From positions 310,001 through 374,000 of the forward strand of contig CDRNVI010000026.1 in assembly GCA_977017575.1 (NCBI GenBank): 64,000 nucleotides of DNA, read 5' to 3'. The DNA is from Paramoeba atlantica (Eukaryota; Protista; Discosea). How positions within the stretch are numbered: the first letter of the stretch is position 1; each line of letters starts with the position of its first letter. The position numbers were made by a program, and so were the translations under genes. This document shows positions 1 through 64,000 of the stretch, piece by piece. The notes under the pieces were generated by a model that was not told the origin of the DNA, searched no databases, and saw nothing but the letters and a program-made list of their open reading frames with translations.

Positions 1-1320
1 TTGAGCCGATTTCGGACGCTTCTGACTCAAATATGCCCTCAACAGAAATTTTCAGAGTCGACCAAAGGGACGACGCTGTCTTCCCGATCTCACATTCTGA
101 TACAGGACATGTTTGAAAAGATCGCCCTATCTCGCACGTCAAATCAAAACTCCAGATTTAATTGGGAAGGCTCGGGAGACGTTGACATCTTACCTCTAGA
201 ACTTGATCTAGTGGAAGATGACCAACAGGTTACGCACCAGTGCTCCCTGAACGACGAATCCCATGATGTGGAAGATAGTGTCAACTTTTTCGCGGCCATT
301 CCTGCAGAAACGTTTCTAAAAAGGAAGACCGAACATGATGAACGCTTACAGGTTTTGGGTCTCGACAACTTGACAGGTGATATACCCGATATCGGTGAGG
401 AGTCTCCCTTTGATCTACATAACGATGAGGAGCATCCACCCAATCCCTCATCCACTGAGCCGGAGGAAGAAACGAAACCTCATACTTCAGATGTCGAACC
501 ATCCACCCCCATTTCGCATGATGCTCTCCCGAACAACCCTATCCCCGCTGAAATAACAAAAACAACAACAACCTCTCCACCCCCACCTACGGACCCTGTC
601 CCCCCCTCCACGACGCCTCCCCCCCCTCCCCTCCTCTACGACGACCTCGAGCTCCGTCGTCGTTTCGCGCTCCTTCTCCAAGGCAGCGCGAGCCCCGAGG
701 AGGCGGCGCACAAACTCCTTCGGGGCTTCGACCCGGGAACAGAGCCCACGCTCGCACAGCTCCTGCTGGAGAGTCTGTTCCACCAGCCCACCTATTCCCC
801 GTTTTACGGGACCCTGGCCTCCCGTCTGGTCGCCACGGGGTACGCCTTTCGGGGCTGCTTCGAACGGCTGTTCGAACGGCACTACTCCGAGGCCGAGGAG
901 CTGTCCTCGAAGACCACACGACAGCTCGCGAGGCTCATGTCGCATTTGCTCGCGAGTGAGAGCCTTCCCTGGGGCGTGCTCCAGGTGGTGCGGCTGAGTG
1001 AAAAGGAGTGTACCGCGGATCAACGGGTGTTGTTAAAATACCTGCTGGAGGATCTCGCGCGTACGCTCGGGGTGGGGGTGTTGAAGGAACGGCTGCTGTA
1101 CGACAGCGCGCTGCAGCCGTTGTTGAGAGGGATGTTCCCGGTGGATGAGATCGCGGAGGTGCGGTACGCGATGCTGTTTTTTGCCTCATTGGGGTTGTCC
1201 CCGCTGAATGAGAGGCTCAGCCAGACGTATCGGATCTTGCAGCGGGAGGAGAGCCGGGGGGAGGAGGGGATGTTGCCGACTCCTCTGGATCCGAACGAAG
1301 AAATGGAGGGGAGAAAGTAG
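1..1320 (+). CDS. CWC22: Pre-mRNA splicing factor CWC22, C-terminal MA3 region; 5' end lies upstream of the window
   Basis: LRRRFALLLQGSASPEEAAHKLL...TYSPFYGTLASRL...SLPWGVLQVVRLSEKECTADQRVLLKYLLEDL parallels the CWC22 MA3 domain. ORF is open at base 1. Confidence 0.85.
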   Translation: MSRFRTLLTQICPQQKFSESTKGTTLSSRSHILIQDMFEKIALSRTSNQNSRFNWEGSGDVDILPLELDLVEDDQQVTHQCSLNDESHDVEDSVNFFAAIPAETFLKRKTEHDERLQVLGLDNLTGDIPDIGEESPFDLHNDEEHPPNPSSTEPEEETKPHTSDVEPSTPISHDALPNNPIPAEITKTTTTSPPPPTDPVPPSTTPPPPPLLYDDLELRRRFALLLQGSASPEEAAHKLLRGFDPGTEPTLAQLLLESLFHQPTYSPFYGTLASRLVATGYAFRGCFERLFERHYSEAEELSSKTTRQLARLMSHLLASESLPWGVLQVVRLSEKECTADQRVLLKYLLEDLARTLGVGVLKERLLYDSALQPLLRGMFPVDEIAEVRYAMLFFASLGLSPLNERLSQTYRILQREESRGEEGMLPTPLDPNEEMEGRK

Positions 1321-1352
1321 GGCCATAGGGAATAAAGGAGAGGGAATAAGTA

Positions 1353-1416
1353 CTGTTGCTCCTACTTAAGAATCCAAAAGTCCAAAATCCATGGACTCTT
1401 AAGTAGAGGGGATAAT
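1353..1416. mobile_element. Tiny palindromic MITE relic with a TA|CTGT terminus
   Basis: TA|CTGT start; CTACTTAAGA (1362-1371) pairs with TCTTAAGTAG (1397-1406). The motif resembles termini at 11801 and 39684. Confidence 0.4.
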
Positions 1417-2138
1417 ACGAGACAAACGATTAAGAAATAAGACACCAGTTTTTTTCTTTTTTTCTTTACAAACAGGCATAAAATGTAGTTGCAAAATGAA
1501 GGAAAAAGCTAAATGTTTTAGTATTTGGCTTAAAAAAACATACACCTTAAAAATGCACTTTTCTGAGCAGATTCGATTAAGAATCTCGTGCGAGTAGACA
1601 AAGGGCAGGCATGTTTCCTTAGTACACGGCTTGGATGCTGCTCATCTAGAAGAAGATAACCACGACTATCGTTGAGTTGCAGTAGTACTACAGCACTAAG
1701 TAATGTTCGTTAAAGGACTTTGAGGGTCATGGACACACCCCACAGGCTTCGCTTTCCTCGCAGAAGCTTATCTAAGGATCGCGCCACACGATCCACATTT
1801 TTTAGCTCTTTTTCAGTGATTGTCGAACAGGGTCTAGTATCCGCTGTTTCCGTGTCTCTTTCTCAGAACGGTACGAACGTCGTGTGTTTGTTGCTACATT
1901 GAGTATTTGGAATTGAGCTACATTGAGTATTTGCAGAAACTCTTCAAGCACTTCTTGCGAACTCATAATATGTCATGTCCCCTAGATATCCTCTGTAGAT
2001 GAATATCTTTCAATTTACGAAGAAACGATAGCTTAATTTAACTTTGTCGCCACATTCGAAAACTACCATGCTCGACAGAGCCGTATAGACCCCTCTACCA
2101 TGCGCGAGATCACACGAGATCATACCCGCTGCCCCTTA

Positions 2139-2370
2139 CAAATACCCTCCAGCACGAAAAAACTAAAAACCCCTACCCCAGCCAAGGCAGCAACAACTAC
2201 TACAAAAACTACCCCCAAAAACAGCCCCCTACCCCCCCTATCCCCCACAACTCTGTCCCCTGACGACCCCTGCAGGCGTCTTCTCGCCCTCTCCCCCGCC
2301 TTAACTTCTCTTCATTCCTATCTGCTCCAGCAGCAGTCCCATGCCCCTCCCACGCTCTGGAGCGGTGGTT
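2139..2370 (+). pseudogene. Degenerate copy of the RSL1D1 5' coding region
   Basis: PSSTKKLKTPTPAKAATTT...LSPDDPCRRLLALSPALTSLHSYLLQQQSHAPPTL parallels the N-terminus of the 2865 gene. Confidence 0.8.
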
Positions 2371-2625
2371 GTTGGTAAACGGGACTTCGCAAATTGTGCA
2401 GGCTCTCGCCATACCCCACCTCTCTGGCTTCGCAAATGGCTTCCCACTAATGACATCGCGTATGGCTGAAAATGTAACCAACGGAAGTCGAGCGTGTGAT
2501 CACCAGATTACGAACGGCATGTCTTACCAACTGGACTACCAGGGCTTCCCAAGACCTACGTTTTTAAGCACAGCGATGTACGCCCAAATCGAAGATAGGG
2601 GGCTTTGCCCAAAAATTGAACGATC

Positions 2626-2955
2626 TTTTTCTAACTACACTTTTTTTCGTATATCACTTTTTTTTCGGTAATTTCATTTTCTCTCCCCATCCTCCCCATG
2701 CCCTCCCCCTCCCCTTCCCGCAAAAAAACACCCTCCACCACGAAAAAACAAAAAATATCTACCCCAGCCAAAGCAACGACATCTACAACGACAAAAAACA
2801 AAACGAATTTTCTAACTATAACACTTTTTTTTCGGTACGTTCATTTTCTCTCCCCACCCTCCCCATGCCCTCCCCCTCCCCTTCTCGCAAAAAAACACCC
2901 TCCAGCACGAAAAAACAAAAAATATCTACCCCAGCCAAAGCAACAACTACCCCTA
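2626..2955 (+). repeat. Tandem duplication of the RSL1D1 upstream pyrimidine tract and start region
   Basis: About 2626-2790 is repeated at about 2807-2955; both copies contain ATGCCCTCCCCCTCCCC (MPSPSPSRKK). Confidence 0.85.
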
Positions 2956-4130
2956 CCCCAACCCCCCTATCCCCCAAACCTCTGTCCCCTAACGACCCCT
3001 GTGTTCGTCTCCCCGCCCTCCCCCCCGCCCTATCTTCCCTCCATTCCCATCTGCTCCAGCGGCAGTCCCAGTCCCCCCCCACGCTCCTCGAGTCCCGCAC
3101 GAACCTTCGACTCGTGCTTACCTTTGCCGTGCCCCCGGGGGACCGGCCCGACCCGGTGTTCGTGGCGCTCCCCCATGGGCTGTACAAGGGGGAGGGGGAA
3201 GGCATGGAGGGGGTGGAGGTGGGGGTGATAACGAAAGGGGAGGAGCAACGGGAGAGGGTGCGGGCGATGGTGGAAGGGGGGAGGAAGAGGGGGAGAGGGG
3301 AACGAAAAGAAGATGAAGAAGAAGAAGAAGAGGAGGGGGAGGATGTGACGGGCAAGGGGGAGGGGGTGGAAAAGGGGGAGAGAAAGGGAAAAGAGAGGGA
3401 AAAGGGGGGAGGAAAGGGGGAGGAGATGGGAGCTTCGAAAGGAACGTTAAAAGAGATTGAAAATCGTCCCTCCACGTTTGCGGATGTAACGCTTCCTCTG
3501 TGCTCAATGGTACGTAAAGTTATTGATACGGAAAAACTACGCATCAAGTTTGGAACGTATGAAAAACGACGTGCGTTGCTTCGGTCGTTTCCTTTGCTGT
3601 TAGTTGAGAAAAATGTGGAGTACTGGAGGCTGCCGAGGTTGTTAGGAAAGGCAATGGTGCGAGCGCAGCGGTTTCCGATACCGATTGATGAAATCAAGGA
3701 TGTTAAATCTTTAGAGGATGGGATAATGAAAGCGCTCTCGACAGCTGTTGTCGTGTTACGAGGACAGAGCGTGTTGAATGTGCGTATTGGACATGTGGGG
3801 CTGCGACCCGCACAGTTGGAAGAAAATGTGATAGCGGTAATGCGCCAAGTGTTAACGCAATGTGAGAATTCCTGGAGAGATATCGAAAGTGTAGTCGTGG
3901 AAGGAGAGGGCGATGGTCCACGTATGTTGGTGTATGCGCATAATTATGAAGAGGAGCTGGAGGGGTTGGAGGAGAGGGTGAAGAAGGCGAGCAAGGTAAC
4001 CGTGGGGGGTGGGACAAATCCGTTGGATGGGAAGTTAAAGGAAATGGAAGCGAAAGCAAAGCCGTTTTTGACGCGGCCGGTGCGGTTTAAAAGGAAGCCG
4101 GGTCAGGGGGCTCAGGTTGCGCAGGGGTAA
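2865..4130 (+). CDS. RSL1D1: Ribosomal L1 domain-containing protein (RSL1D1/Cic1-like); ORF is open from 2616, likely start 2865
   Basis: KVIDTEKLRIKFGTYEKRRALLRSF...LPRLLGKAMVRAQRFPIPI...VRIGHVGLRPAQLEENVIAV...WRDIESVVV fits a Ribosomal_L1 fold. Confidence 0.8.
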   Translation: MPSPSPSRKKTPSSTKKQKISTPAKATTTPTPTPLSPKPLSPNDPCVRLPALPPALSSLHSHLLQRQSQSPPTLLESRTNLRLVLTFAVPPGDRPDPVFVALPHGLYKGEGEGMEGVEVGVITKGEEQRERVRAMVEGGRKRGRGERKEDEEEEEEEGEDVTGKGEGVEKGERKGKEREKGGGKGEEMGASKGTLKEIENRPSTFADVTLPLCSMVRKVIDTEKLRIKFGTYEKRRALLRSFPLLLVEKNVEYWRLPRLLGKAMVRAQRFPIPIDEIKDVKSLEDGIMKALSTAVVVLRGQSVLNVRIGHVGLRPAQLEENVIAVMRQVLTQCENSWRDIESVVVEGEGDGPRMLVYAHNYEEELEGLEERVKKASKVTVGGGTNPLDGKLKEMEAKAKPFLTRPVRFKRKPGQGAQVAQG

Positions 4131-4308
4131 AATGGGCGAAGTTTTTTTGTTCACACTTCACATAGCGTTTTGTTCCTATTTCGTAGCGGGGAGATCCGGG
4201 GCTTAATACGATGGTTTAAACTTCAAACTTTGAACAGAGCAGAAAAATAGCACAGTACCAAAATATTAAAATTTATGCTTGAATTCAGTAATCTAACCGG
4301 TCAGTTCA

Positions 4309-5112
4309 ATGGACTTCATTTTGTATTGGATAAAACAGTGCTTTGCTTATTTTTATCCCAAAATGTTTCGTATTGACGTACTTAGCATTATTCTTACACC
4401 TTGTGACAAAACTTCATTCGCTTTAGTCATCATGTTTGCGTCTGTAGCAGCACAAGATACGACGAGATCCAGAAAGGTGCACCAAAGTTGTTTGTCACAG
4501 GAGATACGCTTCTCCATTTTCATAGGAAACATTAGCAATCCTGATCGTACCTGGGAATCAACGCAAAGTCTAAGCTTCTGGCACGGTGTTTCGTGTAATC
4601 AGCGTGGGGAGCCGCGAAGCATTCGTTGGAATGGCCTTGAGCTGCGCGCAGAACGACTAATTTGGTCAAGCCTTCCGATTTCTATGGATACCATTGTGCT
4701 TTCATCAAACACCTTGCGGGGGGTCGTTCAGTGGGATGAAATTCCTCGTGAGCTCTCCTTACTTGACCTCTCCCGCAATGCGTTTTCTGGAACGCTGTCG
4801 ACATCAGACCTCCCACCGAAGTTGCTGTCTCTCTCACTGCACTCAAATGAGTTCACCGGTCCACTCCAGCTACGCACTTTACCCTCTAGGTTGGGTTATG
4901 GCTATTTCGGCAGCAATCAGTTTTCGGGATCTCTTGAGTTGTCTGACCTCCCTGAAAGAATGTGTGTCCTGAGTTTGTCGCGAAATATGTTTTCGGGCAT
5001 TGTTCATCTGGATAGCCTTCCACGGGGCCTCAAAATACTAAACTTAAAAGGTAACGACTTGCAGGAAATTTACCCAGAAAAATTGCCTTCATGTGTTTTG
5101 TATGGCGAATAG
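4309..5112 (+). CDS. LRR family protein (capped, plant-receptor-like LRR)
   Basis: Cap motif WHGVSC followed by repeats such as LDLSRNAFSGTLSTSDLPPKLLSLSLHSNEFTG. Confidence 0.85.
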   Translation: MDFILYWIKQCFAYFYPKMFRIDVLSIILTPCDKTSFALVIMFASVAAQDTTRSRKVHQSCLSQEIRFSIFIGNISNPDRTWESTQSLSFWHGVSCNQRGEPRSIRWNGLELRAERLIWSSLPISMDTIVLSSNTLRGVVQWDEIPRELSLLDLSRNAFSGTLSTSDLPPKLLSLSLHSNEFTGPLQLRTLPSRLGYGYFGSNQFSGSLELSDLPERMCVLSLSRNMFSGIVHLDSLPRGLKILNLKGNDLQEIYPEKLPSCVLYGE

Positions 5113-7101
5113 GTCACACGCAGTATCAAACTTTTCATAGCAGTGTGACTATTTAAAAGTTAAGGGGGGTGCCTTATTGGTGTCTAGGAGTTTATAATTT
5201 TCCGATACCAGGAAGAGAAGATACATCAAAATTCACAATGGTAATCGACGATAGAGAGGTAGTTTCAAGAGAAAGATTGCGTTTGAACTTAATTTGCGTA
5301 CACCTGAACACACGTGAAGCCCCGGAAAAAGTTTGGCTAGCATCATACACTGTACATAAGCAATATTAAAGGAAGTACTGGATAACCATATAAAACGAAA
5401 GACAGAGCGTATATTATTTACTACAGCTATTCTAGGAAGGTGTTTGCTTCACATGCCATGCGGATGTCTTGCAGGATACAGCAAATGCGCAAGCTCCATT
5501 TACGCCAAGACACCCATTCGCGAGTTCCGCGTGAAATTTCATGCGCGTTTCTCAGTTTGTTTCGTTTGAGCCGAGGAGAGCCTCTCGACGACGCTGCGTA
5601 GCCGACAGGCTTCTTGCAGCCTCTCAATGACGCATCCCGCAGTGGAAGTCCAGTGCCCCCTTTACCCCCGAGGCGCTGCAGGGTCTTCTTTGATGACCAC
5701 GCGGCGTGCTCATAGGCCGAATCCCTGTGTACGACCGGCGTTGAGTGCGCTGTAATGGCCGATGATAACGGTCGTCGTACGACAGGAAAGTGCTCTGCTG
5801 TCTCGCCCGGTATGAAAATGAAACGAAAAGTTCGTGAACCTGGTGTCGTGAACTGTAGCAATCAGATCCCGCGATTTTTTCACATATTATGAGCCGCTTT
5901 TCGCACTTCCCGAATCTTAGCTTCACGAATGAGGTTTCACAGCAAAATACCACAGGTCGTCCCATATAGGATTTCTAAGACTTGCTGCGCTGCGAGCTGG
6001 CAGTGAGAGGGCTATAACGGCTCTAAGACTCAGACAGAGAAAACTGATCGGCAATTTTGTCCCCCTGTACACTGGCATACCTATTTGTCCTCACATTCAG
6101 TGCATTCTTGTGCTCGAGTTCCGTAATGTGATTTCCTTCCGCAATAGACTCGTTGTGCAACAAGTTTGTGGCATTTCCACCATTTTGGGATTCCGGTGTT
6201 CTCTGCTAATATGATCATAGAGAAACTTAGATCTGAGGCATACACAAAGTCATCACAGACTTCGGACCTTAGGCCAGTATCTGGTTTCGGCATCAAAATT
6301 AATACGCAGAATGGAAGCCAAAATCTCAAATCGAAGCAAAAAAGTGTGGGTAAAAAAAACGCTAGTGGAAGTTTTTTTTGCACCGCTTTGAATCTACATG
6401 CTAAGCAGATGCCTCGGCGTACTATATCTTCATCACGGACGTAATAACCTCTGTTATCCGACAGTTCGGCAATTTCTATTCTCATTGCATCACCATCATA
6501 TTCTGAATACGACCTTGGGAACTTTCCACTCAAGCATGGTACGCTTCTGGTTCGCGTTATTAATTTGCCTCTTACGTATTACTCATGCCCCTGCTGGGTA
6601 AATGGGTAATTGCCCACATGGTGGTAAACGCGGGTCATTGACCCATTTACCGTCACCCCCCTCACTTGTCCTCCTAGGTGACATATCCTCTGTTTACAAT
6701 CAATGAGAGGATATGTTACCTAGTACCAAGATGCGAAAGCGGGGACAAGTCAGGGGCAATGACGATACAAAGATCACTATTTAAGATTGATTAGTTTCAT
6801 TCATTTCATTACCATTTCATTTAGCATACCTGTGACCTCGTACCACACCGGTGGGGACCTCGTACCATACCCGGTATGGTATCGTGACTCGGGGTCGATA
6901 GCATACCCCCCTGGTTTTTCAGACAGAGAAGGTGTGATGTCCCACGTAGATCATAACTCTATAGAGCAGTATTCGTTTGTTTTCTTTATTATTTAGCTCG
7001 TTTTTTTACTTCTATGATTTTTACTTGTGATATTATTAACCCCTACTGGTAATCCCTTTTTCTGGTAATCACTTTTTTAACATTTTCTACAAACAACTTA
7101 A

Positions 7102-8435
7102 CCCGGGGGACGGAATAATATTAAGATGCGGTTTATTATTAAATTGCGATTTGCTGTTAAGTTAGACAAGTTATTGCGGTGGTTGTATAACTACCGCTCT
7201 ACCCTCGAATATTGAAAAAAAGTGAACAAAAACAGTGAAAATATAAAGAGGAACACAGTAATATAATAGAAGAAAAAAATATAGAAGGGGGCTCCAGTGG
7301 TCCAAAATTGAAAAAACTGGGGGGTCCAGGAGGGGGCATACGTCGCAAATTATTTTCTAGATTTTTTTGCTTTTCAAAATCGAGCGCAGGGAAGCGGTAG
7401 AGTAGGCCGCGGCGATAATTTTCCACCCCCTCCCCTGGGGGTACCCCCCCCTGGTACGCGCAGGAGGGGTCCGACAAAGTCAAAAATTCCGAAATTTTTG
7501 GGGTGACCAAAACAAATTATTTTGACCCCTAAAAAAGTAAAAGCATTATTTCTCCAAAATCGACTCCTAAAACGTATTTTAAGTGTTTCGCACCTCGGTT
7601 ACCATTCTACGACGTTTTTTTCGACTGATTCGCCTCCTGCCCCTACTGGTAAGGCATCAAAAACAGTCCAAATTCGGGTTGAAATTTCGCAATTTTCGCT
7701 GAAAAATCCAGCTTTTTCACCCAAAAAAATAGATTATTCATCTAATCCCCATCTATCTTTTGCCGATTTTTCTTTTTTAGTTTCTTCGTTAAACGCGGTG
7801 GTTGTTTTCAACTTAGAAGTCACTCATGCTGCGCGCTTCGCGTTGAAAACTACCACCGCGTTTAACGAAGAGCCTAAAAAAGAAAAATCGCGAAATTCTT
7901 AAGCTAGACAGGTTATTATTAAGCTGGACAAGTTATTATTAAGTTTGTGTTTTTCCATGGAGCAATGAGTTGTTCTGGCCCACAATTTGTAGTTTTATTG
8001 AATGTATAGGGCAGATTTTGGCCAAGATACGTTGGAAAAACATTGCCTACGTAGTGCTATGGAGCAAAACGTTTAACCGTTCGTGCGTAAGTAATTTTGC
8101 TAATGTTATGCTAGAAACGGTAAGGCGAAAGAAGCGACATTCCAGCGTGGCTTCTAGTCGGTTTCTAATCGTTCGGATCCCCAGTGATAGCCAGAGGCTC
8201 TCATCGATTGCCAGTTATACTGCAAGCTACTGCTAACAACCTCCAGCGACTGCCTACACACTCTCCAATGATAAACGTCACTTTAAAATGTCATGAAAAA
8301 CTTAATAGTAACCCGCCGACAAGTTAATATTAAGTTTCAAAACGTTGACAAATTATTATTAAATTCGACGGGTTATTATTAAGTTGTCAAGTTATTATTA
8401 AGTTTTAACAACTTAATATTATTCCGTTCCCCGGT
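7102..8435. mobile_element. piggyBac-like MITE
   Basis: TTAA|CCCGGGGGACGGAATAATATTAAG...CTTAATATTATTCCGTTCCCCGGT|TTAC, with repeated subterminal GACAAGTTATTATTAAG motifs. Confidence 0.65.
7172..7897 (+). repeat. Dispersed repeat 'H', copy 1: 5' mini-palindrome and ~137-bp terminal hairpin
   Basis: Colinear with 44015-44447. Starts GCGGTGGTTGTATAACTACCGC; hairpin spans 7759-7895. Confidence 0.8.
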
Positions 8436-8699
8436 TTACCTTACCTGTGAACTGATACCATACCTGTGACCTTGTACCATACCGGAAGTATGCTAAACCG
8501 ACCCCCTTTTAACTCATTCTTTAGTATAGCAGGCCGAGAGTAACTAATAGAAAAAAGATTCACACTCGAAGTCGGTACTAGGTGACTTGTCCTCCTAGGT
8601 GACATATCCGCATTTGGCCGTTTTTTACCACTTTTGCGAGGATATGTGAGGCGGGGGGTGACGGTACCCGCTTTCACTCTGATTTACCAACCAACCATA

Positions 8700-9420
8700 C
8701 GATCCCAACATCGGGAGCAAGGGAGGCCTGGCGTGAGCTATACACACATATGCAAGCACGTAAAGCCAAGAGTCGCACCTGTTGACCAGGGGCAGCGGCC
8801 AAATGTAGTGTACGACAGCCTCGTAAATCGCTGCGAACATTTCACACGCAGGACCACACTTGTTGCTGAACTTAGACGGGTCCCAACTGAAATCAAGGCA
8901 TGCCAAGTATTTTTCCCACTCATCGGATGAAATACGGAAGATCGGCTTTTCCTGACACCAGCGCGTCACACCTCCGAGTTTCGGAGTTTCGACGCCCTCA
9001 TTTTCACGCGCTACTTGCAAGGTCAGTGTATGACCTATGGAGGACAGGAGTATTATCGAAGAGACACGAGAAGATACACCCCTGTCCAGTTTCATTTACC
9101 CCCCCCCCTACAGGTCTTGTATTTTGTTCGATTTTCGAAATATTTGGTATGCCTTGCTGAAGTGCCGCAGTGTCACTCTCTCCAATCGGGGAAATTTGGT
9201 CGTATATGCGTTTGAGAGCTTCGCAATTGTTGCGTGCCACGTGATTCACAGAACCTCCGTCCGCGATCATTAATTTTAGCTTTAAAGGGCGCTGCTCACC
9301 AAGATTCGCCTGAAGAGTAAGTTGTTCGGCAACTGTTTTTGCATCAAAAGCACGATGACTAGGAGAGCAAATTGGAGGTAAGACGTATTCTTCAGGGCCT
9401 ACATACAGTGTAAAAAGATT
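8700..9420 (-). pseudogene. hAT-like transposase remnant
   Basis: HRAFDAKTVAEQL...LMIADGGSVNHVA (second catalytic D region), TPKLGGVTRW and ISSDEWEKYLACL parallel hAT TRWNS/EW motifs; frameshifted. Confidence 0.55.
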
Positions 9421-11029
9421 TATAAGACGGTAATATTATTTACGAATAATTACTCCCTGCAAGATACCCGTTTGCCGCCATTGAAACGTGGCGGCCGAAA
9501 TGATTTGGGCATTGCCACGTTGTATGGCGATGCCAATGGCCATTATAGCATGGCGGAGAAAACCGTGCCTGTCCGACGTGTACCCTCCGCACTTCCGTAG
9601 AAATGCGAGAGTCTCATTTCCGAGAACACCGAATGCAGAAAAGGCTAAGGGAAAAAGTTTCATTCCACGTGTTGCTGCAAGACTGCCGTAGGTCTTGTGC
9701 TTCGTGGCCTCTGCCCGGACAAGGGTATTTCCGGGCGCTTTACTCTCCATCTCTACATAAGAAGGATCTAATGGGTTGGCTATTGTGACATCCACCATAA
9801 CAAGTTGATGTCCCATTTGGAATAATAAATCTGGGCCTTTTCCTTCGTCGTAGCGGGGCTCCATAATGTCGGGGTGAAAACCATACTGTCTCAAAATATT
9901 TGAGAAGCATGATTTTACTAGGGCGTGTCCCGATTTGAAGACTGTACTCTTCCACCAAAATGAGAATCGGAGGAGTAGACCGCGTGGAAGGTATCAGAAT
10001 AAAGCTGTTCCGCGTTTTCGCCAAAGAGTATGGATCCGATGAGGTCACCCGTAAAAGTTTTGTTGTTCTCAAGCGCTCCGCACCCACCTAGTAGCTCTTC
10101 CGCGAAAATCATTATTACAGCGTCTATCTGCCTGTTCGCCTCTAACGTTGATTCCAATTCATGACTCTGTACTATGTGATTCCATCTTACTGCTCCACAG
10201 TATCGGAAGAGAGTCAAAGCTGCCTGCTTGGGTAAATGGTGCAATCTATCGAGGAAACTTCTAAATTTGGGGGCTTGAGTTAGCACCCATTGAGCTTCTT
10301 GATCCGGGTCATTGGATACAAATGCTCTCAATATTTTCTGCCCTTCGGGGACGTGTTTCAGTTCACATTCTTGAAAGGTTTGAAGTTGCTTCTCGTCGTG
10401 CGTGCTCAGTCGACATTTAGATTGGTTAATGGTTAATCCAAGCATTTCTAGGGATGTGCGAAGGCTGTCAAAAGCATTTGGAACGGCGCCGGGAGGGCCT
10501 ACGAGAGTAATGTCGTCTAAATATGCCCACACGTGTACAGAGTTTTTGAATTCCGCGGCCAAGTCGCTGAGAATGCCTTGGATCCCCAGCGCGAAGTAAA
10601 GGGGACCCAAAGGATCTCCCTGACGTACGCCTCGGCTGCTAGAGATGGGTTCGAGTCCACGAAGAAGAAGTCTAGAAGGAAGACTGTATGCGAAGAGAAA
10701 GATCCCAATCAGAGGTTGTAATTTTGGGCATTGACGTATGGCTCTAGCAATAAAAGCCCGTTCAATCGTATTGAAGGCATTTTTAAGGTCAACTGTTAGT
10801 AGAGTATTGTTCACATTGTTTCTGAAAGCACGACGTGAACGAAAAATGATGTGATGCGTTTCATGTGGTGTACCCACACCAAATTGAATATCTTTGAATT
10901 TTTTCTCGGTGAAGCTTACAACTTGAGACCGTGCATGGGAGCTCGCTAGTTTTAAGAATAGCTCTCCCAAAGCAATCGGGCGGCATGCGGGGGTGTCACT
11001 TGGGATGTCATCTTTCCTGAAGAGACATA

Positions 11030-12907
11030 CAGGGGTGCGGGTCTAAAGGGGGGGTCTAAAATTCGTAAAAGTTGTCCAATTTTGGAAAATAATAGCGCAT
11101 TGGATAGCTCTCACAGAGTTGTATGTTTTAGGCGCATTAAAATCCTGCGATTTTAACGTACATTTTTTTTGATACCATATTTCGCTTTTTTCCCTTGCAG
11201 AAATTACATTTTTTACTAGAAAATGCCCCAAAAGCGCGCTCGCTCGAGGACTTCCCGTGGAGTACTGAGCGATAGATCGTATTCTTCCCCCGCCCCCGTC
11301 AAAGAGAGAAATTTTTGATCAGGCTATGAAAAAGCCACGGGGCTTTCTTCAATATCTAAAGCGACATCCAGCGGCCACGATTGCCATGGACAACTGCCCG
11401 GCCCACAACAAGGCGCGTGCCACGTTCCGTGATACAGGAATTTCCGTTCTTCCCTGGCCTGCAAAATCTCCAGACCTGAATCCGATCGAAAATTTGTGGT
11501 CTGTGATGGACACAGACAAAAATCTTCTTCGACCCCGAAATCGACAGCAACTGGAAGCCGCTATTGAGGGGTCTTTCCTTAAATTGAAACAGACCCACTC
11601 TGCAACGGTTCAGAAAACGTTGAAGAGTTTCAGGAAGCGTTGTGAAATTGTTATTAGTCGGAACGGGGGGCACTGTGGTTACTAATTGTCTTTTGCAATC
11701 CAAATTACAGAAATTATTGACACCACTAAAGTATTGCAATATGTGTTTTTGACCCTTACATGAACGGGGGGTACCCCCCAAACCCCGGAAGCTACCTACA
11801 CTGTCCCCCCCCTACTTATGCGCAACCGTTTGACCCGGCCAATTAAGCAATTTTGACGCATCGTTCAGAAGAACAGCGCCGCAAAGCGGCGCAATTTGTT
11901 TTTTTGTAGTACGAATTTTTGTACAGATTTTCGCCGCTCTTGAAATGGAGAGTCCCTTTGGGCGTTCAAAAATGATCTCCAGCGATCTCCTCTGATCCAC
12001 ACTGATCTCCACCGGTCTGTACGGCGAGTCTTTGCATACTATACTGTACTGTACATCAGAGGAACTCTCCTGCCACGTACTGTACGTTTTTGAAATGATC
12101 AGCGCACCAGCGTGCGGAACCGCCTAGATGTGGGGCGGGTAAAGATAACGTGGGTAATTGCACTACAAGTGCATGATAAACTAAACTTTAATTTATAAAT
12201 TTATTTCGGACCCACGCTCTTAAAAGTCCGTTCTTTTCCTACAATTGATCGGGTGCTCGCAAAAAAGGCACTTACCTCGTGATGTGGTCATTTGCGGGCA
12301 TAAGTAACCATACAAGCGAAGTACTGTACCTCCTCCCTAGTTATCTCTCACACGTCACCCCCTGTCCGACTGATCTTCCAATGAATCGGTAAACACTTCG
12401 AACCTCGAAAAAATACCCACAGCGTTCGCAACCGGTCGCGATTGGTTGCCACCGTTCGACAACGAGCTACAGGTACCGTCTGCACCCCTCCACTGATGGT
12501 ACTAACGCCGACCAACTACCATTTTCATTAATTATATTTTATAGATATAAAAATGGGCGAAGTAAAAAGTGGGGGTCACAGTAATTATAACTCATTTTTT
12601 TTATAAAATATAATTTATAGAAATTAGAGGGGGAGTATATAAAAAGCAGCCCCCCGGGGCACCCCGCGTACATAACTCATGATTAAAACACGCGTCACGA
12701 AGAGGCGAGAAAAATTTTTTTCACCCCTTTTTTTGACCCGGCTACTTATGCGCAATTTTAGGCCAAAACCTGGTTGCGCTTAAGTGGGGGGGGGACAGTA
12801 TCCTAAAACATACAACTCTGTGAGAGCTATCCAATGCGCTATTATTTTCCAAAATTGGACAACTTTTACGAATTTTAGACCCCCCCACCTTTAGATTCGC
12901 ACCCCTG
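11030..12907 (+). mobile_element. Tc1-like element with ~100-bp TIRs and a partial DDE domain (11326-11685)
   Basis: TA|CAGGGGTGCG...CGCACCCCTG|TA; MDNCPAH...WPAKSPDLNPIENLW. Removing it with one TA restores the CRE frame LTQCDLCLFRKDD. Confidence 0.9.
11801..12798. mobile_element. MITE nested in the Tc1 element; contains a further CTGT...ACAG unit at 12324-12581
   Basis: CTGTCCCCCCCCTACTTATGCGCAACC...GGTTGCGCTTAAGTGGGGGGGGGACAG|TA. Confidence 0.75.
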
Positions 12908-13374
12908 TAAGTCGCACTGCGTTAGGGCATTTCGTAGGCCTGGTGGAGCTGTGCTTTACAACGCTTGCTTTACAATCCAGACGACTTATGCTAGAACATG
13001 TTCGTCCATAAGGAGGGGGAACAAGAGTTCGCGGGTCCAACCTGAGGGGCCAGGAGCTGAGCCTCGTGGCATCCGCCGATTCGCTTCAATGATATCTGGA
13101 CCAGCTACGTTGACCGCAGTGTCCTTAGAGGGGCGCGGCATAGGGAAGCGATAACTGCGTGGGTGTAAAACGGCCGCGGCCCGCTTTATCTCTGCTGGGG
13201 TGAGAGGATCTCTCTCCGTACTGTCTAGGGCGCGCGTGGCCTTCGATATCGCTAAGGAGTCTAAGCGATCGTTTCTCTGCCGCTGAGGATTTGTCCTTAG
13301 CTGGAGTAATGGGCGTTTTCGGAGGATTGCATTCCTGATCAGGTTTTAAAAAACGTGAACGAAGTTCGTGCGCC

Positions 13375-13629
13375 AGCTGTCGGTGGCTTAGGTTTTCTGA
13401 GGGGATAAAAAGGTAACGTTCGACGGCCCCAAGAAGGTGTCAGGCTACATTGAGCTTTTCGACTTCCGATGCAGAAGAGAATCCTATTGTAATACCACGG
13501 TATTACAAGCTGTCGGTGGCTTAGGTTTTCTGAGGGGATAAAAAGGTAACGTTCGACGGCCCCAAGAAGGTGTCAGGCTACATTGAGCTTTTCGACTTCC
13601 GATGCAGAAGAGGATCCTATTGTAATACC
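13375..13629. repeat. 133-bp-period tandem duplication within the CRE element, with a fold-back junction
   Basis: 13375-13496 is repeated at 13508-13629; the junction reads TGTAATACC-AC-GGTATTACA. Confidence 0.9.
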
Positions 13630-15352
13630 GTGACAGATGTCACGCCAGGCGCTATTTGGACGTGATTTAATTTGCGATAGATTGAGCGGGCGAGTAATCG
13701 TTCATATTCCAGTCTGCCAGTGGGGACAGTGCCAGGTGGATTTTTTTGTGTTCTTTTGGATGATTCAATTTCGCGTGCTACATCCTCCAGTATTATGGAT
13801 GGGGTATTTCTACTGGGACTGTTGGAAGCATGTGCTTTGTCCTTCATAGTTACCTCCAAGACTTCATCAATGGCCAACACTCCCTTCGCAGATGACTTCG
13901 ATCCTTTCGGACGGCCTCGAGGACGCTTGGGGTCGGGATTCCATTCCACGCAGCCTCGTAGAAAAGTTACTTGTTGTTGCTCTGCAGTCCAGCCAGTTTT
14001 TGCTTTAAAGTCAGAGTATTTAGGGGCTAAAAGACGATGAGGGCCGGGATTCCACTCTACTCCACCTCGCACAAGTCCGAGCTCAATCTGGGTTTTATTC
14101 CATCCTGAGTCGGCAATCATGTCCTCAGTTGATAGGTAGCACCATAGAGGCCCTTCAGGGGAGGGAATTTCTCTCCAGGCAGCGGTGAACTCCATATCGA
14201 TACCGATTTGGTGACAGAGAGCGGAGGGATATCGGTCCGGGGGTGTGCTTAAAGGAATGGCGATGGGGGTGTGTCCTATAGGGTGGCTGAAAATTGAGGC
14301 CCTATGACAAGGACTTGTGCTAGGCTTGGGTGCGCATTGAAGTGCAGCGCTCACGGAGGTGCTCGCAGGAAGTTGTCGTATAGTGCAGCTAAGGTCTAAG
14401 TTAATACCAGAGATTTAAATAAGACGGACAACAAAATGTGCTCAGAATTTACTGGATCGATTCCAGCATCAACGGCAATTCCGTACACCATGTGTAAGTC
14501 AACGACAGCGCAAAGCTTCTCCCAGACTTCGTGGGCTAAAATTTCAGTATTGATGCCATTGCTTCAAATTTGTTTCCGGAATAGCCTTTTTGATAACATT
14601 GGGTGGAAGGTCGGGGCGGAGATCCTCATACTTGCGAATCAGCCAAACGAATTTACTCGACGGAAGGTTTGTCAGGGTCTGTAGACATGGGAGCACCTTC
14701 CCAGCGAATTTTTGAACGGCCGCTCTCTGAGTAAACGAAACCTGCGCAGTCACCAAGCGAGCTCGCTCCACGCCCTCACGACGCTCGCGCACATGTTTAT
14801 GATAGACATTTTTAAATCGGCAATGAGATTGGAACGTGCAACCCTCTGTCGTGCACACAAAGTGCACTTTTTGGTTAAGGAGGTCTGTGAGAACATCCGC
14901 GTGTTCATGCGGACAGTTTAGCGGGCAACGAGCCAAATTAAAATTAACAGACTAAGACTTCGCCGTCATCTTGTGCCGCTCGTTCCGCTTTGATCGCTTT
15001 GGGTCCGGTGTCACTATCTAATCTTCAGATCTTGATTCAGATGAAGGGAGCGGTTCGCGCGTACTGACTGTCGATGATCTTCGTTTGGGCATGTGATAAA
15101 TTATTTAACACATGCCCAAACGAAGATTCTTTATTTAAAATAGAAGATAACGCTATCAGCAAAGTAAATGATATTATGATTGAAGGAAAAAGAATTCCAA
15201 GAATTTTCCTATAGATATACAAAAATAAATGATTTAATGTCATGTAAGGTACAACTTTTCAGTTCCTGTCATCGAGCGGGTAAACGTGGGTAACACGGGT
15301 AAATGGGTAATTTCCCGGGTAATTACCCATTTACCCGGCAGGGGTATGACTA

Positions 15353-15806
15353 CTGTACCCCGCCCTAGTTATCTGTCACTACTTTTCGGGAAAAGATGAC
15401 AGATAAGTGGGGAGCCGTACGAGTGTGACAGATAACTAGGGGGGTCAATGTGTGGAATATAACTAAGGGGGTCTATCACCAAAAAATAGAAAGAGGAAAG
15501 AGCTACAAGAAAGACATCTTTAATCCCTAGAAAATTCCTGTCTACCCAGGATTTCTTTCTTTTCTTCCTATACGACCATTCATGTTCAAACTTAAAAGAA
15601 AGGAATTAGAGGTTTCGTATTTTGGAAAAAGACGAAAAAAGTGACAGTTAACTAGCGAGGGCGATGACGTGTGACAGATAACTAGGGGGGTTCGTTGTTG
15701 ATGAAAATAAATTTTATTTTCATTTTATTTAATAATATGAAGGGCCAGAAAATGACAGATAACTTGGGGGGTGGTGCCGTGTGACCGATAAGTAGGGGTA
15801 TTACAC
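15353..15806. mobile_element. MITE carrying multiple TGACAGATAACTAGGGG motifs
   Basis: TA|CTGTACCCCGCCCTAGTTATCTGTCACAC left end; inverted motif copies near 15424, 15670, 15755 and 15780. Confidence 0.65.
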
Positions 15807-15955
15807 TATTTATAGTAAAAAAATACTTTCATCCCCAGAAAAAAGAATTTTATAAAAACGTTGCCGCAAACTCTGGTAAAATCCTTGACGGAGCCCAAAA
15901 GATATCGTCCTATCCCGTTTACTCTTGTATTCAGAATGGTTTCAACACGATATAG

Positions 15956-16015
15956 TACCCTTTTTATACCCTTTTTGCACCCCTTTTATACCCTTTTTAT
16001 ACCCCTTTTATACCC
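15956..16015. repeat. ~11-bp tandem repeat (TACCCTTTTTA) x5
   Basis: Read directly from the sequence. Confidence 0.8.
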
Positions 16016-16186
16016 AGAGATCTGCAAAATCAACAAAAATTAGCCAAAACAGCTACACGAGCCAAAAATGGCAGGTATAACAGCTTTCGCCCCCCCCCCT
16101 GTATAGTCTAATCGAAAGCGTGCAAACGTGATTCAATCCCACTCTTTTTTTGTAACGTGGGGACATTTTTAACGTCACTGTAGCAG

Positions 16187-18637
16187 GTGCCATTCCCCCT
16201 AATTCGGTCAGACTCATTATTCCTTGACCTACCTGTATGTTTATCATCATTTCGACTTTTCTTTCTGAGTAGATGTTTCGTACCGCCCAACCTTCGTGAG
16301 ATGAGCACCGCGCCGGTACGTCTTGCTTCTCTCACCACCATCCCCGAATTTCGCAAACTATGCGGCCTTTCGGTTTACCAAATTCATCGTTACTTAGAAG
16401 CTTACAATGTTTTGCACATTCCAGAAGGGTCAGAAAAACCAAGTAAAGCTCAATTCGTCCCCTTTCGCGTCGCGCGAAACCTTCTACGGGAAATTTCTCC
16501 AGGATGTGTTGTGCAATACTACGAACGGGATCGATTTGTAAACCCTAAATTGTTCCAAGTGGGACCACAGCGTCCCCCCGTTGCATGTATTGCAGGCCAT
16601 ATCGCGCACGGCAAAACGACTCTACTCGACTCATTGCAGCGTTCTGCTCTTGCCAAATCCGAATCCGGCCGCATTACACAAACCATACGCGCATTCAATG
16701 TTCCTGTTCAACCACTTTCACCCAACCAAGAGCAAGCACCGCTTCTGGGAGCTCAAACACCAGCGAACCGACGACTTGCCGGCTGGCTGCCGCCACACCT
16801 ACAGTCAGTAACTCTCATCGACACGCCTGGTCATCGCGTTTTCTCCGAAATGCGACTCCACGGACTTCAAATCGCTGACATCGTGCTTGTTCTCATCGCT
16901 CTCGATGAGGGCGTTCGCGGACAAACCACGGAAGTCATCCTTTCCTGCCTCGAGCTTCGCAAACCCATCGTTTTTGCTTTCAACAAAGCCGACCTTTTCC
17001 ATGATCCCACCGCGCTCGCGTCCCGGCTCAACACCATCGCCTCCGATTTACACCATCTTAAAATCGATCTCCATCCCATAACCTCATTGTCCTCTCTTTC
17101 CCAGTTCCTCAATAATTCTCACCCAACGGGTTCCAACCCCACAAGTTCTAGGAGTACCCAAATCCCTTCTTCCACCCACCGTTCACCCGCACTCTGTATC
17201 TCCGCACTCCACGGCACCCACCTCCCTCTCCTCCTTCACCTCCTGTCTCACTATGCCTCCTCCTTCCTTACCCCCTCCTCCTCCCATCCCCATCCCCGGG
17301 GGTCCCTCCGCTATTCCCATCGTAGCTCCTCTACAACTACGAACCCTACGACGAGCACGAACACTACAACTGATACTAACCCTACGACGAGTACGAACAC
17401 TACGAATACTGAACCTACGACCAGTACTAACACTAGTGCTAGAAGTACGACTAGTACTATGCCTACAACCACTAACCCTACTACTAAACCTACGACGACT
17501 AGCGCTACGACGACTAACCCTACGACTCCTTACCCTACGACGAGTACGAACCCTACTACTCGTACTACGAACACTCCTTATACGACAAGTAGGAGCAGTA
17601 CGAGTGGTCGTAGGGGTTGTCGTGGTCGTCGTAGTCCTGGTCGTACGCCGTATACTACCAGTAGTAGTACGAGTCGTCCTACGCGTACTGCAACGACTAC
17701 GACTACCCCTACGACCCAAGCGGTCATCCTCGAGAGCTTCCGCGACCCCGGGACCTCCTCGCTGGTCGCGAGCACGCTGGTGCGCTCCGGGACCCTTCGC
17801 CGCGGGATGTGGTTCCTCGCGGACCGCAACTACGGCCGGGTCGTGGGGCTCACGAACGCGTGGGGGGTGGGCGTCCCCGAGGGCAGGCCCGGGGTCCCGG
17901 TGAACGTGCACGGGCTGCAGCTCAACGGGTGCCCCGGGGTGGGGACCCACGTGCTGGTGGTGGGGACCCGGGAGGCGACCGCGGACGTGGCACGGTTCCG
18001 CGCGATGCTGCTGCTGTTCGTGGAGCGCCACCCCAGGGCGCTGGGGCTGCTGCGGCCGGAGGGGATGAACACGGATTTCTTGCATTTGGGGAATTTCGGA
18101 CAGCTCGAGCGGGATAACTCGTTGGCGTTTCGGTTGACGCAAAGGGGGGTGGGGGAGCAAGCGGAGGGGATGGGGAAGGGGGGGGCGGAGGTGCCGTTGG
18201 AGGGGGTGATGGAGGCGGCCCCGCCGGATCACACGGAGGCCCATAAGCATACGCCGCGGAAGCAGTTGCGGCTGTGCTTGCTCGTGGATACGTGGCACAG
18301 TGCGCGTATGATGATGCGGGAGCTTACGCGTCTGTCCTCGGAACACGTACAGGTGGCGTTGCTGACGCTCTCTGTGGGTCAGCTCACGGAGAGGCAAATC
18401 AAGGCCGCGTTGCTGGCGCAAGCGGATATGTTTCTCTGCTACCGTGCAGAGGTTGGGAATGCGAAGGCAGAGCGTCATGCAAAGGAGCGCAGTTTACCCA
18501 TTCGTAAGTTTTCCGTGTTTATTGACGTTTTGGAGCTCGTCCGGGGTCTCATTGAGGAACGGGATAAGGAATGGAAGAGTGAACGTGAGGCGACACATCG
18601 CGATGCCTATGCTGCAGCGTTTATCCCCGCCCTGTGA
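16187..18637 (+). CDS. Mitochondrial-type translation initiation factor 2-like GTPase with a Thr-rich insert; likely start 16301
   Basis: GHIAHGKTTLLD, GRITQTIRAF, DTPGH, NKAD; domain II (VILESFRDPG...LVRSGTLRRG) and a domain III-like segment; no recognisable C2/domain IV. Confidence 0.8.
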   Translation: MPFPLIRSDSLFLDLPVCLSSFRLFFLSRCFVPPNLREMSTAPVRLASLTTIPEFRKLCGLSVYQIHRYLEAYNVLHIPEGSEKPSKAQFVPFRVARNLLREISPGCVVQYYERDRFVNPKLFQVGPQRPPVACIAGHIAHGKTTLLDSLQRSALAKSESGRITQTIRAFNVPVQPLSPNQEQAPLLGAQTPANRRLAGWLPPHLQSVTLIDTPGHRVFSEMRLHGLQIADIVLVLIALDEGVRGQTTEVILSCLELRKPIVFAFNKADLFHDPTALASRLNTIASDLHHLKIDLHPITSLSSLSQFLNNSHPTGSNPTSSRSTQIPSSTHRSPALCISALHGTHLPLLLHLLSHYASSFLTPSSSHPHPRGSLRYSHRSSSTTTNPTTSTNTTTDTNPTTSTNTTNTEPTTSTNTSARSTTSTMPTTTNPTTKPTTTSATTTNPTTPYPTTSTNPTTRTTNTPYTTSRSSTSGRRGCRGRRSPGRTPYTTSSSTSRPTRTATTTTTPTTQAVILESFRDPGTSSLVASTLVRSGTLRRGMWFLADRNYGRVVGLTNAWGVGVPEGRPGVPVNVHGLQLNGCPGVGTHVLVVGTREATADVARFRAMLLLFVERHPRALGLLRPEGMNTDFLHLGNFGQLERDNSLAFRLTQRGVGEQAEGMGKGGAEVPLEGVMEAAPPDHTEAHKHTPRKQLRLCLLVDTWHSARMMMRELTRLSSEHVQVALLTLSVGQLTERQIKAALLAQADMFLCYRAEVGNAKAERHAKERSLPIRKFSVFIDVLELVRGLIEERDKEWKSEREATHRDAYAAAFIPAL

Positions 18638-19323
18638 GCTGCCGACAGCAAGTTTGAGGTTTTGGGTACAGAGTGCAAGCGTTTGGAGAATGACTTCCTA
18701 CCATACAATGCTTTGAATTCAACGAAAACCTGGTTATACATTTTTATCTACATGATACATGTATGTCCGCCCCAGGTGTAACTGTCGACGCACTTAGGAG
18801 TGATTTTCTCTACTTATCCCGTTTGTTTTGTATTTTAAAGAAGCCTACCACTCTGGGACAACGTCGAAATGTGCTTGACTTGGTTCATCCTCATCAGCAC
18901 ATGCTTCTAAAATAGGGGAATGGCTTCTAAAATAAGCGAAACGCCTCTGAAATGGGTGTCGGCGGTTAAGTAGGTAGTATTCCCAACTCGAGCGTTCTCA
19001 TGCAAGTCACCCACGCAATGTTCACCCGCGTCCTCCATGTTACTAATGAATGTCCACGACTATGAATAAAGATTGTGAAGACGAGCAACCTACTGATTGC
19101 CTTAATAAGAGCGCCGGTCAACCAATTTTTGTTCGGGAAAGAGTGAAGCATGGTCATGACATATTTTTTATTTTTTCAAGAAATCATTCTTGCAAAGAAC
19201 ATACAAACCGGAGCGATCAGTTTTATGTAAACTGTTTTCTAACAACATTTTTTATAAACGGTTTAAGTAGGGCAGCAGGCCTGCGACCAGCTAGATACGA
19301 TTTCACAGTGACCTAGGCATGAG

Positions 19324-20178
19324 ATGTACAATAACGAATTAGCACTTTTTTCAACCTTCATACTCATGATGAAGTTTTTACCCACTTACGGCGCCGATCA
19401 TCAATCAAGCCTTCGGCGTGGACGTATTGATGGTTCTCTTTTGCCCCCAGAAGCACTACTGTGGCATTTGACCGCAAACATAGACTACCGACATCCCAGT
19501 TGGGTACTTGAGAAACGAAACTTTTTCCGCACCTCGCGCGTGTCGCCTTGCACGTGGGCTGGTGTAACATGTGACGCACATAAAACCGTTGTGTCACTTG
19601 ATTGGTCAAGAGAAAGTTTGTCTCATCCCATCAAATATCACATGCAGGGGAATCTCACGTGGGAGAACTTACCACGAACCTTACAATCCGTCAGTGTCGC
19701 TCGACACCTTCTCCATGGTACGATGGATACGCGCGTGTTCCCCCCCGAATTAACTTCCTTTACGACGTCCGAAAACGGGCAATCCGGTCCAATCGATCTC
19801 TCTTCCCTTCCCTCGGGAATCACCACCGTACGATTTAATGTTAATGCACACACCGGGACTGTCGATCTCACTTCTCTCCCTGCTGGCCTTGTCTGCCTGA
19901 ACCTTTCGCGAAATTTATTTACGGGGGAAATTGATCTCGGTTCTCTTCCAGGATCGTTACGTCGGCTTGTGCTCAGCAACAACCGACTTAGTGGGATTGT
20001 GGATTTTACGGCCATCCACGAACGTCGAGAAGTAGAAAGGGAAAAGGATATAGGCATTCTAACCATGCTTAGAGTCAACTTGGAACACAATTACTTTTCG
20101 CGCTATGTACCCGCAGGACCTTTGCCAAGGTTTGTGCCATGGGATCCCATGTCTCCGGATGAGAGTTCTGAACACTAA
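19324..20178 (+). CDS. LRR family protein
   Basis: HPSW...PCTWAGVTC cap; repeats such as LNLSRNLFTGEIDLGSLPGSLRRLVLSNNRLSG. Confidence 0.85.
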   Translation: MYNNELALFSTFILMMKFLPTYGADHQSSLRRGRIDGSLLPPEALLWHLTANIDYRHPSWVLEKRNFFRTSRVSPCTWAGVTCDAHKTVVSLDWSRESLSHPIKYHMQGNLTWENLPRTLQSVSVARHLLHGTMDTRVFPPELTSFTTSENGQSGPIDLSSLPSGITTVRFNVNAHTGTVDLTSLPAGLVCLNLSRNLFTGEIDLGSLPGSLRRLVLSNNRLSGIVDFTAIHERREVEREKDIGILTMLRVNLEHNYFSRYVPAGPLPRFVPWDPMSPDESSEH

Positions 20179-20665
20179 GTCTTCTACATTATCGACTTAG
20201 CTGAATAATGGTTGCATTGGGCGAAATATGTCTTTTCTTTTTTTTAAAAACAAAGTCTTTTGATGGGCTTTTACATTCTGTTTGGAAAAGAAATTGTAAC
20301 AATAATTGTAACAAATGAAGTCTTATTTTAGTCAAAGTCTTATTTTTTCATGTTGATACAAATCGTGTATTAGTGATTCCAGCGCAGTTTATTTAACTAC
20401 TGAATATCAAAATAGGGGGTAAGGTTCAACATTTTTTTTATTTTGTGGGTTGTTCAGTCTTGACACCTAATTTCAAGCGTGTTTTCGATTAAAAAATCAT
20501 TTCTGAAGTTTATGTAATGAATCTTTTGCAGTTTGGAACGCTCTGTTGTTAGTGTATTCTTTACTTGAACAGATTTTTCATCCTTTCTACTCTACTCTTA
20601 TGTTTTCGCCATTTCTTTTTCAATAGAATTTCGTTTTTATTTGTTGTTCTTCCCGCCTTTCTCCT

Positions 20666-21070
20666 ATGCAAAGCGCGCGATTTAAGGCCGCGCGGCACTT
20701 AGGCAAACGTGTTCGCGTGTTCGTCACACCCGCTACTCACCCGTACCACATCGATGGCGTCTTGCGGGCCTTTGATGCTCACATGACCCTTGTGCTTACA
20801 GAGGCGATAGAAACGCGCACAGTGCGACGAAAAAGAGTACAGCCCGATGCAGAAGCTGTAGAAAATACGGAGAAAAAAGCAAAATCAAATGTAGAATTCG
20901 ATGAGGAACAACGATCGCTGGGACTTGTCATTTTGCGCGGAGCCGAGGTGCTGAGCATTGGTGAAGTTCCGCAGGACAAGGCTTCGGCAGATAGGGGACG
21001 GAAAAGAGGACGTGCCGCCAATCTGCCGATTGTAGCAGAGGAAACGAAAACTTCTTTGTTCACAGAGTAG
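20666..21070 (+). CDS. SNRPB: Sm protein, SmB-like
   Basis: Sm1 GVLRAFDAHMTLVL and Sm2 EEQRSLGLVILRGAEVLSI; long loop as in SmB; no RG/proline tail. Confidence 0.7.
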   Translation: MQSARFKAARHLGKRVRVFVTPATHPYHIDGVLRAFDAHMTLVLTEAIETRTVRRKRVQPDAEAVENTEKKAKSNVEFDEEQRSLGLVILRGAEVLSIGEVPQDKASADRGRKRGRAANLPIVAEETKTSLFTE

Positions 21071-21283
21071 CATTTTTTTCAGTATTCCGAAAAATAGCTT
21101 GAATCAAGAATTGCGAAAATATAGACTCATCAAGCATTTTTTGGAACTAATTTTGACACAAGAGTATTTGTGCAGAAAAAATCATTATGTAACGTTGTGA
21201 GATAAATCCCCACATTTTACACTTACCTTTCAATCATAGGAATGTAACTTATCCTCATTTCTTTTCCTACATCCCGCCCTCCC

Positions 21284-21691
21284 ATGGAGGCACAGCGTAG
21301 AATGATCGACGTCGCACGTCGTCGCAAACTGCTCTACGGCCCCGGGGGTCGGATTCGTGTCACGGGGTTCCTGCAACTGCTGTGGACGGATTACCGCACC
21401 CACCTGAAAGTGCTTGTCGGGTGCATGGGGATTGTCTACTTGCACCATTGGATGGCCAACGTGATGTCGCGGGAGACGACGGCGATCGAGCAGCAGTACC
21501 ACACGACCTCGGAACTTGCCATGCGGGACTCCGGGAAGCTGAAAGGGCCGCAGTACATTGCGCGTCCCGGACGTGTGACCTATGATGATGACGTGTATAA
21601 TTTACCCACGATGGCGGGAGACATGATTTTGGGGGATACCCCAAAGCGTCCAAAATGTTTTGAGGAGAATGCGGGGTCCAGTCCAGTGTGA
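21284..21691 (+). CDS. Small hypothetical protein with one hydrophobic segment (possibly mitochondrial membrane)
   Basis: 135-aa ORF on the coding strand after a pyrimidine tract; basic N-terminus; hydrophobic LKVLVGCMGIVYLHHWMANV. Confidence 0.6.
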   Translation: MEAQRRMIDVARRRKLLYGPGGRIRVTGFLQLLWTDYRTHLKVLVGCMGIVYLHHWMANVMSRETTAIEQQYHTTSELAMRDSGKLKGPQYIARPGRVTYDDDVYNLPTMAGDMILGDTPKRPKCFEENAGSSPV

Positions 21692-22149
21692 GGGGTAGGC
21701 CAGACAGGTTAGAAGCCTTCTAAACGGTTTTAATGGAAGGTGTGATTGGAGTTCGAATGGGGATGAGCACAAGAAAGGTGGAATTCCGCTTCAGCCGAAT
21801 TTCCTGCAGGGTGGTATTGATAGAGGTCTCCGGGGCCTTCGATGAGTGCTCGGCAACTCGATGAGTCGCAAACAATCGCGTCGTTGCGGTGTCTACGTCC
21901 TGTTTTCCAACAATGTTACCTGCTCCACATTTAGCTGATGGAGACCCGACCTTCCAGGGATTTGCCGACAAAATGATATTCTATTAGCGAAACAGAGTCT
22001 TCCGGATCACTCAGAGGATCACAACAGAGAGTACCGGATCACTCTGCTTTTTTTGTCATTGTAAGTAAACATGGTTTCGATACTGTTCTTCGTATCTACT
22101 GAATTCGGAATACTTAACGAAAGGAGAAAGAGCACAAAAGAAAAGAAAA

Positions 22150-23170
22150 AGAGGTGAACGCAGGTAGGGAGCACGGAGGTAGGGAGCAAGAGCTGTGGGA
22201 CACATCATCTGTTTTCCTGTGAAAACCCCCGTTGATGCATTGCAGCGAAGTTTGCCGAGGATGATTCGCACAAATTACCAAACATTTTCAAAGGCATAAG
22301 CAAGTTAAATTACTCTCAGTATTTGATGCGTTGTCTGCTGTCACATGAATTACATCAACGCTACGATTTTCTCAAAGCTCAAAAAAAGATGCGGAGATTA
22401 TCACGCAAGTTATTGCATTCTTTGCTCCTGATAGCTTTCGCGTTCACAGTAAGTTGGCAGCGTGCATCTGGGTCATGCACGCAAACATTGAAGAATTCAA
22501 TGTTTTGTATTTTACCGAGGTCAGAAAAAGCACTGGCATCGAATAAATTTTTCGGAAGAAGTGCTTCACCTCTTTTGACGATCGCAGCCTTTGTCTGATG
22601 TTCGCTCATGCTAGTGTTGATTGTTCCTTTCAGCTCACGCAGAATGCTCAAGGCAATTGTAGTAGAAGAGAACAGAGGGCATATATTTTTTCTTCCGTTG
22701 CCTCGGGGATAGCTCTCGTACTCAAATGAGTTTGCCGCAATTGGGGCACATTATGTGAATTCATGATCAGAATCATCAACTGGTTGTTTGCGATCAATTA
22801 GCATGTACATTCCCATGTGTCATATACATTCCCTTGATCTTTTCTTCGATCGCTACAAACTCTTCTTTGTACGCGGGGAGCCTATAATTTCTTTCCAGGA
22901 AGGATGGACGCTTTTAACATGCTCGATCAACACGGAGTGCGGGGGCTCGGCTGACTTTTTGATAGGCTTATAGCCATACACCTTGTTTGGCCTTACTCAC
23001 TTCGCACATAACCTGAATACTGGATTGGCTGGATTTCGCACAAACCATCACTCCATCAAGACCTAGCTTTCCGGCATTAGGGTGTACTTTATTCAATATA
23101 TTTTTTTTGCGGGCTTCGAGACATCTCGTTTGCCTAGCGAAGCGCTTTCTACATATATTGAAAACGACCA
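22150..23170 (-). pseudogene. Highly degenerate hAT-like transposase remnant
   Basis: BED-like LIEHVKSVHPSW; LVICANH (C-x2-H) followed by ILGKLRC; multiple stops and frameshifts. Confidence 0.35.
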
Positions 23171-24708
23171 CCTATTTTAACGAAACGACTAAAAAAGAAA
23201 ATATTAGGTAGAGAAAAATACGGGAACTGCGACAAAGGGGAAATCTAAAAAGAAGAGCACGACTTCCAGTGTACAACGCAAAGCGAAATCGAGCAAAAAA
23301 GAGGAGAACAAATCTAAAATGGAGAGACAAACCGAGTAATGTTGGTAAACGCAAACGTGTGGAAACTAAACAGACTGCTGCGCAAACAAAGAACTCGAAA
23401 GTAAAGCGAGTAAATAAGATTAAAAAGGGGACGTCACGGAAATAGGTAACGCAGGAAGGAATAGAGTGCGATGAGATAATATACATGTACATAGTCCATT
23501 GTTTGAGCACTTACTGTCCTCTTGAACAGCACGTCAGAACTTTTTATGTTCCTTCCTTCTTTTTGTATTTCTACATGTACACTGTATCATGTAGAAAAAT
23601 CATGGTACAGCTGTTAATTATTACAGTATAGATAAGTTACTTATCTATACTATTTAAAGTAGTACATCAAAAATTAGTTCGACTTAAAGTAGTACGATAC
23701 GTATTTTTATCTTAGGACTTCACTAAACATTTTATTGTTTTCTTGATCACCTAAGTAGTTCCTAACAACTAGACTTAATAGTCTGTACATTTTGTGCCAT
23801 AATTTGGTTACCATGTATTTTTTTGCAGTACATATTCATTTATATTCGTTCAATTTGTATATGCGGAGGTAATAAGAATTGAAAACCTTGGTTTTGATGT
23901 AATTTATTTGTAACCTTTATTATAAAGATACAGTTTCTGTACCTTGTTGCCCTTCCTTTCTTTTCCCGGAAACGGGCATATTCTTACTTTTAAATGCCCG
24001 TTTCCGGCTGACGGCTAGCTGGAACTGTCCCTCTTTGTCGCGGAAGTAGGGGACGCACTTCGCACTCTTCACCCCTCCCCGGCTCGCTCTCTTCAAGTGA
24101 GCTTTCTTCCCTCCCCGGCTCTCTACTTCTCGTGCTTTCTTCTCCCGGGAGCTATGCGCCATGGTGGCCTCCCTTGAGGACCACTGGGCGTGCTACAGCG
24201 GGAGGACACGTTGTATGCGTGTATAGGGGATGCGAACTTGCACCCCTCTCTCCCTACATGCTGTAGCGAGTGCGGCGGTAACGGACCTCCCCATGATGCA
24301 TCATGATCCACGATAGACCATCTGACAGCATGAACCCACGGCTTGACCGTGTTGCAGCATGAACCATGGCTATACGTGCTGTAGCATGACCGATGGGCGA
24401 CTCGTCTCCTACCTCGCACTCCACTCTCTGTGTGACACCCGTCGTATGCGGGTCATGCGCTGATGGTATCGGCCGTCACACAGAGAGACGTATCTCTGCG
24501 CCACGAGCGTATGATCATAACCATTCTATTGTGCCACTTTTAGTCTTGCATCATAAGAGACATATTGAGTATAATCAGTTTGCTTTCGAGCTCATTATTT
24601 TGAGTACATCATATGTCAATAGATGATGTTTTTACACAATGTACCCAAATGACTTTTGTAATCAAATTTTCATTCGCGTCTATCACAGTACTTTCCTTTT
24701 AAACATCC

Positions 24709-27700
24709 ATGCAATCATCGCGTGAGATTTACCTTGCCCGCCTGACACACTATCTAGAAGGCAACAACAGCGTCTTGGATCCTTTCCTGTGTATGTCTCA
24801 CCCTAGTCTATACCCTTCAGTACCCCAGATACCTGCCGCGACCCTCATGCTACACTATTCCGGACTGATAAAATCATCTATCCAGGATGAGGATAATGAC
24901 CATGAGGGTGCCGGTCCAAAGAAGAAAGCCCGTGTTTCTCGCTCGAAAGCGGATAAAGCCGAAAAAGAAATAAAAAACGTCCCCACAGAGAATCCTCCTG
25001 TCCAGGCCAATGAATTCCATCTCCTTTACGTTACTCGTATTCGTGAAACTGGTATTGAAGTGCAATTGCCCCATCGTCTGAAAGGATTCCTTCCCTTCTC
25101 CTTAATCTCCGTGGGGGAGCACTCCGATTGGGTACTCTCTGTGATACGGCGACACTGTGCCGTGCACTACGGACCTCTCCCCTTCCCCGTAGTTCCAGTC
25201 GGGTTGAGCCTACGAAACGGGGTCGTTCAGCTTTCTGCACTTTTTAAGCATACGAATATTGCTCGCCAACTTCAGCTTCGACAAGAATCGACACTCCCCT
25301 GTCCTGAGTCGGGTATTCAACAAACGCAGAAAGAAATTGAAAAACTGCTTTTACCTCCCATGCATGATTGGATAATGAATGAGACAAACATGAAACACGA
25401 ACTAGAGCTACAATCTTATTTATGGGATCGTCAAAAGTGGTTGTGCTGTGACACAGGGCATGGAGTGGTACCCACCGACAAGACTTCGGAAGAGCAAAAG
25501 CTGAGTTCTACTCTTGCATTTAGCTCTCCGTTACGTGAGGTAAGCTATCTGGTAGGCCGAGTACTCCCCGCTCGGATCCAGAGCGTTCTCTCCAAAGGGG
25601 TTAAATTTTCCTTGCCGGGTGGGATCACAGGGATCGCATTCCGTCCCGCACGAGGCGGGAAACGAGGAAAGTCGGAAAAGCAAGGAGCGCAATCGCAAGC
25701 TCCTGCCACAGAGGAAATTGGAAATGAAGTCCCCATTCGTATTCTTGATTTTGACTTGGAGAACTCTCTGGTGGACGTAACAATGGATCTCCGATGGGTC
25801 AAAACAGCGCCAAGAACAGAAGCAGACTACGTGTCCATTCGACAAATGTTTGAGTCCACAGCCAACAGAGTACACAACGCATCTGCGGAGAATGATGAAT
25901 TTTTTCGTCCGTGTTCACCTTTTCAAAAGACTTGCTTTTCAGCCCATGTGATTCTGAACAAGTCCAATTACAGTATCGTAGCCGTGCATCTTACAAAATC
26001 CAATGACTTCAAGGATAATTCCTCAAGTACCGTCCGTGATGCAGCAGAGAACAATGCGCAGAGCGAGGTGAAATACACACTCATTGCTTATATCCCACGC
26101 ACGACAATATCAAATACGAACCACAGACAGAATACCCGTTCCGCTTCCGATACGAATTCTTCCTTGAAAGTAGGCACCACGATTCAAGTTCACTTTGCTC
26201 ACCTCTGGTCTCCCCTGTTTCCGTTCTACGTTGTGAATACAATGTCGAACACACAAATCGGATCTTCCGAGCGCATTGAGCACACCATAACACCTTTTAT
26301 AACCCCCCTTCCCACTTCCGATGCATTCCTGCGACTTTTACAAAAGCCACTCCCTGATGAAGAAATCTTAGCCGATCCCGATCTCACCTATGCGCAACAC
26401 GCACTTCAACAACAAAACAGAATGAATCTCTACAACACAAACGAACGCCTCGTAATCGACGAACGCGCTCTTCCTCTTCCTTGGAAATGTACTTCCGCGA
26501 AACAAAAAAAGGAACTCTACTTTTATGGGTTAACCCGACCGAAGGTAAACCCATTCCTTCTTCAGTCCTCCACAAACGAAAAATCCATTTCTGAAAAATC
26601 AAACTCTGAAAAATCAATTTCCGGAAAATCAATTTCCGAAAAATCGATTTCTGAACCATCCATTTCCGAGAACTCATCCAAGAAATCATCCAATCCCCTC
26701 TCCCGTCGTGCTCGCGAAACCCTCATCCAATCCGTCGAGGCGAAACACGCCCAAATCCAACACAACACTCCCCTCTCCCTGTCCTCTCTTCACGCGCTCT
26801 CCTCCTCGGAAGACTTCGAGCGCGCGCTGGTGACCTCTCCCCAAAATCCGGAACTCTGGGAAAAGTTCATCCACTTCGCTTCGGAGTCCGGAGCCCCGGA
26901 ATCCGGTCGTCGTACTGCGGAACGCGCCTTGGGGGTTCTGGATGTGCGAAACGAGAGGGGCCGGTTTCTCGTTTGGGTGAGTTACCTGAAACTCGAGCAC
27001 ACGTACGGGACCGCCGAGAGTGTGGAGAGTCTGTTGAAAAGAGCCACGTCGCAGTGCGACGCCCCGTTAAAGGTAGCGCTGCGTATGGCGGAGATCTATG
27101 AGGAGGCGGGGGATCTCCATTCGGCTTTTTCGTTATTTCGACAACTCTTAATTGATAAAACCTATAAACATGTCCCGGAGGTCTGGATGCGGTATGGGAA
27201 ACATTGTGTGCGCGCGCATCGGGTGGATGCGGTCCATGCGTTGTTAAAGAATGTGGTGCTGGCGCTGCCGAGTAAGCAGGAGCACTGTCTCGTGATGCTG
27301 CATGTGGGGCTGGCGTGGTATGGCAACGGGGAGGAGCTGAGAGGTCGGGCCCTGTTTGAACGACTCCTGGGGGAATACCCGAAAAAAGGCGATTTGTGGA
27401 ATGTGTATGTGGATCAGGAAATGAGGGGGTTGAGGAGGAGCGCGCCGGGAGGGGAGAAATCGGAAGATTTGAACGAGAGCGAGAAAAAGAAAAGGAAGAG
27501 AGAAAAGAGAGCGCGTGAGAAACAGGGAGGTGAGGATGATTCGTTGTCGTTTGTGCATCGAATAACGCATATCCGTGAGATTTATCTTCGTATGACATCG
27601 TTGTCGCTTCCTCCACGTAAAATGGAGTCCTGTCTGTCTCGTTTTATGGAGTTTGAGAAACAGTATGGGGATGAGAAGAGTGTGGAGGTGGTGCGGAATC

Positions 27701-27747
27701 GTGCGTTGTCGTATGTGGAGGCCAAGGAGAGAGAGGCGTCGGTGTAG
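24709..27747 (+). CDS. RRP5: rRNA biogenesis protein RRP5 (few S1-like domains, C-terminal HAT/TPR repeats)
   Basis: SSEDFERALVTSPQNPELWEKFIHF...RRTAERALGVL...ERGRFLVWVSYLKLEHTYG...GRALFERLLGEYPKKGDLWNVYVDQE...FMEFEKQYGD. Confidence 0.9.
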   Translation: MQSSREIYLARLTHYLEGNNSVLDPFLCMSHPSLYPSVPQIPAATLMLHYSGLIKSSIQDEDNDHEGAGPKKKARVSRSKADKAEKEIKNVPTENPPVQANEFHLLYVTRIRETGIEVQLPHRLKGFLPFSLISVGEHSDWVLSVIRRHCAVHYGPLPFPVVPVGLSLRNGVVQLSALFKHTNIARQLQLRQESTLPCPESGIQQTQKEIEKLLLPPMHDWIMNETNMKHELELQSYLWDRQKWLCCDTGHGVVPTDKTSEEQKLSSTLAFSSPLREVSYLVGRVLPARIQSVLSKGVKFSLPGGITGIAFRPARGGKRGKSEKQGAQSQAPATEEIGNEVPIRILDFDLENSLVDVTMDLRWVKTAPRTEADYVSIRQMFESTANRVHNASAENDEFFRPCSPFQKTCFSAHVILNKSNYSIVAVHLTKSNDFKDNSSSTVRDAAENNAQSEVKYTLIAYIPRTTISNTNHRQNTRSASDTNSSLKVGTTIQVHFAHLWSPLFPFYVVNTMSNTQIGSSERIEHTITPFITPLPTSDAFLRLLQKPLPDEEILADPDLTYAQHALQQQNRMNLYNTNERLVIDERALPLPWKCTSAKQKKELYFYGLTRPKVNPFLLQSSTNEKSISEKSNSEKSISGKSISEKSISEPSISENSSKKSSNPLSRRARETLIQSVEAKHAQIQHNTPLSLSSLHALSSSEDFERALVTSPQNPELWEKFIHFASESGAPESGRRTAERALGVLDVRNERGRFLVWVSYLKLEHTYGTAESVESLLKRATSQCDAPLKVALRMAEIYEEAGDLHSAFSLFRQLLIDKTYKHVPEVWMRYGKHCVRAHRVDAVHALLKNVVLALPSKQEHCLVMLHVGLAWYGNGEELRGRALFERLLGEYPKKGDLWNVYVDQEMRGLRRSAPGGEKSEDLNESEKKKRKREKRAREKQGGEDDSLSFVHRITHIREIYLRMTSLSLPPRKMESCLSRFMEFEKQYGDEKSVEVVRNRALSYVEAKEREASV

Positions 27748-28158
27748 GCAAGGGAAAGTGTGGATACGCGTTCGCTGTCGATTTTTCGGTTGATATTCAG
27801 CGTCGGGCTTAAGGCATTATGGTTGTAGTCCTGATAAAAATTGTCTTTCATCATATTGATAAGAGAGAAAAAGAGAGAGAGCGTTTCTGCTTATTCACAG
27901 TTTTCATTTATTTTATAGTATTATTTCTTCGTATTATTGCTTTAACCATTGACTTGAGAATAGACACACGACCTTGTTATTCATTTACGGTTTCGCATTT
28001 GTAATGTTCTGCGCTTACCATGAATTAGGGTCGCACAATGATGGGTACACATATTACAATGTAAGCTCTAGCTTTGTACGTGATGAACTATAAAAAGCGA
28101 AGAAAGGTTTGTTTTTGAAGTCGGTCGCACGCCTCAGAATATTGCCGTATCTCATTGA

Positions 28159-30720
28159 ATGGACCTTGAATTAAGCCACGAGGCGACACTGCTCTTTGGG
28201 TTCGCCGCATGGTCTTCTTCGAGAGTATGTCATTGGATTTATCAAAATAGGATGTCAAAACACAAAAAACAAGAACAGCAGTGGCAGAGCGCAGCATTAG
28301 AATTACTCGAACGTATTCGTTTGGATCGCCAGCGAATGATTGACCTTAAGTCTAACTATACCTATCAGCTTGATCGAGAGGAATTTATCGAGCTATTTGA
28401 TTGGGGGAAACGTATTGGAATCAAGGTTTCACATCCGGTACGTCAGCGCCTTGCAACGGAATTGCTTCATAGTGTGCAGCATGAATGGAGTTCCTCTGAA
28501 CAGCATGATTTTGATTCAGGAAACAATGAGACATACGAGGCGCTACCGCTATTTTTTCGTACTTCATTCTCATGTGAAAAGACTCTCTCTTCGGATGGTC
28601 TTTCCTGGGAGGATGTACTTTTTCGTTGTCCAGAGCTCACGAATCTTCTGCCACGTGAAGTGCGCAAGGCAGTGCGTCGTCATTTAAGATCGCGCACGAG
28701 GTCCCATCTTTTTTCCATGTTCCGTTACTTATTTATGCGTTCGGGCATAAAACTTGCCATAACTTTGCTGATTATCCCATTCTCGGCTACGTATACATGG
28801 CATGATATTCATATCAAGGCGGAGCAGACAGAAAAATGCGAATCCTTAATCGCACGCATTCTTCAAAGAAATCAAAGCTTAAAGGAATCCTATAATAAGG
28901 ACCATTGGTTTGGTCCACATGACCCTACCTTGTTCTGTGATATTGGTAACCATATCCTTACAATGGCTGCAACATGGGTCATGACATCTGCAACACAGGG
29001 CTTGATTTCTCGATTAGGCCAGGAGGGTGCGCGATGGTATCGAAGGATTCAGAAGCAACAACTTTACGTTGCCCTATCGAAACTTCCTGCAACTTTTTAT
29101 GACTTTCACAGTGCCGCTGATGTGGAGCAGATTGTCTATTATGTAGATGATTTAGAGGGAATTGACGTCCAAGTGTTTTTACACCTCGTTCATGGAACTC
29201 GGGGAATACTTCGAGTCATTGCGCTGAGTAAAATGCTTCGCTCATCATCGAAAGTTGGAAGTTTACTTTTACTTTCCTATGTCATGCAGAACGCCAAGGA
29301 GTGGTTGCGCGAGTACATTACAACGCTTTTGTTGGATGACACAGATATGTCGAGCGTTCATAAAGGGGATTCTTGCTTAAGCTCTCGGTCCAGTTCTCAA
29401 CAATCCGTAGGATTCTCTGTACTTTTAGAGAACATGCGGACGTTTCGTGCCATGAATATTGATCAGTCACTTTGGAAGTCTTTTAGGCTTATACCAGAGG
29501 AAGCTTCCTGTGGCTCTTCTCGAATGTCCAACATGCTATGTAACGTTCAACATTTCCTTTGCCATTTCCTGCAGCAGGAAGTTTCGTGCCTAAGCACAAG
29601 TACCTTTGGTGCAGTATGGTCTTCCATGCAACTTTTTATAATTTCCATTCTATTTCCCTCGTTTAACAGTATTGCACAAGTTTATCAAGCAAGAACCTTA
29701 CTGAATGAGTGTCTTGCGGAGGCTTCATCTTTACCAATGTTAACTCATATTATTTCACTCCAGGCTTCTAAGGCGCACGTGCTGTGCAACATCCTTGACT
29801 ATACCCCACAAGAGCGTACGTTGATCCCTAAAACACCCGAAGAGCCTTCGTGCACAGAGGAAGTAGGTGCATGTGTTTATTCCGGGAGCATAGTTTTTTC
29901 GAACGTCACTTTTGCCTATCCTACCCGCCCAGATATCCCGGTCTTAAATCATTCGAATCTCACACTTCCACTGGGCAGTTTTTGCGCCATCCAGGGCCCG
30001 AATGGTAGAGGAAAGTCAACACTTCTACTTTTGCTGTGCGGCGTATACACTCCGCAGCAGGGCAGTCTTGCGCTGGAGTTCGTCACGACATGCAAACGTT
30101 TGGTGGATACACTATCACCTGAATATTGTATCGAGATGACAACAAGAAACTTTTGCGAAGTTGTTAAAGAATTTCATGTAGGCATGTTGTCCTCCGTGAC
30201 TGGCTACGTTCCTCAAATTTTTATTCAGCTTCCAGGTAGCATTATGGACAATGTTATTTGTGCTCGAGATGGGTATGGTCAAGGCGATGTCATTCGGGCC
30301 TGCAAGCAAGCAGGTCTGCACAGGATGATTTCAAGTCTTCCAGAGGGCTATCACACAAAACTTGGAGCTAAGAGTTACTCACTAAGTCAGGGTCAGGCGC
30401 AACGGCTATCACTTGCACGAGCCCTTCTCACGCGACCGCGTATCTTACTTTTAGATGAGCCCACGTCTGCTCTAGACAAGGAAAATGAATTACATGTTAC
30501 AGATTTTCTACATTCTTTTGTAGCTTCCAAGTCTGACTCTACGATGAAATTGAAATCTTCGCTAACTACGAGATCTGTTTCCGTTCCTTCCTATAATTTT
30601 ACAGGAAGGGGAGATTTAACTACGGAAGAAACATCATTACATTGTATTCCTCGAACTGTGATATGCGCCACACATTCTTCCACAGTGATACGAAGTGCTG
30701 ACTACAAGATTTCACTTTAA
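28159..30720 (+). CDS. ABC half-transporter (ABCB-like), divergent membrane region
   Basis: VTFAYPTRPDIPVL; Walker A GPNGRGKST; signature LSQGQAQRL; Walker B ILLLDEPTSALD; H-loop ATHS. Confidence 0.85.
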   Translation: MDLELSHEATLLFGFAAWSSSRVCHWIYQNRMSKHKKQEQQWQSAALELLERIRLDRQRMIDLKSNYTYQLDREEFIELFDWGKRIGIKVSHPVRQRLATELLHSVQHEWSSSEQHDFDSGNNETYEALPLFFRTSFSCEKTLSSDGLSWEDVLFRCPELTNLLPREVRKAVRRHLRSRTRSHLFSMFRYLFMRSGIKLAITLLIIPFSATYTWHDIHIKAEQTEKCESLIARILQRNQSLKESYNKDHWFGPHDPTLFCDIGNHILTMAATWVMTSATQGLISRLGQEGARWYRRIQKQQLYVALSKLPATFYDFHSAADVEQIVYYVDDLEGIDVQVFLHLVHGTRGILRVIALSKMLRSSSKVGSLLLLSYVMQNAKEWLREYITTLLLDDTDMSSVHKGDSCLSSRSSSQQSVGFSVLLENMRTFRAMNIDQSLWKSFRLIPEEASCGSSRMSNMLCNVQHFLCHFLQQEVSCLSTSTFGAVWSSMQLFIISILFPSFNSIAQVYQARTLLNECLAEASSLPMLTHIISLQASKAHVLCNILDYTPQERTLIPKTPEEPSCTEEVGACVYSGSIVFSNVTFAYPTRPDIPVLNHSNLTLPLGSFCAIQGPNGRGKSTLLLLLCGVYTPQQGSLALEFVTTCKRLVDTLSPEYCIEMTTRNFCEVVKEFHVGMLSSVTGYVPQIFIQLPGSIMDNVICARDGYGQGDVIRACKQAGLHRMISSLPEGYHTKLGAKSYSLSQGQAQRLSLARALLTRPRILLLDEPTSALDKENELHVTDFLHSFVASKSDSTMKLKSSLTTRSVSVPSYNFTGRGDLTTEETSLHCIPRTVICATHSSTVIRSADYKISL

Positions 30721-31190
30721 TTTTCGGTGGGGGACCTCAAATTACGAATCGGACCCATGGGCCGAACAAAGGCTAGATTTCTGTCATCATTGAACCAGAA
30801 TTGTACGGTCCCGTGGTCCACCGATATTTTTTCCTCAGTGGTGAAGAGAAGACACTCAGTATTCCACATAAGCCTAAAGAGTTTCACTACTACGACATGA
30901 GTTCGCGCACAAACGTGCATAGACCGATGCCTATCAATGTACACATTAAAGCGCTTCACAGTGCCGCGCAGGTATGCGAAAGATTGATTAAACTTTGCCT
31001 CCTGGATAAGCGTTGGTTGTTTGTGCGCACGCTTGTATTCATTTGGGAATATCGTGTGCGAATTAGCGATATACACAAAAGGTCGCAATAGCGGCATTGG
31101 TTCCTGAGCAACCCACGCATGACTTGGGAATCATGATGGAACAAAACTCTTAGAATCATGTTCTGAGCCAATAGACGGACCATGGTACCA
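30720..31190 (-). pseudogene. PIF/Harbinger- or ISL2EU-like (DDE_Tnp_4) transposase C-terminal remnant, cut by a Tc1 insertion
   Basis: GSEHDSKSF (GSxHD motif) and EAKFNQSFAYLRGTVKRF (FN...R..VER-like); in-frame stop. Confidence 0.45.
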
Positions 31191-31192
31191 TA

Positions 31193-32824
31193 CAGTCCAG
31201 GTATTGGTTTCCCCCCCAGGCTCCTGAGCACACCGTAAGAGCTTTTAACCTAATTCCTTCGGCATTCAACGGATCTCGAAAAAGTAGAGCGTTTCCCGCC
31301 GTTTGTTTGCCCATCACCCCCCCTGGGTTCTGGGTGGGTGTGATCAAAGATGGCAAATTTCAAAAGTAAAAATATTTTTGAAGGGGAGTAAAAAATGACA
31401 AAAAAGGTGTATGAATTCCTATATTAATACCCACAATGGTCTCCTTGAACGCTCTGCACTATTCGCAAGCGTTTAGGTACTGAATTTATGCAATTTAAGA
31501 CTTGGCGTCGATAAGGATGACGCTTAAGCATCATGAAGGCTTTCTTTATTGCCTTCCGGAGCTGTGTTCCAGTCTCTGGCTTCAGAATTTCTTTCACAAT
31601 TCGGTCCATTATTGACCAAACATTCTCGATCGGATTGAGGTCAGGAGAGAGTGCTGGCCACTCCAATCGAGTAATTCCTTTTTCGAAAAGGACACGCTTC
31701 GTTTTGTTATGCGTGGCCGCATTGTCCATTTGCACAATCGCTTGTTCTCTATTTTCAACTAAATATTCAAGAATACCCCCCCTTTTTGAAAAACACTCAA
31801 CGAGAATCGTTTCACCCTTCACGGAACTTGCATCCCTAATTTTTTTACCTTGCGATTGGGATGAAAACAAATGCAAAAAAGGGCCGTGTTTCACACTCAT
31901 TCCCATCCATACCATGACAACTTTACCACCAAACCATCGGTTGTTTCTCCTCATTTTAATTTTGGTACATCCTTTCTTTCCGATAAAAAAGCGAGAGTAA
32001 GTCTTTGAACCACATGTAAATTTTTTTTCGTCCGTCCAAATTATAGAATCTAGTTTTTCTTTGGGAAAGGACAATAAAGACTCTGCTAGACCTAAGCGGG
32101 CCTCTTTGTGATGTTGCTTTAACTCGCAGCTAGGTGCTTTTGCTTGTAGTAGGTAATTTAATGAACGTAGAGTTTACTTTATTGTGCTTAGAGAGCAATG
32201 AAACCCCTTTTTAATCATTTCGTTATGTACTCAAGGAAAGGATGGGCAGCCATCGATTGTTTTGTTAGCATCGTCAACAACTTTGACGATTGGGGCCCTG
32301 AATGGCTTCGTAGACACAGAGAAACCAGGGCCTGGGTGGGGTTTGGGTTCTAGTGGACTTTTAGACTTCCACGTAGACAGAATTTCGCGGACAGTCTTTC
32401 TGTCCCTGCCAAAATTTTTAGCTAAAGTATAAATCGAATTTCCTTTTCTATATTGGCGGACAATTTCAAGGCGCTCTGGGAGTGCACATCGCGAAGTTTT
32501 ATGGGTAATAGGGGGTCTCTTGTTTTTCGGCGAGTTGGAGTACTGACCTTTAGTAGATTTAACGGGGGTATCCCTCAAATTCATAGAATAAGAAACCATA
32601 TTTAATAAAAAAATCCTAATTTTTTGAAATATTGGATTTTTTTGTTAAAATTACTCTATTTTTTCGTGTGTTTTCAAAATATTTTTGACCCAGGGGGGGT
32701 GATGGGCAAAAAAACGACGGGAAACGCTCTACTTTTTCGAGATCTGTTGAATGCCGAAGGAATTAGGTCAAAAGCTCTTACGGTGTGCTCAGGAGCCTGG
32801 GGGGGGAAACCAGTACCTGGACTG
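31193..32824 (-). mobile_element. Tc1-like transposon, 1632 bp, ~135-bp TIRs, disrupted transposase (HTH 32231-32599; DDE 31424-32074)
   Basis: TA|CAGTCCAGG...CCTGGACTG|TA; WTDEKKF, QMDNAATH, WPALSPDLNPIENVW. Confidence 0.92.
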
Positions 32825-33040
32825 TATATGCTGTATAAACGGAGAAGTGTAAAGAGCGAGGGACTAAAGACGTAAAGAGATGATAGAAGCCACGACAAAG
32901 ACTTTTTTTGTATCTTTTTAGAATATTTTTTCGGGAAATCTAATATTCTTTTGTAAAAGGCGAATTCTCCTTCACTTTACCGGAAAACAGAAAGCAAGCA
33001 ATTTACGGCTTATGCAATATTCCTTGACTTAAGCAATTCT

Positions 33041-33790
33041 TTGACTTATGCAAAATTCCTTCACTTTGGGCGAGCTAAACTGCCAGACGAATACCATTTA
33101 GCTCAATTCCTACAGGACATCGACAACAAACATCCCTCCTGGACTACGTGTACTCCCGTATGCAAGTGGGATAAGGTGGAGTGTGATGAGAAAGGTGAAA
33201 TTTTTCGAATTAATTGGACGAAGCTCTCTCTCGACGGAATACCACATTGGATTCATATATTGAGTATAAGGTGCACTTTTATACTCCTTGCTGATAACAA
33301 GCTAAGAAAAGGAATTGTACTAAAATGATTACCCCCGAATATTAGATATTTCGATGGTAGCGGTAACTACTTTGGTGGCAGCTTAAATTTAGAAACATTG
33401 TCAGAACAACTACAGTTCCTCCATTTAGTTCGCTGCGACTTACGCGGGTTCATTTCTCTTGACACACTGCCTCATGAATTCAAGTCGCTCGTATTAGGAG
33501 GAAATAATCTCCGGGGTCCTCTCGACTTTCGAGCTTTACCAATCACAATTTAGTCGTTGGGCCTCAGTAATAACAACTTCTCGGGACCTGTAGCTTTCCA
33601 CGCCCTTCCACATAATGTTTTGCTGTACTTGTACAACAACCCGAATCTCTGGGGTGAATTTGATCCAATACTTTTCAAAAACAACATTATCACTGATGGC
33701 ACACGAATCAAGAAACTCCCGCCTCGCGGTTCTTATCGTTGCTTTTTGCCTCTGCGATACGTTTTTGATTCCGATGTTTGGAATTTTTAG
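33041..33790 (+). pseudogene. LRR family pseudogene
   Basis: LPDEYHL...HPSW...VCKWDKVEC cap; frameshift near 33325 and in-frame TAG near 33551; LRRs continue downstream. Confidence 0.8.
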
Positions 33791-34171
33791 GAGAAATCCA
33801 AATTACATTTATTTTCTTCGAATTAATTTGTTTATTTGAATCGCCACCATACATGGCTGGAGTGCTGCGGGGAAGTTCGGTGAAAGGGGTCGTTTCGATA
33901 CACTGAGACCCAATGCTTTATCCACCCCGTAAATGTTTTATTATAAGGGCGATTTTTTCTACTGCTAGTCGGTAGGCATCGCGTGTTTCTTTCGGATTAA
34001 GATGTGCACGTGCTGCTAAGAAAACGGGAAACCCAAAACAATGATCCTCTGCGGAAAAATTGATATAAACGTTTTATTGCACTTCACGTCCGGTAATTAT
34101 TTTTTTCCCGTAGAAAACCTAGAAACCGTTTTTTCACCTTATTCCTACGCTCCTTTCTCCCTCTCCAAGAA

Positions 34172-36031
34172 ATGCCCCCTACCCGGTTCGACGAGCTACC
34201 CTTAACCGACGAAACCCTCCGCGGCCTTCACCGGGCCGGGTACGAGCACCTCACCCCCATCCAACGTGACAGTCTCCCCCACGCCCTGGAGGCCACCCAT
34301 GACATTGTGGCCTGTGCGAAGACCGGCAGCGGCAAAACGCTGTGTTTTCTTCTCCCCGTGCTGGAGACCCTGGCACGGGAGAGCTGGGTGAACGAGGACG
34401 GTCTCGCGGCGCTCATCCTCACCCCCACCCGGGAACTCGCGGTACAAATCACAGAGGTGCTGCACAAAGTCGGGAGGTATCATAAAACTTTCTCCTGTGG
34501 ACTCGTTACCGGTGGGGTGGGGCTGGAGGCCGAACGCGCCGCGCTTGGGGTGACCTCCATTGTGGTGGCGACCCCCGGTCGACTCCGACAGCACTTGGAT
34601 GAGAGTGTGGAGCTACGCACGGAGCATCTTAAGGTACTTGTACTGGATGAGGCGGACCGTTTACTGGATGCGGGATTCCGAAAGGAGATGGAGGCGATTT
34701 TTGAACACCTTCCCCAGCCTGTCGAACGAACCGAGAGCGCGTCCACAGAGGCTGGATTCGATCAGGACTCCCACACACGCCAGACACTGCTCTTCTCCGC
34801 TACGTTTGGGCTTGACGTTGTGATTCCCCCAATGCTAGGGTTACGTAGCCCCACCTACCTCAACGTAACGCACAACCCCGCCACACGCGCTACCCCCTCC
34901 CGGCTATGTGCAACCTTTATCGTTCTCCCCCTGGAGGAGAAACTTAGTTTTATCTATAGTTTTCTGCTTTCTCACCCCCGGCAAAAGGTCATGGTGTTTG
35001 CCTCGACGTGTCACCAGGTGAAATTTCTCTACCTTGTGCTTAGCCGGGCGTTAAAACAGCGCGGGGTCTCCTGTGCCTGTTTAACGGGTAAGATGAAACA
35101 AACCCAGCGCCAGGACGTCTTCCGGGTGTTCTGTCATAAACCCGGGATGGTTTTATTTTGTACCGACGTGGCGTGCCGAGGGCTGGACTTTCCAGCGGTC
35201 CATTGGGTGGTCCATTTGGATTGCCCGGACTCGGTACAAACGTATATTCATCGCGTAGGACGCACCGCTCGAGCAGGACACGCCGGAAGCAGCGTGCTGT
35301 ATCTCACTCCGAGCGAGACGGACATGTTGTATTATCTCCATGAAGGAAATAGTAAATTACGGGAGATTACGGTGCAAGGGAGTCGGTGGCATTCGGTCCA
35401 AGAGGAGGTGGTAGGCGCCGTGGCGTCTGGGTTGAAAAGAGAAGCACGGAAGGCGTTTGTGAGTTATTTGAGGCATCTAAGCTTCTCGGAGAACCCTACG
35501 GTGTTGAATGTCGGGGCCGTCGAAGTGGGGAGCTTTGCCCGCTCTCTTGGGCTGCACAGTGTTCCGAGGCTCACATCGTTGAGGTTAGGGGTGCGCACGA
35601 AGAAGAATTTGCCGTGGGTCGAGGTCAATGCGAGTTCGTCACGCGCCCCTTTTCTTACTTTAGAGACGGATTGGGGACATGAAAACTTTGCAGAGAAAGT
35701 GCAGGAAAGTGGTTTTTCATTGACTCACGAGGTTAACATGGGTGATCAAAGTCTCAGAGATAAAGAACAAGCAAAGAACACTCAAGAGGACACCGAGGAT
35801 ATTTTACAACCGATGGGGGCCGTTACGGCGGAGACTATAGAGGCTCATCGAAATGCGGAGTCAAGGAATGACAAACCGAGTCATCCTACGGCAAGAAAGC
35901 GTCCGCATTCGATGCAACTTTCCGATTTATCTAAGAAAGCACAAGCAAAGTTCAAAGGTGTCGATGGTGTGGACGTGAGCGTTGCCCAGTACGGCTTGGG
36001 AACCCACAAAACCTTTGATGAATCCGACTGA
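34172..36031 (+). CDS. DBP4: DEAD-box RNA helicase DBP4/DDX10
   Basis: AKTGSGKT, PTRELA, DEAD, SAT, HRVGRTAR; WVNEDGLAALILTPT and KAFVSYL...ARSLGL are typical of DBP4. Confidence 0.85.
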   Translation: MPPTRFDELPLTDETLRGLHRAGYEHLTPIQRDSLPHALEATHDIVACAKTGSGKTLCFLLPVLETLARESWVNEDGLAALILTPTRELAVQITEVLHKVGRYHKTFSCGLVTGGVGLEAERAALGVTSIVVATPGRLRQHLDESVELRTEHLKVLVLDEADRLLDAGFRKEMEAIFEHLPQPVERTESASTEAGFDQDSHTRQTLLFSATFGLDVVIPPMLGLRSPTYLNVTHNPATRATPSRLCATFIVLPLEEKLSFIYSFLLSHPRQKVMVFASTCHQVKFLYLVLSRALKQRGVSCACLTGKMKQTQRQDVFRVFCHKPGMVLFCTDVACRGLDFPAVHWVVHLDCPDSVQTYIHRVGRTARAGHAGSSVLYLTPSETDMLYYLHEGNSKLREITVQGSRWHSVQEEVVGAVASGLKREARKAFVSYLRHLSFSENPTVLNVGAVEVGSFARSLGLHSVPRLTSLRLGVRTKKNLPWVEVNASSSRAPFLTLETDWGHENFAEKVQESGFSLTHEVNMGDQSLRDKEQAKNTQEDTEDILQPMGAVTAETIEAHRNAESRNDKPSHPTARKRPHSMQLSDLSKKAQAKFKGVDGVDVSVAQYGLGTHKTFDESD

Positions 36032-36199
36032 ACCGCCCCATTTAGAAAACCAAGTATACGTACACCTTATTTCTTTCTCAATATTTTCTTATACGTTCGC
36101 TTTAGCATTTCTTCTCCATCGAGCGCACCATCCATCTCTCCTTTCTCACCATCCACCCCTCTTCTTCCCCTACCCCCTTTTTTCTCCCCCTTTCTTCCC

Positions 36200-37804
36200 A
36201 TGGACCCCCCACCCCCCCTCCCCCCTCTCACATGCAACACCCTGCGCTCCTCGACCTGGACCGATCTCACCCTCACTCTGTTTCAAAACCGTACCCTCCT
36301 GGACCCTTGCGCTTCCCCCGACCGCGCGGCCCGGACCACGCAAGAGATGTGGGGCCTCCTTAACGAGACCGCGCATCGATCCGGTCTCCCGGCCCCGCTC
36401 CAGGGCGCGCTTACCACATTCTTAAGCAGTGAGATCGGGCTCTTTGGCCCGGCCACAAAAGGACACGGGGAAGAGGATTTACGCACCGAGCTCCACAGCC
36501 TCCTTACGGAGCCCAAACCCTCTGAAACGGGGAAATCGACGTTGTTGTATGTCGCGTTGGTGCGCTGGTCCCTGGGTCGTCCCCATGCAAGGACTGTGCA
36601 TACATTGCAAGCCCCCCCGATTCGGTGGGAAGAGGACGAGTCTGCGGTCCAGGAGTTGTTAAACTTTTTAGAACAGCTCATGGGAGAGCTCGAAAATGTG
36701 GTCCAGAAAAATAAAAAGCTCATGGGTAGAGTGATGGCATCACAGAGTACCACGACGCTGTCACCCGAGGGGAAACGGGTGTTGGAGAGCGGGTGGCCAC
36801 TACCGTGTCGGAGTTGTCCGGATTCGATCTTTCCTCCGGGGGAGTGTCTGGGGAAAACCGTCTCGCTGGAGTGGGATGCGACAGGAAATCGGTTTGTCGC
36901 ATCGGAAAACCAAAGCGTGAAGCAGAAGGCGCGTTCTCCAGTAAAACGCAGACGATCGGAAATGAAGGATTCTAGAGAACAAAGCAAAGAGCGTAACAAG
37001 CCTACAAAGGAGTCTTCGGATTATAAAACGCTCGAAGGTACATGCTTAGAGCTCGATCCTACGCGATGGGTAGAGTCCGTGTTTGTGCTTGGACTGGTCG
37101 TGTTGGAAAAATCGTGGAAAATTACAGCGTCTCCCAATCCCTTGCGACTTTCATTGATGCTAATTCTCCGTGCTATTGGGAAGTTGTTCCAGCTGGTACA
37201 GGCCCCGTTATTTTACTTTCACATTATCATGCAGTACCCAAGTTGGTTTTCCGTAGACGCCAACGAGGGTCCCTCGTTGTTCCAGTCACAGAAAGAGGCC
37301 GAAGGGAACATTTTAGAACGGCTCGCGCAGATCGAAGGAAAATGTGCCGAACATGAAAACAAACAAACACACAGTGAGTCAGATGAGCGATCGAAACCTT
37401 CGGAAAGTTTAGAACATTTTTTCGCCACGAGCCCTAGCGGTACGGACACTGCTACCCGGCTCGCAAACACAGTGAGAGGACTTACGCAGCCGATAGAGGA
37501 TTCTAAGCAATGGCACGAGGAGCACGCAGGAGAGGAGGATACATTTAACATGTACGACCCCATCGCTTGGCCCACGCGGAGAGAATATGGGTACTACCAA
37601 GCGATGCGGACCTTACTGGAAGTTTCTACTTCCAATAATTGTGAAGTAACTACAATGAATGATGTATTTCAAACTACTGTTCTCTCGCGCGCTGTGAACA
37701 TAAAGGATGACCTTGCGTTACCTACTTCATTATCTTCATCGGAGCTATCTTCAATGGAGTCTCTGTTATGGGATTTGAGGGAAAAACTTCCCGCTGAATT
37801 GTAG
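36200..37804 (+). CDS. Hypothetical protein, 534 aa
   Basis: Long ORF on the coding strand preceded by a polypyrimidine tract; no recognised motif. Confidence 0.7.
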   Translation: MDPPPPLPPLTCNTLRSSTWTDLTLTLFQNRTLLDPCASPDRAARTTQEMWGLLNETAHRSGLPAPLQGALTTFLSSEIGLFGPATKGHGEEDLRTELHSLLTEPKPSETGKSTLLYVALVRWSLGRPHARTVHTLQAPPIRWEEDESAVQELLNFLEQLMGELENVVQKNKKLMGRVMASQSTTTLSPEGKRVLESGWPLPCRSCPDSIFPPGECLGKTVSLEWDATGNRFVASENQSVKQKARSPVKRRRSEMKDSREQSKERNKPTKESSDYKTLEGTCLELDPTRWVESVFVLGLVVLEKSWKITASPNPLRLSLMLILRAIGKLFQLVQAPLFYFHIIMQYPSWFSVDANEGPSLFQSQKEAEGNILERLAQIEGKCAEHENKQTHSESDERSKPSESLEHFFATSPSGTDTATRLANTVRGLTQPIEDSKQWHEEHAGEEDTFNMYDPIAWPTRREYGYYQAMRTLLEVSTSNNCEVTTMNDVFQTTVLSRAVNIKDDLALPTSLSSSELSSMESLLWDLREKLPAEL

Positions 37805-37957
37805 ACCAGAATCTGGACCCGTTCATTTATCTATCAACGCAACGTACTCATATTGTGCATTGTTGGCTTATTATAAGGTACTTCCTAAGTAGCGCCATAA
37901 ATGTAGACGCCGTCTTTCATATTTTGATAGAATTTAAATATAAATCACGCACAAATT

Positions 37958-38830
37958 ATGGACTTCTATCCTGGCCGATATTACACTCGCTTTCGCATTC
38001 CCAATCTGAAGGGTATCACAGGACATAATCTTTCAGTACTTCTACATAGCAACGGATTAGCTCTACTTTGCATTGATCCGACACACGTACTATTTACCGA
38101 TCTAGACATTCAACCTCCGCAGACTACTCTAGGGGACCACACGGTACTCCCCAAGGAACGAAAAAACTCATGCAATATTGTTTTTGAAGATGTTTGGAGA
38201 TCCTATGTCTCCTCGTGTGATATGCCTGCATCCATTGAGCACGATGAAGAGAAGCCAAGGCTTACAAAAAAGAAACGAGCCCATTTCTCTCTTTGTCATG
38301 TAGGCACTAAACTGGGCGCGCTGCGCGTCCGGAAAATGGATACATTTGTCGGAACTCATGAGGCAAATGCTTTTGCAACTGAAACCTGTCAAGATAATGA
38401 AAGTTTATTCAAAGACGTGAAGAATGAAACACAACGATCGGCAAACGTTGACTCATGTATATCGCACTCTGTTGAAAGGACTGAGTACCCTTTAGTAGCA
38501 GGAATGACATGCCACTTAATGGAGCTAAACAGAAATTTGCTGGAAAACCCATCATGGATAATAACTCATCCCTTTACGAAGGGGTATCTGGCAATTCTGA
38601 ATCCAACATTTAAAGTTTCTCAGCAGCTCTCGCACATGGTAGAGCACTGGTGCACTGAAGCAGATGCGCGGCGTTCCGAAATCGGAGAAATACGTGAAGA
38701 AATATTTCAAGATGCATACCATAGCAAAGGAGAACGTATCGCACGGAAGGGAGTCTCTTTTCCAGAGCTTGAGAAGTGGCAACTTACAGCCAAACGGATT
38801 GCCCCGGAAATGCGTTACTTTGAATCTTGA
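37958..38830 (+). CDS. ABITRAM: Abitram/FAM206A (Simiate) homolog
   Basis: RYYTRF...VLLHSNGLALLCI...HLMELNRNLLENPSWI...GYLAIL matches the family pattern. Confidence 0.75.
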   Translation: MDFYPGRYYTRFRIPNLKGITGHNLSVLLHSNGLALLCIDPTHVLFTDLDIQPPQTTLGDHTVLPKERKNSCNIVFEDVWRSYVSSCDMPASIEHDEEKPRLTKKKRAHFSLCHVGTKLGALRVRKMDTFVGTHEANAFATETCQDNESLFKDVKNETQRSANVDSCISHSVERTEYPLVAGMTCHLMELNRNLLENPSWIITHPFTKGYLAILNPTFKVSQQLSHMVEHWCTEADARRSEIGEIREEIFQDAYHSKGERIARKGVSFPELEKWQLTAKRIAPEMRYFES

Positions 38831-38927
38831 AACAGGAATACAACTGCATATTTTAGCTCTATGGAAACAAAAAAAAATTAGCGTGAATTGGGTGATGGTG
38901 GCCTATCATATTTAACGACCTACATAA

Positions 38928-39674
38928 ATGGGTAAATCACTAGTAATAATTATGCGTCCTTTAAAAAAATCAACGTTCATTATTTACGTTAATATAGCAA
39001 TGATTTCACCTTGCATACATTTCAGTGTTGTTCGAACTGCCGACTCGTCATATCGACCGAGCAAAGTTCATGGCGCCGTTTTCCCCCAAGAATATACTTT
39101 ATTACAATTCTTGGGAAAAATTGATTTGAGTGAAGCATCTTGGAGCACTCAGACCCCAGCATGTGAATGGAAATACGTCATATGCAATGAAGAAAGGGAG
39201 GTGACTCATATACATTGGGATTACCTCCCTACCAACTTGTGCTTTTCCAGAGTGTGTCTTACGAATGTTCTTCAAGGCGAGCTTCTCTGGCAGTACTTAC
39301 CCCACACTTTGATACATTTTTCAGCTCAATGTCACGGTATCACTGGACCAATAGATTTTTCTGTGTTACCTTCAAAGCTAGTAAATTTTTATATCGGCTC
39401 TAACAAGTGTGATGGGTCGCTAGATCTTTCTCACTTGCCATCTAGTCTTAACGTATTATTTCTAAGTCATAACAAATTTACTGGTGAGATCGATCTGACG
39501 TGTCTACCTGGGTCGATTTCTGAGGTACACGTGAGAGACAATAGGCTATACGGGGCGTTAAATTTCAGCAAACTTCCAAGGAGCCTACGGGGACTGGACC
39601 TTTCAAATAATTGTTTTGTAGTACCTGAGCATGTGCCAGATGTCGTTATTATTGGACTGCAGAACACATTGTGA
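38928..39674 (+). CDS. LRR family protein
   Basis: ADSSYRPSKVHGAVFPQEYTL...SW...PACEWKYVIC cap; repeats such as LFLSHNKFTGEIDLTCLP. Confidence 0.85.
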   Translation: MGKSLVIIMRPLKKSTFIIYVNIAMISPCIHFSVVRTADSSYRPSKVHGAVFPQEYTLLQFLGKIDLSEASWSTQTPACEWKYVICNEEREVTHIHWDYLPTNLCFSRVCLTNVLQGELLWQYLPHTLIHFSAQCHGITGPIDFSVLPSKLVNFYIGSNKCDGSLDLSHLPSSLNVLFLSHNKFTGEIDLTCLPGSISEVHVRDNRLYGALNFSKLPRSLRGLDLSNNCFVVPEHVPDVVIIGLQNTL

Positions 39675-39852
39675 ATCAAATTACTGTATCCCCTACTTAA
39701 GTGTCACCGGTCTACCCCCCCTCTTTAATTGTACTTTTTGACGGGTCCCTGGGTACATCCAGGAAACGTACCAAAATAGGGGCCGGGGTCAATGGGTTCG
39801 GGGGATGAAACGAAAGAACGATTCATACAGTTATACTGTAGAGATTAAGTCA

Positions 39853-42770
39853 AATAGCCTGGGATCACACAATATACACCCATGGACAGAAGTGTGCCCC
39901 CGGCCTGGAAAATGCCATTTGTTTTATCCGTTTTTGCTCATTTTTGCAGCATTCGAGAGATCTCGTTCCCCTAGCGAAGAGCTTTGCCGCCTTTTTTTCA
40001 TAGGGGACCCCCTGGTGCTCTGGTGGTGACCCCAAAGTAGGCCAAAAACAAAAAATGGTACATTAGACATCCAGAAAAAAAAATCACCCTTTCAATGATA
40101 AAATGAGAAAAAGGGAAGAAGTATCAATATCCGCAGTGCTCCCCATTGGTCTGAATAACTATTTGCATACGTTTGGGAACAGAATTGATGGAATTCAACA
40201 CTTTCAAGGGCTTTATGCCGTTCGGTGAGGTCACAGTTCCGTACCTTGGCCATCCTCGTGTACCCTGAGTTATGTAATACACGAAAGACTTTCTTAATGG
40301 AACAATTGTACCCTTTCCTTTTTAATTGATCATGAACCAAGTTGTACGTCAAGCAACCCTCTTCCTTTGTATTTTCCTTATTAACTATTGATTTCACCTT
40401 TGATACAAATCTTTTTGAAGGCTTTGGCCTACCTGATTTCAGTGGAGATGACAATTCATTACCTTGTTTTGAGAGATTAATAAATTTTCTAATTGTACGG
40501 CGGTCACGACCAAAGTTTTTATGAAGTTGGGTGACGCTGACGCCAGATTTATGCTGTTTAACTATCTCTGTTCTCTCCGAAATGGACAAAGCGGTGTTTC
40601 GTTTGTGATTTATACGAGGCGGGGTCCTCATGAAGAAAAAACAGGGAGAAAAAAGGATGATATACTAGAAAAATTGACTGTGTTCCGAAAAAATGGGTAA
40701 AAAAAACCATGTTTTTTGGACCCAGGGGGTACCAGGGGGTCCCTATGAAAAAAAGGCGGCAAAGCTCTTCGCTAGGGGAACGAGGTCTCTCGAATGCTGC
40801 AAAAATGAGCAAAAACGGATAAAAAAATTGACATTTGCCAGGCCGGGGGCACACATCTGTCCATGGGTGTATGATCCCGTACACGCATACGACGTGTTTG
40901 GCTATTCCTGTTTACTCATCCGAAATGCAAACATCCATGGGGTTCAAGTTTGCGCGGTCCCGATTTTGGTATATAGTGAAACTCCCCCTAAATGCTCTCG
41001 TCACCAAGTGTTGGCGACACTCCTTCGCAAGCTTTGTTTCCTCGCAGAAGAGCATGTCTAATTTACTCGCCGAGTCTTGGAGACTTCCGCGAGCCCCAAA
41101 CTCTAGGGCGAATAGGTATGTTTCGGGATGATTTTCTTTTCGCGTATGCCGCAGGTGGTGGTATTTCAGTATTTTCCGCTCGTGCGCGGCCTGCATATTC
41201 TCCTCCCATGGGCAAGTTAGTTCAATAATGAACTCTTTCCCGTCCCTTAGCTTTACCCACCCGTCCGGACGCAGCATACCATCATTGTCGGCTAGCCACG
41301 TTGGAGGGCGTCGCATGCCAGGTAGGTCGAAATGAGAGAGAGCTTTATGGGGGGACTCGCTTACATGGTAAGCTAGGGCCCGTAAGATGAAGTCGTGTCT
41401 GAAAGTGTAACGCCCTTGATCTAGAGCAACTCGGCATCCCGCGAGAATGTGCCTTGGGGTTTGTACCTCTGTCTTGCATAGCGGGTATTTGGTGTCTGTG
41501 TGGGTTGATATGCCCCAGTGGTGAATTGCGGCCCTGGTAGGTAGCGGGGCCTGTGTGAGGACAGGAGACAAATCGCGTCAGGTGCGTCGACCTGATGTTA
41601 CACAGGTCGGCTGCCGGGCGCACATGCCCGCGTGAACGCTGCCTTTTCTCGTTCTCAATTTTAATTCGCAACGCGTGCCGCACCGCCGGATCCCGAGAAG
41701 CATTCATTTGATTTAGGTTTTGGGCTGTGCAGTGTAGCCACAATTTGGACAGGCTCATGAGGGCCCAACCACGTTCAGAGTAAAGGAGCTCACTCGTTGA
41801 GGCTTTAGCGATATTTAGCCACTTTCGGATGTGCCGGGTTGCTAGTTTCTGCAGTCGAAGCATATGAGTAAAAGAAAGTCCGGGGTTGACTGTTAGTACA
41901 TAGCGCAAGCGAGCAATGATGGCGTGATTGTATATCCAAAGCTTAGCGGATGGGTCGTGAGCGCTCTCAGAGATTCTGCTCAACCAACCTGATAGTTTCT
42001 CCTTAACTTTGAAAGGTAATTTTGCCTTGTTGTGCGCCGGGTGCCAGTGTCATGCCCAAAAACATACTCCCTTTATCGCATATGTGAGGAATAGGCGTGC
42101 CTTTGGCCATAATCTGCGGGCGTCTGGTCATATATCCACTGCCTGTTGCCACGGACATGTGCTGAACTCTGCATTTCCCAATGTTCAGTGTCAGCCCCAA
42201 TCTCGAAAGTGCTGTTGTTAGGGCGTGGACTGCCTGTTGCATTTCCTGAGGTGTGTTTGTAAGGGATGTAATGTCGTCCGCGTACGCTTTCTGAAAGACT
42301 GTCCCGTCATCCCATTTCACTCCGTATCGAGGGCAACTGGCCCGTACGTAGCTTAGTGCAAACTCGATGCATGGGTTGAAAAGAGTAGGAGAAAGAGTGT
42401 CGCCTTGAAGGACTCCTCGGCCTACCGGTATTGGTTTGCTTAGTCCTTCTGAACAACTTACTTGAAGGCTGGAATTGTCATACAAGGATGCATCATACGA
42501 CCTAATTACTGTTGGGGCTCGAATCCAATTCAGGGAGTCATGAATAACATCGTGTGGAAGAGATCCGAAGGCGTTCTTCAAATCAAAGTGCAAGACAGTA
42601 CTGATTTTTGTTGCGTCGCTGCTGGGTAAGAATTTCACATAGCGTTTGTGTGTGTTCAATGGTTCCATTCATACGTGGGAGAAAGCCCTTTTGCACTGAT
42701 GTGTTTATGTACCCTGTGGACGTGGCATGCGCGAGAATACGATGGCTTATTATTGAGTGCAGGATCTGTT
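39853..42770 (-). mobile_element. HERO/R4-like RLE non-LTR retrotransposon, 5'-truncated and frameshifted
   Basis: QKGF..EH; FDLKNAFGSLPH; GVLQGDTLSP; AYADDI; knuckle region TPRHILAGC...QGRYTFRHDFIL; RLE RPDG...IIELTCPWE...KILKY. Confidence 0.85.
39877..40869 (-). mobile_element. Tc1-like internal-deletion derivative (HTH only, ~150-bp TIRs) inserted in the retroelement 3' UTR
   Basis: TA|CACCCATGGACAG...CTGTCCATGGGTG|TA; ORF 40092-40631 with LSISERTEIV...GRDRRTIRKF...KSGRPK. Confidence 0.88.
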
Positions 42771-43030
42771 CTACTGGCACTCCAGGAAGAACTTGTTAGT
42801 TTGATGATTCGAAGATGCCAGAGCAACATTTGAGTAATCTAAAGTAAATTACATCGCTTCGCTACATCGAATTGTCTCGATACATAATAATGCATATAAA
42901 GAATATATCTGAGCATATAAAGAATGTATCTGTTCTACTGGCACCCCGAGAAGAACTTGTCAGTTCTTTGATTCGAAGATGTTAGAGCAACATTCGAGTA
43001 ATGTAGAGTAAATTACATCGCTTTTGGAAT
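42767..43030 (+). pseudogene. Two tandem degenerate copies of the LRR gene N-terminal segment
   Basis: TCTACTGGCAC...GAAGAACT (LLAxQEEL) at about 42770 and 42933, and again in the intact gene at about 43170. Confidence 0.7.
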
Positions 43031-43088
43031 TATCTCAGCACATAATAATGCACGTAAGGAACTTAGCGCATAAAGAATTTTAGAACGA

Positions 43089-43907
43089 ATGTTTTACAGC
43101 GCTCTTCCCAGCCTGATTTACACGGCGGACACACAACCCTCATCCAATCGTCGGGGCAAAGTATCCACTCTACTGGCACCCCAAGAAGAACTCATGTCAG
43201 TACTAATAAGTAACCTCACGCATCATCCTTCCTCGTGGGTACGTCAAAAACGTAGTTTCTTCGGTCAACTTCGCGAAGTTTCGCCCTGTACATGGAAAGG
43301 TGTCCTTTGTGACTCGCGCGCAAACGTGTTGGACATTCGTTGGTTTGGAAATCCGAATCAGAAGAACTTTTTGCGGGGAAGCTTAATCTGGAATTATTTA
43401 CCCCCCACGTTGCAAAGATGCTACGTAAGAAATCACGGGCAACACCTCAAAGGTACTCTCCCGCTTGATCAACTCCCTCAAGCTTTGACTCACCTTGATG
43501 TGGGTCTCAACCGACTAAGTGGATCGCTTGTGCTGAATGCTCTTCCAGAAAAACTCTTCCTTCTAAATGCGGAAGCCAACCATTTTCATGGTACGCTATG
43601 TTTATTGAATCTCCCGCCTTTGTTAGCAGAACTCACTTTGAATAATAACATGTTTAAAGGTCCTTTAAATCTTAGCAGTATACCGCTCACTCTTACGTCT
43701 TTAAATTTGAACGGCAACCTCCTCAATGGTATTGTTGATCTCTCACCTGTTCTAGGTGAATCGCGGAAGGGCGCCCCTCCGCTGCTTCTCCAGCTTTACG
43801 GAAATGAGTTTGAATCCTATTTGCTGCCTCCTTCTATTGCTCAATTGCCAGATAACGTCCAGTACGACGAGCCTATGGCGCTCGCGGACATGTACATGAT
43901 GGGATAA
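43089..43907 (+). CDS. LRR family protein
   Basis: HPSSW...PCTWKGVLC cap; repeats such as LDVGLNRLSGSLVLNALP. Confidence 0.85.
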   Translation: MFYSALPSLIYTADTQPSSNRRGKVSTLLAPQEELMSVLISNLTHHPSSWVRQKRSFFGQLREVSPCTWKGVLCDSRANVLDIRWFGNPNQKNFLRGSLIWNYLPPTLQRCYVRNHGQHLKGTLPLDQLPQALTHLDVGLNRLSGSLVLNALPEKLFLLNAEANHFHGTLCLLNLPPLLAELTLNNNMFKGPLNLSSIPLTLTSLNLNGNLLNGIVDLSPVLGESRKGAPPLLLQLYGNEFESYLLPPSIAQLPDNVQYDEPMALADMYMMG

Positions 43908-44014
43908 CGTGAAATAGCGCCTGCAAGGCCTTTACACTTAACTGCAAGGCCTTTACGGTAAAGTGCTCTACAGAAGGGCTAGCGTGCAACTGTATAATAT
44001 GTATAATATCTGTA

Positions 44015-44447
44015 TATTGCGGTGGTTGTATAACTACCGCTCTAACCTCGAATATTGCAAAAAAAAGTGAACAAAAACATTGAAAATATAAAGAGAAACA
44101 CAGTAATATAATAGAGTTATATTAGAAGAAAAAAATATAAAATGGGGCTCCGGTGGTCCAAAATTGAAAAAGCTCCCATTCTACGACGTTTTTTTCGACA
44201 AATTCGCTTCCTGTCCCTACTGGTAAGGCACCAAAATTCGGGTTAACATTTCGCAATTTTCGCCGAAAAATCGAGCTTTTTCCCCCAGAAAAATAGATTA
44301 TTCATGATCTTTTGGCGATTTTTCTTTTTTAGGCTCTTCGTTAAAAGCGGTAATAGTTTTCAACGCGAAGCGCGCAGCATGAGTGACTTCTAAGTTGAAA
44401 ACAACCACCGCGTTTAACGAAGAGTCTAAAAAAATTAATAATCGCTA
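44015..44447 (+). repeat. Dispersed repeat 'H', copy 2: internal deletion, hairpin in the opposite orientation
   Basis: Matches about 7172-7320 and 7600-7897; loop 44365-44393 is the exact reverse complement of loop 7813-7841. Confidence 0.8.
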
Positions 44448-44588
44448 ATAATGTTTTAATACTTAGGTAGCAATAAGTAAGAATTATTATTAAAGACTGA
44501 AATTACTAATAATATATATAGCCCTACCCCATAAATTTAATTTGCACAAACTAATACTAACCTTCCTTTCTTCCTTCCTCCCTCTTTT

Positions 44589-47039
44589 ATGTACAATACT
44601 TTTGATCGAAAGTCAACCGACCTTCCCCCAACTCCAGAAGATCGTGAACTTGAACAAATCGTCGTCCACGCCCTACGCGAAGACTCCCAGTACCTTGCCG
44701 ATCGACTGAAACAAACAAGACAACTCGTCGTACCCCACCCCCCTCCCGAACCCCCCAACCCTCCCCCCACCTCTTCTTCCCATTCCACAACCCCTCCCCC
44801 CACTTCCTGCTGCGCCCTCTGCCCCTCCCCCGCCACCTACCGCTGCCCGCGCTGTTCCACCCCCACCTGTTCCCTCCCCTGCGTCCGCGCGCACAAACGC
44901 AAACACAACTGTTCCGGTACCCCCACCCCCGAGGCCTTCACCCCCCTCCCCGCCTACTCCTCTCTCCACCTTAAACGGGACTACCACTTTCTAGAGACGT
45001 TACGCAACGGTCTCGAGTCCCTGCGCCGGGCCAACCCCTCGGTGGCCCGTTTCAACCACCGCGTGCTCCCCCCTCCGTTGCATGCGCTCAGCAAGGCCTC
45101 CCGCGCCCACGGGGTGGTGCTGCAGATCATGTCGGAGGGGATGGGGAAGCGCGCGGGGAACACCTCGAGGTATGACAGGCGGCACGACACGATTACGTGG
45201 AGGGTGGGGTTTGTGCTGCATGGAGGGGGAGGGGGGGTAGGGGTGGGGGAGAGGGTGGAGAGGGTAGTGTTGAGTCCGTTTGAGAGAGGGGAGGGGGGGA
45301 AGAGGGGGACACCAACCACCACAACGACAACAACAACAGAGGATGAAAAGGAGACAGGACGTCATGGAGGTTCTTCGGTTGCGGTGATTCATACGGACTG
45401 GGCCAGTGAGCGGTTTAAATTGGGTGAGATTTTTAAAACGGCGTGGAGACGTAACCCCGGACTTACGTCGCATCCGATTCGGAGAGGGTATAATCGTGCA
45501 GGGCGATGGATACCATCGGGGATGGGAAAAGCGGGTGAAGAGGTGTCGAATCCGATGCAGGAGGAGAGGGATGAAGGGGTCCACTCCCACAAGGAGCCTG
45601 TTGAAGAGGTCGCTGCTAAGGAGGGGGGTAATAAACGTCAACGCTCTGAAGGAAAAAGTACAGCAGGGGAGATTTCTCAGCAGGGGCTGCATCATGAAGA
45701 AAATATTCCCGAGGAAGAACACGGAGGTACCCCTGATAAAGAACCGTCTGTTCATTCAGATGCCTCGAATGAGGAGAGTGAGGACAGTGATAACGAGGGC
45801 CATACGAACAAAGTTGAACAGTCTTGTTCAACGGAACAAGAAAAGGACTCCTCCCCGAAGGGGCCTACCAATTCGGAAAAGACGATGGGCGTACCCTCTA
45901 CCAGTGTAGAGACCAGTACATTTTCGGGAGCCACCAGCGATGATGAAACTAACGCGCAGCGTAGGCTTCTTCAGCACTTTGAGGCGGTTACTGGAGGTGA
46001 ATATGTATTTCTCTACCGTGCCGAGCGACTCGGAAACACCGTAGCGTACTACCCACTCAATCCCTCCGACACCTTGCATGACAATCTGCGCTCCGTGTTC
46101 TACGTCGTCGAAAGTCCCGTCATCGAAGTCGTGCCTTTGTTTATGGCGGATCAGTTTCCTCTCATCACAACGGAACAAAAAACGTTTGTTCGAGAGAGCT
46201 TCCGAAAGAACTCCGCGGCGGCGTGGAGTAAAAGGGTGGATGGAGATTCTAGCACTACAACCGGAAGCAACGCTAAGGGGCCTCATGAGAGCCAGAAGAC
46301 GACACCCTTTCCTGACCGTAAACGTCCCGCAGAACAGCCCAAATCCGACGTTCCTTGCGGTAACTTTCGCAAAGGTACGTGTCGTTATGGGGATCAGTGT
46401 CCGCGAACACACTACTCGGAAGAGGAACTCCCGGTTTGTCGTTTTCTGATGAAGGGACTGAAATGTGCACATGGGGAGCGCTGTCTGTACAGTCATGACC
46501 CTCGTCGAGCTCCTGCCTCTCAATACTATCACGTTTCACGGGGACAGAACCGTAGAGGGGGACATGACCAGAGGGGGTTTTCAAGTCCTGTAGGGAATGG
46601 CAGCGGACGAGCGTCTTTTTCTACGTCTCATTCGGCACATGAACCGTCACCCAGAGGTCCCCATCAAGGTAATAGAGGGCGTGGAGGGGGCGGAATGCGT
46701 CCCTCAGGCCATTTTAACAACATGCGCAATGAGCCTCGCGGAAATTGGGGTGAGACCACGAATCACGTAAGTAGCACACCATCCACACGAATGTATCCCG
46801 CAGAATCGTTCTTTCCTCATCCATCAAATCTACAGTCGCCAGGTCCAGTGCATCCGTACCCGGCTCCTGTTCCGGTGGATGGGAGTTCCGGTGCCCCTCA
46901 CTACGGGTTTTCCCAGGCCGCAAACGCTAACTCCCAAAACGTACCCATAGAACCTCGAATGCAACATCCTGGGTTGTCCTCACATCATCAACGCCATGGA
47001 GCACCAGATTCGTTTCCACCACCTCATTTCATGCATTAG
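44589..47039 (+). CDS. BCD1: Box C/D snoRNP assembly factor BCD1/ZNHIT6 with two additional CCCH fingers
   Basis: zf-HIT CALC...YRCPRC...TCSLPCVRAHK...CSG; LKRDYHFLE; NTSRYDRR...ITWRV; CCCH CGNFRKGTCRYGDQCPRTH and CRFLMKGLKCAHGERCLYSH. Confidence 0.82.
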   Translation: MYNTFDRKSTDLPPTPEDRELEQIVVHALREDSQYLADRLKQTRQLVVPHPPPEPPNPPPTSSSHSTTPPPTSCCALCPSPATYRCPRCSTPTCSLPCVRAHKRKHNCSGTPTPEAFTPLPAYSSLHLKRDYHFLETLRNGLESLRRANPSVARFNHRVLPPPLHALSKASRAHGVVLQIMSEGMGKRAGNTSRYDRRHDTITWRVGFVLHGGGGGVGVGERVERVVLSPFERGEGGKRGTPTTTTTTTTEDEKETGRHGGSSVAVIHTDWASERFKLGEIFKTAWRRNPGLTSHPIRRGYNRAGRWIPSGMGKAGEEVSNPMQEERDEGVHSHKEPVEEVAAKEGGNKRQRSEGKSTAGEISQQGLHHEENIPEEEHGGTPDKEPSVHSDASNEESEDSDNEGHTNKVEQSCSTEQEKDSSPKGPTNSEKTMGVPSTSVETSTFSGATSDDETNAQRRLLQHFEAVTGGEYVFLYRAERLGNTVAYYPLNPSDTLHDNLRSVFYVVESPVIEVVPLFMADQFPLITTEQKTFVRESFRKNSAAAWSKRVDGDSSTTTGSNAKGPHESQKTTPFPDRKRPAEQPKSDVPCGNFRKGTCRYGDQCPRTHYSEEELPVCRFLMKGLKCAHGERCLYSHDPRRAPASQYYHVSRGQNRRGGHDQRGFSSPVGNGSGRASFSTSHSAHEPSPRGPHQGNRGRGGGGMRPSGHFNNMRNEPRGNWGETTNHVSSTPSTRMYPAESFFPHPSNLQSPGPVHPYPAPVPVDGSSGAPHYGFSQAANANSQNVPIEPRMQHPGLSSHHQRHGAPDSFPPPHFMH

Positions 47040-47354
47040 GATGAGCCTAAGCCCCCCGAAATCCTTAATTTCATGTTCACTTCAAACCCCCAGATTTCAA
47101 AGCTCCATGAAATACATGTATACGATCTTGTACCAAATAGCATCTCCATGGGCCTATTCGTTGGATCACTGATTATTTAATAACCAAAAACGCAATGCAC
47201 CATGATAATAAATATTTACCTCATAAATTTACCTCATAACTTATTGAATTATTAAATCACGATAAAATATTATAATTTATTATACATGTCATAAATACTC
47301 ATGAGGAACATAGAGACTTTACAAATGGCCATGCAACAATATAGCGCATGATAC

Positions 47355-48749
47355 ATGTATGTATGCGAAGATCGTACACGTATGTACGTGCCGCAGAGTG
47401 TAATGAATTTGATTTCAGCGAAATTCTATTTTAGGACTCGAACTACTTCATACTATAGTATGACTTCGCACTCCCGCTTCTTCGATGAACTCCATCGGCA
47501 GTGTGAGAAGGGATGTTTTTACGAAGCTGTTCAACGGAGTAAAGCACAGATGAATCGTCTGTTACGTGCGAAACGGATAGATGAATATGTATCTCTTTGT
47601 GCTTTAGTCGTAGAGACTCTTTTACGGTATGAACGAGTGGAGGAGGTTGAATCTCTTTCGATGGAAATTCTACTTGTCTATCGCCGTGAAAATATTGTGC
47701 CGGACAAAACCAGTGTGGAGAATTTACGATGCATAGCGGGCCGGCTTGTCGCTGCGTGTAAGATCGATTTTGAAAGTACTGAGAGCACGGAGACATTGGC
47801 TATGGATAAATATGAGCTTTTCTCAATGGTGCGTCGGGTCCTTGTGAAGTACTATGACTGGCATTCTACGGCCCCAGTCCCCTGCATGAGAGCAGAGAAA
47901 TATGAAAAAGTGGTGTATGAAGAACTTTTGATAGAGCGTGAGCCTTGGGATTTCATTCCACACGCATTGGCAATCATGGATTTACGTCATGGCATTTGCA
48001 ACATGCAAACTCGCAAGTGGAGTTTTACCACGGTGAATACTGCGCTGCAGTTAGAGACAATTTTGACGCTGTTCTTAAAAAAGTGTTGTAGAAAAGAAGT
48101 TTCGAAAACCTTCATGCGCGACGTAGTGGATTGCTTTAAAAAAGCGGGAGTTTGCTTAACTGTTTCAGACATGACCCCTTTGCAAGACTTGCACCACTGT
48201 TTTACCCATGATACTCCTTTAGTACAAAATATGAAGATGATTGACGATGAGATAAAGCGCGGAGGTCTCCTTTCATTTTTTTCACAATACAAAACAGAAT
48301 TTATTTTTATGATTTCCCGCGTCGTGCTGGAAGCTCTAGCAACAGTGGACTTTGTTATTGTTCAATGTATAATGCGTGGTGTATATCTTCCGTTAGCCAA
48401 CTTTATTGGAATGTGCCAAGAAGTAAAAAAGATGAACAATTCAGACATGAACGAAATTTCGAATACACCTTTAGACATGTCAAAGTCTAGACAAGATTTT
48501 TTGAAGAGAAGAAATCAGCTTTCTTTTACTGTTGTGCATTTTGTTTGCTCTGTTTTTGAACTAAGTCAATGTATTGCTCTAGCTAAAAGGAAAGAAGTCA
48601 AACCTGCATTTTCCGAGTTATCAAAGTATCACGAACATTTTATGGGGATCTGCTCCATATATTCTCCTATACTTACCTATGACGTCTCAATTTCGTTAAT
48701 ATTGAAGAACGTCGAAAAAAAATATTTTCGTTCCGAACACGATTGGTAA
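47355..48749 (+). CDS. GET4: GET4/TRC35-like protein
   Basis: N-terminal ELHRQCEKGCFYEAVQRSK...LLRYERVEEVESLSMEILLVY resembles the GET4 GxYYEAHQ region; the rest is divergent. Confidence 0.6.
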   Translation: MYVCEDRTRMYVPQSVMNLISAKFYFRTRTTSYYSMTSHSRFFDELHRQCEKGCFYEAVQRSKAQMNRLLRAKRIDEYVSLCALVVETLLRYERVEEVESLSMEILLVYRRENIVPDKTSVENLRCIAGRLVAACKIDFESTESTETLAMDKYELFSMVRRVLVKYYDWHSTAPVPCMRAEKYEKVVYEELLIEREPWDFIPHALAIMDLRHGICNMQTRKWSFTTVNTALQLETILTLFLKKCCRKEVSKTFMRDVVDCFKKAGVCLTVSDMTPLQDLHHCFTHDTPLVQNMKMIDDEIKRGGLLSFFSQYKTEFIFMISRVVLEALATVDFVIVQCIMRGVYLPLANFIGMCQEVKKMNNSDMNEISNTPLDMSKSRQDFLKRRNQLSFTVVHFVCSVFELSQCIALAKRKEVKPAFSELSKYHEHFMGICSIYSPILTYDVSISLILKNVEKKYFRSEHDW

Positions 48750-48802
48750 TGAGACGACCCTAAGGTTCATTCCAGGGTCCGAATAATTTTATAAAGTTTA
48801 TA

Positions 48803-49803
48803 CAGTCCAGGACACAATGTTTGCTCCCTCAGACCACAGAGTACACCGTAAGAGCTTTTGACCTCATTCCTTAGATAGATCCTTAGAATTCCTTAGATAG
48901 ATCTCGAAAAGGTAGCCCGGTTCTCGTGTTTTTTTCATCCGCAGAGACCCCTAGATCCCCTTTGTGCATCCCCAAGGTTTTTTCCTAAAAAAAAATAGAT
49001 TTTTTGGACTAAAAACATGAAATTCATCGGAAATACTTCTGTGAAAGGATAAACCAGTACCCTGTATGGTCCTACACCTAAACACTCATGAATGTCTTTT
49101 AGAACCTTTTGCGTCGCCCCATTAACTCTGATAAGAAATTTTTGCGAACGTACAAAATCTAGTCAAAAACTTTTCTTTTCCGCTTTCGCGCAGGGACTCA
49201 AAATGATAAGAAATACCACTGAAGTACCGAAACGTCATCGGTTTCGTAATCGCAGCAAGAGTGTCTCGACGAAGAAATAGATGAGACAACCCTTTTTCAT
49301 ACAACTCCTTGTTGCATCTAGGAGGGTGATATTGATAAAGTGCTCCGAACCCAAGACTCACCAGTGTATTCCACTCTTTCTTTCTATAAATACCTTTCAC
49401 TGCGTACATTTCTGTCTTTTATTCCTTGTTCACAATGCATTTTGATTTGCCAGTATCTAAACTAGCACAGAGAGTTTATTTCTCTTCTATAGTCAAGGCA
49501 ACGCGAAATTTGCTATGACCCAGAGTTTCATTTTTTGAGTTTAAAACTAACGCGTTCGGCGGAACTGTAGATACAGTATTTCTCCATGGAAACGTATAAC
49601 AGCGATTGTTTCACTGGGAAGTGGAGACATCATGACTCGACTAGATTCAAAAATTAACCGGGGCGGACTCGTAAAAAAGAGTAAGAGTAAAAGGTTTCAA
49701 AAGTTCATTCCAAAATAGGTTGTGATGTCTATACCCTACTACCCCCTTATCATCAAGCCTTGAGGATAAGGAAGGGGGTAGGATTAGTAAGGGGGAAGCA
49801 GTA
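48803..49803. mobile_element. Jumble of TE debris: solo Tc1 terminus, pogo-like HTH remnant on the minus strand, C-tract terminus
   Basis: TA|CAGTCCAGG...ACCGTAAGAGCTTTT matches the 31193 TIR; minus-strand RVALTIEEK near 49500; ...TAAGGGGGAAGCAG|TA end near 49803. Confidence 0.5.
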
Positions 49804-49855
49804 TTCCTAGAAAAATAATCTTTACTACGATTCTGACTCTACTGTATGTACTTTC

Positions 49856-50055
49856 ATGTTCTTTATTTTTTGCAATACAGCTGAATCATCTTACCCGCTT
49901 CGAGGGAGCAAAGTAAGTGGCGCTAACTTACCCCAAGAATACACTCTATCTCAATTCTTGAGCAAAATTGCTTTTGAAGAAGCCTCCTGGAGCACTCATA
50001 CTCCAGCATGTGAATACAAATACGTCACATGTAATGAAGAAGGGGGTGTAATTAA
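49856..50055 (+). pseudogene. LRR gene 5' fragment truncated at a piggyBac-like insertion
   Basis: AESSYPLRGSKVSGANLPQEYTL...SWSTHTPACEYKYVTCNEE closely parallels the 38928 gene and stops at TTAA. Confidence 0.8.
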
Positions 50056-50711
50056 CCCGGGGTGAGGATTAATATTTAAATTCCGATTTCATTATTAACC
50101 CGCAATTTAAATATTAACGTGTAAGAGAAAACGATTTAAATATTAATGTGCAAGCAGGTTAATATTTAAATTCCAGAATGTTTTTCAAGGTATGATCTTT
50201 TTTTACGAATGAGGGGATGCGAGCATGATCTCGCGTGATCTCACATGATCTCTAGTGATATCGTTTTGGACCTCACCCGCAGACGCTCGAGTGTAGAAAT
50301 ATAAACAGGGGGGCGGATTATTATTACAGTGTAAAGGCTAAAAGGGTTAAGATAGTTCAGCGGACGAGTTGGATGAAAATCCACCTTTGAGTGATAGCCT
50401 CCCCAAAAGCTACCTCAGTTTACTACGAGGAGGCAACACCCCCATTGGGATAGAAAGCCTTACAACTTTCAACTTTCCCTGGTGACGTCCAAGGATGACC
50501 GTTCAGTTGAATGCCTCTTAACACTTTCATGAAACTGATCTGCGAAAAAGGCTTCCATAGGAAAAAAAGCGATTTAAATATTAATCTGCATCAAAATATT
50601 AATGTGCAAACAGGTTAATATTTAAATAAAATTTAAATATTAACTTGCAATTTAAATATTAAGGCGAATTTAAATATTAATCCGCATTTAAATATTATTC
50701 CGCACCCCGGG
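50056..50711. mobile_element. piggyBac-like MITE, 656 bp
   Basis: TTAA|CCCGGGGTGAGGATTAATATTTAAA...TTTAAATATTATTCCGCACCCCGGG|TTAT; many ATTTAAATATTAA repeats. Confidence 0.7.
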
Positions 50712-50829
50712 TTATAATTCTCCCACGCTTGCGGGATACACTCGCGTGACTACTGGTCGTTTGGGTGGGGTTTCTTCAGAACTGCTTGCTGCGCGGTGCA
50801 GGGCCAGCCACGCGATCCCGAAAATCCTG

Positions 50830-51780
50830 TCTATTCTTGCGTAATGCGGGGCAATATCGCTGGATATGACCGGCGTTACACGCAGTAATAACACACTGGC
50901 GCATTCATTCCCTGAGTCGAGGAATATCCAGAATTTTCTTGCCCTTGAAAAACGCTGCGCAAGCGACTGTTAACGGATCGATACATCTTTTCTCGGTCAC
51001 TCAACTGATCCTGTATGTGATGATAGTACTTGTCATTGGGTCGTTCCTCTTTCTCTAACTTAGGTGCACTGCCTCTACATCCACTCGTCGTGCCTTCCAG
51101 TAGGCATCCCGAAGCGATTGCACGATTCCTTTGCCTAGTTTCAGAAAAGCTCCCGTGTTCCAAGTCGAATATTTCCGCGCAAGCATAATCCATTTTTCTA
51201 AAGTGTTCTCGAAATTGCGCAATTGCTGTTTTTTTTTGAACATTTCGATGTGCAAAGAACTGCGAGGGGAGCACACCATATTCTGGGGCTGATTTCAATT
51301 CCCGAATTAGGTCTCGTACGCGAAACAACCCCCTAGATCTCCTACAGCTTCCCACGTCGGTATGTCGTATGCATCAAATTTGGTTGTTCCATCAAACTTG
51401 GTTGTTCAAAAGCGGAGAGCGAGGCGGGGAGCGGGGCGGGGAGCGCGGCAGTGAGGAGGCGAGTAGGGGGCGAGCAAGGGACGATCAGGGGACGAGCAAG
51501 GGTCGAGCAGGGCGGTTCAGGCGCAGGGGGCGGAGTAGGGTGGGGAGCAGGGGGCGAGCAGTGCGTCTCAGGAGGCGTGGAAGAGGGGGGGGGCAAGGGG
51601 GCGAGAAGAGGGTGCACAGGGGGGAGCATGGTGGCACAGGAGGTGGGGAGGGGGGGGAGGAGGCGGCAGTGGGGGTGCAGGGGGCAGCGATGGAATAAAA
51701 TCCACGGCGAGGGGCATCATCAAAGTAAAATATAGAAAAAGACCAACAAGGTACATGTGCTTCATGTAACCTACGCTCAA
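50830..51780 (-). pseudogene. gag-like remnant: Pro-rich N-terminus and frameshifted CCHC knuckle
   Basis: VCYYC followed, after a frameshift, by NAGHIQRYCP near 50850-50890; Pro-rich APCSPP-like repeats at 51400-51700. Confidence 0.5.
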
Positions 51781-52306
51781 TAATTGTTGTGAGTTTGCTC
51801 TGGACGATGTTCGTCAGAATCTTAGATGCCGTATTGCAAATTGAAATTCCAGCCGTATTGCAAATCGAAAATACGAGTCGGGATCCCTAGGACTTCCAGA
51901 GCTCTTACTTTTCAATAATGGTATCAAGTATGAGTGAGACAAACTAATATGGAAAGTTCCTTCTTCCCATCATTCGTTGCATCAGGAGTTTTAGTCTTTA
52001 GAGAGCGTTGCCCCCCGCGTCCTTTAAGTTTTAAAATCGTATCTTCCTAAAGAGTTGGTGTTTGTTCATATTTGTTTCACAGGTGTCTGGCATCAAATAC
52101 CAAGATGCTAAAAAACTAGGGCACTACATCTTTACCATTGAGAGGTTACCGAATGCTAACAAAGCAAGGCATCAAATAACGGGGGGAGGGGACACTCGAT
52201 GAACATTCAGCGAACGGACAGTGCGTTCGATGAATTTAAACTTCATTTGAAAATAGAGCTCTTGTAACCTAGGAAACACTTCCTTATTGTAACTTACGAA
52301 CGGGCG

Positions 52307-53100
52307 TTACGCCCACCACGTCGGGACCTGGTAAAAACCACATTTAAGGTCTCTTTTTACACCCACCTCCATATCCACGCGATGGAGGTATTTGGCCGGA
52401 TGGAGGAGTGGAACAAGTGGCTCACATTCCTTCAAGCGCTCATTGTCGTCCCGAGTCCAAGAGATAAAGCGTCGCCGCAGTTTCCCATCTTCATCCGCCT
52501 CTACTACTGTAAACGGAACCAGGTACTGCACTATCAGTACCGTGCGAGCAATTGCGTCGGAGACTCGTTCAATGACCTTTGCTTGCAGCAAGTCTTTAAT
52601 GTCGGTTTCAAGGGGATTGCCTTTAACAGAGGGCTCTGGCTGTGGCGCAATTCTCGTGCACAACATCTTATTTAACACCAGCTCGGAACGGCGTTTTGCG
52701 TCGTTCCTCATCCATCTCTTTATTTAATCCTAATCCATATTCGGAATTCAGGTTTTCACATGTAATGGTAAATGCATATCGCGGGCTTCGCTAACCGTGA
52801 AGTTCTTCTGGCGCAGATCATACTGTAGCGCTTCACGTGAGGTAATCTGCTCGAGACACTTGTCAACATCCGCATGGGTTATAGAAGTGGGAGGAGAGCC
52901 GAAGCCCGATGAGTACCGAGCGCTTTCGCCGTTGTTACGAGGTTCGCGTTGTACCTCAAGAGGGATGTGACGTTTTGATGCTTGGCGATATGAGCCACGG
53001 AGCCCTGAAAACGGTGGTCGGAGAGAAACGTCCATGTAGTTCAAAGTTAAGGAGATGTCCATCCCGTTTGAAAAGTCAGGTGCAGAAGTCACGATGGATA
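52307..53100 (-). pseudogene. Reverse transcriptase N-terminal fragment, TATE/DIRS-like (LTR-type RT)
   Basis: LPLHVK; IKDLLQAKVIER...PFTVVE...GKLRRRFISWTR...KRDLKCGFYQVP. Confidence 0.6.
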
Positions 53101-53449
53101 CTCTTCTCTTACGAATGCTTAATAAATATTTGCGCGTGACAGGGAACGCAGCGCTACATCAGCATGTATGGGAATTCGAGTTTTCAAGACTACGAATGGA
53201 TGAAACTTTTTATAGGGAAAGGAAATGTCGTAAGGGAAATCGTGAATTTTTATATTGGGCACAGTAATCGAAAGGTTACGCTCAGCGAATAGGGAAAGCG
53301 GGATCCATAGAAAGCGGGCTCTAGAGAAAGCAAAAGCCTAGGAAGACAACCTAAGCGACGTTTAGCGTATGATCTACGAGGTTGCCTAAGGCTAAAGAAA
53401 GCGGCAAAAGATTTAAACATTGCCGTGGTAGTCGGCTATAATTTTTATC

Positions 53450-54451
53450 TTGACTCTTGTACGCTATAATATGCACTTTTCCACTGCGCTTCAACAAAAT
53501 CGCCTTTTTCTAAACTTCCCATTCACCCTTCTTTCTCTCATCATGCCTCCTCCTTCTGCCCCACCACGCCACTCTCCCTTCCTCTCCCTCCCCCACATTC
53601 TCTCTCCCCTCACCCTTCTTCCCTCTCTCCTGCTGCTATCCTCTGAACGCTTTAACACGGAGGACATTCCGGAAATGCATCCCTCCTCCTTAGTCGTTTC
53701 GCATTCTCCTTCTCCTGTCGCTCCTTCCCTTGTTTTCTTTATTCAACACCTTCGTAACCCCCATGAGAGTTGGACGCATAGCCGCCCGGAATGCACATGG
53801 GATGGGGTTCAATGCGACGCTCATGGTGTGCTGCGTGAGATCGACTGGAGAGGGCGGGAGCTGCACGGAAACCTCAGCTGGGGCGTGCTCCCCCCTTCCG
53901 TGACCTGCCTGCGGTTGGGTCCGGAATGGTTGTACACGAATGCACTACAGGGTTCTGTTGATTTCTTTACTCTCCCAGCCCAGCTGGTGGAGTTGGAGCT
54001 GACCGGAAACCAGTTTAGTGGTACCGCCCCGTTACACGCACTGCCGCCTTTTCTCGAGGAGCTTGCGGCCGGGGAGAACCATTTTCATGGGACGCTGGAC
54101 CTAACACATCTCCCGCGGGGGTTGCGGTCGCTGTCTTTTTATGAGAACCAGCTCTCTGGGGGTCTTTGTCTGTCTGCTCTCCCCGCCGCGCTTACCTCGC
54201 TGTACTTAATGACCAACCACTTCACGGGGAGTGTGGAGTTACGACATCTCCCCGCTGGGGTCGAGGTAATTGATCTCAGTGATAACCCGCTGGGGGGATC
54301 GGTGCGACTAGAGTCATTGCCAGAATCCCTCCATACGCTGAATTTATCCTATACAGATTTAGTTCCCGCCCCCTCAGTAGCGGGTGTACCGAGATGTGTG
54401 CACCTCGGAGATGCAGCGATGCGGATGCGTATGAGGAACACATACGTATAG
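53450..54451 (+). CDS. LRR family protein
   Basis: HESW...ECTWDGVQC cap; repeats such as LELTGNQFSGTAPLHALPPFL; real start probably downstream of the TTG. Confidence 0.85.
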   Translation: MTLVRYNMHFSTALQQNRLFLNFPFTLLSLIMPPPSAPPRHSPFLSLPHILSPLTLLPSLLLLSSERFNTEDIPEMHPSSLVVSHSPSPVAPSLVFFIQHLRNPHESWTHSRPECTWDGVQCDAHGVLREIDWRGRELHGNLSWGVLPPSVTCLRLGPEWLYTNALQGSVDFFTLPAQLVELELTGNQFSGTAPLHALPPFLEELAAGENHFHGTLDLTHLPRGLRSLSFYENQLSGGLCLSALPAALTSLYLMTNHFTGSVELRHLPAGVEVIDLSDNPLGGSVRLESLPESLHTLNLSYTDLVPAPSVAGVPRCVHLGDAAMRMRMRNTYV

Positions 54452-55026
54452 CGCGTAGGTTCATAGGGAAACGCCCTGTCCTTCTGTGGAAATCATTCAT
54501 TCCGTTCTACATAGAAACATTACGTGCCATATGTAAAAAAGCCAACTCTGGATCGTTTCCCCGAGTGATATTATCGATGTCGTCGATCGTTGATGTCATC
54601 GACGACGTACGTTTTCTTCCCGATGTTGGGAGTTAACTTGATGATGTGGACAAATCGTCGAATCAATCGGCAACGAGGTAGTTTTAACAGCGAATGAGCT
54701 CCTGTTAGGTTCGCTACCTTAATGATTAAGGTACGCTGATTAATATGCTTAATACGCTGATTATTAATCAGCGTAACTTGAAAATGGATTTATTTTTCAT
54801 GTATCCCTTTGTGGGATGCAATCCCAAAGTGGTACATGACAAACAATTTTTCTCACAAGTCTTCATATACTCGAAACCTTCATTTGTTTATCCGTCTTGC
54901 CTCATTTCTGTTGCATACAAGAGATCTCAGCAATCTCGTGAAGAGCTATGCTGCCATTTTTTATAGTAGAAAGTTTCTTTCATACGATTTTGTTGTCCGG
55001 GCATGCCCCGGGCGTAATGGTAGACA

Positions 55027-56157
55027 TTGATGTTATTTGAGAAATTAAAGAAACAGCAACGTCCGAACGTCGATCCTGAAAATTATTTTGTCAGACTTGC
55101 GTGTTGCTTTTGCGATGATATAAACACACTACACTACAGCATATCACATCTTTGGAGTTTTAAACTTGGATTGTTTGCTGTGTTTCCTCTCTCTTTCATG
55201 TCTCCTTTCCTTCTCCGTACTATCTTTATTTTGCTCTTCTTCCTCCGGACGCACAGCTTTGTTTCCTCTGTCGACCATTACCCCTCGAATGAACGTACAG
55301 TTCCTCACAAAGTTCGTGGGTCGGTTCTGCCACCGGACGTGGAGCTAACTCGGGCATTTGCAAACACCACAAGTCCACACTGGTCATGGGGACAAGAAAA
55401 CTATCACTACTGCGAGTGGCTCGGGGTGCTTTGCGATGAGTCCCAACACGTGGTGGAGTTGCTTGTATATTACTTGGAAGGAGAAATTTGTTGGCCGTTT
55501 CTCCCACATACGCTGTTGAGGCTCACTGTGCGGAGTGGATCGAAAGTGACCGGGGTTGTTCCTTTTGAGGCATTGCCACACGAGTTAACGCATCTTGAGT
55601 TAGGAGTGAACTTCCTTTCAGGTCCCGTTCCGACGCGTTATTTACCCCGATATCTGGAAACATGCTATTTACTGAAAAATCGATTCTCGGGCATCTTTGA
55701 TGCTACATCTCTTCCTGCACTACTCGTTGACGTAGATGTTTCGCACAACGAGTTTAGCGGCCTCTTGATCCTCACATCACTTCCTCCCCAATTAGGCCAC
55801 CTTAACGTTGAGCAAAATCAGTTCCACGGGACCATCGATTTGAGTCAACTTACCGCATATCTGCATGAGATAAACCTTTCGCATAACCGTTTTTCGGGAC
55901 CTATTGGTTTAGGTTCACTTCCGGAAAATTTACATTGGATTCGGCTGAAAAATAATACTGTCAATGGAAATTTGTCCTTATCGGCATTACCAGAAGGCTT
56001 CCGAGTACTAGATGCCTCGGAAAATCTCTTTGAAGGGTTTTCTCCGCAACACCTACCTGGATATGAGATTTCTTGTCGTAAACAAAGATTACGCATACGG
56101 AAACTGAAGCAACGCAAATCTTTGATGGCACATCGTAAACGAGGGCACCGTTGGTAA
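55027..56157 (+). CDS. LRR family protein with a hydrophobic N-terminal segment
   Basis: HKVRGSVLPPDVEL...WSW...YCEWLGVLC cap; about 8 LRRs; hydrophobic FLLRTIFILLFFL segment. Confidence 0.85.
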   Translation: MMLFEKLKKQQRPNVDPENYFVRLACCFCDDINTLHYSISHLWSFKLGLFAVFPLSFMSPFLLRTIFILLFFLRTHSFVSSVDHYPSNERTVPHKVRGSVLPPDVELTRAFANTTSPHWSWGQENYHYCEWLGVLCDESQHVVELLVYYLEGEICWPFLPHTLLRLTVRSGSKVTGVVPFEALPHELTHLELGVNFLSGPVPTRYLPRYLETCYLLKNRFSGIFDATSLPALLVDVDVSHNEFSGLLILTSLPPQLGHLNVEQNQFHGTIDLSQLTAYLHEINLSHNRFSGPIGLGSLPENLHWIRLKNNTVNGNLSLSALPEGFRVLDASENLFEGFSPQHLPGYEISCRKQRLRIRKLKQRKSLMAHRKRGHRW

Positions 56158-56333
56158 TATCGGATTGCATTAAGTCAGAAACCGAAAATAGCAGTATCTA
56201 ATTTGAATGGTATAAAGGAAATTAATACGTGCTATTTCAATGGGCACACCGCGTGTCACACACGTCTCGTATTTGTATGCCTCTGCTTTTGCTCATATTA
56301 GTAAAACGTTTTTTTACGTTACTGAATCTTGTA

Positions 56334-56894
56334 CAGGGGGGATCAGCTAATGCTGGGGGTATCTAAAATTTGTAAAACTTTTAAAATTTTGGAAAATATA
56401 GCACATTCGAGAGCTCTCACACAGCCCTCCTGTGGAGGATATATCGTTTTCCGTGCTTTTACACATGACGCATTTTAGAGTGAAAATACGTTTTTTCGAC
56501 TTACATTTTTGCATTTTTTTTTATTGTTTTTGAGATTTCTCCTGTTTTCATCATTCATGCCTCAAAGACGAGTATCTGCACGTTCACTTCGGGAGAAATT
56601 GCCGGAGAGCCGTTTCTCACCCCAGGGGACATAAATATTGTTATAGAGAGAAACGGGGGTCACTGTGAGTATTAGGTTTGGATTTACGTTTCGGGAAAAA
56701 ACGCCAGAATTTCTTAAAAAACTTACAATCGACGTTTTTGACCCTCCCACTATTTTATAAAACTGTTGATTTTATGCACAATGACATATCCTCCACAGGA
56801 GGGCTGTGTGAGAGCTCTCGAAGGCGCTATTATTTTCCAAAATTGGCCAAGTTTTACAAATTTTAGACCCCCCCGCATTAGCTGATCCCCTCTA
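56334..56894. mobile_element. Tc1-type MITE with ~120-bp TIRs related to the 11030 element
   Basis: TA|CAGGGGGGATCAGCTAATGC...GCATTAGCTGATCCCC; shares TCTAAAATT.GTAAAA...TTTTGGAAAAT...GAGCTCTCAC with the 11030 TIR. Confidence 0.8.
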
Positions 56895-57096
56895 TAATTA
56901 ATATGTATATTAAATCGTAAAGAATTAATTATTAATTCGCAGAGAATTAATTATTAATTCGTAAAGAATTAATTAGGCGGAATTCTATTAATATAGGGTA
57001 GCGAGGGAATAGCATCTCCCTCAATAATAAGAACTAATGCATGTTGATAACTTTTAAAACAGGTCACAATGTGAAACGTTAAACAACATACATGTA

Positions 57097-60021
57097 CTGT
57101 GACCCCCCCCTTTAATATGCACACGTTTTTGGGGTTTGTGCATATTAAAGGGGGGGGTAAGAGAGGGGAGAACCCGCCGCCCCCCCCCAAAAAAAAAAAA
57201 TTGCGCCGCTTCGCGGCGCCTTTCTCTCCTGTACGTGTTTTGATCTTACGTCGCATAGCGTATGGTACTTTTCAGCAGAGATGATGGCCGGGGCGGGGGG
57301 ACTGTTCGTGTGTGCCAGCATGGAAAATGTGAAGAACGTGTACATATTAAATATTAAAATATTTAATAAAAAATATTATTTGTAAGTTTAATTGTTGTAG
57401 CTCATATTATTAATACATGAAGTAAATGTCGTGTATGGTGAAACACGAAGAAGAGGGCGCGTACTAATGCAACAAGAAGCTAGTGCGGGGAAAAGTGTAG
57501 AAGCATCGAACAAAACATGGAAAAACCCCCACAAAAAATATCAGTGTAAAATTTGAGTATAATAGCGCGCACGTAAACTTATTTTGGATAGGAATTTGTA
57601 TCTCCGTCATTAATTTTCGGACAGCTCCCATCCATCCGCGGTCGCATCTTCAAGCGGCACATCGTTTATCAAATTGATTGTATACTCACAATCGGAATCT
57701 GAGTCACGGAGCGCTCCGACGGTTTCTTCGTCAGTACTTTGTTTTTCAGGAAGTGAGGGAATTCCTGGTCCGCACGGCCACCATGACTTAGAAAGATTCT
57801 TTCGGGTCAAAACATTATTCACCCTACTGAATGTGGCAGGATAGAACAGGAATGAACATAAATTGTTCACTACATGTATTCCACATTCATTTAGCGTAGA
57901 CTCCTGCTGCATGACTGGAGCATGTCGAAGACGAACATCCTCTATTGAGTGACCAAGAAGAGGACAGAATAATTTTAGAAAGCATTGAAGAAAATCTTGA
58001 CCAGCAATCGGAGAATAACCCTCGTAACTATCAAATATTGTCAACAGATGCTTTCGGAGTTCCGCGAAAAAAAAATGGTTGTTAAAAAAGAGTACCGCAA
58101 TAATTCGTGAGTCGGGGAAAATATGACTGAACATTTTGCGCTGAAAACCTAAAAGTAATCGAGTCTTTCCTGTGTTCAAAAAAACTATTCTTTTGTCTGC
58201 GAAAGGGGCTAGACGGTATGCCTGCAATACATTTTCGCATAATGTATCAACAGCATGCGTCGTAAGAAATCGCTTTCGACCGCGGAATCGTTTCCACTCT
58301 TTGTCATAGTGGGACGTGTTGCCCGCACTATCTTCTACCACAGTGGATTCTTGTGTGGGTTTTTCTCCTTTTGAAATTGAGGAGGGTGAGACGGCATGTT
58401 CAGGACATATTCCAAGAGTAGTTTTTGAGCCAACTGTAAGGCTTGACTCAATCCAAGGGTATTCAGTCGCAGGTCGCAAAATGTAAGTTTGTGCAACTTT
58501 TAATAAAGTGCTCTGGTTTTTTGCCCATACATGTGCATGTGCATCCTTAATCCATTGCAAAACAAGCGCACGAGTAACCTTCTGGACGCTATTTCGAAGT
58601 CGCCACGCGCTAAGCTCATTATATTGACGCTTGAATAAGCGATTAAAAACGCGATCATGGAATTGTATGGCTTTCGTACACCCTCCGGGTATCGTCTGTG
58701 GATCACAATTCGTTGGTACATTATTCGTTCTATGAGCGGTATAATCGTCCGTGATAATAACCGTCGAGGGGTTGTCAAGAGTATAGTGCAAATATTTCTT
58801 TAACATTCGCTCATAGACATCGTCAGTAACCCACCCAGAACGACTTACATCGATGTAAATCCCGCTCAGAGAATAAGCTAGACGTGTCATTTCAGTGTAA
58901 ATGGTAGAGCTTTCTCGATTCTTTGCATTGTGCTCAAAGATCACCGTTGGGTAAAGTGGAAATACCTTATCCAAAGCAAAATCATACACACCTGCAAGAA
59001 AAGCTGTAACTGTTTCTTTCGGATTGGTATCCACGACTTTTGGCTGTGGGCAACCAATCGGAGCAAGAGTGTATCCTTGAACTTCTCCATTTACAAACAT
59101 CGCAGTTTCGTCACCGAAGAAAGCGAAGCGATACTTACGCACGGTGTTTTGAGTATAAAATTTCTCTGCCCACTGAGAGATTCGAAATTCTACGTCACTG
59201 GGCGCCAGGCACTGCGTTCGACCCCATCTCCGCCACACCCATCCATAGTGCTTTTTGAAACGCTGATAAGTGTCTTCTAAAGCTGTTATAGAAGTTAATC
59301 TCGTTTTCTGTCGGATCAAATCGATCACCATCGACTTGGTCAGTGGGCACCACAATGCGGAGGCCTGCTCACAAGCACGATGAACAGACAGCATTGCCTC
59401 AGCCTTATCATAGACTTCGGCATTCGCATCACTATAATCCCCCCCTCTTTCATTGAATCCCCGGTTCCGGTGTTGGTTTCCCATGTTGCGGTTAATTAAC
59501 TTTTGGTAGTGGTCAATCCCCGTTTTACGAATTTCATAAACCGCTCTCCGTGATATACCATACTTTTGTTCGATTTGCTTTACAGAACTTTGAGATCTAC
59601 AAATTTCTCGCTTCTCGAATATAGTAAGTTCAGTACGCTGCCGTTTTTCCTGAACTGTTACCGTCGGGGTGTTGTTAATAATAAGGGATATGCGCTCCCC
59701 TACTTGCGGTTGGGGAGGGAGCTTCCGAAGCCAAGTGGTCAGAGGTCCACGCACAGAGTGAACTGTGGTCGGAACTCCGTCAGTATCTGACATAAGGGTG
59801 AAAAGTACGAGAGAAAGAGAGGAACAAGTATACAAATATATATTATCTCCACATACATAGATGCACATCAGAGGCTTAAAAGCACAAAGCCCTTTGAAGA
59901 AATTGGTTAAAAATAGGCAAAACATCTGCTCTCAAAAAAACGCTCCGAAAATTCAACATGGAATTTGTGCATATTAAGGGGGGGGAGGGAAGGGGGTGCA
60001 TATTAAAGGGGGGGGTCACAG
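57097..60021 (-). mobile_element. Full-length pogo/Tc2-like transposon, 2925 bp, perfect 26-bp TIRs, TA duplication
   Basis: TA|CTGTGACCCCCCCCTTTAATATGCAC...GTGCATATTAAAGGGGGGGGTCACAG|TA; extra motif copies at 57138-57157 and 59967-59985. Confidence 0.92.
57610..59925 (-). CDS. pogo-like transposase (CENP-B-type HTH, DDE_1, DD30D) fused to an Ulp1/C48 cysteine protease; likely start Met at 59793
   Basis: ELTIFEKREI HTH; GDET, SGWVTDD, TDDYTAH, IPGGCTKAIQFHD; protease motifs NNHFFF, IFDSY, QQESTLNECGIHV. Confidence 0.88.
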   Translation of the reverse strand: MFCLFLTNFFKGLCAFKPLMCIYVCGDNIYLYTCSSLSLVLFTLMSDTDGVPTTVHSVRGPLTTWLRKLPPQPQVGERISLIINNTPTVTVQEKRQRTELTIFEKREICRSQSSVKQIEQKYGISRRAVYEIRKTGIDHYQKLINRNMGNQHRNRGFNERGGDYSDANAEVYDKAEAMLSVHRACEQASALWCPLTKSMVIDLIRQKTRLTSITALEDTYQRFKKHYGWVWRRWGRTQCLAPSDVEFRISQWAEKFYTQNTVRKYRFAFFGDETAMFVNGEVQGYTLAPIGCPQPKVVDTNPKETVTAFLAGVYDFALDKVFPLYPTVIFEHNAKNRESSTIYTEMTRLAYSLSGIYIDVSRSGWVTDDVYERMLKKYLHYTLDNPSTVIITDDYTAHRTNNVPTNCDPQTIPGGCTKAIQFHDRVFNRLFKRQYNELSAWRLRNSVQKVTRALVLQWIKDAHAHVWAKNQSTLLKVAQTYILRPATEYPWIESSLTVGSKTTLGICPEHAVSPSSISKGEKPTQESTVVEDSAGNTSHYDKEWKRFRGRKRFLTTHAVDTLCENVLQAYRLAPFADKRIVFLNTGKTRLLLGFQRKMFSHIFPDSRIIAVLFFNNHFFFAELRKHLLTIFDSYEGYSPIAGQDFLQCFLKLFCPLLGHSIEDVRLRHAPVMQQESTLNECGIHVVNNLCSFLFYPATFSRVNNVLTRKNLSKSWWPCGPGIPSLPEKQSTDEETVGALRDSDSDCEYTINLINDVPLEDATADGWELSEN

Positions 60022-60337
60022 TATGTTGTTGTATGTATTAGCAACAGAACACGATTCTTTTTCAAAATCTGCCATACAGCAATTATCCATTTTTCGGACG
60101 ATCATTTTACCTAAATAAAACATAGACTATTTAGAACATTATATGCGTGCACATGACATTAGAAGACGTGCATTTGCGGCACTGCATCTCGATCAAGTTA
60201 TTTTAGCAGTTCGCTTTCTTTTGGTAAGCGAAATTGGTAACCTATTGGATATTGTAGTAGAAGTATTAACATCTAGGCAAAATTAAGATTCGTACTGATA
60301 TTTTGAGGGTTTTCTTAAAGGGATAAAAACACGTTTA

Positions 60338-60389
60338 TTTTAGGGTATTATTTTAGGGTATTATTTTAGGGTACTATTTTAGGGTACTA
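60338..60389. repeat. 4 x 13-bp repeat TTTTAGGGTAYTA
   Basis: Read directly; each unit contains TTAGGG. Confidence 0.85.
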
Positions 60390-60466
60390 TTTTAAGAACA
60401 AATGACGCCCTGATTAGGAAATAACACTCTTTTCTAATTTTGATGTTTTTCTAAATTTGAGAACAT

Positions 60467-62281
60467 TTGGACATTTTCAGGTCAATGGAGGGTGTTCCGA
60501 AAGCTTCTTTAGCTTTGCCCACAAAGACATTGTATGATGTCTCCCTTCAAGTTGTGCATATGGTGGGGAAATTGTGTGAAATATCGTCTCAAAAGTCTGA
60601 GGAGCCTGAGACATCAGTAGATCGTCCTTCAAACAATGGTTTCTTGACTCCTCTGCTTCAACTGCACATTACATTGCTACGATGCAATTCGCATTTTTGT
60701 GCAGCAGCTTCGTCTCTGTCGAACAATTCAACTGAACGCTCTTTTGACGCTGAAATAGTATCGAACATTGTTACTCTTGCGGATATCATGGGGCTCAAGT
60801 TTGGTTCAAACACTTCAGCATTCGTCCAATTGCATAAGATTATTGCTGTATGCATAGCAGTTTTATACGCACGCGCTTTCAATTTCTACCAACACGATAC
60901 CGATAAGGAAGATTTGGCTTCCACAAGTTTCCTTCCTTTGGCACCAACTCAGCTGAGTAGTTTTATTGAAGTAACCTTAACCGCTCACATTCTGCGTTTC
61001 GATCAAAATAGAGCATTAGAAATACACCAGCCCCGTTTGAGTGAATCGAGATCCTCTGTCAATTGGGGTAGCCCTCTACCTTATCCGAACAGCTATGTGA
61101 GCCCGATGCCAAAATTCGTAGCGCAAAGCTTCGGCTTCAATAGGCTTTCTCGTAAGCGCTCACGGAGCGCCTCCCTGGCAAGTTGTTGTAGTACTGCAGC
61201 TGATCCTGGGGTCCATGTCATCGAGCAAAACTCTTTTTCTCCTTTACATCCGCTGGTATTGGCAGATGTAATATACCACATGAGGTGTGTAGTGGCATAC
61301 CTGTTGGATATACAACTGATTGGTTCCGATCTAAGCGCCGTACGAGCACTTGATGTGCACATTATTTTTCTGATGAATTATTACGAAGATCTTCGAAACA
61401 AAAGATTTGCAGAGAAGCGCCGTGCACTCGAAGAAGGTTGCCAAGTATTTTCGAATCAAGGAGAAACGCAAGACAGTGTGAACCACATACCAATAGTGGA
61501 GTTTCTGACTCCAGAGAGGCCGTCCGTTGCAGAATGTGAACAAAACACCAAGAAATATGATACGCTGCTCTCTTCACTTGCAGAATTCTCCAAGCCATCA
61601 CCAAATATTCTACACGGCTCCGCCACTTCGGAAGGGTTGACTCCGGCCCATTGTGTGAAAGAGATTCATGGGACTACAACTTCTCTGCCGAATACGCCCT
61701 TGGTTTCGCGGAACATCTCACAACCTGGGACGCGAATACCCCGAAAAGTAGAAGATGTAGGAAAGGTATCAACTCAGGATACATGCTATGAATCTGGCAG
61801 GCATGAACCCGAAGAGCCCATCACGATGCTTCCGAGCGTCTTTCAAGTATTGTTTACAACCTCAGATCTGAACTCCACTCCGACATCGTGGAACAAAAGG
61901 GCCGAGGATTGGATAGTGTGCATGCCCTGGGTTGTTTATTTCTGGTCTTGGACACGGGATAGACTACTGATGCTCCATGATCACATAAACAGCATTGCTC
62001 TAGAATCGTCATGCATAGAAAACGGGCGAACGAGGTTTCTTTCGATCCGTACTGCTCTCTCGGAAACAACAGAAGTGTACAAGCGGGTTACTATGGCGCT
62101 CTCTTCGGCATACCGATCTCTGAAGCTAGGCGACGAGAACAAAGATTTAAATCCTGCATCTACATACCAAGATGTCCTAAAACCAGGTGAAATAAATGGC
62201 GTTCCTTTAGAAATCACAGATGAATACGGGTTAGATGTCTTCTCTCTGCCATCCGGCCTACGTTTGTTCTTTGAAATATAG
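60467..62281 (+). CDS. Hypothetical protein, 604 aa
   Basis: Long ORF on the coding strand; no recognised motif; start codon uncertain. Confidence 0.7.
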   Translation: MDIFRSMEGVPKASLALPTKTLYDVSLQVVHMVGKLCEISSQKSEEPETSVDRPSNNGFLTPLLQLHITLLRCNSHFCAAASSLSNNSTERSFDAEIVSNIVTLADIMGLKFGSNTSAFVQLHKIIAVCIAVLYARAFNFYQHDTDKEDLASTSFLPLAPTQLSSFIEVTLTAHILRFDQNRALEIHQPRLSESRSSVNWGSPLPYPNSYVSPMPKFVAQSFGFNRLSRKRSRSASLASCCSTAADPGVHVIEQNSFSPLHPLVLADVIYHMRCVVAYLLDIQLIGSDLSAVRALDVHIIFLMNYYEDLRNKRFAEKRRALEEGCQVFSNQGETQDSVNHIPIVEFLTPERPSVAECEQNTKKYDTLLSSLAEFSKPSPNILHGSATSEGLTPAHCVKEIHGTTTSLPNTPLVSRNISQPGTRIPRKVEDVGKVSTQDTCYESGRHEPEEPITMLPSVFQVLFTTSDLNSTPTSWNKRAEDWIVCMPWVVYFWSWTRDRLLMLHDHINSIALESSCIENGRTRFLSIRTALSETTEVYKRVTMALSSAYRSLKLGDENKDLNPASTYQDVLKPGEINGVPLEITDEYGLDVFSLPSGLRLFFEI

Positions 62282-62356
62282 AAGTGACAACATAGAAGTG
62301 GCAAAGAACAGTATAAGGTAAGAGTCCACATCTCTTTGATTTTTTTCAAGATTTAT

Positions 62357-62880
62357 TCAAGGCGAAAAAAACGTTGACTGGCGTGTACCTTCTATTCGGC
62401 CACGCTCCAAATCACCGTATCGTTTCCGATCGTTTACAATGCTGGACCACATTTCTATGTCTGTATAATCAGGAATACTGGTACGAGTGGTTCCACTACG
62501 ACGGCGTTGTACACGAATTCTCCCCCGACGGAGACAACCCTCCAAATTTTGACCCTTGTTCCGACTAATAAAACCGTAAATCGCCTTTCGGGAAATGCTC
62601 ACACCTTCTTTGCGTAAAGTAACAGATGATACATGTTGAGGGTTAAAGCGCCTACGTAGAAGAGACACCTAACTCTCTTTGATGTCCCCTTGAATTTTTA
62701 TTTGCGCGGGATTCCGTTTACTTGTCGACTGGTTCGCTGCTTGTTCGCCCTGCTTGGCGTTGTGCGCACCATCTCGATCTCCGCGTGGCAGTTCTCGACT
62801 TACAAACGACCGATTTATTTTTCCCTTTCGCGTAATTTGCACCTCGGTAAAGTCTTCTTTGTATCGAATCTTAGTATCGA
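62357..62880 (-). pseudogene. IS30-family-like transposase N-terminal remnant
   Basis: INRSFVSRELPRG (HTH); FNPQHVS...SISRKAIYGFI; IPDYTDIEMWSSIVNDRKRYGDLERGRIEG parallels IS30 SPEQI / SHETIY / I.ERP..V..R...GHWEGD. Confidence 0.65.
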
Positions 62881-63076
62881 ATCTCGATAAATTTTAAATA
62901 AGCTTTTTTTGTAATTGACGCGTGAAAGAATGGCAGAATGTCTTTTATCACATTACATTACGCATTACCAGGATACGTGGTACTCTTCAATATCAAAATT
63001 TTACGCTTTATAAAGGTACGGGTGTTATTAACAAAATTGATTCCGTTGTCATAGTTTTTCTTATATTTATGTCAAT

Positions 63077-64000
63077 ATGTATGTGCGAAAAAAGCACACG
63101 AAACAGAAACGGATGCTACTGCGATCCTTATACAACTTTTCTTCTCTCACACCTTTTTTACAAAGGCACCGCAAAGTAGTTGTACAACTTCCCGAAGACC
63201 TTCTGCCCTATGCCCTCCTAATTCAAGAACTAATTAAAGAAGAGTGGAACCATAGTCCTCAGAACGAAACTCTCTGTGCTAAAGCTGAGTCGTTAGGAGC
63301 ATGTGGCATGACATGTGCTTGCACTCCTAACATGGACGAACAGGGTGTCGCACTAAATACACTGGACGAACTAGCTTGTCCAAAGCCGAATGTTACCTGT
63401 ATCACCGAGAAGAAATCTTCCTGTGATCAAGGAAAATACGGAGCGCCGTCTATTGCGATTATGGCAGACACAACATTTACCTCATGTTGTCCCGATGAGG
63501 TATCCGCTGAACACCTTCCCGGGGTTGATGGAATTGTACACTTTGGAATGGATTGCGGGATTAAAACTTCCCGAATACCCATCCAGTATTGCAGACGAAG
63601 CTTCTCGTCTACGTTTCTTGCAAAATGGGAAAGCGTTTTAGAAAACGAGCTGAAGTCTGTATTTCATACTTTAGAGAGCTCTGAACAAACATCTGGGGAT
63701 TTCATTTCGAACGCAAAGGATGGCATAGCATCATTACGTATTTTGAGTATTGTTCTTGCTGCGGAGGCATATGAGCTCCTACCTATTATACGAACCGTAG
63801 CCAACCAACTTGCGGATGAGGCCAAACAACTCGGATGGGAATTCATTGTCGGTTCTACCACTACAAATGAAACGACCCCAGAGGGTTTCGATACAATACG
63901 CCTGGGCGCACTTCAGATCCCTCTGAAGGCCTCGGTCTATTTCCTTGTCGATCCTACGCTATCCGATGGTTCCCACGTGGGTGCTCTCCACGGGGCTTCC
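63077..64000 (+). CDS. DPH2: Diphthamide biosynthesis protein DPH2, running off the window end
   Basis: My translation, with no stop to 64000: KVVVQLPEDLLPYA...IMADTTFTSCCPDEVSAEHL...GIVHFGMDC...TSRIPIQY. Absent from the ORF track because it has no stop codon. DPH1 is not fully excluded. Confidence 0.8.
   Translation, partial: MYVRKKHTKQKRMLLRSLYNFSSLTPFLQRHRKVVVQLPEDLLPYALLIQELIKEEWNHSPQNETLCAKAESLGACGMTCACTPNMDEQGVALNTLDELACPKPNVTCITEKKSSCDQGKYGAPSIAIMADTTFTSCCPDEVSAEHLPGVDGIVHFGMDCGIKTSRIPIQYCRRSFSSTFLAKWESVLENELKSVFHTLESSEQTSGDFISNAKDGIASLRILSIVLAAEAYELLPIIRTVANQLADEAKQLGWEFIVGSTTTNETTPEGFDTIRLGALQIPLKASVYFLVDPTLSDGSHVGALHGAS

Follow-up and report, generated by a model that had tools for sequence, protein, structure and literature searches.

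A pogo-type transposon whose transposase probably carries a C-terminal Ulp1/SENP-like protease domain

What would a pogo-type transposon do with a SUMO protease? The question is raised by one locus in a stretch of DNA of 64,000 nucleotides (the window), in which a first reading of the letters had proposed an intact pogo-like element encoding a transposase fused in frame to an Ulp1-like protease. The reading that we favor, with a probability of roughly 85%, is that the element belongs to a diversified pogo-type family (IS630/Tc1/mariner, DDE_1, DD30D) whose transposase bears a C-terminal Ulp1/SENP domain in which the catalytic set, His-Asp-Gln-Cys, is complete. The arguments for this reading come from the anatomy of the element, from the sequence and predicted structure of the protease domain, and from diverged copies of the same fusion.

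Ends, reading frame and transposase core

The element occupies 2,925 bp (57097-60021 of the window) and is structurally complete: the perfect 26-nt terminal inverted repeats (TIRs), the TA duplication and the single uninterrupted minus-strand ORF of the original prediction were all verified, and their coordinates are collected in Table 1. The two arms, 57095-57122 and 59996-60023, are each 28 nt long and 100% complementary, being made up of TA plus the 26-nt TIR on each side. A 25-nt terminal pattern has two sites in the window, one at each element end, with 0.00 expected from shuffled sequence. The element had also been called the only fully intact transposable element in the window, which fits with tblastn finding no second copy there; an Rfam search of the window returned no match. 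Several features of the ends recur in relatives. The inner inverted arrangement of the TIR motif at the left end is found again in copy L001 at 8576-8628, and hairpins resembling the one at 57190-57222 occur in L001, in L003, and in a separate element of the window at 11801-12798. The L001 copy, 63% identical, is bounded by a TIR close to the window element's own and has a TA duplication as well, and the TIR motif flanks family copies in L001, L004, L005, L006, and L007.

Table 1. Features of the element and of a possible relative in the window
Feature	Position	Strand	Basis or remark
TA target-site duplication, left	57095..57096	.	inverted repeat takes in TA on both sides
Left TIR (CTGTGACCCCCCCCTTTAATATGCAC)	57097..57122	+	3' end relative to ORF; perfect complement of 59996-60021
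Inner TIR-motif copy, inverted relative to left TIR	57137..57163	-	27 nt, 93% complementary; 13-nt spacer
Sub-terminal A-run and GC hairpin (GCGCCGC-TTCG-GCGGCGC)	57190..57222	.	read from sequence
Single ORF, transposase-Ulp1 fusion, 727 aa + stop	57610..59793	-	P0009 collinear over both domains
Acidic C-terminal tail, aa 691-727	57613..57723	-	partly conserved (GW-E/D-xS end) in L001, L006, L007, L008
Ulp1/SENP-like (C48, CE clan) cysteine-protease domain, aa 495-690	57724..58311	-	profile and structure matches
Ser/Thr/Glu-rich linker, aa 443-494	58312..58467	-	unconserved; unaligned in L001
DDE_1 (pogo-type) catalytic core, aa 216-442, D228/D349/D380 (DD30D)	58468..59148	-	Pfam DDE_1
Candidate N-terminal helix-turn-helix, aa 50-90	59524..59646	-	sub-threshold Pfam matches
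Inner TIR-motif copy, direct relative to right TIR	59966..59985	-	direct and inverted repeat matches
Right TIR	59996..60021	-	5' end relative to ORF
TA target-site duplication, right	60022..60023	.	sequence and inverted repeat
Non-coding element of ~1 kb, ends CTGTCCCCCCCC...ATGCGCA, sub-terminal GC hairpin	11801..12798	.	inverted repeat

The minus strand is free of stop codons from 57610 to 59925 (771 aa). Translation likely starts at the ATG at 59793, which is also the point at which the alignments of copies L004 and L007 set in, to give a protein of 727 aa. A profile search, one of the checks proposed along with the original prediction, places the core of this protein in Pfam DDE_1 (E 2.3e-7; 31 bits against a cut-off of 22), and the predicted triad codons at 59110-12, 58747-49 and 58654-56 do encode Asp, as D228, D349, and D380, with 30 residues between the last two. 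The three Asp residues are invariant across the window copy, P0002, and P0009, with the qualification that P0002 is deleted over the second, and the triad is kept in P0009 at 39% identity. All Atlas neighbors of the transposase are DDE_1, Tigger, or pogo clusters, and the transposase profile had no match among PDB sequences. The predicted CENP-B-like helix-turn-helix fared less well. Matches do fall at aa 50-90, but in the window copy they are below threshold (HTH_28 at E 0.026, CENP-B_N at E 0.28), the paralog P0022 reaches CENP-B_N at E 0.0029 and 17.7 bits under a cut-off of 21.2, and HTH_Tnp_Tc5 had no match in the Pfam search. From these alignments, the region is probably a helix-turn-helix.

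The survey of Gao et al. (2020, PMC7386202) divides pogo elements into six families (Tigger, pogoR, Lemi, Passer, Mover, and Fot/Fot-like), with triads of DD29-56D, TIRs of 40 bp or less, lengths of 1.2-5.2 kb, and transposases of 300-977 aa. The window element shares with them the DDE_1 core, a DDD triad whose spacing of 30 lies inside DD29-56D (PMC7386202), the TA duplication, and short TIRs, and its single ORF, 2.9-kb length, and 727-aa product are all in the reported ranges. It differs in that its transposase is very divergent, with helix-turn-helix domains under the Pfam thresholds, and in its C-terminal C48 protease domain. The survey names DNA-binding and DDE domains only, and the words protease, peptidase, and Ulp are absent from it (PMC7386202).

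A C48-type domain in frame with the transposase

Assignment of the C-terminal domain to the C48 proteases draws on profile and structure evidence because the window protein has no match to Pfam Peptidase_C48 (PF02902) at E values up to 10. Compared directly with Pfam and with PDB sequences, the C-terminal 263 aa likewise had no meaningful match (PriA, E 0.6). Weak Pfam C48 matches appear in 3 of 12 close family members, and an exhaustive HMMER search started from the window and L001 domains reaches the distant relatives P0017, P0018, and P0020, all of which pass Peptidase_C48 with 29-40 bits against a gathering score of 20.7. The absent PF02902 match reflects the limited sensitivity of a single model and does not contradict the tests of fold and residues. 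Profiles of the family recover yeast Ulp1 (E 5e-6 and 4e-4), in register at the catalytic residues, and they also match SENP1, SENP5, and Ulp2; when P0017, P0018, and P0020 are left out of the profile, Ulp1 (E 4e-4) and Ulp2 (E 2e-3) remain the two best PDB matches. In the profile alignments, the H, D, QQ, and C of the domain fall on SHW, DS, PQQ, and DCG of Ulp1, and the comparison with C48 clusters gives an Atlas feature score of 0.96. Two further products of the exhaustive search, P0008 (2,299 aa, 18 stretches) and P0016, are repeat proteins that were regarded as spurious and left out of the alignments. Another distant protease relative, P0011, lies on a contig of 1.1 kb.

The catalytic set of the domain is His573, Asp588, Gln630, and Cys637, in the order H-D-Q-C. 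The codons that had been proposed for His (58075-77), Asp (58030-32), and Cys (57883-85) are those of H573, D588, and C637, and the proposed Gln-Gln pair is present at 57904-57909, one base off the predicted 57905-57910. An AlphaFold (AF2) model of the domain has a pLDDT of 89.5 and a pTM of 0.87; an alignment of 15 sequences was needed as input, since a 2-sequence alignment gave a pLDDT of 38. The top 50 Foldseek matches of this model are all CE-clan proteases (50/50), with E values of 1e-7 to 1e-5 for Ulp2, SENP5, Ulp1, SENP2, and SENP7 and a probability of 1.00 for the first four. VIA-align superimposes the model on SENP8, SENP2, SENP1, and Ulp1 with Z scores of 14-15.7 (2.8-3.3 A over ~165 of 196 residues) and ranks eukaryotic Ulp/SENP enzymes above bacterial CE effectors (Z ~10) and adenain (Z ~9). 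The original prediction of a C48-type fold and catalytic set in frame with the transposase is supported.

Cellular Ulp/SENP enzymes (Ulp1, Ulp2, SENP1/2/3/5/7, and SENP8/DEN1) share with the element's domain the fold over its whole length and the aligned His, Asp, Cys, and oxyanion Gln, whereas sequence identity is 10-17% and HF stands in place of HW. The Trp that follows the catalytic His in Ulp1 (HW) is Phe or Tyr here (HF/HY), so the substrate could differ from SUMO. The N-terminal targeting region of the cellular enzymes is absent because the protease domain is fused to the transposase.

The same substitution of Phe or Tyr for Trp, and an Asn in place of the triad Asp in the three fragments P0004, P0007, and P0019, would suit a domain that has lost cleavage and instead binds SUMO or ubiquitin or provides a tether to chromatin. 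Asn can stand in for Asp in papain-like triads. We consider such a loss of activity unlikely: His, Gln-Gln, and Cys are retained wherever these columns are covered, down to 21-26% identity, save for Glu-Gln in P0009, Ser for Cys in P0019, and Arg for His in P0021, and both intact full-length proteins, those of the window copy and P0009, have the full set.

Whether the fusion is a peculiarity of one copy can be judged from its relatives. P0009 is an intact protein of 784 aa from another data set (L003), 34% identical to the window protein, and the domain order of the fusion is common to it and to the diverged copies L001, L006, and L007. Across copies the protease domain is 26-60% identical, with the fusion and the catalytic residues conserved, and its pN is 0.26-0.36 against a saturated pS of 0.76-0.86. 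On these comparisons, the fusion is an ancestral, constrained trait of the family. The original prediction had named two findings that would speak against it, namely the lack of a C48 match or fold at aa ~550-700 and other copies without the protease. Fold and residues match over this region, and because the diverged copies also carry the protease, neither objection holds. Word-indexed searches with the full protein and the transposase profile, across 5.8 billion proteins, and with P0009 recovered only copies from one ENA assembly and P0009, and JGI metagenome contigs scanned with transposase and protease patterns yielded no relatives.

Possible roles of the protease and precedents

In the mechanism that we propose, the N-terminal helix-turn-helix region would bind the GTGCATATTAAAGGGGGGGG motifs that recur at the two ends. 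Excision of the element and its reinsertion at TA would be carried out by the DDD core. The tethered protease would act in trans as an enzyme that deconjugates ubiquitin-like proteins, most likely SUMO, from host chromatin or repair proteins at the site of transposition, and this action may help transposition or the ensuing repair. Alternatively, the protease could act on the element's own protein, in cis or in trans, to free the transposase in the manner of adenain or poxvirus I7, rather than on host conjugates. The CE clan does include viral polyprotein-processing proteases (adenain at the Z of ~9 given above), P0017 has a weak Peptidase_C57 match, and a long flexible linker joins the two domains. 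Processing of this kind, which the original prediction had raised, is nevertheless quite improbable because the linker is free of Gly-Gly in both the window protein and P0009 and is unconstrained, with pN (0.62) about equal to pS (0.61) against L003; its sequence is not conserved, and the nearest structures are eukaryotic SENP/Ulp deconjugases rather than viral processing enzymes.

Peptidases of the C48 type have been recruited by DNA transposons repeatedly, with independent acquisitions in Mutator (KI-MULEs), CACTA, Crypton, and Ginger1. The peptidase of plant MULE clusters (PMC12973397) and of some CryptonS elements (PMC3212892) is reported to reside on an additional protein or on one other than the transposase; the present one lies inside the transposase polypeptide, in two intact proteins that are 34% identical. 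A precedent is Ginger1, in whose transposases the C-terminus carries an Ulp1 domain in frame (Bao, Kapitonov and Jurka 2010, PMC2836005). Both are DDE transposases of TIR elements with an Ulp1 (pfam02902-type) domain in frame at the C-terminus. The Ginger1 transposase, however, is Gypsy-integrase-like, with YPYY, an H2C2 zinc finger, and GPY/F (PMC2836005), whereas the core here is of the pogo DDE_1 type with a TA duplication, and DDE_1 is the sole transposase domain found. The novelty originally suggested stands in part. In the literature searched, no report was found of an Ulp1, C48, or SUMO protease with a pogo, mariner, or DDE_1 transposase, but novelty is narrower than had been implied because Ginger1 transposases already bear in-frame C-terminal Ulp1 domains (PMC2836005). 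We advance only tentatively, with the odds against it, a broader possibility: that this pogo clade is confined to one lineage and that its transposase has, as an obligatory component co-evolving with it, a SUMO/Ubl deconjugase. The protease would then be required for transposition by removing SUMO from chromatin or repair factors at the donor or target site, and the fusion would be the first with Ulp1 in IS630/Tc1/mariner.

With its length of 2.9 kb, single ORF, and targeting of TA, a compact element of the experimentally tractable Tc1/mariner/pogo type would offer a simple system for the role of a protease in a transposon. Protease and transposase are covalently joined here, and the protease has long been constrained. 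Among class II elements, only Merlin has been reported in kinetoplastids (PMC8101967, PMC12278014). If the host is a kinetoplastid, as the one-strand gene array hints, this would be an intact class II element of another kind in that group. Given a free-living kinetoplastid as host, the family would add to the evidence that class II elements predate their loss in trypanosomatids and could provide a native transposon tool. An Atlas search with importin-alpha did not point to a host lineage.

State of the window copy and a possible relative

The original prediction had also taken the element to be recently active, which the comparisons do not support. The insertion is shared by another assembly (L002), with flanks that are 99.3% identical, and by contigs from three runs, and no empty-site allele or joint was seen. 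A Leu codon retained by all relatives, L002, L001, and P0009 among them, and by most run contigs is missing from the window copy 13 residues past the third Asp. Some joints jump over about 2.82-2.84 kb from one TIR region to the other; they were not counted as deletion derivatives because both ends carry repeats of the TIR motif, whose mapping is ambiguous. The copy may instead be an intact-looking relic of an old family, fixed and silent at this site and neither currently nor recently active. Such a relic would account for the shared insertion and the lost codon and is also in keeping with an ORF antisense to a one-directional host gene array, with the lack of any trace of the element in one RNA-labelled run, and with the other copies fetched, most of which are frameshifted, truncated, or deleted. 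Perfect 26-nt TIRs, an intact TA duplication, and 727 open codons argue the other way, as decay that spared all of them must be very recent, and so does the comparison with L002 (dS of 0.007-0.03 and dN of about 0.002 over 403 codons). We regard the case for a relic as evenly balanced.

An open ORF, an insertion common to two assemblies, and the low dN against L002 would fit with a transposase-protease fusion that lost its mobility and was domesticated as a host gene. Domestication seems very improbable when the perfect TIRs, the TA duplication, and the internal repeats of the binding motif are all still present, when the family is multi-copy and unrelated loci hold many of its decayed copies, still bounded by TIRs, and when the ORF runs antisense to the host genes.

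The last claim concerns the CYGT-ended MITEs, of which the element had been put forward as a candidate driver. The non-coding element at 11801-12798 has ends related to those of the pogo-like element and a 36-nt match to its positions 96-131, and tblastn of the window revealed no coding similarity to the transposon protein in it. From sequence likeness, it is a possible non-autonomous relative. The proposed role as driver of the MITEs is not supported: 12-14 terminal bases and a sub-terminal hairpin are shared, and the inner TIR sequence differs.

The Transposase Part of the Element

A perfect inverted repeat bounds the pogo-like element at 57097-60021, and its arms agree with the original prediction of perfect 26-nt TIRs and a TA duplication (see the table). 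A 25-nt terminal pattern occurs at two sites in the window, both of them element ends, against 0.00 expected from shuffles, and one extra copy of the motif GTGCATATTAAAGGGGGGGG lies at each end. A sub-terminal GC hairpin with an adjoining A/T run, which could be a putative accessory binding site or terminator-like signal, has similar counterparts in diverged relatives on contigs L001 (5855-5885) and L003 (34% identical, about 2625-2655).

The uninterrupted ORF described from the sequence proved to be a 771-aa open frame on the minus strand. Translation probably starts at an internal ATG, because the alignment of the copies on contigs L004 and L007 begins at that residue. The predicted catalytic codons translate correctly as D228, D349, D380, H573, D588, and C637, and only the Gln-Gln pair, at 57904-57909, had been placed one base off. 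Residues 280-422 match Pfam DDE_1 (E 2.3e-7, 31 bits; cut-off 22 bits). In an alignment with P0009, a 39%-identical intact relative, the three catalytic Asp residues are invariant (FGDE, [TF]D, HDR), and the 30-residue Asp spacing (31 in P0009) falls within the DD29-56D range of pogo (PMC7386202). Every language-model neighbor of aa 1-450 is a DDE_1, Tigger, or pogo cluster, and the TA duplication, 26-nt TIRs, and 2.9-kb size all fit pogo as well (PMC7386202). The assignment made from this match, spacing, neighbors, TA, TIRs, and size is to pogo type, with no family within pogo given. A CENP-B-like HTH at the N-terminus, also part of the original prediction, is a plausible candidate from CENP-B_N matches that lie below the cut-off in both the window copy (E 0.28) and the paralog P0022 (E 0.0029).

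Features of the pogo-Ulp1 element and other features of the window
Feature	Position	Description
TIR arms, flanking TA counted	57095-57122 / 59996-60023	28 nt, 100% complementary
Extra GTGCATATTAAAGGGGGGGG copy	57137-57163	inverted, ORF-distal end
Extra GTGCATATTAAAGGGGGGGG copy	59966-59985	direct, ORF-proximal end
GC hairpin	57190-57222	7-bp GCGCCGC stem, 4-nt loop
Open frame	57610-59925	minus strand, 771 aa
Likely start ATG	59793	727 aa
TA-flanked element	6650-8664	2 kb, CCGTCACCCCCC ends; arms alike over first 12 nt only
Small inverted-repeat elements	7099-8438, 7759-7895	nested within 6650-8664
Free-standing ORF	9918-10970	350 aa, exception to plus-strand rule
Nested element	11024-12913	outer Tc1-like part split by inner element
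Outer Tc1-like arms	11048-11132 / 12802-12886	85 nt, perfect, ends TA-CAGGGGTGCG
Transposase C-terminal remnant	about 11300-11680	in outer Tc1-like element
Inner CTGT-C8 element	11801-12798	1 kb, non-coding
GC hairpin of inner element	11868-11905	same type as 57190-57222
Inverted-repeat element	56332-56896	directly left of pogo-Ulp1 copy
Arm of this element	56753-56903	
Tandem repeat	56906-56975	three 22-bp units (TATTAAATCGTAAAGAATTAATTA), about 120 bp from left TIR

The C-Terminal Ulp1-Like Protease Domain

Taken alone, the C-terminal domain gave no Pfam match and nothing meaningful against PDB sequences. Language-model features of aa 490-690 score 0.96 to clusters bearing Peptidase_C48, a domain carried by 72 of 100 matches. 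HMMER, run exhaustively over 1.84 billion representatives with a profile built from the window and L001 domains, retrieved 19 proteins, including three (P0017, P0018, and P0020) that pass Pfam Peptidase_C48 at 29-40 bits (cut-off 20.7). A 15-member family profile matches yeast Ulp1 (E 5e-6), SENP1, SENP5, and Ulp2 in the PDB; when the three Pfam-positive members are left out, the two best matches remain Ulp1 (E 4e-4) and Ulp2 (E 2e-3). Both alignments place the family HF, DS, QQ, and N-[DE]-C opposite SHW, DS, PQQ, and DCG of Ulp1. The AlphaFold2 model made with the 15-member alignment reached a pLDDT of 89.5 and a pTM of 0.87; two sequences gave a pLDDT of only 38, so alignment depth mattered. 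All 50 best Foldseek matches in the PDB are CE-clan proteases, led by Ulp2, SENP5, Ulp1, SENP2, and SENP7, with the same outcome against Swiss-Prot models. By VIA-align, the match to eukaryotic SENP/Ulp proteins covers about 165 of 196 residues at 2.8-3.3 A with Z 14-15.7, well ahead of bacterial CE effectors (Z about 10) and of adenain (Z about 9). These four independent lines (language model, HMMER, family profile, and predicted structure) identify the domain as Ulp1/SENP (C48) and uphold the predicted C-terminal catalytic set. We put the probability that the element and its two domains are correctly identified at roughly 0.85.

Conservation of the Fusion and the Proposed Role of the Protease

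Full-length relatives among 5.8 billion proteins come only from ENA assembly ERZ24900291 and one Logan contig; the ERZ24900291 contig L002 is the window locus itself, at 99.3% identity. By tblastn, the order of transposase then protease is seen in several copies. L001 (63% identity in the transposase, 44% in the protease) has one stop and lacks 30 aa across the second Asp, L007 (75% in the transposase, 51-53% beyond) is frameshifted, and an internal deletion in L006 fuses the N-terminus to the protease. L003, from another data set, encodes P0009 as an intact 784-aa ORF at 34% identity. A check for copies lacking the protease thus found the protease part in all four. The TIR motif also flanks the copies on L001, L004, L005, L006, and L007, and L001 has 28-nt perfect arms with TA. 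From these comparisons, the fusion is a family trait.

Between subfamilies, silent sites have reached saturation (pS 0.76-0.89), whereas pN is 0.26-0.36 in the protease domain and 0.09-0.18 in the DDE core; the linker compared with L003 shows about equal values (pN 0.62, pS 0.61). The low protease pN against saturated pS therefore shows that purifying selection acted on the protease throughout the diversification of the family. His, Gln-Gln, and Cys are present in nearly all members spanning those columns, with Glu-Gln in P0009, Ser for Cys in P0019, and Arg for His in P0021 as exceptions, and Asn replaces the triad Asp in three fragments (P0004, P0007, and P0019). RVT_1 reverse-transcriptase ORFs lie beside or within decayed copies on L005, L007, and L008 (ERZ24900291), which suggests TE-rich islands with nested insertions.

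Ulp1/C48 domains are already known from Mutator, CACTA, and Crypton elements, and Ginger1 transposases likewise carry Ulp1 in frame at the C-terminus (PMC2836005). For the pogo superfamily, a survey published in 2020 describes DNA-binding and DDE domains only and nowhere mentions a protease (PMC7386202), and no report pairing C48 with pogo or Tc1/mariner was found in the published literature searched. Merlin is the only class II element reported in kinetoplastids, and none is reported in trypanosomatids (PMC8101967, PMC12278014); should the host genome be that of a kinetoplastid, the interest of the whole family would rise.

In the mechanism we propose, the HTH region would bind the repeated end motifs, the DDD core would cut and paste at TA, and the tethered Ulp1-like domain might free host proteins around the transposition complex of SUMO or a different Ubl. 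This role for the protease is tentative, somewhat short of an even chance. The family has HF where Ulp1 has HW, so the substrate may be other than SUMO. TE-borne Ulp1 and OTU domains have been proposed to contribute actively to transposition, for instance by switching on DNA-repair factors during or after it (PMC2836005). Self-processing, suggested originally, is unlikely because the linker lacks Gly-Gly in both intact proteins (the window copy and P0009); the sole GG, in IPGGCT, sits within the DDE core. Overall, the original observation of the element and its domains was confirmed and its interpretation was borne out only in part.

The Locus and Neighboring Mobile Elements

The claim of recent activity found no support, as the insertion is common to the window, L002, and the contigs of three public runs (X1-X3), no empty-site joint was seen, and the sole RNA-labelled run yielded nothing. 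The window copy is missing a Leu codon (AAG) after 58611, between codons 393 and 394 and 13 residues past the third catalytic Asp. This codon is kept in the allelic copy L002, the paralog L001, and P0009, and is present in 59-74% of contig depth in X1-X3. In L002 (ERZ24900291 ctg3625l, 7243-13296), the element stops mid-transposase gene at a breakpoint equivalent to window 58556; the sequence beyond it is unrelated over 6 kb or more and contains a 31-bp tandem array at about 11084-11458. Contigs of X1-X3 cross 58556 in the window arrangement; the break reflects either structural variation, a large insertion, or an assembly error. TIR word depth in the public runs is 10-40x flank, which is consistent with many TIR-bearing relatives, contig-derived depth being a poor measure.

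The element ORF is on the minus strand; the other long ORFs of the window are plus-strand, barring those overlapping a plus-strand ORF and one free-standing exception. Plus-strand host ORFs across 1-64000 resemble a polycistronic array, and Rfam returned no RNA family at gathering score for the whole window.

Three TA-flanked elements in the window start with CYGT(N0-2)C6-9: those at 6650-8664 and 11801-12798, and the pogo-Ulp1 element. The ends and GC hairpin type of the 11801-12798 element are like those of the pogo-Ulp1 element; mobilization of CYGT-ended MITEs by this transposase, as originally suggested, is only a possibility because the inner TIR sequence differs. The arms of the inverted-repeat element to the left resemble the outer Tc1-like arms rather than the pogo TIR. 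The tabulated arm has a word depth about 100x flank in the three public runs, and this element is therefore a very high-copy MITE.
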